Source: Candidatus Iainarchaeum sp. (GTDB lineage: Archaea > Iainarchaeota > Iainarchaeia > JAGGVJ01). Taken from it: a stretch of 18,950 bases of DNA. Of this stretch, positions 1-18,950 are shown piece after piece. Location: NCBI GenBank assembly GCA_021158055.1, contig JAGGVJ010000043.1, positions 1 to 18,950 on the forward strand, in the 5' to 3' direction. A program made the translations under genes and the position numbers. The notes beneath the pieces are model-generated. The model ran no database searches, was not told the origin of the DNA, and worked only from the letters and a program-made list of their open reading frames with translations. Positions within the stretch are counted from its first letter, which is position 1. Each line of letters starts with the position of its first letter.

Positions 1-523
1 ATGCTGATGCTTGTACTGTTCCCTGCTTACTGCCCAATAAATAAGTTGAGGTCCCTGAAGCAACACTGATATTGCAAGCGTCGCCATCAGAAATAGTTGC
101 GCTTGTGTCAATGACTATGAAGTATTCAATCCCGGAAGCAGATGCTGGAATTGAACGGTTAACAGTTACGCTCGTAGATGAACCGAGGTTAACGTTTGAG
201 TTTGTGCCAACCAATGTATCAGTAGAACTGTCAAAACCATTGTCATCAGTGCTGTCCCTGTAAATATATACGCCGTCAAAGTCAGAAGATGTTACAGTGC
301 CTGCTTGTCGAGTTACTGTAAATACTACGCTATTCAACGTCTCACTAGCGTTTTGGTCCAACCCAAAACCGACCATGGCAACTTTTGCACTGTCCGCTAT
401 AATCGCAGTATTTCCACTGAGCATCTCTGTTGCAGCAGTTGTTTCTGTAACTGTCGCTAAAGCAAAGTTCATTCCAAGCATCACTGCAAGGACAACAAAT
501 ACTGAAAATATTTTTGACTTCAT
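1..523 (-). CDS. Secreted/surface protein, 5' part (runs off window start)
   Basis: Not in the ORF track, translated by hand from ATG at 523: MKSKIFSVFVVLAVMLGMNFALA-TVTETTAATEMLSGNTAIIADSAKVAMVGFGLDQNASETLNSVVFTV...; open to position 1. Sec-type signal peptide ending ALA, S/T/D/N-rich beta-like sequence, several N-x-S/T sequons, GGAG SD just upstream. Confidence 0.85.
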   Translation of the reverse strand, partial: MKSKIFSVFVVLAVMLGMNFALATVTETTAATEMLSGNTAIIADSAKVAMVGFGLDQNASETLNSVVFTVTRQAGTVTSSDFDGVYIYRDSTDDNGFDSSTDTLVGTNSNVNLGSSTSVTVNRSIPASASGIEYFIVIDTSATISDGDACNISVASGTSTYLLGSKQGTVQASA

Positions 524-664
524 TTAATCAACTCCAACTTATTTACTTATTTTTTCCCTGTGTTTTATTTTATAAACTTTATTTTCATCGGTTTGTTCTT
601 GTTTTTTTGATTTTCTTTCATTTGTTAATTTTTTTAAATTTGTTAATATTTTAACTTAATTTTG

Positions 665-763
665 ATTATTTTGCTCACCACAATTTTACCTTGAATCAAA
701 GGCAAAAAATGAGAGATATCACTATACTTACATAACATTAAAAAAGAAACTCATATTTAAACA
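665..763. repeat. ~99-bp direct repeat, copy 1 (uninterrupted; empty-site equivalent)
   Basis: 665-731 matches 1556-1622 with 3 mismatches in 67 bp, and 732-763 matches 2893-2924 with 3 mismatches in 32 bp. Contains an imperfect hairpin (~685-709) and a minus-strand TTTAAATA at 754-761. Confidence 0.95.
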
Positions 764-1167
764 CTATCCTAAAATATGCCTTGCAGAACTCCAGTTGGAT
801 TGCCGGACTGCTTGTTAAAGTTGTTGTTTTGTCTGTCCATCCCATGTTAAGGGCCGATGCTAAGCGGCAATTTGTTTTGCCGGATGCCTTGTTTGAAAAA
901 AATAAGCGGATAAAAAAAGACGCCGGAATCATGGAAAAGATTACCATGGGGAATAGTGGATCCTGAAGGAGACTTGAGACATATATCTTTATGTCGGATA
1001 TGATTTTAGGGATTTCAGGATAAAGAAATTCCTGCGCTGAATTTCCCATTATCCGCCTGCATACCTTATATGAATCCGCATGACTGCAATACCCCACCCG
1101 GCTTTGAATTTATGCTTCAATTCTTGCTTTTGAAATTGCATTTGATGCAAGAAACTGATGAGGCCTT

Positions 1168-1284
1168 TTATTTTATCAAACCCGCGAACTTATCCCTGCT
1201 TCCTTGTTGTCTCTTCAATTCAAAACCCAGTTTTTTCAGCACCTTTGCAATTTCTCTTGCGGTCATTAAAGGCAATTTTGCCAT
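1168..1284 (-). pseudogene. hicA: Truncated HicA-family toxin (38 aa)
   Basis: Hand translation MAKLPLMTAREIAKVLKKLGFELKRQQGS-RDKFAGLIK*. Typical HicA N-terminus up to the GSH motif, where the His and the rest of the fold are replaced by unrelated sequence. Starts 2 nt after the hicB stop. Confidence 0.85.
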
Positions 1285-1286
1285 TA

Positions 1287-1502
1287 TCAAACCTCTACTT
1301 CTAACTGTTGCACAGCTAAGAATTTAGTTTTAGTCTCTTTGGTGCCTTTAACTTGCAGATATAATGATATTGCCTCTTTAGTCCTCTTAAGCAACTCATC
1401 ATATGTTTTAGCTTGTGTGTGGCAACCCGGAAGTTCAACTACTCCTGATATCAGGTAACCATCTTCCCCTTCTTCTATAATTACATTATATTTTTCTGTC
1501 AT
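1287..1502 (-). CDS. hicB: HicB-family antitoxin (short form, no C-terminal DNA-binding domain)
   Basis: YNVIIEEGEDGY...VVELPGCHTQAKTYDELLKRTKEAISLYL is the HicB/UPF0150 signature. Adjacent to the hicA fragment. Confidence 0.93.
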   Translation of the reverse strand: MTEKYNVIIEEGEDGYLISGVVELPGCHTQAKTYDELLKRTKEAISLYLQVKGTKETKTKFLAVQQLEVEV

Positions 1503-1555
1503 TTTGCATCACTAAATGTGTAAAAATACGTCGGTATTCATATAATTTGGTTTTT

Positions 1556-1622
1556 ATTATTTTGCTCGCCACAATTTTACCTTGAATCAAAGGCAAAAAA
1601 TGAGAGATATCACTATAGTTAT
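1556..1622. repeat. Direct repeat copy 2, left part (flank of IS right end; predicted guide source)
   Basis: 64/67 identical to 665-731. Similarity stops exactly at the IS right end (1623). Confidence 0.95.
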
Positions 1623-1800
1623 GTCAATTACTCCACCTTGTCGGGTGGGGCTTGTAACTAACTATATTGTTGTTACTTTTGGTTGATTGACGAACAACCT
1701 GCTGATCTCAGATATACCAAGATTAGCGATGTTTCGCGAAGCATTTAGATCAGCATGTAATTGAAAACCGCAACCACAACTATACCAACTGCCTTCTCTG
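1603..1800 (-). ncRNA. Predicted omegaRNA/reRNA (scaffold overlapping tnpB 3' end and right end; guide ~1603-1622). Its 5' boundary is approximate
   Basis: Known TnpB architecture applied to the mapped right end. Guide would be ATAACTATAGTGATATCTCT. The transcript itself is inferred. Confidence 0.65.
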
Positions 1801-2773
1801 TTTGTTTTTTTTATTGTGTTGCAATTGCTGCATTTTTGGCTTGTGTATCTTGGGTTTACTTTTACAATCTGTTTGCCTAATGCTTCTGCTTTGTAACTTA
1901 AAAACAATTCAAATTGATTGTAAGACCAATTGCCTAACATTCTGTTGAATCGCTTTCCATTACTTTTCTTTGTCATCCTGCTTAATCTTTCAAATGCAAA
2001 CACTTTAAAATCACTTTCTGCAATTGCTTTGCTTAACCTGTGATTTACATCAGTCACAAACCGTGTTTCTTTACCGCTGATTAATTTAAGTCTTTTTATA
2101 GCGGGTTTAGTGCCTTTGGACTGCAATACTCTTTTCAGGTATTGGTATTTGCCTTTGACTCTTTTCAAATCCTTTGAATTGAAAAACTGATTGTTTGAGC
2201 AGACCAAAATGTTGTTTATCCCCCTGTCTATTCCCAAAACATCTTTTGCTGTTGCCTGTTGAATTATCGGCTTTTCTTTTTCAACAACCACATTCAAAAA
2301 CAAATTATTGTTCCTGTAAATCAACATTCCTGCTTTTGGCTTCCAGTCAATGTATCTGTTCAGCTGTTTGTTTGTGCCAAAATTAAGTTTTATCCTGCCC
2401 CTGATTGTTGATATTGAAATGAATTTGTGTTCAAATGAAACCCTCAAACATCGCTTGTCATATCTCAAAGCAGACATTTGTTTTACTTTGATTTTTCTGC
2501 CTAACTTGTCTTTTTTTAATGCTTCTATTGCAACATCCCTTGATGTCTGAATCAAAGCAGATGGGAACTCAGGGTAAAGTTTTCTGATTTTTTTATAAGT
2601 TAAGTCATGCAATTCGTTTTTGTTATCTGTCTGGATGTTGAATCCAAAATCACAAATCAACTGCCTTATTTTTGAAGCGGCCTGCAAAGTGTTTTCCAAT
2701 CCCTTGCTTTTACTTAACCTTATTTGCACAGTTCTTTGCTTTTACTTAACCTTATTTGCACAGTTCTTTGCAT
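1662..2773 (-). CDS. tnpB: TnpB RNA-guided endonuclease; native ATG (2773) put out of frame by a 32-bp duplication, in-frame GTG at 2729 gives 355 aa
   Basis: RuvC-I GIDRG, RuvC-II FERL, zinc finger CSNC...CGC and RuvC-III HADLNASRNI all intact. Removing one duplicate copy restores MQRTVQIRLSKSKGLE. Confidence 0.95.
2704..2771. repeat. Perfect 32-bp tandem duplication at the tnpB 5' end
   Basis: ttgcttttacttaaccttatttgcacagttct at 2704-2735 and 2736-2767, followed by ttgc. Confidence 0.97.
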
Positions 2774-2856
2774 TTTATATCTATGGGTGGCAAACTATTT
2801 ATCTATTCATGTCTATTGTGCCATACAATACATTCAAGGTTTTATGCCCTCCCTTG

Positions 2857-2887
2857 CGGAAAGGGTCTTACGGAAAGGGTCTTACGG
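2857..2887. repeat. 14-bp tandem duplication in the IS left end
   Basis: cggaaagggtctta at 2857-2870 and 2871-2884, then cgg. Confidence 0.95.
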
Positions 2888-2892
2888 TAAGG

Positions 2893-2924
2893 ATAACATT
2901 AAAAAAGAAACCCAGAGTTAAACA
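2893..2924. repeat. Direct repeat copy 2, right part (carries TAM TTAT on minus strand at 2893-2896)
   Basis: 29/32 identical to 732-763. Confidence 0.9.
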
Positions 2925-2929
2925 ATACT

Positions 2930-3035
2930 GTGAATACCACCGATTAAAATCGTTGGATTCCCGGCTTGCAAAGGCACGGAATTTTTGCACTCCCGTGTCA
3001 AAGGTTTACCCACCGTGTCAAAGGTTTACCCACAG
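2930..3035 (-). mobile_element. Orphan IS605-type right end / omegaRNA-like remnant
   Basis: Minus strand ends GGGAATCCAACGATTTTAATCGGTGGTATTCAC, the GAA-hairpin-TCAC pattern of IS200/IS605 right ends. Preceded by a TGCAAA...TTTGCA stem. No ORF upstream. Confidence 0.55.
2993..3033. repeat. Perfect 20-bp tandem duplication
   Basis: ccgtgtcaaaggtttaccca at 2993-3012 and 3013-3032. Confidence 0.95.
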
Positions 3036-3297
3036 AACCAATTCAAAATTCTATATTACATTACACTTCTATATCATATTCATATTACACTATTCTGCAC
3101 TATTTCCACTTTCAATTTAAGATTTGAGACAGCTGATTTTACCCCATTAACCAATCCAATCAGCTGATTTTAATAACAGTTAAAATCTTATTATTTTAGA
3201 ATACACTCATTATGAAATTAATCCGAAAATCTAAAAAATATATTAAAAACACATAAAAAAGCTATTAAAAATACATCAATCGCGGTCTTGAAAAACC

Positions 3298-5781
3298 ATG
3301 AAAGGCAAACAGGAAAAATTAAAAAAACTGTATCAGGCCCAACAGCAGGGCAACTGGCTGGAAATCCAGCAGGTTCAGGAACAGTTAAAGGACTGTTTCA
3401 AGGAAAGCTATGAAGAAGGTTTTCAAAAACTGCTTCTGGAAAAACCGGGCATCAGACCCTTCTTTGACATGGACAGCGAACTGCCTCAGTCAAGGACCAT
3501 AACCCCTGAAATTGCCGATTATTACAACGTCAATCTTATTTTCAGGGAATTCATTTCAAAAGCAAAATTTTCCACAGCAGGAATCCGCGGTTTTACTGAT
3601 GTTTTGCACAGCGAAAATCCGGATAAGATATACAACGACTTATTCATGGCCATCCTGATTGAAGCAGAAGCGGAATTTTTGAAGGAAATGCACGGCCGAA
3701 TCAAGAGCCGGCTGGACAAAATCAGGGACATTGACAGGCATTGCCTGATGCTCAAAAAAGAAATAGGCGAAGAAAACACGGCAATAATAGAAAAAATATA
3801 CGGCATGGAACTCAAAGACATCCTGCACTTTTTAAAACACAACATCGTAAAGCTTGTCGGAGGGGAAGTGCGGGTGCATACCGCGAAATTCTGCGAGATG
3901 GAAGCGCGGATACTGGCAGAAAAAGGCATAACAGTCATCGCCATGAAAAGCTATTCAGACAGCACCGCAATATACATCTACTCACTGCTTACGTTTATGC
4001 TCGGGGCCTGCGGGGCAACATACTACACTTCAAGCCACAGTTCCAGTTACCTTTTCGGCAGAAAATACCTTTCACCCGACGGCGGACAGCTCCTCCCCGA
4101 AGAATATGATCCTTATATCAAAATACTGGACAGGATAATCAACAAGGAAATATACGGCCAGGGAAAATACACAATATCCATGTCTGCCGCAGACAACAGC
4201 AACATAAAGAAGAACCTGGACTACAAAGAGATGTCAAAACTATTCCTGCCTGTCCTGAACGTGACCGAAAAAGACGTGCAGGTGATAAACAATGCGACAG
4301 AAGAAGGCCAAAAAATTATCCTGAACTGCCTCAACGGCTCAACATGGAAAACCCTGAAACCGATTTTAGATGAACTGAAAATAGACACAGGCGTCTTTGA
4401 CCTGGTCTGGCAGGAAGAAAACGCTTTTTTCAACGCCGGATATTCTGTAATTTATGACCGGGACACAGGCAAGTTTATCGTCGACCATTTTGGAATCGAC
4501 ACCACCTGGAATAAATGCATCAATACAATTCCTTATTGCAGCATCTTAAAAGACCAGCCGGTCGGAAAAATGGTATTTGAATGCGACCCGGATTCCGACC
4601 GCTTTGTCTTAAAGCAGGTCATGAGTGAAGAACAAATTCCTTTATTAGAGGAATTCGGGGTTGAACACATCAAGCTGCAGGAAGGCAAGGTGCTGGGGAT
4701 GCCTTCCCCGAACAAGGTCTTTCTGGCCCTCGACATAATAGACAAGGAAAAACTGGAAGCGCAAGGCCTATGGGAAAAATACATCTCCCTGTATTTCATC
4801 ACATACGTCTCCACAAGAGCATGGAGCGAATTCGCCGACTCAGTTCCGCACCTGGTCCGCGTCATGGAAATGGTCGGGTTCAAGAACTTAACGGCAATGC
4901 AACGGGTCTTTGAAAACTGGTGGTTTGACTCAGACAAAGAAAAGCTTGTTTTCAAAGACCAGCTGGGCAGGGAAATTGCCCTGGACCGCGCACTGCCCGT
5001 CAGGATCCACAGCAAGGAAGAAGAAAGCGGGGGGCGCGTTGCCGGAACAGCCAAAGTATGCGTGAATATCCTTGGGCAACGCACCCTTGCCATGCCTGAA
5101 AAAAGCTCGGTTGACGCATTGGTTTCAATGCTTATTTTTGCCTCCGAACAGTATCTTGCCGGAAAAAACGACCTGGAAAACAGCGATTATATCATGATGA
5201 ACTTTTTAAAGGCAAAATTCAAAAAATACAGCCTAAAATCAAAAATTGATATGCGGCTTGATATCCTGCACGGGTCGCAGGGGATAATCGCAATGCTTCC
5301 TTACAAGGAACAGCAGAAAGCGCTTAAAGAAGCACAGGCAAAAAAAGACAACTTCAACAACTTTGCATTCTCGCTGGGAAAAGCAGTGCGTGAAAAAGAA
5401 AAAACCATTGATGAAGTCATAGAAATGCTTATCGCGGCAGCGCCGGAATACAAAGAAACATGGCGTTGCCTGGACGAAATAACCGTAACCGAAGAAGAAG
5501 TGGCGGGCGGCGAAACAAGGTTTGAGGGAACCCCCATGATCTTCAGGCCCAAAAACGGTTTAAACCCCCTGTTTACGGAACTGGATTTCAGGCCCTCCGG
5601 AACAGACCCGCTGAAAAGCAAAGTATATGTTGACGCAGAATCGCTTTCATTTGAGCAACGGAAAAAAACCGAAAAATACTTTGATAATCTGGCAGGGCGT
5701 GATCTTTATCATATACTGGCTCATTTCAAGGTAAAATCCGCTGTTCCGAAAAGTGATTCAACAGGTAAACAAAAACAATAA
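3298..5781 (+). CDS. Alpha-D-phosphohexomutase superfamily protein (PGM/PMM-like), divergent and long
   Basis: Motifs in the expected order: FSTAGIRG, TSSHS (phosphoserine loop, cf. TASHN), DPDSDR (metal loop), EESGG (sugar loop), RPSGTDP (phosphate loop). Confidence 0.85.
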   Translation: MKGKQEKLKKLYQAQQQGNWLEIQQVQEQLKDCFKESYEEGFQKLLLEKPGIRPFFDMDSELPQSRTITPEIADYYNVNLIFREFISKAKFSTAGIRGFTDVLHSENPDKIYNDLFMAILIEAEAEFLKEMHGRIKSRLDKIRDIDRHCLMLKKEIGEENTAIIEKIYGMELKDILHFLKHNIVKLVGGEVRVHTAKFCEMEARILAEKGITVIAMKSYSDSTAIYIYSLLTFMLGACGATYYTSSHSSSYLFGRKYLSPDGGQLLPEEYDPYIKILDRIINKEIYGQGKYTISMSAADNSNIKKNLDYKEMSKLFLPVLNVTEKDVQVINNATEEGQKIILNCLNGSTWKTLKPILDELKIDTGVFDLVWQEENAFFNAGYSVIYDRDTGKFIVDHFGIDTTWNKCINTIPYCSILKDQPVGKMVFECDPDSDRFVLKQVMSEEQIPLLEEFGVEHIKLQEGKVLGMPSPNKVFLALDIIDKEKLEAQGLWEKYISLYFITYVSTRAWSEFADSVPHLVRVMEMVGFKNLTAMQRVFENWWFDSDKEKLVFKDQLGREIALDRALPVRIHSKEEESGGRVAGTAKVCVNILGQRTLAMPEKSSVDALVSMLIFASEQYLAGKNDLENSDYIMMNFLKAKFKKYSLKSKIDMRLDILHGSQGIIAMLPYKEQQKALKEAQAKKDNFNNFAFSLGKAVREKEKTIDEVIEMLIAAAPEYKETWRCLDEITVTEEEVAGGETRFEGTPMIFRPKNGLNPLFTELDFRPSGTDPLKSKVYVDAESLSFEQRKKTEKYFDNLAGRDLYHILAHFKVKSAVPKSDSTGKQKQ

Positions 5782-5856
5782 ATAGAAAACAAACACATAC
5801 CTATTAATCCGTGTGTACGCTGGCTTGCAAATCAAACAGCATGTGAAATTCAAGAG

Positions 5857-6780
5857 GTGGTATTTTTGGGTGCAGTGGAAATAGTTCTGACAAGTTTTAA
5901 GATGCCGTTTGAAAAACGGGAAACGCTGAGAGTAACCGGTTTTCAGGTGGCTGCCAGTTTAATCGTGATTTTGTTAAGCCTCGGGATATTCTTTGTGACG
6001 GTTGCAGCGTCCTTCCCGGGAAATTTTGACCCAGGCAACCCGCAAGCAGCCGCGGGAATAATCGGCATAATCATAAGTTTTTCAGGAATAATCCTTATCA
6101 GCATTATCCTGTTGTGGGTAATCAACTCACTGACAGCCATCATGTTCGCAAGACAGGTAAACACCATTTATTCAAAGTCCGCTGTAAACCTCAGCGACCT
6201 TGTAAACAAATCAAAACCAAAAATTTTGACTGTGCTTGGAATCGACATTGTGCTAAGTTTAATAATTACAATAATAATGCTCTTGCTTGGAGTGGTTATG
6301 CTGGGCGGGTTAATAAGCTCGCTTGGACAGGGAGCTGCAATGAGTGGAGTGGCAATGCAATCTGCTGTTCAGGCAACTCAAAACTTCAGCAACTTATTCA
6401 CAGTCATCACACTGCTCCTAAGCCCATTGTTTTTCCTTACCGTGCCGATAGCTGCCCTCAGCAAAAAAAGTGTTTTCGGCTCTTTAAAACAAGGGTTTGA
6501 AGTGGGCAAAAAAAACTACCTGTCGCTTTTGGCAGTAATGCTGTTGACAACGGGATTGATGATCGTACTCATCATCCCCGCAGCAATCCTCCTGATAATC
6601 GTTGCGGGAATCACTGCGCTTATCTTCGGTCTGGTCGGCGGTTTAACAGGCAGCTTAATCGGCGGCCTGGTTGCCGGCGCAATAATATACATCTTGCTGC
6701 TGCTTTACATGATGACGGTTTCCGGAGTCATGCCAGCAGTTGCCTACATGGACTACATTAAAGGAAAAGAACTCAAATAA
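5857..6780 (+). CDS. Multi-pass membrane protein of unknown function
   Basis: 307-aa ORF with about 6-7 hydrophobic helices. GAGGTG SD overlaps the called start, so the true start may be TTG at 5866. Confidence 0.85.
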   Translation: MVFLGAVEIVLTSFKMPFEKRETLRVTGFQVAASLIVILLSLGIFFVTVAASFPGNFDPGNPQAAAGIIGIIISFSGIILISIILLWVINSLTAIMFARQVNTIYSKSAVNLSDLVNKSKPKILTVLGIDIVLSLIITIIMLLLGVVMLGGLISSLGQGAAMSGVAMQSAVQATQNFSNLFTVITLLLSPLFFLTVPIAALSKKSVFGSLKQGFEVGKKNYLSLLAVMLLTTGLMIVLIIPAAILLIIVAGITALIFGLVGGLTGSLIGGLVAGAIIYILLLLYMMTVSGVMPAVAYMDYIKGKELK

Positions 6781-6840
6781 CAATCAAAATAAGCAAACAG
6801 CTCAAACAGGTAAATAACCCAAAAACAAATAAAAATAAAT

Positions 6841-6872
6841 GAAAGCCACGGGGGAGTCGTTCCCCCGCTTTC
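6841..6872 (+). promoter_or_regulatory. GC-rich stem-loop between the membrane protein and ATPase genes
   Basis: GAAAGC-cac-GGGGGA-gtcgt-TCCCCC-GCTTTC, ending 15 nt before the ATG at 6888. Confidence 0.6.
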
Positions 6873-6887
6873 AAAACCGGTGCTTTA

Positions 6888-8375
6888 ATGGCAACAATAA
6901 TCGAATCTTACGGAAACATCGAAATACTAAAAGATAAAACCGAGGAAAACATTATTTACCAGGTCAACTTCCCCGACTTTACCCCGGATGAGCGAAACAT
7001 AATCAGAAGCGTCAAAATGCGGCTTGACTCCGAAACACTGGCAGAGCTAAACAGCATGATCGACGGCAGAAGAAAAAGGGAAATACTTGAGCAGTTCCTT
7101 GACTTTGAAAAAAAAGACATTAAAAACAAGGAATCTGTAATCTCATTCATCATAAACCAGTACTTTTCAAAATACGGCGTTCTCGAGGAACTCATAAACG
7201 ACGACAACCTTGAAGAAATAATGGTAAACGGAGTCAACCAGCCCGTATTTGTCTTTCACAAAAAATACGGGATGTGCAGGACGAATATACAAATACAAAA
7301 CGTGCAGACAATAAACAGGATAATTGACTTCATTTCAACCACGACAGGCAGGGAAATAACAAGCGAAAAGCCGTTAATGGACACCAACATCCCGGACGGC
7401 AGCAGGGTCAACGTCACCGTTCCGCCCGCGTCCCCGAACGGACCCTCGATTACCATAAGGAAATTCAAAAAAGTCCCCTACAACATAATAGAACTCATCA
7501 AGCTCGGCACCCTGAACACTGAACTCGCCGCACTGCTCTGGTGCTGCGTGGAAGGGCTGAGAATATGCCCTGTAAACATGATGATTGCAGGAGGGGCAGG
7601 CTCAGGCAAAACAACTTTGCTGAACGCGTTGTCATCATTCATTCCCCCGGAAGAACGCATCATAACCATTGAAGACACGCGCGAACTGAACCTTGACTGC
7701 CTTTCAAACTGGGTGCCCCTTGAATCAGTCCCGAAAGTGCTTGAAAACAGCGACGGGCTAAGCAGGCAAAGCCTGATTCAAAACGCGCTGCGCATGAGGC
7801 CAAACAGGGTGCTGGTCGGGGAAGTGAGGGGAATGGAAGCGGAATCCATGTTTGTCGCAATGAACATCGGGCTCAACGGGACAATGGGAACGATCCACGC
7901 AAACTGCTCAAGAGAAGCCATAACCCGGCTCACAACCCCCCCGATGGACGTGCCTGTAAAAATGATCCCGTTAATGAAGCTTTTAGTCGTGATAAACAAA
8001 ACCTACAACCAAAACAGGGAAATTGTCAGAAGAGTTACCCAGGTAAGTGAAATAACAGGGCTTGAAGGAGACGTGGTCCGCATGAACGAAATCATGTCAT
8101 GGAACAGGAACACCGACGAACTTGAAAAAACAGGGGACGCGTCAAGGCTCAAGGAATACATCGCAAGCTCCTGTGCAATAAGCGTAAACGAAGTCAACCG
8201 GCAGATAAGAGAACGCGACGAACTCCTGAAAAAAATGGTTGAAAACAACGTGACTGAAAGAAAACAAGTAGCGGAAATATTCAAAAAATACCGTCTTGAA
8301 TCCTCTTATGCAGCTTCCGGAAACAAAAGCAATGAAAAAGACAAAGACAGCAGCATAATCAAAGACCTGCGCTGA
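6888..8375 (+). CDS. CpaF/TadA/VirB11-family secretion or pilus-assembly ATPase
   Basis: LEEIMVNG, DGSRVN, SITIRKF, Walker A GGAGSGKT, Asp box TIEDTREL, LRMRPNRVLVGEVRG (Walker B), GTIHA. Confidence 0.95.
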   Translation: MATIIESYGNIEILKDKTEENIIYQVNFPDFTPDERNIIRSVKMRLDSETLAELNSMIDGRRKREILEQFLDFEKKDIKNKESVISFIINQYFSKYGVLEELINDDNLEEIMVNGVNQPVFVFHKKYGMCRTNIQIQNVQTINRIIDFISTTTGREITSEKPLMDTNIPDGSRVNVTVPPASPNGPSITIRKFKKVPYNIIELIKLGTLNTELAALLWCCVEGLRICPVNMMIAGGAGSGKTTLLNALSSFIPPEERIITIEDTRELNLDCLSNWVPLESVPKVLENSDGLSRQSLIQNALRMRPNRVLVGEVRGMEAESMFVAMNIGLNGTMGTIHANCSREAITRLTTPPMDVPVKMIPLMKLLVVINKTYNQNREIVRRVTQVSEITGLEGDVVRMNEIMSWNRNTDELEKTGDASRLKEYIASSCAISVNEVNRQIRERDELLKKMVENNVTERKQVAEIFKKYRLESSYAASGNKSNEKDKDSSIIKDLR

Positions 8376-8378
8376 AAA

Positions 8379-8425
8379 CAGGTCAACAGGCCATTTCAGG
8401 TCAACAGGCCATTTCAGGTTAACAG
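8379..8425. repeat. 18-bp tandem repeat (2.6 copies) between convergent genes
   Basis: caggtcaacaggccattt at 8379-8396 and 8397-8414, partial caggttaacag at 8415-8425. Confidence 0.93.
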
Positions 8426-8426
8426 A

Positions 8427-9059
8427 TCATCTTCCTGCTTTTTTTCTGAAAAACTTCCTGAGAAAAGCCCCCTTCATTTTCAATGGATTCACACCGTCGT
8501 TTTTCACAAAAGCAAATGTCACGGCTCCCGCTGCCAGCGCGAGCAAACCCATGAAAAGAAACAATGTCTTAAAACCGAAAAGGTAAACAACCGAAGCACC
8601 CACCAGCGCTGAAAATGCGCTTGAATAACCGGAAACCATCTCCCAAGTCCCCCACTCCTGGCTCTCGCGGTTGCGGTCAATGTTCACCGAGAACAACCCG
8701 TCGTAAGCAGGGGTGCCGACAGCCTGGAAAACCCCTATAAAAAATTCCAGAACAAAAAGCTCCTCAACACTTGAAATAAACATCATTGAAAAGAAAACCA
8801 ACGCGGTTCCGAAACACTGGACCAGCAAAAAAAACTTTTTTGAATAGATATCCGCAAGCTTCCCCATCGGGTACTGCAGGGAAGCAAAAGCAACCGACGC
8901 AATAAACCACGCCACTCCCGCATCCAGGATAGAGCCGTTTATCTCCTCAACAAAAACCGCATAAATCGGGGCAAAAAGCCCGCTTGCAAACAACGACAAC
9001 GCACTCGTAAACAAAAGAATCTTTATCAGCCTGTTCAAAAAACCACCGCTTTCAGCCAC
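8427..9059 (-). CDS. Half-size (6-TM) MFS transporter-like protein; start probably TTG at 9038
   Basis: MFS motif A variant GKLADIYSKK and six hydrophobic segments. GGTGG SD precedes TTG-AAC-AGG (MNRLIKILL). Confidence 0.88.
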   Translation of the reverse strand: MAESGGFLNRLIKILLFTSALSLFASGLFAPIYAVFVEEINGSILDAGVAWFIASVAFASLQYPMGKLADIYSKKFFLLVQCFGTALVFFSMMFISSVEELFVLEFFIGVFQAVGTPAYDGLFSVNIDRNRESQEWGTWEMVSGYSSAFSALVGASVVYLFGFKTLFLFMGLLALAAGAVTFAFVKNDGVNPLKMKGAFLRKFFRKKAGR

Positions 9060-9143
9060 CGCTCACATTCACGCAACTGCTCATGTTCATGTGACTGTCA
9101 CTCCAAAAAGTCCGCATTCACATCAAAAACCAAAAAACCGTTA

Positions 9144-9190
9144 AATAAATAACGCTAAAACAATTAGAATAAATAACACTAAAACAATTA
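9144..9190. repeat. 24-bp tandem duplication in a divergent intergenic region
   Basis: aataaataacgctaaaacaattag followed by aataaataacactaaaacaatta (one internal mismatch). Confidence 0.85.
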
Positions 9191-9254
9191 TTATACTTGT
9201 TGTAACAGACAAAAAATACAGCAAATTAACACTTAAAATTATCGGAGGGATTAA

Positions 9255-9425
9255 ATGAAACTTGAAGAAATAGCGGAATTCACACTTGAATTCCTTGACA
9301 TGTGCTACACGCACAAAAAACCGGTGGATGAGGCACTCAAGGACTTCAAATCAGTGACAAACGACTTGTTCACTGTTAAAAAAAGCGTGGCTTCCGAAGC
9401 AAAAAAAGAAAAAACAACAGTTTAA
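9255..9425 (+). CDS. Small hypothetical protein, 56 aa (below ORF-track cutoff)
   Basis: GGAGG SD then MKLEEIAEFTLEFLDMCYTHKKPVDEALKDFKSVTNDLFTVKKSVASEAKKEKTTV*, followed by a hairpin and T-tract. Confidence 0.75.
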   Translation: MKLEEIAEFTLEFLDMCYTHKKPVDEALKDFKSVTNDLFTVKKSVASEAKKEKTTV

Positions 9426-9440
9426 AGAACAACAACAAAT

Positions 9441-9473
9441 CGCGCTTCAACTGAAGCGCGCACCTATTTTTTT
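9441..9473 (+). terminator. Inverted repeat plus T-run between convergent genes
   Basis: CGCGCTTCA-ac-TGAAGCGCG (9441-9460) followed by a T7 run at 9467-9473. Confidence 0.65.
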
Positions 9474-9541
9474 ACCCAAACAACCAGCCTCAGGCATACC
9501 CAAAAATGTATGCATGCATAAACCTGAAAACAGGCAAAAAA

Positions 9542-9886
9542 TCATCGGGAAGCAAGCTGCTGGAACTCAAGGCCCAGTTTTTTCTTGAGCGCCAAGTACT
9601 CCTTTTTTGAAAGACCAACATCCTGCAAAGCCCTGTCGCGCAACACGCACTCCCTTGAAGGCTTGCAGCAAAAAACAAGCGAGCCGAAACAGACAGGAAG
9701 ATCATGCCCCTTATCAAACAGATCCTTAAAAACATGCTTTAAGGCAAGGTACTGGAACCTGCTTATGTTGTTTTTTTCAAGCATCGCATCCCGCACAGAA
9801 CAAATTTTTGAAGTGTGGCAGCAAAAAGCAAGGGCTGAAACACCCCCTCCCCTGCAGACATGTTTCGGGGAATCTTTCCAACCCAT
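9542..9886 (-). CDS. Methanogenesis marker 9 domain-like Cys-rich protein
   Basis: W.D.P.HVCRGG...LAFCC...C..RD and CFGSLVFCCK....C.LRD..L...GL...EY..LKKKL, two internally repeated halves as recalled for this domain. GGTGA SD. Confidence 0.8.
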   Translation of the reverse strand: MGWKDSPKHVCRGGGVSALAFCCHTSKICSVRDAMLEKNNISRFQYLALKHVFKDLFDKGHDLPVCFGSLVFCCKPSRECVLRDRALQDVGLSKKEYLALKKKLGLEFQQLASR

Positions 9887-10066
9887 TCAATCACCTGAAA
9901 ACAAACTCAAAAAATCACGCCAGTCAATAACACAAAAAACAACAAATAACCCAATCGTCAGTGAAATAAAAAATGAAACAAATCAACTAAACAAAAATCA
10001 ACTAATATAATCCAAAATATAAAAAACTGGCGTTCCAAATAAAACAACCAACACCCTTTGCGGAAA

Positions 10067-10486
10067 TCACAGGTCAGTTCTCGGGTAAAAAACCACCCTG
10101 CATTTATTGTCAAGAGAACAGGTAATATGAGCCAAAAAATTCATGGTTGCTCTGGCTCTCAAGCACTGGCCCCGGCTTTCACCATCAGAGCCGACTACTT
10201 CGGCAAACTCTGCTTCACCCTCATAAACCAAGGTCACGTCTGAAAAAGGGATATCAAGGCCTGAAACAAACTCGCTCTCGCAAATCCGCTCGCCCTGCTG
10301 CAGCAAAAACGGGCCTGCTAACTGGGGATCATTGGGGCTTTTCAAAGCCATTAAAAAAAACTCGTGAGGCGACCCGCGCCCAAGCTTCATCGGATCCGCT
10401 TCAATAAGCAATCCCGACAAAGCACCGCCAAGGTAAAGGCCGATAATCAGTGCTGAAACCAGTAAAATAGTCGTCTTTGTATCCAA
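10067..10486 (-). CDS. Hypothetical membrane-anchored protein (start probably TTG 10486; track start 10537)
   Basis: GGTGG SD, one N-terminal hydrophobic helix, 4 Cys in the soluble part. Confidence 0.7.
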   Translation of the reverse strand: MDTKTTILLVSALIIGLYLGGALSGLLIEADPMKLGRGSPHEFFLMALKSPNDPQLAGPFLLQQGERICESEFVSGLDIPFSDVTLVYEGEAEFAEVVGSDGESRGQCLRARATMNFLAHITCSLDNKCRVVFYPRTDL

Positions 10487-10655
10487 AAAACCACCGCAAA
10501 GGTTATTATACTCTTTTAAATGAATAAAAACACACATATAAAAACCATGCGCAAAACAAAAAGAAAAACATCAAAAAAACCTGAAAAATACACAACCCAA
10601 AACAAAAAACAAGTTCAAGCAATGGTTTAAATACATTAATCAACTTATTTGTGCC

Positions 10656-11936
10656 ATGCTTGACATAAAACTGATTCGTGAAAACCCAAAAATCGTGCGA
10701 AAAAACCTGGAAAAAAGGCACGACCTGGAAAAAATAAAACTTCTTGACCAAATCATTCACGAAGACTCCGTGTGGAGAAAAACCAGCATTGAAACAAACT
10801 TGCTGAAAGCAAAAAGAAACAAATTCTCGCAGGAAATAGCCGCGCTGAAACAACAGAAAAAAGACGCTTCAAAGCCAATAAAAGAAATGAAAGAAATAAA
10901 CGCAAAAATTTCAGCAATGGAAAACAAAAGCAAAGAATCATTTGAAAAGACGCGAAAAGGGTTAATGAAACTCCCGAACATGCTGCACGAATCAGTTCCG
11001 TTTGGAAAAGACGACACCGAAAATGTTGAAATCAAAAAATGGGGAAAACAAAAATTCGGCTTTCCTGCAAACAACCACCTTGACCTTCTGAAAAACCTGA
11101 ACCTCATTGACCAGGAAAACGCAAACAAATTATCCGGACACGGGTTCTTTTACCTGAAAAACGAGCTTGCGCTCCTCGACCTGTCCCTGATCAGGTTCGG
11201 CCTTGACTTCCTGGCAAAAAAAGGGTTTGACATAATCGAACCCCCCTTCATGATGCGCAGGAAACCATACGAGGGAGTCACTGACTTAAGCGACTTTGAA
11301 GACGTCTTATACAAAGTTGAAAACGAAGACCTTCACCTGATAGCGACCGCCGAACACCCCTTGGCCGCAATGCACATGGACGACACGCTTCTTAAAGAAA
11401 AACTGCCGAAAAAACTCGCCGGATTCAGCCCGTGCTTCCGGAAAGAAGTCGGGGTGCACGGGAAATACACCCGCGGGCTTTTCAGGATGCACCACTTCAA
11501 CAAAGTCGAACAATTCGTATTCTGCGCACCCGAAGACTCGTGGAAGATCTTTGAAGAACTGCAGCAAAACACAGAAGAAATACTGCAACAGCTAAACATT
11601 CCTTACCGCGTGGTAAACGTGTGCACTGGAGACATCGGAATCATCGCCGCAAAAAAATACGACATAGAAATGCTCATGGCAGACGGAAAATACCGGGAAA
11701 TAAGCTCCAACTCAAACTGCACCGACTTTCAGGCAAGGCGCCTCAACATAAAACACGCCCAAAAAGAAGGGGCAAAAAAAGAAGGGTTCGTGCACACCGT
11801 AAACAACACCGGAATAGCAACCAGCAGGGCAATGATCGGAATCATTGAAAACAACCAGCAGGAAGACGGCTCAATCAAAATACCAAAAGCCCTGCAGCCA
11901 TACATGAACGGGCTCAAAGAAATCACAAAGGACTAA
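10656..11936 (+). CDS. serS: Seryl-tRNA synthetase
   Basis: MLDIKLIRENP, N-terminal coiled coil, LIATAEHPL, CFRKEVG..G..TRGLFRMHHFNKVEQF, EISSNSNCTDFQARR, HTVNNTGIATSR. Confidence 0.99.
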   Translation: MLDIKLIRENPKIVRKNLEKRHDLEKIKLLDQIIHEDSVWRKTSIETNLLKAKRNKFSQEIAALKQQKKDASKPIKEMKEINAKISAMENKSKESFEKTRKGLMKLPNMLHESVPFGKDDTENVEIKKWGKQKFGFPANNHLDLLKNLNLIDQENANKLSGHGFFYLKNELALLDLSLIRFGLDFLAKKGFDIIEPPFMMRRKPYEGVTDLSDFEDVLYKVENEDLHLIATAEHPLAAMHMDDTLLKEKLPKKLAGFSPCFRKEVGVHGKYTRGLFRMHHFNKVEQFVFCAPEDSWKIFEELQQNTEEILQQLNIPYRVVNVCTGDIGIIAAKKYDIEMLMADGKYREISSNSNCTDFQARRLNIKHAQKEGAKKEGFVHTVNNTGIATSRAMIGIIENNQQEDGSIKIPKALQPYMNGLKEITKD

Positions 11937-11992
11937 CAGCCACCTGCATCCTGATTCTGCAACCGCAAAAAACAAAAAACGAAAGTTTACTT

Positions 11993-12141
11993 CCATTACA
12001 ACAGTAACAAATGCATAGTTTTACACCCATTACAACAGTAACAAATGCATAGTTTTACACCCATTATAATAGTAACAAAAGTATAACTTTAGACCTATTA
12101 TAATAGTAACAAAAGTATAACTTTAGACCTATTATAATAGT
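11993..12141. repeat. 34-bp tandem repeat, 4.4 units in two variants (A-A-B-B)
   Basis: ccattacaacagtaacaaatgcatagttttacac x2 (11993-12060), c(c/t)attataatagtaacaaaagtataactttagac x2 (12061-12128), partial unit to 12141. Confidence 0.95.
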
Positions 12142-12176
12142 TCAATTTATATACTTTAATAATCATAAATATAAAC

Positions 12177-13634
12177 ATGAATGAAGAAAAGCTAGTTAAA
12201 CAACTAGATCATTTAAATGACTGGTGGAGTACCGCACAAGTACCAAAAAACAAACTAAAATCATTTGAACGAAGAGACTTATTTTTCATAAAAAGGGACA
12301 TCAGCAAACAAGAAATTTTAGCAATAATCGGTCCAAGACAAGTTGGAAAAACCACATTAATATATCAAACAATTCAATATCTGTTAACTGAAAAAAACAT
12401 CAATCCATCTAATATATTATTTATAAGTTCAGACAATGAGGTCCTAAAACTTAACTCAAATGATTTCCTTGAAGACATTCTAAACACTTACTTCAAATAC
12501 CGGCTAAAACAACCAATAGGACAATCAAGGGAAAAAATATACCTTTTCTTAGATGAAATACAATCCATGGATAACTGGAACTATAAACTAAAAAATTGGG
12601 TGGATCAAAAATTAAACATTAAAATTATTGTATCAGGATCTTCCTCAACACACATTCTAAAGGGTGGAAATGAATCCTTGGCAGGAAGAATGCAAACTCA
12701 ATTAATTTTACCACTAAAATTTCTGGAAGTAATCCAATACAAAACAAACAACGAAACAATTTGTGACATAAATGAAAATTTACGGGAAAAACTGAAAAAA
12801 TCAATTAAACTATCCAACCCAACCCACTTGTTCAACGAACTAAACTCAATAAACATGACACTAACAACCACAACTAAAGAACAGCTTCAAATTTATCTAA
12901 ATAATTACCTCTTAAAAGGCGGATACCCTAGTTTGCTTGATACTGATAACTACTATGATTTATCAAGATCACTGGATAACTACATTCAATCAACCATTTA
13001 TCGGGACATTGTCAGATTATATGAAATAAGGCGCCCAAAAACACTAAGTGCTTTAATTACATACATCGCACAATCAGGCGCACACGCAATAACATACACT
13101 AAACTATCAAATCACCTGAAAATCAGAAAAGAAACAATTGAATCATACTTAGAATATCTTGAAAACACATTTTTGATATCTGAATCAGACTTTTACTCAA
13201 CAAACCTGAAAGTAAAACAAAGAAACCCGAAAAAAATATACATCAGGGACCCGGGAATCAGAAACTCACTACTCCACCAAATAACAGATGATCTGCTAAA
13301 AGACCCTGCTGAACTTGGAATAATAGCCCAGACCATCTGCTACGACCACTTAAAAAGACTAAGTTTTTACCTCTTAAAATCAGAAAACCCAACCATAAGC
13401 TACTGGCACAACGGCAAAGAAATTGACTTAATACTTGAAGGAACAAAATGGAACATCCCAATAGAAGTTAAATACACAAACCAAAACAAAAAAGATGCAA
13501 TTAAAGAAATAAACAAATTCATAAATGAAAACAAAAACAAAGCACCCTTTGGAATCATCGTAACCAAAAACACACTCGACTTAAAAGACAATACCCTTCT
13601 AATCCCTCTTTGGCTATTCTTACTCATGTGCTAA
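12177..13634 (+). CDS. AAA+ ATPase, COG1373 type (AAA_14 + DUF4143)
   Basis: GPRQVGKTT, LDEIQ, SGSSS, ESLAGR, GGYP, PKKIYIRDPG, and C-terminal EIDLI...PIEVK nuclease-like motif. Confidence 0.93.
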   Translation: MNEEKLVKQLDHLNDWWSTAQVPKNKLKSFERRDLFFIKRDISKQEILAIIGPRQVGKTTLIYQTIQYLLTEKNINPSNILFISSDNEVLKLNSNDFLEDILNTYFKYRLKQPIGQSREKIYLFLDEIQSMDNWNYKLKNWVDQKLNIKIIVSGSSSTHILKGGNESLAGRMQTQLILPLKFLEVIQYKTNNETICDINENLREKLKKSIKLSNPTHLFNELNSINMTLTTTTKEQLQIYLNNYLLKGGYPSLLDTDNYYDLSRSLDNYIQSTIYRDIVRLYEIRRPKTLSALITYIAQSGAHAITYTKLSNHLKIRKETIESYLEYLENTFLISESDFYSTNLKVKQRNPKKIYIRDPGIRNSLLHQITDDLLKDPAELGIIAQTICYDHLKRLSFYLLKSENPTISYWHNGKEIDLILEGTKWNIPIEVKYTNQNKKDAIKEINKFINENKNKAPFGIIVTKNTLDLKDNTLLIPLWLFLLMC

Positions 13635-15073
13635 AACCAACCCTTCATTTGAAGCTGAATTACCTCTTCTTTTTTCATTTCATCATCTAATATTTTTGTT
13701 ATCTCCTTGAGATCCAATAACAACAAACCCGATACGTTCCTATCAATCAATTCCTGTTCAAACCCTGACTTAGAAATAATTATATACTCAAACTTACCAC
13801 TTGCAGATGTTTTTTGAGATTTTCTTTTCAGTTCTTCAAAACAACCGCTCCCCATTTTTTTTTCTTTAAACTTTGCTTCAAGAAAAACTGTTTTTGATTT
13901 ACTTTTTAACACTAAATCAATATCTTCATTTTTTTCCCACCATTTTCCGCATTCAATAAACTCAATTTTTTTATTTTTTATCTCTTTACCATTCATAAAA
14001 ATAAAAAATTCTCTAACAATGTCTTCAAATATCCTGCCGCAATAAGTACCAAATTCTTTATGTATTCTTTTTTGAATGGCATCAGAATTACCCATAGCCA
14101 CCTGTTCTCTGTAAGAATAAACAAACCGATACCAAAACCTGAAAAAATTATCTTTTATCCCATATCTTTTCATTCTTTTCTTCCCAAACAACGGGTCATT
14201 TACTTCTATAATATCTAAAAGTTCCGATAAATTTTTCAAATACGGGGAAATTTCATAATTTTCCAAACCAAGAGAATCAGCTATTTCTTTGGATTCAACT
14301 TTTCCTTTTGAAATTGCCTTTAATATAGAAATATATCTTTCAGGGTTTTTTAATTCAAATTTAAGGGCATTTATGGGTTCATCAAACAAAGACCCATTCT
14401 CAGACAAAGCAAGATAATTAAACGATTCAAACAAATCTTTATCTAAAAACTTAAAATCAGACAAATATTTTGGAGTGCCGCCAAAAACCGAAAATATCTT
14501 TATTTTTTCTTCTTCTGATTTTTCCTTAAACATTTCCCTCAAATCTATATATCTAAACTGTTTAAGATGATAAGAAAACGTTTTTCTCCCATAAAGAGGG
14601 CCTTTTTCTTCTAATGCTAATCTATGCATCATACTCATAGAAGAACCGCAAATAATAACCATGATTCTTTTGTCCTTCAAAGAATTATCCCAACTTTCCT
14701 GAAGATTAAAAATAAAATCCTTTGCAAAATAATTTACTCTTTGAAACTCATCAATTACTAAAAGAATCTTCTCATCAGCAGATTTTTGAGACACATAACT
14801 AAAAAAATCTTCCCATTTACTTATTTTAACTGATTCTTTAAAAGTCTCTTCTATCTTAATTGAAAGAGCATTCATAAAATCTCTTTTGTTATCATAAACA
14901 ACATTTATGTAAATCTTGTTTTCTTTCACCTTTCCAAAAAACTTACGAAGCAACTCAGACTTTCCCACCCTCCTTCTGCCATACAATACCCCAAACTCTC
15001 CTTTTTTCAAATTAATAAATTTACTTCTAAGGAATTCCAACTCTTGAACCCGATTATAAAACCGCTTTTCCAT
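13631..15073 (-). CDS. Archaeal ATPase, COG1672 type (ATPase_2 + wHTH + DUF234)
   Basis: FYNRVQEL, YGRRRVGKS, IDEFQ, CGSS, PLYGR, GGTPKY, DNFFRFWYRF, GKWW...DIDLV...EAK. Confidence 0.93.
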   Translation of the reverse strand: MEKRFYNRVQELEFLRSKFINLKKGEFGVLYGRRRVGKSELLRKFFGKVKENKIYINVVYDNKRDFMNALSIKIEETFKESVKISKWEDFFSYVSQKSADEKILLVIDEFQRVNYFAKDFIFNLQESWDNSLKDKRIMVIICGSSMSMMHRLALEEKGPLYGRKTFSYHLKQFRYIDLREMFKEKSEEEKIKIFSVFGGTPKYLSDFKFLDKDLFESFNYLALSENGSLFDEPINALKFELKNPERYISILKAISKGKVESKEIADSLGLENYEISPYLKNLSELLDIIEVNDPLFGKKRMKRYGIKDNFFRFWYRFVYSYREQVAMGNSDAIQKRIHKEFGTYCGRIFEDIVREFFIFMNGKEIKNKKIEFIECGKWWEKNEDIDLVLKSKSKTVFLEAKFKEKKMGSGCFEELKRKSQKTSASGKFEYIIISKSGFEQELIDRNVSGLLLLDLKEITKILDDEMKKEEVIQLQMKGWF

Positions 15074-15082
15074 ATATAATCA

Positions 15083-15104
15083 ACATTATATAGTTATATA
15101 ATGT
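15083..15104. promoter_or_regulatory. Perfect palindrome between TATA box and start of the COG1672 ATPase
   Basis: ACATTATATA-gt-TATATAATGT. Minus-strand TTTATATAA lies immediately upstream (~15108-15116) and the ATG is at 15073. Confidence 0.7.
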
Positions 15105-15142
15105 AAATTATATAAACATTTCGATACTACAAAAAAACCCAA

Positions 15143-15769
15143 TCACTCCCCCTTATAACCAACCGACTCCATAAACCCGACAAGATCCTTCCCGTGAACA
15201 TCAAAATCAAAAACCTTATTGACATTCTTGTTAAGCTGATCAATAAAATCAAAAAACCCTTCATCGCCCCAGACCTCAAGCTCAAGCAAACCACACATTT
15301 TACCCAGCTTCTCCTTTGCAGCAGAAATCTCAACCTCATTTTCAACAACAACTTCAAGCTCGAAATAAAACCCATAACCCGGAATCTCAACCAAAGCAAA
15401 AACAACACCGTCAAACTCAAAATTTTCCATGAACCTGAAAGCAGACATCCCCCTCTTATAACCCAAAGCAGCATACGCTTCAACAACATTCAAAAACCCA
15501 CCTTTCTCTGCCCGCACCAAAATCTCCTTTCTTTCATCACAAGCGCCCCAGCCACCCACCTTAATGACCATCTCAGGCACGCCGTCAGTAACCCTGGCGC
15601 GAACATCCGTCTTCCTCTCCCGAATACCCTCGCAAAACGTCGAATAATCAATCAAAAACCTACTCTTCCTGCCCAAAAACCTGCCCTTGTCAAGCAAAAA
15701 ACGCTTCAACTCAACATACTTCCTATCAGAAATCGGGCCCCGAAACTCCACTTCAAACACACGCAACAC
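15143..15769 (-). CDS. CYTH-domain protein (class IV adenylate cyclase / triphosphate tunnel metalloenzyme-like)
   Basis: N-terminal EVEFR (ExExK-like), RAR, K, ERKE and downstream G.YFELEV motifs. Confidence 0.85.
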   Translation of the reverse strand: MLRVFEVEFRGPISDRKYVELKRFLLDKGRFLGRKSRFLIDYSTFCEGIRERKTDVRARVTDGVPEMVIKVGGWGACDERKEILVRAEKGGFLNVVEAYAALGYKRGMSAFRFMENFEFDGVVFALVEIPGYGFYFELEVVVENEVEISAAKEKLGKMCGLLELEVWGDEGFFDFIDQLNKNVNKVFDFDVHGKDLVGFMESVGYKGE

Positions 15770-15912
15770 CTCAAAAAACCAACAAATCTAAAAAACCACC
15801 CTTACAACATTACAACAAAGGCAAAACAAAGTAATAAACCCTTTTAATTTTGCGCTTGGTTGCGATTATAAAGCTTTTAACCTCTAAAAAATAAGGGTTT
15901 TTTAAAAAATAT

Positions 15913-15949
15913 AGAAAAACTTTGTTTCTGAAAGAAATAAAGTATTTCC
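15913..15949 (+). repeat. 37-bp double palindrome, copy 1
   Basis: AGAAA-aactttg-TTTCT-gaa-AGAAA-taaagta-TTTCC then attaaagcatttt. Confidence 0.88.
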
Positions 15950-16142
15950 ATTAAAGCATTTTGTAAAAGCAAGTGCAACACCATTTTAAAGCTAAAAACC
16001 ACCACCCTGAAAGCCAAATAAAAACATATCTTTTTTGCAAAGGTTTTTAAATGTTAAATGCAGTATAGTAAATCCAAAGATTGTATCTTTTTTGCAAAAG
16101 ATTGATCCAACACAATAAAGCCACAAGAAAAGCAATTAGAAG

Positions 16143-16388
16143 GTGATGAAAATGAGCGATATAGAACTGGTTTTCAGGATATTTGGCATCGGTATTGTTC
16201 TTTTTTGCATTTCTTTCCTAGTGCTGGGAATCATGGTTTCATCAGCAATAAACGAAAAACTAACCAACACAATCAACTCACCGATTGATTCAATTATCAA
16301 CACCGCATTAATCACAGAAGAATTTTCAAATTTAAAAAACACACATAGCACAATAGAATTAGAAAAAGATTATTTCCAAAAGAAATAA
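16143..16388 (+). CDS. Small single-TM hypothetical protein (start possibly ATG 16152)
   Basis: AGGTGA SD and one hydrophobic helix. Stop codon lies inside repeat copy 2. Confidence 0.6.
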   Translation: MMKMSDIELVFRIFGIGIVLFCISFLVLGIMVSSAINEKLTNTINSPIDSIINTALITEEFSNLKNTHSTIELEKDYFQKK

Positions 16389-16397
16389 AGTTTTTCC
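16361..16397 (+). repeat. 37-bp double palindrome, copy 2
   Basis: AGAAA-aagatta-TTTCC-aaa-AGAAA-taaagtt-TTTCC then att. Confidence 0.88.
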
Positions 16398-16492
16398 ATT
16401 GAGAACCGGGCCAAAAAACAAGATCTCAAATAAGCTGCAATAAACTGAATTTGAAAGCACAGCAACTGGCTGCAAGGACCGTTCAAATAAAA

Positions 16493-16529
16493 AGAAATAA
16501 ACTATTTCTTATAGAAACAAAGTTTTTCC
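16493..16529 (+). repeat. 37-bp double palindrome, copy 3
   Basis: AGAAA-taaacta-TTTCT-tat-AGAAA-caaagtt-TTTCC. Confidence 0.88.
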
Positions 16530-16726
16530 CTAAAACAATCTTTTGTTTTAGTCAAAAAAATAACGATTGTCAGGTCAAAATTGTGGTTCTAATCAAACAC
16601 ATCAACAAATTTATCACAATTTCTGCAACAACTAAAGTACAAATCACACCATAACAGCCCCCGCTTTGACTATGCCTATTGTATTCTGCAGCTGACACAA
16701 CCTGCCGGATCGCCAGGCAGGCAAAA

Positions 16727-16763
16727 GGAAAAAGTGTGTTTCCTTAAGAAATAAAGTTTTTCC
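16727..16763 (+). repeat. 37-bp double palindrome, copy 4
   Basis: GGAAA-aagtgtg-TTTCC-tta-AGAAA-taaagtt-TTTCC then attaagcatttt. Confidence 0.88.
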
Positions 16764-17011
16764 ATTAAGCATTTTTTGACACCCCGCAACACCAAAATTA
16801 AACAAGAAAATTCAAAAATGCTTTAGTTTGCCTTATCTGAACCGAATAGGAGAGGGGTAATTGGATAAATTTGTGGTTTTTGAAGGGTTTTTTGTTGATC
16901 TTTTTTGAAGGGTTTTTTCGGAAATTTTTTGTGTTTCAATTTTTCCCTGGAATTTTGCTTTGTTTTTTGAAAATTTTCAGTATTTTTTCAGGCTCAAAAA
17001 ATAACCCTATT

Positions 17012-17262
17012 CATATCAAAGTCATATAACTACTATTTTACTATATCAGATTAATGTGTAGTATTTTTTGAGTTGTTTGCGGGAAAAATGTGCTTGTTAT
17101 ATCGAACTAATGTGATGAAAGTATTCTTTGCAGCGGAACCTTGCCTAAATGGGTTGGATAGAGTATTTTAGGGGGAAAATGGGTTAATTCTTATGTTTAC
17201 ATATCGGATTGATGTGAATGGGGTTTTTAGGGGGTTTTGGTGGAACATAGCGGATTGATATA
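17012..17262. repeat. Cluster of five 17-bp degenerate palindromes (about YATATC-N5-RATRTR)
   Basis: 17012 catatcaaagtcatata; 17042 tatatcagattaatgtg; 17098 tatatcgaactaatgtg; 17200 catatcggattgatgtg; 17246 catagcggattgatata. Confidence 0.7.
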
Positions 17263-17340
17263 ATTAGTTACAATCTTCATTTGTAAATCTGAAAAAATAA
17301 ACTAATTAGTATGTCAAACAAATTTAAAAAAATGATTTTT

Positions 17341-18585
17341 TTAATAATTTTTCGCCGGGGGTGTTGTTTTTCCTTCAACAAACAAACCATTTGGCAAAGT
17401 TAATTTAAAAGTGTGACTATTATAATAATCAGAAACTATATGAGAAACTATATGAGAATCTCTACATCTGCTTGTTTTTTTTGTAAAATCAAAAATTAAT
17501 TCTTCACTATTACCTGGATTAATAATATTACCCATAACTTCAAAACAAAGCCTTCCACCCAAATAAAATTTATAAAAACCAGACTTAATACTATCTTGAC
17601 TATTATTTCTTATTAAAATACTTATATAATCAACTTTCAGACTTGTATTAACCAATTTTGAGGAAGGATCCATAACAGCATTAGTATTTCCCACATCTAT
17701 TTTAATGGGCATAAAGGCCGGACAATCTGGTTTACAATTAAGTCTATTTTCTTCTAAATCACAAACACCATCACCACATTTATCAATACATAAGCATTTT
17801 AACTCACTGAATTTTTGATTTTCCTCACAATTTGGAACTGATACGGGATACTCTTTACAACAACCTTCAATATATTCCACATTACAAATATAATCATCTG
17901 TTTTATCACAAACATCTTTACTACATCTATTATTATCATTACAATCGCGATTAGATAGGCACATTATCTGTTTTTTTCCACCACAAACATCAGTTAAATC
18001 TTTGCTATAACCATCAATGTTTGACAACATAAACAACACAATTATTCTTACATCTAAATCTGCAAACTCACTAACTATATTTTGATAACTTCCTTGTAGC
18101 GACCGTTTAACCAGTTTAGATACAGAAAAATTACTTTTTAAAACCACATTGTCTAGTTGTTTTATGTTTTCAATAAAGCCATTTTTCTCTATAATTTCTT
18201 CTTTTTCAACATCAACCACTACTTTATAATCAAAAATATCCTTCCAACTAGTTCCACTGAATTTTACAAAATCATTCATTATGCCAAGTGGTTGAGACTG
18301 CCCAAAATACCCATTTTTATCAACAAGATCATATAACTTACCTTCAGAAACATCAAAATCATAATAAACAACATATGTGGAAACAGTTATCTTTTCAACT
18401 TTTTTATCCAAGTTTATTACAAAAATATTTGGGCAGTTTTTTTCAATTTCCTTGAAAGCAACTAAACTTTTAATTACTCCCAAGTCAGAATCAGCGATAT
18501 CAATTGCTTTTTGTGAGTTTTCATCATTTATACAACCAGCAAAAAAAATAAATAAAATGATTAACAAAGGAAGTATTTTTGACAT
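17341..18585 (-). CDS. Predicted lipoprotein / surface protein with Cys-rich repeats
   Basis: Signal peptide with lipobox-like FAGC, Cys-rich block (C....DC.D.N.C..D.C and CGDGVC...E...NC..DC), beta-rich C-terminus, AT-rich coding. Confidence 0.88.
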   Translation of the reverse strand: MSKILPLLIILFIFFAGCINDENSQKAIDIADSDLGVIKSLVAFKEIEKNCPNIFVINLDKKVEKITVSTYVVYYDFDVSEGKLYDLVDKNGYFGQSQPLGIMNDFVKFSGTSWKDIFDYKVVVDVEKEEIIEKNGFIENIKQLDNVVLKSNFSVSKLVKRSLQGSYQNIVSEFADLDVRIIVLFMLSNIDGYSKDLTDVCGGKKQIMCLSNRDCNDNNRCSKDVCDKTDDYICNVEYIEGCCKEYPVSVPNCEENQKFSELKCLCIDKCGDGVCDLEENRLNCKPDCPAFMPIKIDVGNTNAVMDPSSKLVNTSLKVDYISILIRNNSQDSIKSGFYKFYLGGRLCFEVMGNIINPGNSEELIFDFTKKTSRCRDSHIVSHIVSDYYNSHTFKLTLPNGLFVEGKTTPPAKNY

Positions 18586-18631
18586 GCAATACTATTACAT
18601 TAACACATTTAAAAATTTAGCTAAGCACAAT

Positions 18632-18668
18632 AGAAAAACTTTCTTTCCTAAAGAAAAATATTATTTCC
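18632..18668 (+). repeat. 37-bp double palindrome, copy 5
   Basis: AGAAA-aactttc-TTTCC-taa-AGAAA-aatatta-TTTCC then attaaa. 39/45 identical to 15911-15955 over 18630-18674. Confidence 0.88.
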
Positions 18669-18695
18669 ATTAAATAACTCAAACAATAAACAAAT

Positions 18696-18950
18696 TCATA
18701 TTTCAGGTAGAACATACTTTAAATAAATTTTTTCTTTTGCTTCATACTTCCCATCTTTAGTTCTAACCACAACTTCAACAAAACAGTCGTTTTCAATAAT
18801 TTTTTGTTTACTAATTGATGGCATTCTTAAGAGATATCTTTTTACCCCATTAGGTTTCAAAATAGTAATGTTTTTATCATAGTCTAAACTAAATCCCACC
18901 AATGAATTATCACCAGATTTTTTTTCTTTTTCAGAAACAATACTGTATTC
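18696..18950 (-). CDS. 3' end of a hypothetical protein entering from beyond the window
   Basis: Frame open from 18950 (EYSIVSEKEKKSGDNSLVGFSLDY...) to the stop at 18696. Confidence 0.75.
   Translation of the reverse strand, partial: EYSIVSEKEKKSGDNSLVGFSLDYDKNITILKPNGVKRYLLRMPSISKQKIIENDCFVEVVVRTKDGKYEAKEKIYLKYVLPEI

Follow-up and report, generated by a model that had tools for sequence, protein, structure and literature searches.

ISDra2 is an IS200/IS605 TnpB-omegaRNA element with donor-joint 'homing'. Near-cognate sites in a cell's own genome are also familiar from self-targeting CRISPR spacers, where they are tolerated through mutated targets or PAMs; such spacers are acquired, whereas at the locus described here the guide match arises automatically from insertion into duplicated sequence. 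This locus lies in an archaeal window of 18,950 nt (the whole stretch of DNA analysed), and its organization corresponds to that described for the IS200/IS605 TnpB-omegaRNA elements of G. stearothermophilus (10.1101/2023.03.14.532601): TnpB has an intact RuvC domain and zinc finger, the scaffold extends over the 3′ end of tnpB and the right end, whose flank serves as the guide, the TAM lies 5′ of the left end, and insertion is scarless, so that the TAM and the flank together re-create the target. Unlike in IS200/IS605 homing, TnpA is found neither in the element nor in the genome and the start of tnpB is frameshifted. Furthermore, homing as described for these elements is directed at the excised donor joint, whereas the near match here is a paralogous repeat 0.9 kb away that carries two TAM-proximal mismatches.

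TnpB7 of Sulfolobus islandicus is likewise an archaeal IS-encoded TnpB with a T-rich 5′ TAM, given as TTTAA in the account of that enzyme (PMC11043419) versus TTAT here; a second end subfamily in the present genome uses TTAA or TTTAA. TldR, in the description available (PMC10705468), shares with this locus a TnpB-type guide and a complementary site that has a TAM beside it and lies close to a promoter-like box. As described there, however, TldR has a degenerate RuvC site and has lost the transposon ends, and its gene is tied to non-transposon genes, whereas the present element keeps an intact triad and both ends, with exact junctions, and its complementarity is imperfect at the seed; neither the loss of the RuvC site nor the loss of the transposon context is seen. 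What the locus does offer by way of a TldR-type promoter target is a TAM, 18/20 complementarity and a putative box (754-761) at an atypical distance from the gene.

The element occupies positions 1623-2892 on the minus strand and is a TnpB-only (IS1341-type) member of the IS200/IS605 family, with one full-length copy in the assembly (blastn). It is inserted 3′ of TTAT into the second copy of a direct repeat, without target-site duplication, and the first copy of the repeat reads across both junctions. Because copy 1 is an empty-site paralogue, both junctions are fixed to the base. The left and right ends carry subterminal hairpins, which are common to other ends in this genome. The first-pass annotation had taken the TTAT that adjoins the left end (2893-2896, minus strand) as the TAM and the right-end flank as the guide, and both assignments are borne out: TTAT precedes 6 of 6 left ends of the same subfamily ('GTAAGAC'-type) in this genome, and the right terminus T(T/C)GAC stands directly before unrelated flanks in 9 of 9 related elements. 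At position -5, T is found in 5 of the 6 same-subfamily elements (TTTAT) and G in the present one (GTTAT). A right end 4-5 nt longer, which would turn the substitutions in the guide into an indel, was considered and rejected because the nine relatives all end in T(T/C)GAC; two substitutions are also preferred over a 5-nt indel because they are simpler.

The putative 20-nt guide (1603-1622, minus strand) is the flank that directly follows the conserved T(T/C)GAC end. The omegaRNA 3′ scaffold region examined (1623-1752, minus strand) overlaps the 3′ end of tnpB and the right end and has its TTGAC terminus at 1623. RNAalifold, applied to nine elements with 42-61% protein identity, predicted 24 consensus pairs, of which 14 show compensatory changes, and an outer helix in which GUCAAU pairs with the terminal AUUGAC. 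These covarying pairs support the predicted conservation of an omegaRNA scaffold at the 3′ end of tnpB and the right end.

Assembly error in the window does not account for the arrangement of the locus, because positions 716-2733 are covered, with 0 differences, by an independent Logan contig from run X2. Three runs were listed, all from one study, with no RNA run among them; the locus is present in the Logan contigs of X1 and X2, and none of X3 reaches it. No Logan contig of X1 or X2 joins 1622 to 2893, as an empty site would, but such contigs drop rare variants, so that the lack of this join is uninformative on rare excision.

The tnpB frame (1662-2729, minus strand; 355 aa) starts at an internal GTG and is without the first 4 ancestral codons. 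Its product scores 176.7 bits against NCBIfam NF040570 guided_TnpB (cut-off 100), and 77.2 bits against PF07282 and 43.8 bits against PF01385 in Pfam, both over the cut-offs, with OrfB_IS605 and Cas12f1-like_TNB found. The closest relative is L012, with 61% identity over 355 aa. The RuvC triad had been called intact, and all three acidic residues, D (GIDRG), E (AFERL) and D (HADLNA), which we take to be catalytic, are indeed present together with the zinc-finger cysteines CxxC...CxC (CSNC...CGC); these motifs align with their counterparts in solved Cas12f/TnpB chains. The 5′ end of the gene is in a different state. A 32-nt tandem duplication (2704-2771), visible as an exact 36-nt self-match at period 32 and as 2.3 copies in TRF, disrupts the frame opened by the ancestral ATG (2773-2771), which runs for 17 codons and then meets a stop owing to the duplication. 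Logan unitigs cross the duplication junction in both X1 and X2. The reading frame of tnpB is thus no longer intact, although the 355-aa GTG frame is still open, and TnpB might still be made from it with all catalytic motifs.

A search for the Y1 transposase TnpA (PF01797) gave no match in this 94.9%-complete genome, and the control search was positive in 6 of 14 reference genomes. The space from the left end to tnpB is too short for a tnpA gene, which sets the element apart from autonomous IS605/IS608-type elements; the relatives L012 and L017 have a divergent tnpA-like frame upstream, recognized by eye from an N-terminal motif. The left end contains three 14-nt units (2853-2894), whereas the related left ends C14, C33 and C25 contain two. 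Because of the frameshifted tnpB, the extra 14-nt unit and the failure to find TnpA in the genome, the element looks like one in decay, which makes a present-day action on copy 1 doubtful. Three short tandem duplications in all lie around the IS, so that local sequence turnover appears to be high.

The intergenic direct repeat is about 115 nt long. Copy 1 (652-766) is uninterrupted, and copy 2 is split by the element into a left part (1543-1622), which forms the right-end flank of the IS, and a right part (2893-2927), which forms the left-end flank. An ungapped alignment of copy 1 with copy 2 read without the IS gives 11 mismatches in 115 positions, a divergence of about 10%. The duplication had been annotated as a repeat of about 99 bp, and it is real, but it is longer and more diverged than was then assumed. 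The count of 3 differing positions in the 67-nt flank was exact: over 665-731 the copies differ at 677, 727 and 731, and they are identical over the 49 positions 678-726. At 2915 in copy 2 the X2 contig has T, which is the copy-1 state, and this position is polymorphic between runs. The repeat is not a product of chance, because the window has two occurrences of its 32-nt core, where 200 shuffles lead one to expect 0; blastn finds two copies of the repeat in the whole 1.15-Mb assembly. Folding of the repeat on either strand gave z-scores of 0.11 to -1.37, with no sign of a structured RNA, and Rfam (E ≤ 1) gave 0 matches in positions 1-3400 of the window. A tRNA-derived att site or a MITE was rejected as the identity of the repeat, which has two copies only and no tRNA-like or Rfam signal.

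Copy 1 contains the near-cognate target (712-731, minus strand), which is identical to the guide except at guide positions 1 (731) and 5 (727), a match of 18/20. It is adjoined by TTAT (732-735, minus strand) in the same 5-nt context, GTTAT, as at the IS. Direct reading and alignment thus agree with the first-pass annotation of a TAM-flanked 18/20 target with seed mismatches 0.9 kb away. No other TAM-flanked site in the 1.15-Mb assembly comes within 2 mismatches of the guide; the next best after copy 1 has 4. Moreover, of 20 right-end-like motifs in the genome, this one alone has a non-self match with at most 2 mismatches to its 20-nt flank, so that the near-target is owed to the local repeat and is not a family trait. 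The clustering of the two mismatches near the TAM is real. Given 2 mismatches in 20 nt, the probability that both fall in the first 5 guide positions is P = 0.053, and the seed clustering has P = 0.013 against the conserved 67-nt flank and P = 0.008 against the 86-nt core, in windows that were chosen post hoc. The number of mismatches, in contrast, is ordinary: the TAM and target have 2 in 24 positions and the rest of the repeat 9 in 91, where 2.3 are expected in the former (P(≥2) = 0.72).

The near match is probably an incidental by-product of the duplication, neither an evolved escape nor a gene switch. A TnpB-only IS200/IS605 element would have entered 3′ of (G)TTAT in one of two already diverged repeat copies; because the guide is the DNA adjoining the right end, copy 1 automatically carries both the TAM and a near match to the guide. 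On this simplest view, the two mismatches would belong to the ordinary divergence of 10% that separates the copies. In the available description of Ymu1 TnpB (10.64898/2026.01.09.698545), mismatches at nt 1-4 abolish unwinding, mismatches at 4, 7 and 10 lower cleavage more than 100-fold, and stable binding is reported for TAM-distal mismatches. Published results thus suggest that mismatches next to the TAM stop the R-loop from starting. The mismatches at guide positions 1 and 5 would therefore probably prevent unwinding and cutting of copy 1, which would be neither bound nor cleaved, and the locus may be tolerated for this reason, whatever the origin of the mismatches. As such, it illustrates an archaeal IS1341-type element that is cleanly delimited and brings its own empty-site control within the locus. 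Its main use is as a worked example of how the TAM, the guide and the omegaRNA boundary can be defined from sequence alone, and it also places a matched and a mismatched natural target at hand for a reconstituted TnpB.

One of the two possibilities named in the first-pass annotation was selection for escape mutations in copy 1. On this reading, copy 1 would have matched the guide well enough to be cut by the ribonucleoprotein when the IS arrived, and the survivors would be those lineages in which copy 1 (or copy 2) had gained substitutions close to the TAM. The position of both differences, at guide positions 1 and 5 next to the identical stretch 678-726, agrees with this explanation at a nominal P of 0.008-0.053 depending on the window; these small values, however, belong to windows picked after the data had been seen, and the target itself shows no excess of mismatches, so that the proposal is not borne out by the counts. 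Two seed mismatches are what escape would predict if a single one might not protect, and in the report on Sulfolobus TnpB7 (PMC11043419) single mismatches are indeed tolerated at the cognate TAM, a target with a mismatch at position 5 being cut like the perfect target, so that two would be needed. A precedent also exists in the phage fliCP promoter next to a TldR gene, a paralogous promoter whose seed and TAM mutations are described as precluding self-targeting by TldR (PMC10705468). Against escape, repair of a cut copy 1 from copy 2 would be equally possible, with the IS copied in or hicBA deleted, and neither outcome is seen; and if position -5 matters, the GTTAT found here, versus TTTAT in 5 of 6 elements, would have made targeting weak from the outset. 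No relative that would polarise the changes was found: blastn of positions 1-3300 against 41 same-class genomes, the source genome included, gave no match covering 678-766 or 1569-1622, the only matches being AT-rich low-complexity ones at about 578-677 and those to hicBA. The source genome is the sole member of its family and genus in this set. Exact-pattern scans, two of metagenome contigs and one of genome contigs, each gave 0 matches in collections from which the records of the source genome were possibly excluded.

Selection for escape is, on balance, unlikely. The same low degree of belief attaches to the wider proposition that the TAM-proximal differences record natural TnpB self-targeting, or that they weaken a site which is still bound and so tune a promoter. 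If the mismatches had been selected, TnpB guides would be costly when an IS enters repeated DNA and hosts would escape by seed mutations, which would matter for the choice and retention of sites by these elements as well as for the off-target rules that apply to TnpB genome editors; if self-targeting or binding were real, the locus would illustrate, within a genome, the way in which off-target conflicts between guide-bearing transposons and their hosts are settled. Among the titles and abstract openings of the matches listed in literature searches on TnpB self-targeting in IS605 elements and on mismatches, none dealt with an IS whose guide matches the paralogous copy of a repeat, which does not prove that none has been described.

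A change on the side of copy 2 is somewhat less credible still. The substitutions would then have arisen with the insertion or in later events at the junction, copy 1 being ancestral and the guide derived. Both differences do lie at most 5 nt from the IS junction, the three short tandem duplications near the IS point to a high local turnover, and position 2915 of copy 2 varies between runs. On the other side, we know of no mechanism that substitutes flank bases, and a polarising outgroup was not found in the searches above. In addition, both insertion and excision of IS200/IS605 elements are described as scarless (10.1101/2023.03.14.532601).

The remaining explanation concerns the surroundings of the target. 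A TATA-like TTTAAATA box (754-761, minus strand) lies inside copy 1, 238 nt upstream of a start codon at 523, and copy 2 holds a degenerate version of it. The target had been placed 20-40 nt downstream of this box; measured from its last base (761-754, minus strand), the distance is 23-42 nt, in good agreement. A second TATA-like box, TTTATAAA (569-576, minus strand), is nearer to the start codon, at a distance of 53 nt. For 638 long ORFs in this genome, upstream TATA-like boxes peak 30-49 nt before the ATG, with 42 hits versus roughly 2-11 per 10-nt bin at greater distances. A T6 run (704-709, minus strand), which has a counterpart at 1595-1600 after the guide, lies 22 nt beyond the first target base, and equally 22 nt after the putative start site, and is presumably an archaeal oligo-T terminator.

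It is very improbable that TnpB-omegaRNA binds copy 1 uncut and stops the TTTAAATA box from driving transcription towards the downstream gene, in the manner of TldR or CRISPRi, even though a TATA box close to the consensus precedes the TAM and target on the strand that runs towards the gene, the genome is archaeal and has TBP, and TnpB-derived repressors exist (PMC10705468), because the RuvC triad and the transposon ends are retained, unlike in TldR, the frame of tnpB is shifted, the T6 run follows closely on the putative start site, and the box stands far outside the genome peak with a nearer one at hand. The earlier suggestion of promoter control is accordingly weakened by the distance of the box, and that of binding without cutting by published geometry, which is the opposite of the one seen here: in the Ymu1 description, it is TAM-distal mismatches that allow binding without cutting, whereas TAM-proximal ones, like those in copy 1, abolish unwinding (10.64898/2026.01.09.698545). 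Binding by dTnpB2 is reported as generic and TAM-driven, with little dependence on the seed (10.1101/2023.03.14.532601), and binding of this kind would not single out copy 1. The near match, as an incidental by-product of duplication, would thus have no regulatory role.

The gene downstream of copy 1 (2-523, minus strand) runs off the window, which contains its 5′ part. Its product, earlier called a surface protein, has no match in Pfam or NCBIfam and has a signal-peptide-like N-terminus; from this hydrophobic N-terminus only, it may be a secreted or surface protein. The two repeat copies flank a decaying hicB/hicA cassette in the archaeal chromosome. The truncated hicA-like toxin gene (1168-1290, minus strand; 40 aa) matches Pfam HicA_toxin at profile positions 1-25 of 58 only, and tblastx of 740-1200 against the genome gave nothing beyond self matches. 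The hicB-like antitoxin gene (1287-1502, minus strand) scores 27.3 bits against Pfam HicB_lk_antitox, with a cut-off of 27. The TBP found in the genome fits its archaeal origin, and the host is an archaeon from a hydrothermal vent.

The TnpB element in the window is a well-delimited, decaying archaeal insertion sequence, and the near-match of its guide to copy 1 of the direct repeat is probably incidental to the paralogy of the two copies. The element would have inserted into duplicated sequence, making the paralogous empty site a near-match, and the resemblance would exist only because the insertion was into a duplication. Repeat search and ungapped alignment place copy 1 at 652-766 and copy 2 at 1543-1622 and 2893-2927, the latter split by the 1270-bp insertion sequence (IS; 1623-2892, minus strand), of which tnpB is the sole gene. 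The copies differ at 11 of 115 positions (655, 658, 659, 664, 677, 727, 731, 751, 754, 756 and 764 in copy-1 coordinates); the window has two occurrences of a 32-nt repeat core where 200 shuffles predict 0, and no third copy is present in the 1.15-Mb assembly. Because copy 1 is continuous across the point where the IS splits copy 2, it can be read as an internal empty site, placing the insertion between TTAT and the next base with zero target duplication. A Logan contig of sequencing run X2 is identical to the window across 716-2733 and thus shows the order copy 1, hicBA, copy 2 and IS in an independent assembly, which may share its source sample with the window. Around the left end the X2 contig has three differences (2846, 2870 and 2915), with the copy-1 state at 2915; one copy may have been converted by the other, or the polymorphism may be older. 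A 14-nt repeat stretch just past the guide (693-706 and 1584-1597) is 93% complementary to tnpB-internal 2148-2161, probably by chance.

TnpB relatives were found at E<=1e-20 in 18 of the 215 genomes of the class searched, the host genome included, and boundaries and scaffolds were compared among the nine best loci (42-61% protein identity), including the window's own element. A T(T/C)GAC terminus lies immediately 3′ of a hairpin in 9/9 loci, beyond which the flanks are unrelated, and for the last 130 nt of the nine elements RNAalifold predicts 24 pairs, of which 14 show compensatory changes; in one helix GUCAAU within the tnpB 3′ end pairs with terminal AUUGAC. These data show a conserved omegaRNA scaffold and a guide beginning at 1622 (minus strand). 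A T6 run at 1600-1595 (minus strand), 3′ of the guide, could set the omegaRNA 3′ end. Left-end-like sequences of the host genome fall into two subfamilies, four further pattern matches without a hairpin being set aside: TTAT precedes 6/6 'GTAAGAC'-type ends, the type of this IS, and TTAA precedes 6/6 'GTAAGTC'-type ends. Position -5 of the former is T in 5/6 and G in this IS. Copy 1 carries GTTAT, as at the IS, followed by an 18/20 guide match (731-712, minus strand), and is the sole assembly site within two mismatches of the guide, the next best having four. Among 20 right-end-like motifs in the genome, this one alone has a non-self match to its 20-nt flank with at most two mismatches. The first-pass annotation had proposed the right-end flank from 1622 as guide, TTAT as TAM and a TAM-flanked 18/20 site in copy 1; the common boundary and covarying scaffold bear out the first, the left ends of the same subfamily the second, and the third proved right in every particular.

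The tnpB product scores 176.7 bits against NCBIfam guided_TnpB (cut-off 100) and matches Pfam OrfB_IS605 and Cas12f1-like_TNB. Its ancestral ATG is at 2773 (minus strand), the related locus L012 beginning alike, and the frame from this codon ends after 17 codons because a 32-nt tandem duplication (2704-2771), whose junction is spanned by Logan unitigs, shifts it. A 355-aa frame is open from an internal GTG and keeps the zinc-finger motifs and the D/E/D residues, so that the RuvC triad is intact as first annotated. At the left end a 14-nt unit is present three times, against twice in related left ends, and a Y1 transposase search that matched 6/14 control genomes found none in the host genome. 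The frameshift, the extra unit and this absence indicate that the IS is non-autonomous, with signs of decay. It is single-copy in the assembly, where the sole other tnpB-like frame has 28.5% identity over 221 aa. Five features of IS200/IS605 TnpB-only elements are found in it (a TnpB-family protein, catalytic motifs, scarless insertion by a conserved motif, terminal hairpins and an omegaRNA scaffold), whereas an intact reading frame is not. Identity as a TldR, as defined in passages of PMC10705468, is ruled out by the intact triad and the presence of both transposon ends.

Short tandem duplications of 32, 14 and 20 nt (2704-2771, 2853-2894 and 2993-3033) all lie within 330 bp in or beside the IS. 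Across the 1.15-Mb genome TRF reports 286 arrays (<3.6 copies, period 10-45), a density of about 0.25 per kb; 11 of them are on the window contig. Mutation by short tandem duplication seems common in this organism. The genome also harbors miniature 41-45-nt elements, in which the start of a left end is fused to a single hairpin and the right-end terminus (C25:4249, C40:1262, C45:28606, C14:14337, C22:10811, C31:1409 and C45:22629); they form two subfamilies, TTAT with ...TAATTGAC and TTAA with ...TAGTTCAC. A derivative of about 445 bp with truncated tnpB lies at C33:33691-34136, and no TnpA able to mobilise it or the miniature elements was found in this genome. At L014, a related tnpB locus on contig C3 of another genome of the class (G073), the 3′ end of an apparent tRNA gene, with an arm of GGTTCGAATCC type judged by eye, adjoins the related element upstream of tnpB.

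An alternative is that TnpB self-targeted copy 1 and that the seed substitutions were retained as escape mutations, as the first-pass annotation suggested. The mismatches do cluster next to the IS junction, and the closest published analogue, in the TldR study, is a paralogous promoter in which mutations of TAM and seed preclude self-targeting (passages of PMC10705468). However, the TAM and target (24 nt) contain 2 mismatches, no more than the 2.3 expected from the whole repeat (P(>=2)=0.72). At least two mismatches in guide positions 1-5 have P=0.071; given two guide mismatches, both fall in the first five with P=0.053 and in the 12-nt seed with P=0.35. Smaller values arise only with the conserved 67-nt flank or 86-nt core as reference (P = 0.013 and 0.008), windows picked after the data were seen. 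The whole-repeat values thus leave selection statistically unneeded, although the clustering beside the junction is real, and escape is unlikely. The repeat had 0 matches in each of the sets searched for relatives (41 genomes of the class, metagenomes in two scans and a genome collection in one). That the changes arose instead on the copy-2 side, at the junction, is also unlikely.

By analogy with characterized nucleases, the double TAM-proximal mismatch would most likely block R-loop initiation on copy 1. In the portions of 10.64898/2026.01.09.698545 that concern Ymu1 TnpB, mismatches in nt 1-4 abolish unwinding states and single mismatches at 4, 7 and 10 lower cleavage >100-fold; stable binding of Dra2 TnpB, as cited there, accompanies TAM-distal mismatches past about position 8. 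Copy 1 being bound but uncut would be a less likely outcome, because that state goes with distal mismatches. According to sections of PMC11043419, Sulfolobus TnpB7 with its cognate TAM tolerates single mismatches, cleavage being uncompromised at position 5; with a weak TAM, mismatches at 1, 5 and 9 lower cleavage. ChIP-seq of dTnpB2, as summarized in 10.1101/2023.03.14.532601, describes off-target binding as TAM-driven, with little need for the seed.

RNA-guided control of the downstream gene (2-523, minus strand), which had been raised at first because the target lies a short way downstream of the TATA-like box TTTAAATA (761-754) on the same minus strand, starting 23 nt beyond it, is hardly credible: the start codon is at 523, so the box lies 238 nt upstream, whereas TATA-like boxes (TTTAWAWW) of 638 long ORFs in this genome are most frequent 30-49 nt ahead of the ATG, where 42 matches fall, while 10-nt bins farther upstream contain roughly 2-11 each, and a second box, TTTATAAA, is nearer, at 53 nt. 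In archaea, oligo-T runs signal termination, and about 22 nt past the putative start site the minus strand has a T6 run (709-704), the same run as that 3′ of the guide.

The host assembly (1.15 Mb, 45 contigs, 94.9% complete) is archaeal, since it contains a TBP gene and the control search matched only the four archaeal reference genomes, and the window, which is one whole contig, is chromosomal, judging by the seryl-tRNA synthetase gene on it. Both runs with the sequence are labeled hydrothermal vent metagenome. The G+C content of the contig is 37.9%, against 41-45% in most bin contigs and 35-38% in six other short ones, which may indicate a genomic island or binning heterogeneity. At 11993-12141, between the seryl-tRNA synthetase and AAA-ATPase genes, are two adjoining tandem arrays with a 34-nt unit and 2.6 copies each. 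A hicB-like gene and, downstream of it, a hicA-like frame cut short at 40 aa, which covers Pfam profile positions 1-25 of 58, occupy 1168-1502 (minus strand) between the repeat copies; the IS separates hicB from the degenerate TATA-like box of copy 2. In both runs the Logan contigs have the same 8 differences from the window in 75-425 (minus strand) of the downstream gene and have none in 697-2733, which suggests that strain-level variation is concentrated in this putative secreted-protein gene.

What the first reader, a model, noticed from the sequence alone, without database searches (positions are those of the whole stretch)
15913..18668. Five co-oriented 37-bp double palindromes punctuate an accessory region like cassette junctions
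Seen: RGAAA-N7-TTTCY-N3-AGAAA-N7-TTTCC at 15913, 16361, 16493, 16727 and 18632. All ten half-units keep exact arms, a 7-bp variable core and a 20-bp period, and four of five are followed by ATT. They bracket an 81-aa ORF (stop inside copy 2), two short non-coding segments and the lipoprotein gene, and copy 5 follows the stop of the next gene. Known: inverted arms around a 6-8-bp core are the layout of tyrosine-recombinase sites, but this is not attC, dif or a CRISPR repeat. Inference: an undescribed site-specific cassette array for surface-protein genes. Alternatives are tandem operators, or mini-ORB-like boxes, since the central TTTCY-N3-AGAAA resembles the ORB core TTCC-N3-GGAA. No recombinase or cdc6 is in the window.
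Basis: partly seen in the sequence, partly recalled or inferred. Interest (0 to 1): 0.82.

Follow-up and report, generated by a model that had tools for sequence, protein, structure and literature searches.

The report
Paired regulator-binding sites, not cassettes
Five 37-base palindromic repeats in a tiny vent archaeon are most likely docking sites for a conserved but unstudied gene regulator that controls membrane and surface-protein genes, not the joints of a new gene-shuffling system.

Summary
All five 37-mers sit at the stated coordinates, against 0 expected in 200 shuffles. They are not unique to this region. Each is a 20-bp-spaced pair of a 17-bp dyad unit (consensus GGAAAAACTTTATTTCC). 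That unit also occurs as two more pairs on contig C33 and about 12 single copies elsewhere in this 1.15-Mb Iainarchaeia genome.

Arms-only pairs occur once each in 18 of 214 other class genomes, against 0 for the reversed control. Four of those 18 lie 5-35 nt upstream of one conserved gene for an uncharacterised winged-helix protein. Five of 30 single-unit hits lie upstream of the same gene. The protein is predicted to form a homodimer.

In this genome three pairs sit 46-57 nt upstream of leaderless membrane or secreted-protein genes, just upstream of the TATA box.

The window holds no recombinase. The pairs show no hairpin covariation. Contigs from two samples are colinear and show no junctions.

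Best reading: tandem operators of that regulator, multiplied here by local duplication. The cassette-array idea is not supported. A REP-like or terminator role for the single units stays open.

The parts
15913..15949 (.). Pair D1: two 17-bp dyad units 20 bp apart, between the divergent 205-aa ORF (minus strand) and the 81-aa ORF (plus strand)
   Evidence: Exact pattern match. It lies 152 nt from GTG 15760 and 196 nt from ATG 16146. About 45 bp of its right flank is shared with D4.
16361..16397 (.). Pair D2: overlaps the stop codon (16386-16388) of the 81-aa ORF
   Evidence: Its left flank 16322-16358 is 73% identical to the left flank of D5, including a TATA-like run on the minus strand (family D5).
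16493..16529 (.). Pair D3: in non-coding DNA
   Evidence: It is the most divergent of the five copies (position-weight score 53.0 against 58.5-61.0).
16727..16763 (.). Pair D4: in non-coding DNA; right flank paralogous to that of D1
   Evidence: blastn aligns 16728-16775 with 15914-15962 at 85.7% over 49 nt.
18632..18668 (.). Pair D5: promoter-proximal. It lies 46 nt upstream of the ATG of the lipobox protein gene and 16 nt upstream of that gene's TATA-like box.
18608..18615 (-). TATA-like box (TTTTTAAA on the minus strand), 22 nt before ATG 18585. This is the geometry of a leaderless promoter.
   Evidence: Read. Genome-wide, TTTAA and TTTAT peak at -30..-26 from the ATG in 528 ORFs.
17341..18585 (-). 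414-aa Cys-rich protein with an N-terminal hydrophobic segment and a lipobox-like ...FFAGC; likely target gene of D5
   Evidence: Translation; no Pfam family. The lipobox is read by eye and was not tested with a predictor.
16143..16388 (+). 81-aa ORF with one hydrophobic segment, preceded by GGTGA. Whether it codes is uncertain.
   Evidence: only a weak OAD_gamma hit, E 0.015. A promoter-like TTTTTAAAT lies at 16044-16052.
15143..15760 (-). 205-aa ORF of no known family, divergent from D1. A promoter-like AAAAGCTTTATAATC lies on the minus strand at 15864-15878.
   Evidence: 0 Pfam families at E up to 10. Two substitutions in one run's contig fall inside the promoter-like element.
18696..18950 (-). 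3' end of a minus-strand ORF cut by the contig end; its stop codon lies 27 nt before D5
16389..17340 (.). About 950 bp of non-coding, low-GC DNA, polymorphic in the population. It holds D3, D4 and other short repeats.
   Evidence: Two alleles over 16855-17063, with 14 and 0 differences, in the contigs. No Rfam or tRNA hit. No paralogue remnant.

Best explanation
Each 37-mer is a tandem pair of a 17-bp dyad-symmetric unit, RGAAA-N7-TTTCY, with genome consensus GGAAAAACTTTATTTCC. I read the units as double-stranded-DNA binding sites for a dimeric winged-helix protein. One dimer would contact the two GAAA/TTTC arms, whose centres lie about 11 bp (one helical turn) apart. In a pair, two dimers would sit 20 bp apart on the same face of the helix.

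The best candidate binder is a conserved 163-aa protein encoded on contig C8 (7507-7998). It belongs to no Pfam or NCBIfam family and is present in most Iainarchaeia.

In other genomes of the class the same unit or pair lies on the core promoter or start region of that protein's own gene, which implies autoregulation. In this genome three pairs (D5 in the window and two on C33) lie 46-57 nt upstream of leaderless start codons of membrane or secreted-protein genes. That places them just upstream of the TATA box, the position from which archaeal regulators usually activate.

The four pairs at 15.9-16.8 kb share flanks pairwise with each other and with D5. I infer they are locally duplicated promoter modules in a low-GC, strain-variable, largely non-coding stretch. 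That would also explain why all five point the same way.

Shown: the sites, their genome-wide and class-wide distribution, the association with the regulator gene, the fold and the predicted dimer.
Inferred: that this protein binds them, and whether binding activates or represses.
For: 1. The five matches are real and far above chance.

2. Unit family. The exact 17-mer occurs 8 times, with 4 more copies at one mismatch and 6 at two. The reversed sequence and two of three shuffles gave 0 hits at two mismatches or fewer; the third shuffle gave 1. Sixteen of the 19 sites lie outside crude gene calls that cover 88.8% of the genome; the other 3 sit inside a called ORF near its 3' end.

3. The constraint is on sequence, not on folding. 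The GAAA/TTTC arms never vary. In the long-hairpin model 74.1% of cells pair, against a shuffled mean of 79.1%, and 496 of 500 shuffles score at least as high.

4. The arms-only pair pattern occurs once in each of 18 of 214 other class genomes and 6 times in this genome. The reversed control gave 0 in all 215. The stricter pattern hits only 2 records among one genome for each of 185,579 species, and both are Candidatus Iainarchaeum MAGs.

5. Four of those 18 pairs (families f7, f10, f22, f12) lie 5-35 nt upstream of the same conserved gene. Five of 30 single-unit hits in relatives lie 19-60 nt upstream of orthologues of that gene, and G038 has a unit 13 nt upstream of it.

6. In 29 orthologue loci that were not chosen by the motif:
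   - GAAA-N7-TTTC with at most one mismatch occurs upstream in 11 of 29, against 23 of 153 control upstream regions.
   - TTTCY-N3-4-RGAAA occurs in 5 of 29, against 5 of 153.

7. The protein. It is present in 161 of 215 class genomes and in 52 of 58 high-quality ones. The AlphaFold2 model has pLDDT 89.1 and shows three helices, a beta wing and a long C-terminal helix. The named Foldseek hits are predominantly winged-helix DNA binders: PcaR, MepR, Fur, TubR, Sso10a and ORC winged-helix domains. The homodimer score is 0.90 against a best of three controls of 0.00. In calibration that mark was reached by 20 of 30 known homodimers and 1 of 23 monomers. The runs agree in at least 96% of contacts and pLDDT is at least 89. 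The interface uses residues 5-50 and 131-163 and leaves the winged helix free.

8. Geometry. The gap from pair to start codon is 46, 47 and 57 nt in this genome, and 68, 51 and 50 nt in G038, G004 and metagenome contig L016. A TATA-like box lies in between (the C33 value is corrected from 55 to 57 for coordinates 6924-6960). Leaderless promoters with TATA at -30..-26 are the norm here.

9. Archaeal TrmBL1 represses when bound downstream of the TATA box and activates when bound upstream of BRE/TATA (PMC4706686, passages read).

10. Flank homologies between D1 and D4 and between D2 and D5 point to local duplication.
Against: - No binding experiment exists.
- The Foldseek E-values are weak (0.016-0.2). 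The PDB profile match to MecI/BlaI has E 0.14.
- This genome's own copy of the regulator gene has only a one-arm-mismatch unit, about 100-116 nt upstream of its ATG.
- D2, D3 and D4 stand before no credible gene.
- Four of the 12 single units lie between convergent genes, where no promoter is expected. Most of the others lie within 190 bp after a stop codon. That fits a terminator-like or REP-like role at least as well.
- Eight identical 17-mers with a shared TTAG...CTTT flank is unusually uniform for a regulon.
- Three of the 18 pairs in relatives lie inside long ORFs. Two more are in a family where the protein was not found, and those have GC-rich cores.
- The strict pattern used was tuned after two of the relatives' hits had been seen.
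- Related genomes are not independent samples.
Confidence: 0.55

Rival explanations
1. REP-like dispersed palindromes that act at the RNA or termination level. The 17-bp unit would be a short extragenic palindrome that marks gene ends as a bidirectional terminator, roadblock or 3' stem-loop. The pairs would be REPIN-like doublets.
For: - Ten of the 12 single units have a gene 3' end within 190 bp, and 4 of 12 lie between convergent genes.
- Two sites overlap stop codons: C11:6179 and D2.
- Both strands of the unit carry T-runs (T5 on one strand, T3AT3 on the other). T-runs follow many of the genome's tRNA genes.
- This genome has 12 copies at one mismatch or fewer, against at most 3 in any of the 214 relatives. 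That looks like amplification.
- In relatives some pairs lie 9-18 nt after stop codons, at orthologous places in two genome pairs (L086/L087 and L090/L091).
Against: - No Y1 (RAYT/TnpA) transposase was found in the 94.9%-complete assembly.
- There is no covariation that keeps either hairpin.
- Convergent placement is not clearly enriched: 4 of 12 observed, against about 17% of intergenic length.
- The model does not explain why units and pairs sit upstream of one particular regulator gene in at least nine other genomes.
- It does not explain the constant 46-68 nt spacing to start codons.
- No bacterial-type terminator was found (0 found, 2.1 expected from shuffles).
Confidence: 0.2
2. The units are promoter-like BRE/TATA modules bound by TBP and TFB themselves (symmetric BRE-TATA-BRE). 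The pairs would be face-to-face promoters for short or antisense RNAs.
For: - AAAAACTTTATTT resembles promoter-like strings read upstream of genes here, such as AAAAGCTTTATAATC before the 205-aa ORF and AAAAACCTTATTTTAG before C33:6866.
- In several relatives the centre of the unit lies 21-37 nt before the regulator's start codon, which is the expected TATA position.
Against: - CTTTA is not enriched at the TATA position: 3 counts in the -30..-26 bin, against 39 for TTTAA and 29 for TTTAT.
- D5 and both C33 pairs have a separate TATA-like box at the right distance from the start codon.
- No consistent ORF or RNA follows the single units.
- Face-to-face promoters 20 bp apart have no obvious use.
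Confidence: 0.07
3. A replication origin or a centromere-like (partition) array of an integrated or former extrachromosomal element. The clustered pairs at 15.9-16.8 kb would be ORB-like or iteron-like boxes.
For: - Four pairs fall within 850 bp of a 1.5-kb, mostly non-coding, low-GC stretch in an 89%-coding genome.
- The central TTTCY-N3-AGAAA resembles the mini-ORB dyad, a resemblance recalled from memory.
- The 20-bp period is iteron-like. An unrelated metagenome contig (L015) has a true 20-bp array of similar units.
- TubR is among the weak fold matches.
- One single unit lies 169 bp after the orc1/cdc6 gene on C43.
Against: - Both orc1/cdc6 genes are on other contigs. The first has its own, different tandem repeats in its upstream intergenic region.
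- The pairs are co-oriented rather than inverted around an unwinding element.
- The window has no Rep, ParA or integrase gene.
- Nothing similar was found in the plasmid or phage collections or in the viral contigs.
- The model does not explain the sites at promoters on C33 or in other genomes.
Confidence: 0.06
4. One reading: core sites of a site-specific recombination system that moves surface-protein gene cassettes.
For: - Inverted 5-bp arms flank a 7-bp core, and the five copies point the same way.
- The region is low in GC. Contig depth is lower over the lipoprotein gene and a neighbouring stretch is polymorphic.
- Integrons and integrase-less attC clusters do exist in archaeal MAGs (PMC9668308, passages read).
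Against: - No recombinase lies in the window or in C33:1-12000. The genome has one PF00589 hit, a 274-aa open frame on C21, with no unit nearby.
- There are no joints, and contigs from two runs are colinear across D1-D4 and D1-D3.
- Folding is not conserved, whereas attC sites are defined by structure.
- Two of the four intervals hold no gene.
- The same unit occurs singly at about 12 ordinary chromosomal places and at one regulator's promoter in other genomes.
Confidence: 0.04

Closest known systems
TrmBL1 and its TGM operator in Pyrococcus furiosus (PMC4706686, passages read)
   Same: A palindromic operator bound by a dimeric winged-helix regulator. Sites downstream of or on the TATA box repress, and sites upstream of BRE/TATA activate. 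Some sites lie in transcribed regions.
   Different: The motif differs (TATCAC-N5-GTGATA). TrmBL1 belongs to the TrmB family, whereas the candidate here matches no Pfam or NCBIfam model. No binding data exist here.
NrpR operators, GGAA-N6-TTCC, in methanogens (PMC2723118, passage read)
   Same: A GGAA/TTCC inverted half-site. Two operators are used at nif, as the title of that paper's cited reference says. One look-alike cluster in the protein atlas carries the NrpR-type winged-helix domain PF08461 in 15% of its members.
   Different: The spacing here is GGAA-N9-TTCC. No NrpR-domain (PF01995) gene was found in this genome. The target genes are unrelated to nitrogen.
Ptr2 upstream activating sites in Methanocaldococcus jannaschii (recalled; named only in the discussion of PMC4706686)
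   Same: Two adjacent palindromic sites just upstream of the TATA box, each for one dimer, that recruit TBP.
   Different: Ptr2 is an Lrp-family protein. The detail of the resemblance rests on recall and was not checked in a paper.
BlaI/MecI repressors
   Same: Small dimeric winged-helix repressors that bind dyads in their own divergent promoter region. They are the best PDB sequence match of the family profile.
   Different: The match is weak (E 0.14-0.15). These are bacterial proteins with a different operator sequence.
Integron attC sites and attC clusters without an integrase (PMC9668308, passages read)
   Same: Co-oriented imperfect palindromes between short ORFs in an accessory region.
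   Different: attC sites are found by conserved single-strand folding and recombine through IntI. Here the sequence is conserved, not the fold. The elements are 37 bp long, no IntI is present, and the intervals are partly empty.
Bacterial REP/REPIN elements with RAYT transposases (recalled)
   Same: Short extragenic palindromes, dispersed, often at gene ends, and occurring as inverted doublets.
   Different: No Y1 transposase was found. There are only about 19 copies. The elements are linked to one regulator's promoter across a whole class.
Archaeal ORB/mini-ORB origin boxes (recalled)
   Same: The central TTCY-N3-RGAA dyad. Some single units are followed by a G-run.
   Different: The elements are not next to orc1/cdc6. 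They are co-oriented and dispersed. The cdc6-adjacent intergenic region has other repeats.

Membership tests
Transcription-factor operator (dimeric winged-helix type) | Dyad symmetry with half-sites about one helical turn apart | tested here: met
   The GAAA/TTTC arms are invariant in 7 of 7 pairs except for two cells, and their centres lie 11 bp apart. The units of a pair are 20 bp apart.
Transcription-factor operator (dimeric winged-helix type) | Sites in promoter regions at a consistent distance from core promoter elements | tested here: inconclusive
   Met for 6 pairs: 46-68 nt to the start codon with a TATA-like box in between. Not met for D2-D4, nor for the 4 single units between convergent genes.
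Transcription-factor operator (dimeric winged-helix type) | The site recurs at the regulator's own gene across genomes (autoregulation) | tested here: met
   Four of 18 pairs and 5 of 30 single-unit hits in other class genomes lie directly upstream of the same winged-helix gene. The sites are enriched in 29 orthologue upstream regions not chosen by the motif, against 153 controls.
Transcription-factor operator (dimeric winged-helix type) | Direct, sequence-specific binding by the protein | not testable with these tools
   Only the fold and a predicted homodimer are available.
Integron attC / attC cluster without integrase | Conserved single-strand hairpin fold with variable sequence | tested here: not met
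   In the long-hairpin model 74.1% of cells pair, against 79.1% in shuffles. Only one pair of columns changes on both sides. The arms are invariant in sequence.
Integron attC / attC cluster without integrase | An integron integrase, or an array of ORFs each followed by a site | tested here: not met
   No PF00589 in the window and one in the genome, on C21. Only 2 of the 4 intervals contain an ORF.
Tyrosine-recombinase core site (dif/att type) | A cognate recombinase nearby and recombination products | tested here: not met
   No recombinase nearby. No joints in the contigs of 2 runs; contigs can miss rare forms.
Origin recognition boxes (ORB/mini-ORB) | Clustered next to orc1/cdc6, in inverted orientation around an AT-rich unwinding element | tested here: not met
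   The cdc6 genes are at C43:18244-19443 and C29:8922-10088, and different repeats lie upstream of the first. All five pairs are co-oriented.
CRISPR array | Regular repeat-spacer period | tested here: not met
   The spacings are 448, 132, 234 and 1905 bp.
REP/REPIN | Short extragenic palindromes, dispersed, with inverted doublets | tested here: met
   About 19 sites, 16 of them fully outside the crude gene calls; 7 are doublets.
REP/REPIN | A RAYT (Y1 transposase) in the genome | tested here: not met
   PF01797 gave 0 hits in an assembly that is 94.9% complete.
Intrinsic (bacterial-type) terminator | A GC-rich stem followed by a T-run | tested here: not met
   0 found in 15050-18950, against 2.1 expected from shuffles.

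The most novel reading that the evidence does not exclude
The auto-operator of a core, uncharacterised DPANN winged-helix protein has escaped its home promoter in this one lineage. It has multiplied into a dispersed family of about 19 near-identical intergenic palindromes, against at most 3 copies at one mismatch or fewer in any of the 214 relatives. This would be an archaeal REP/REPIN-like system without a RAYT transposase. Its copies would now punctuate gene ends as protein roadblocks or terminators, and as doublets would seed new promoters for membrane and surface-protein genes in a strain-variable island.
Probability: 0.15. Interest if true: 0.6.

Novelty: new member of a known kind. Interest (0 to 1): 0.4.

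Why it matters
Almost nothing is known about gene regulation in DPANN archaea, and none of the Iainarchaeia is in culture as a genetic system. This work gives a concrete, testable regulator-operator pair. The protein is small, nearly universal in the class and belongs to no family model. The site is a precise 17-bp dyad, and there is a candidate regulon of membrane and secreted proteins, the class of proteins through which such small cells are thought to deal with their surroundings. A gel-shift experiment with one recombinant protein and a 40-bp oligonucleotide would decide the matter. The finding also removes a tempting false lead, a new cassette-recombination system.

Tried and rejected
- CRISPR, tRNA or a known RNA family: 0 Rfam hits at gathering score and 0 tRNA genes in the window. 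The spacing is irregular.
- Genome-wide enrichment of GAAA-N7-TTTC as such: none. There were 270 strand-hits, against 268, 206, 236 and 278 for N6, N8, N5 and N9. The signal lies in the full unit, not in the arms alone.
- Joining contig C12 to C33 or C42 through the paralogous lipoprotein promoter and signal-peptide stretch: no overlap was found, so this is left open.
- Pseudogene remnants in 15950-17340: six-frame translations (stops read as X) against the genome gave nothing outside the region itself.
- Homology among the genes next to pairs: none.
- The 89-94-aa winged-helix gene at C33:14780-15064 as binder. A unit lies 28 nt after its stop, and its G004 orthologue is about 450 bp from a pair. 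Metagenome contig L016 has the pair without an ORF of this kind listed between it and its neighbours. The idea was dropped in favour of the C8 protein.
- NrpR as binder: no PF01995 hit.
- The 205-aa ORF looked CYTH-like to me from memory. Pfam gives nothing even at E up to 10, so I withdraw the name.
- tRNA upstream regions gave no usable promoter consensus.
- RNA evidence: no RNA holder was listed for the region, so expression, transcript starts and transcript ends could not be examined.
- Contig depth: about 10-12 left of 17000 and 3-6 over 17660-18643. The figure is per contig and cannot rank genes, so I treat it only as a hint of strain heterogeneity.
- Parts without contig cover (17266-17659 and beyond 18643) say nothing.
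- Plasmid, phage and viral collections: no match.
- Literature. Searches for DPANN with transcription factor, binding motif and palindromic (listing only) and for Iainarchaeota with promoter (listing only) turned up no description of this motif or protein. That covers only these two searches of the held library.
Data S1 and S3 of PMC9668308, which list the MAGs with attC clusters, could not be checked for Iainarchaeia.

Full report
**Observation.** All five are on the + strand, and 200 dinucleotide-preserving shuffles gave a mean of 0.00 matches. The sequence and ORF list confirm the stated details:
- ATT follows four of the five copies.
- The stop of ORF 16143-16388 lies inside copy 2.
- Copy 5 lies 27 nt after the stop of the minus-strand ORF 18696-18950 and 46 nt before the ATG of the 414-aa protein.
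- That protein starts with a hydrophobic segment ending in a lipobox-like FFAGC (read by eye).

**Anatomy.** Aligning the seven pairs found in the genome shows that each 37-mer is an inverted repeat of a 17-bp unit with a 3-bp spacer. The unit itself has GAAA/TTTC arms around a 7-bp core, and that core prefers WACTTTR or its complement. In C33:1048 the second unit is direct rather than inverted.

I counted pairs for two folds:
- For the two small hairpins the arms are invariant, so they carry no information.
- For one long hairpin only 74.1% of cells pair, below the shuffled mean of 79.1%. Of 500 shuffles, 496 do at least as well, and one pair of columns changes on both sides.

The constraint is therefore on the sequence of the arms, not on folding. 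This speaks for recognition of duplex DNA by a protein. It speaks against attC-like single-strand sites or a structured RNA.

**The genome.** The window is the whole of contig C12. The assembly has 45 contigs, 1,147,527 bp and 94.9% completeness. Its only relatives in the collection are 'same class'. The two public records that share the strict pattern are titled Candidatus Iainarchaeum archaeon, so this is a DPANN archaeon of the Iainarchaeia. The only runs holding the region are hydrothermal-vent metagenomes from one study. From about 12 kb onward the window drops to GC 0.27-0.40, against 0.41-0.45 for the large contigs.

**Census.** A position-weight scan finds two more pairs on contig C33: 1048-1084, and 6924-6960 on the minus strand with two arm mismatches.

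The decisive step was listing all 38 RGAAA-N7-TTTCY sites. Outside the pairs, many are the same 17-mer.
- The exact string GGAAAAACTTTATTTCC occurs 8 times. Four more copies have one mismatch and six have two.
- The reversed string and two of three shuffles gave 0 hits at two mismatches or fewer; the third shuffle gave one.
- The single copies share a short flank (A-run, N4, ATTAG, unit, CTTT) but nothing beyond about 30 bp, so they are not parts of a longer mobile element.
- Against crude gene calls (1094 genes, 88.8% coding), 16 of 19 sites are fully intergenic. The other three sit inside a called ORF near its 3' end.
- Ten of the 12 single units have a gene 3' end within 190 bp, and four lie between convergent genes.

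**What is not there.**
- Pfam scans of 20 window ORFs and 10 ORFs of C33:1-12000 show no recombinase, Rep, ParA or cdc6. They do show a TnpB-like ORF at 1662-2729, archaeal ATPases, a secretion ATPase and SerRS.
- The genome has one PF00589 hit (C21, a 274-aa open frame), and none of the 38 RGAAA-N7-TTTCY sites lies on that contig.
- It has no Y1 transposase.
- The two orc1/cdc6 genes are at C43:18244-19443 and C29:8922-10088. The 450-bp region upstream of the first has its own three tandem 22-bp repeats. One single unit lies 169 bp beyond that gene's stop.

**Strain comparison.** Contigs of two runs were laid on 12000-18950.
- One contig of X1 spans 14314-16884 with 2 differences, so it crosses D1-D4.
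- One contig of X2 spans 14467-16636 with none, so it crosses D1-D3.
- No joints were reported.
- Three of the four loose ends at or beside copies (16514, 16777, 18653) match the flanks of other copies of the unit: C15:11574, an imperfect C11:6179-like copy, and C23:18582. The fourth, at 18615, matches the C33 paralogue of the lipoprotein promoter (compare).
- The stretch 16855-17063 exists as two alleles, and depth per contig is lower over the lipoprotein gene.
- Contigs cannot show rare rearrangements, so this is absence of evidence, not proof.

**Other genomes.** Three patterns were scanned.

| Pattern | Hits in other genomes | Control or note |
|---|---|---|
| Arms only, GAAA-N7-TTTC-N5-GAAA-N7-TTTC | once in each of 18 of 214 other class genomes; 6 in this genome | reversed pattern 0 in all 215 |
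| Stricter pattern, tuned partly on two of these hits | 2 of 214 class genomes | controls 0 |
| Same stricter pattern | 2 records in the species collection, both Ca. Iainarchaeum | - |
| Same stricter pattern | 0 viral contigs | - |
| Same stricter pattern | 3 metagenome contigs | see below |
| 17-mer at one mismatch or fewer | 33 hits in 29 of 214 other genomes; 12 in this genome | 16 control hits |

Of the three metagenome contigs, L016 is syntenic with G004 and has the pair in a divergent promoter region. L015 is an unrelated iteron-like array. The L017 hit lies inside an ORF.

**The link to one gene.** I read the contexts of these hits.
- Five of 30 single-unit hits (L025, L033, L034, L042, L045) lie 19-60 nt upstream of orthologues of one gene, of about 157-198 aa. 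G038 has a unit 13 nt upstream of it.
- Four of the 18 pairs, from G051, G086, G091 and G173 in four different families, lie 5-35 nt upstream of the same gene. Usually this is in the divergent region it shares with a conserved ~120-aa neighbour.
- With roughly a thousand genes per genome, that coincidence is not credible by chance (my inference).
- In 29 orthologue loci chosen by protein similarity alone, GAAA-N7-TTTC with at most one mismatch is upstream in 11 of 29, against 23 of 153 control upstream regions. TTTCY-N3-4-RGAAA is upstream in 5 of 29, against 5 of 153. Related genomes inflate such contrasts.
- The remaining pairs in relatives are mixed: three inside long ORFs; two in a family without the protein and with GC-rich cores; several 9-18 nt after stop codons; some upstream of membrane-protein genes.

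**The protein.** The orthologue in this genome is at C8:7507-7998 (163 aa).
- It is found in 161 of 215 class genomes, and in 52 of 58 high-quality ones, as a single match in every genome but one.
- It has no Pfam or NCBIfam family. It has at least 497 database relatives, named hypothetical or 'predicted transcriptional regulator'.
- AlphaFold2 with a 25-sequence alignment gives pLDDT 89.1 and pTM 0.77. The model has a helical N-terminal part, a helix-turn-helix with a beta wing, and a 32-residue C-terminal helix.
- The named Foldseek hits are predominantly winged-helix DNA binders, but the E-values are only 0.016-0.2. The PDB profile search gives MecI/BlaI at E 0.14.
- A two-copy prediction scores 0.90, against 0.00 for the best of three controls. 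In calibration that mark was reached by 20 of 30 known homodimers and 1 of 23 monomers. The runs agree in at least 96% of contacts and pLDDT is at least 89. The interface uses residues 5-50 and 131-163 and leaves the winged helix free. This supports a dimer but does not show one.

**Geometry at likely target genes.** The gap from the near edge of the pair to the start codon is:

| Locus | Gene | Gap (nt) |
|---|---|---|
| D5 | lipobox protein | 46 |
| C33:1048 | 243-aa Cys-rich membrane protein | 47 |
| C33:6924 | 103-aa membrane protein | 57 (after correcting my coordinates by 2) |
| G038 | - | 68 |
| G004 | - | 51 |
| L016 | - | 50 |

A TATA-like box lies 22-26 nt before each start codon. 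In 528 ATG-start ORFs of this genome, TTTAA and TTTAT peak at -30..-26 and GGTGA at -15..-6. Leaderless promoters of this geometry are therefore normal here, and the unit's own CTTTA core is not the usual TATA.

At these genes the pair therefore sits just upstream of BRE/TATA. At the regulator's own gene it sits on the core promoter or start. For TrmBL1 of Pyrococcus these two positions give activation and repression respectively (PMC4706686, passages read). All the genes next to promoter-proximal pairs encode proteins with an N-terminal hydrophobic segment (read by eye). They are not homologous to each other.

**The cluster in the window.** D1 and D4 share about 45 bp of right flank. D2 and D5 share about 37 bp of left flank, including a TATA-like run. 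I infer that the cluster grew by local duplication of promoter modules. That would also account for the common orientation. Orientation relative to the target gene is not constant between D5 and C33:6924. D2-D4 precede no credible gene and no paralogue remnant was found, so their present function is unexplained. They could be relics, a binding-site sink, or control elements for non-coding RNAs.

**Rivals.** The strongest rival is a REP-like or terminator-like role, above all for the single units at gene ends. It fails to explain the link to one regulator gene and the promoter geometry, and there is no RAYT transposase. It could still be true alongside protein binding, as a roadblock. Promoter-like, origin/partition and recombination readings are weaker, for the reasons given under each.

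**Novelty and limits.** I found no description of the motif or the protein in two literature searches (listings only). The kind of thing, an operator for a dimeric winged-helix regulator, is well known. The family and its site are new. Everything about binding and about the direction of regulation is inference.

Noticed in passing
window 1662-2729 (-): A 355-aa TnpB-like ORF (Pfam OrfB_IS605 and Cas12f1-like TNB domain). No Y1 TnpA was found anywhere in the assembly, and no dyad unit lies near it.
   Followed up: partly
window 15073-15114: A 42-bp AT-only palindrome: two 20-nt arms, 90% complementary, 2 nt apart. It lies between the start of the archaeal-ATPase gene (13631-15073, minus strand) and the end of the 205-aa ORF. 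Possibly a shared promoter or terminator element.
   Followed up: no
window about 17040-17270: Four irregularly spaced copies of a ~16-bp motif (ATATCRGAWTRATGTG-like), read by eye. They lie inside the stretch that is polymorphic in the metagenome.
   Followed up: no
window 16855-17265 and 17660-18643: Two alleles in the contigs over 16855-17063, with 14 and 0 differences. Per-contig depth is lower over the lipoprotein gene (3-6, against 10-12 further left) in both runs. This hints that the right end of the contig varies between strains.
   Followed up: partly
window 15870 and 15874: Two substitutions in the X1 contig fall inside the promoter-like AAAAGCTTTATAATC of the 205-aa ORF.
   Followed up: no
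G000 C43:19444-19890: A likely chromosomal origin region upstream of orc1/cdc6: three tandem 22-bp GT-rich repeats followed by AT-rich DNA.
   Followed up: no
G000 C8:8048-8410 and its orthologues (e.g. L084:1640-2002, L088:1006-1389): A conserved ~120-aa protein, with weak Ig-like Pfam hits, is the constant neighbour of the winged-helix gene. It is often divergent from that gene, with the operator in between.
   Followed up: partly
L015 (Ga0070685_10222452) 790-970: An unrelated contig of GC 0.495 carries an iteron-like array of AGAAAAA-N3-TTTTTCT units, mostly at a 20-bp period.
   Followed up: no
G000 contig ends (e.g. C9/C21, C10/C19, C16/C39, C28/C30, C23/C36): Many contigs begin or end in tandem repeats of about 20-24 bp, and pairs of contigs share the same repeat. 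The assembly seems to break at such arrays.
   Followed up: no
G000 C13:16578-16680: Downstream of the single unit at C13:16561 lies a stretch that ends in a GC-rich hairpin plus T5. It could be a small RNA gene.
   Followed up: no
G000 C33:195-240 and C42:182-236: Paralogues of the lipoprotein gene's promoter and signal-peptide region sit near two contig starts. This suggests a small family of such genes at assembly breaks.
   Followed up: no
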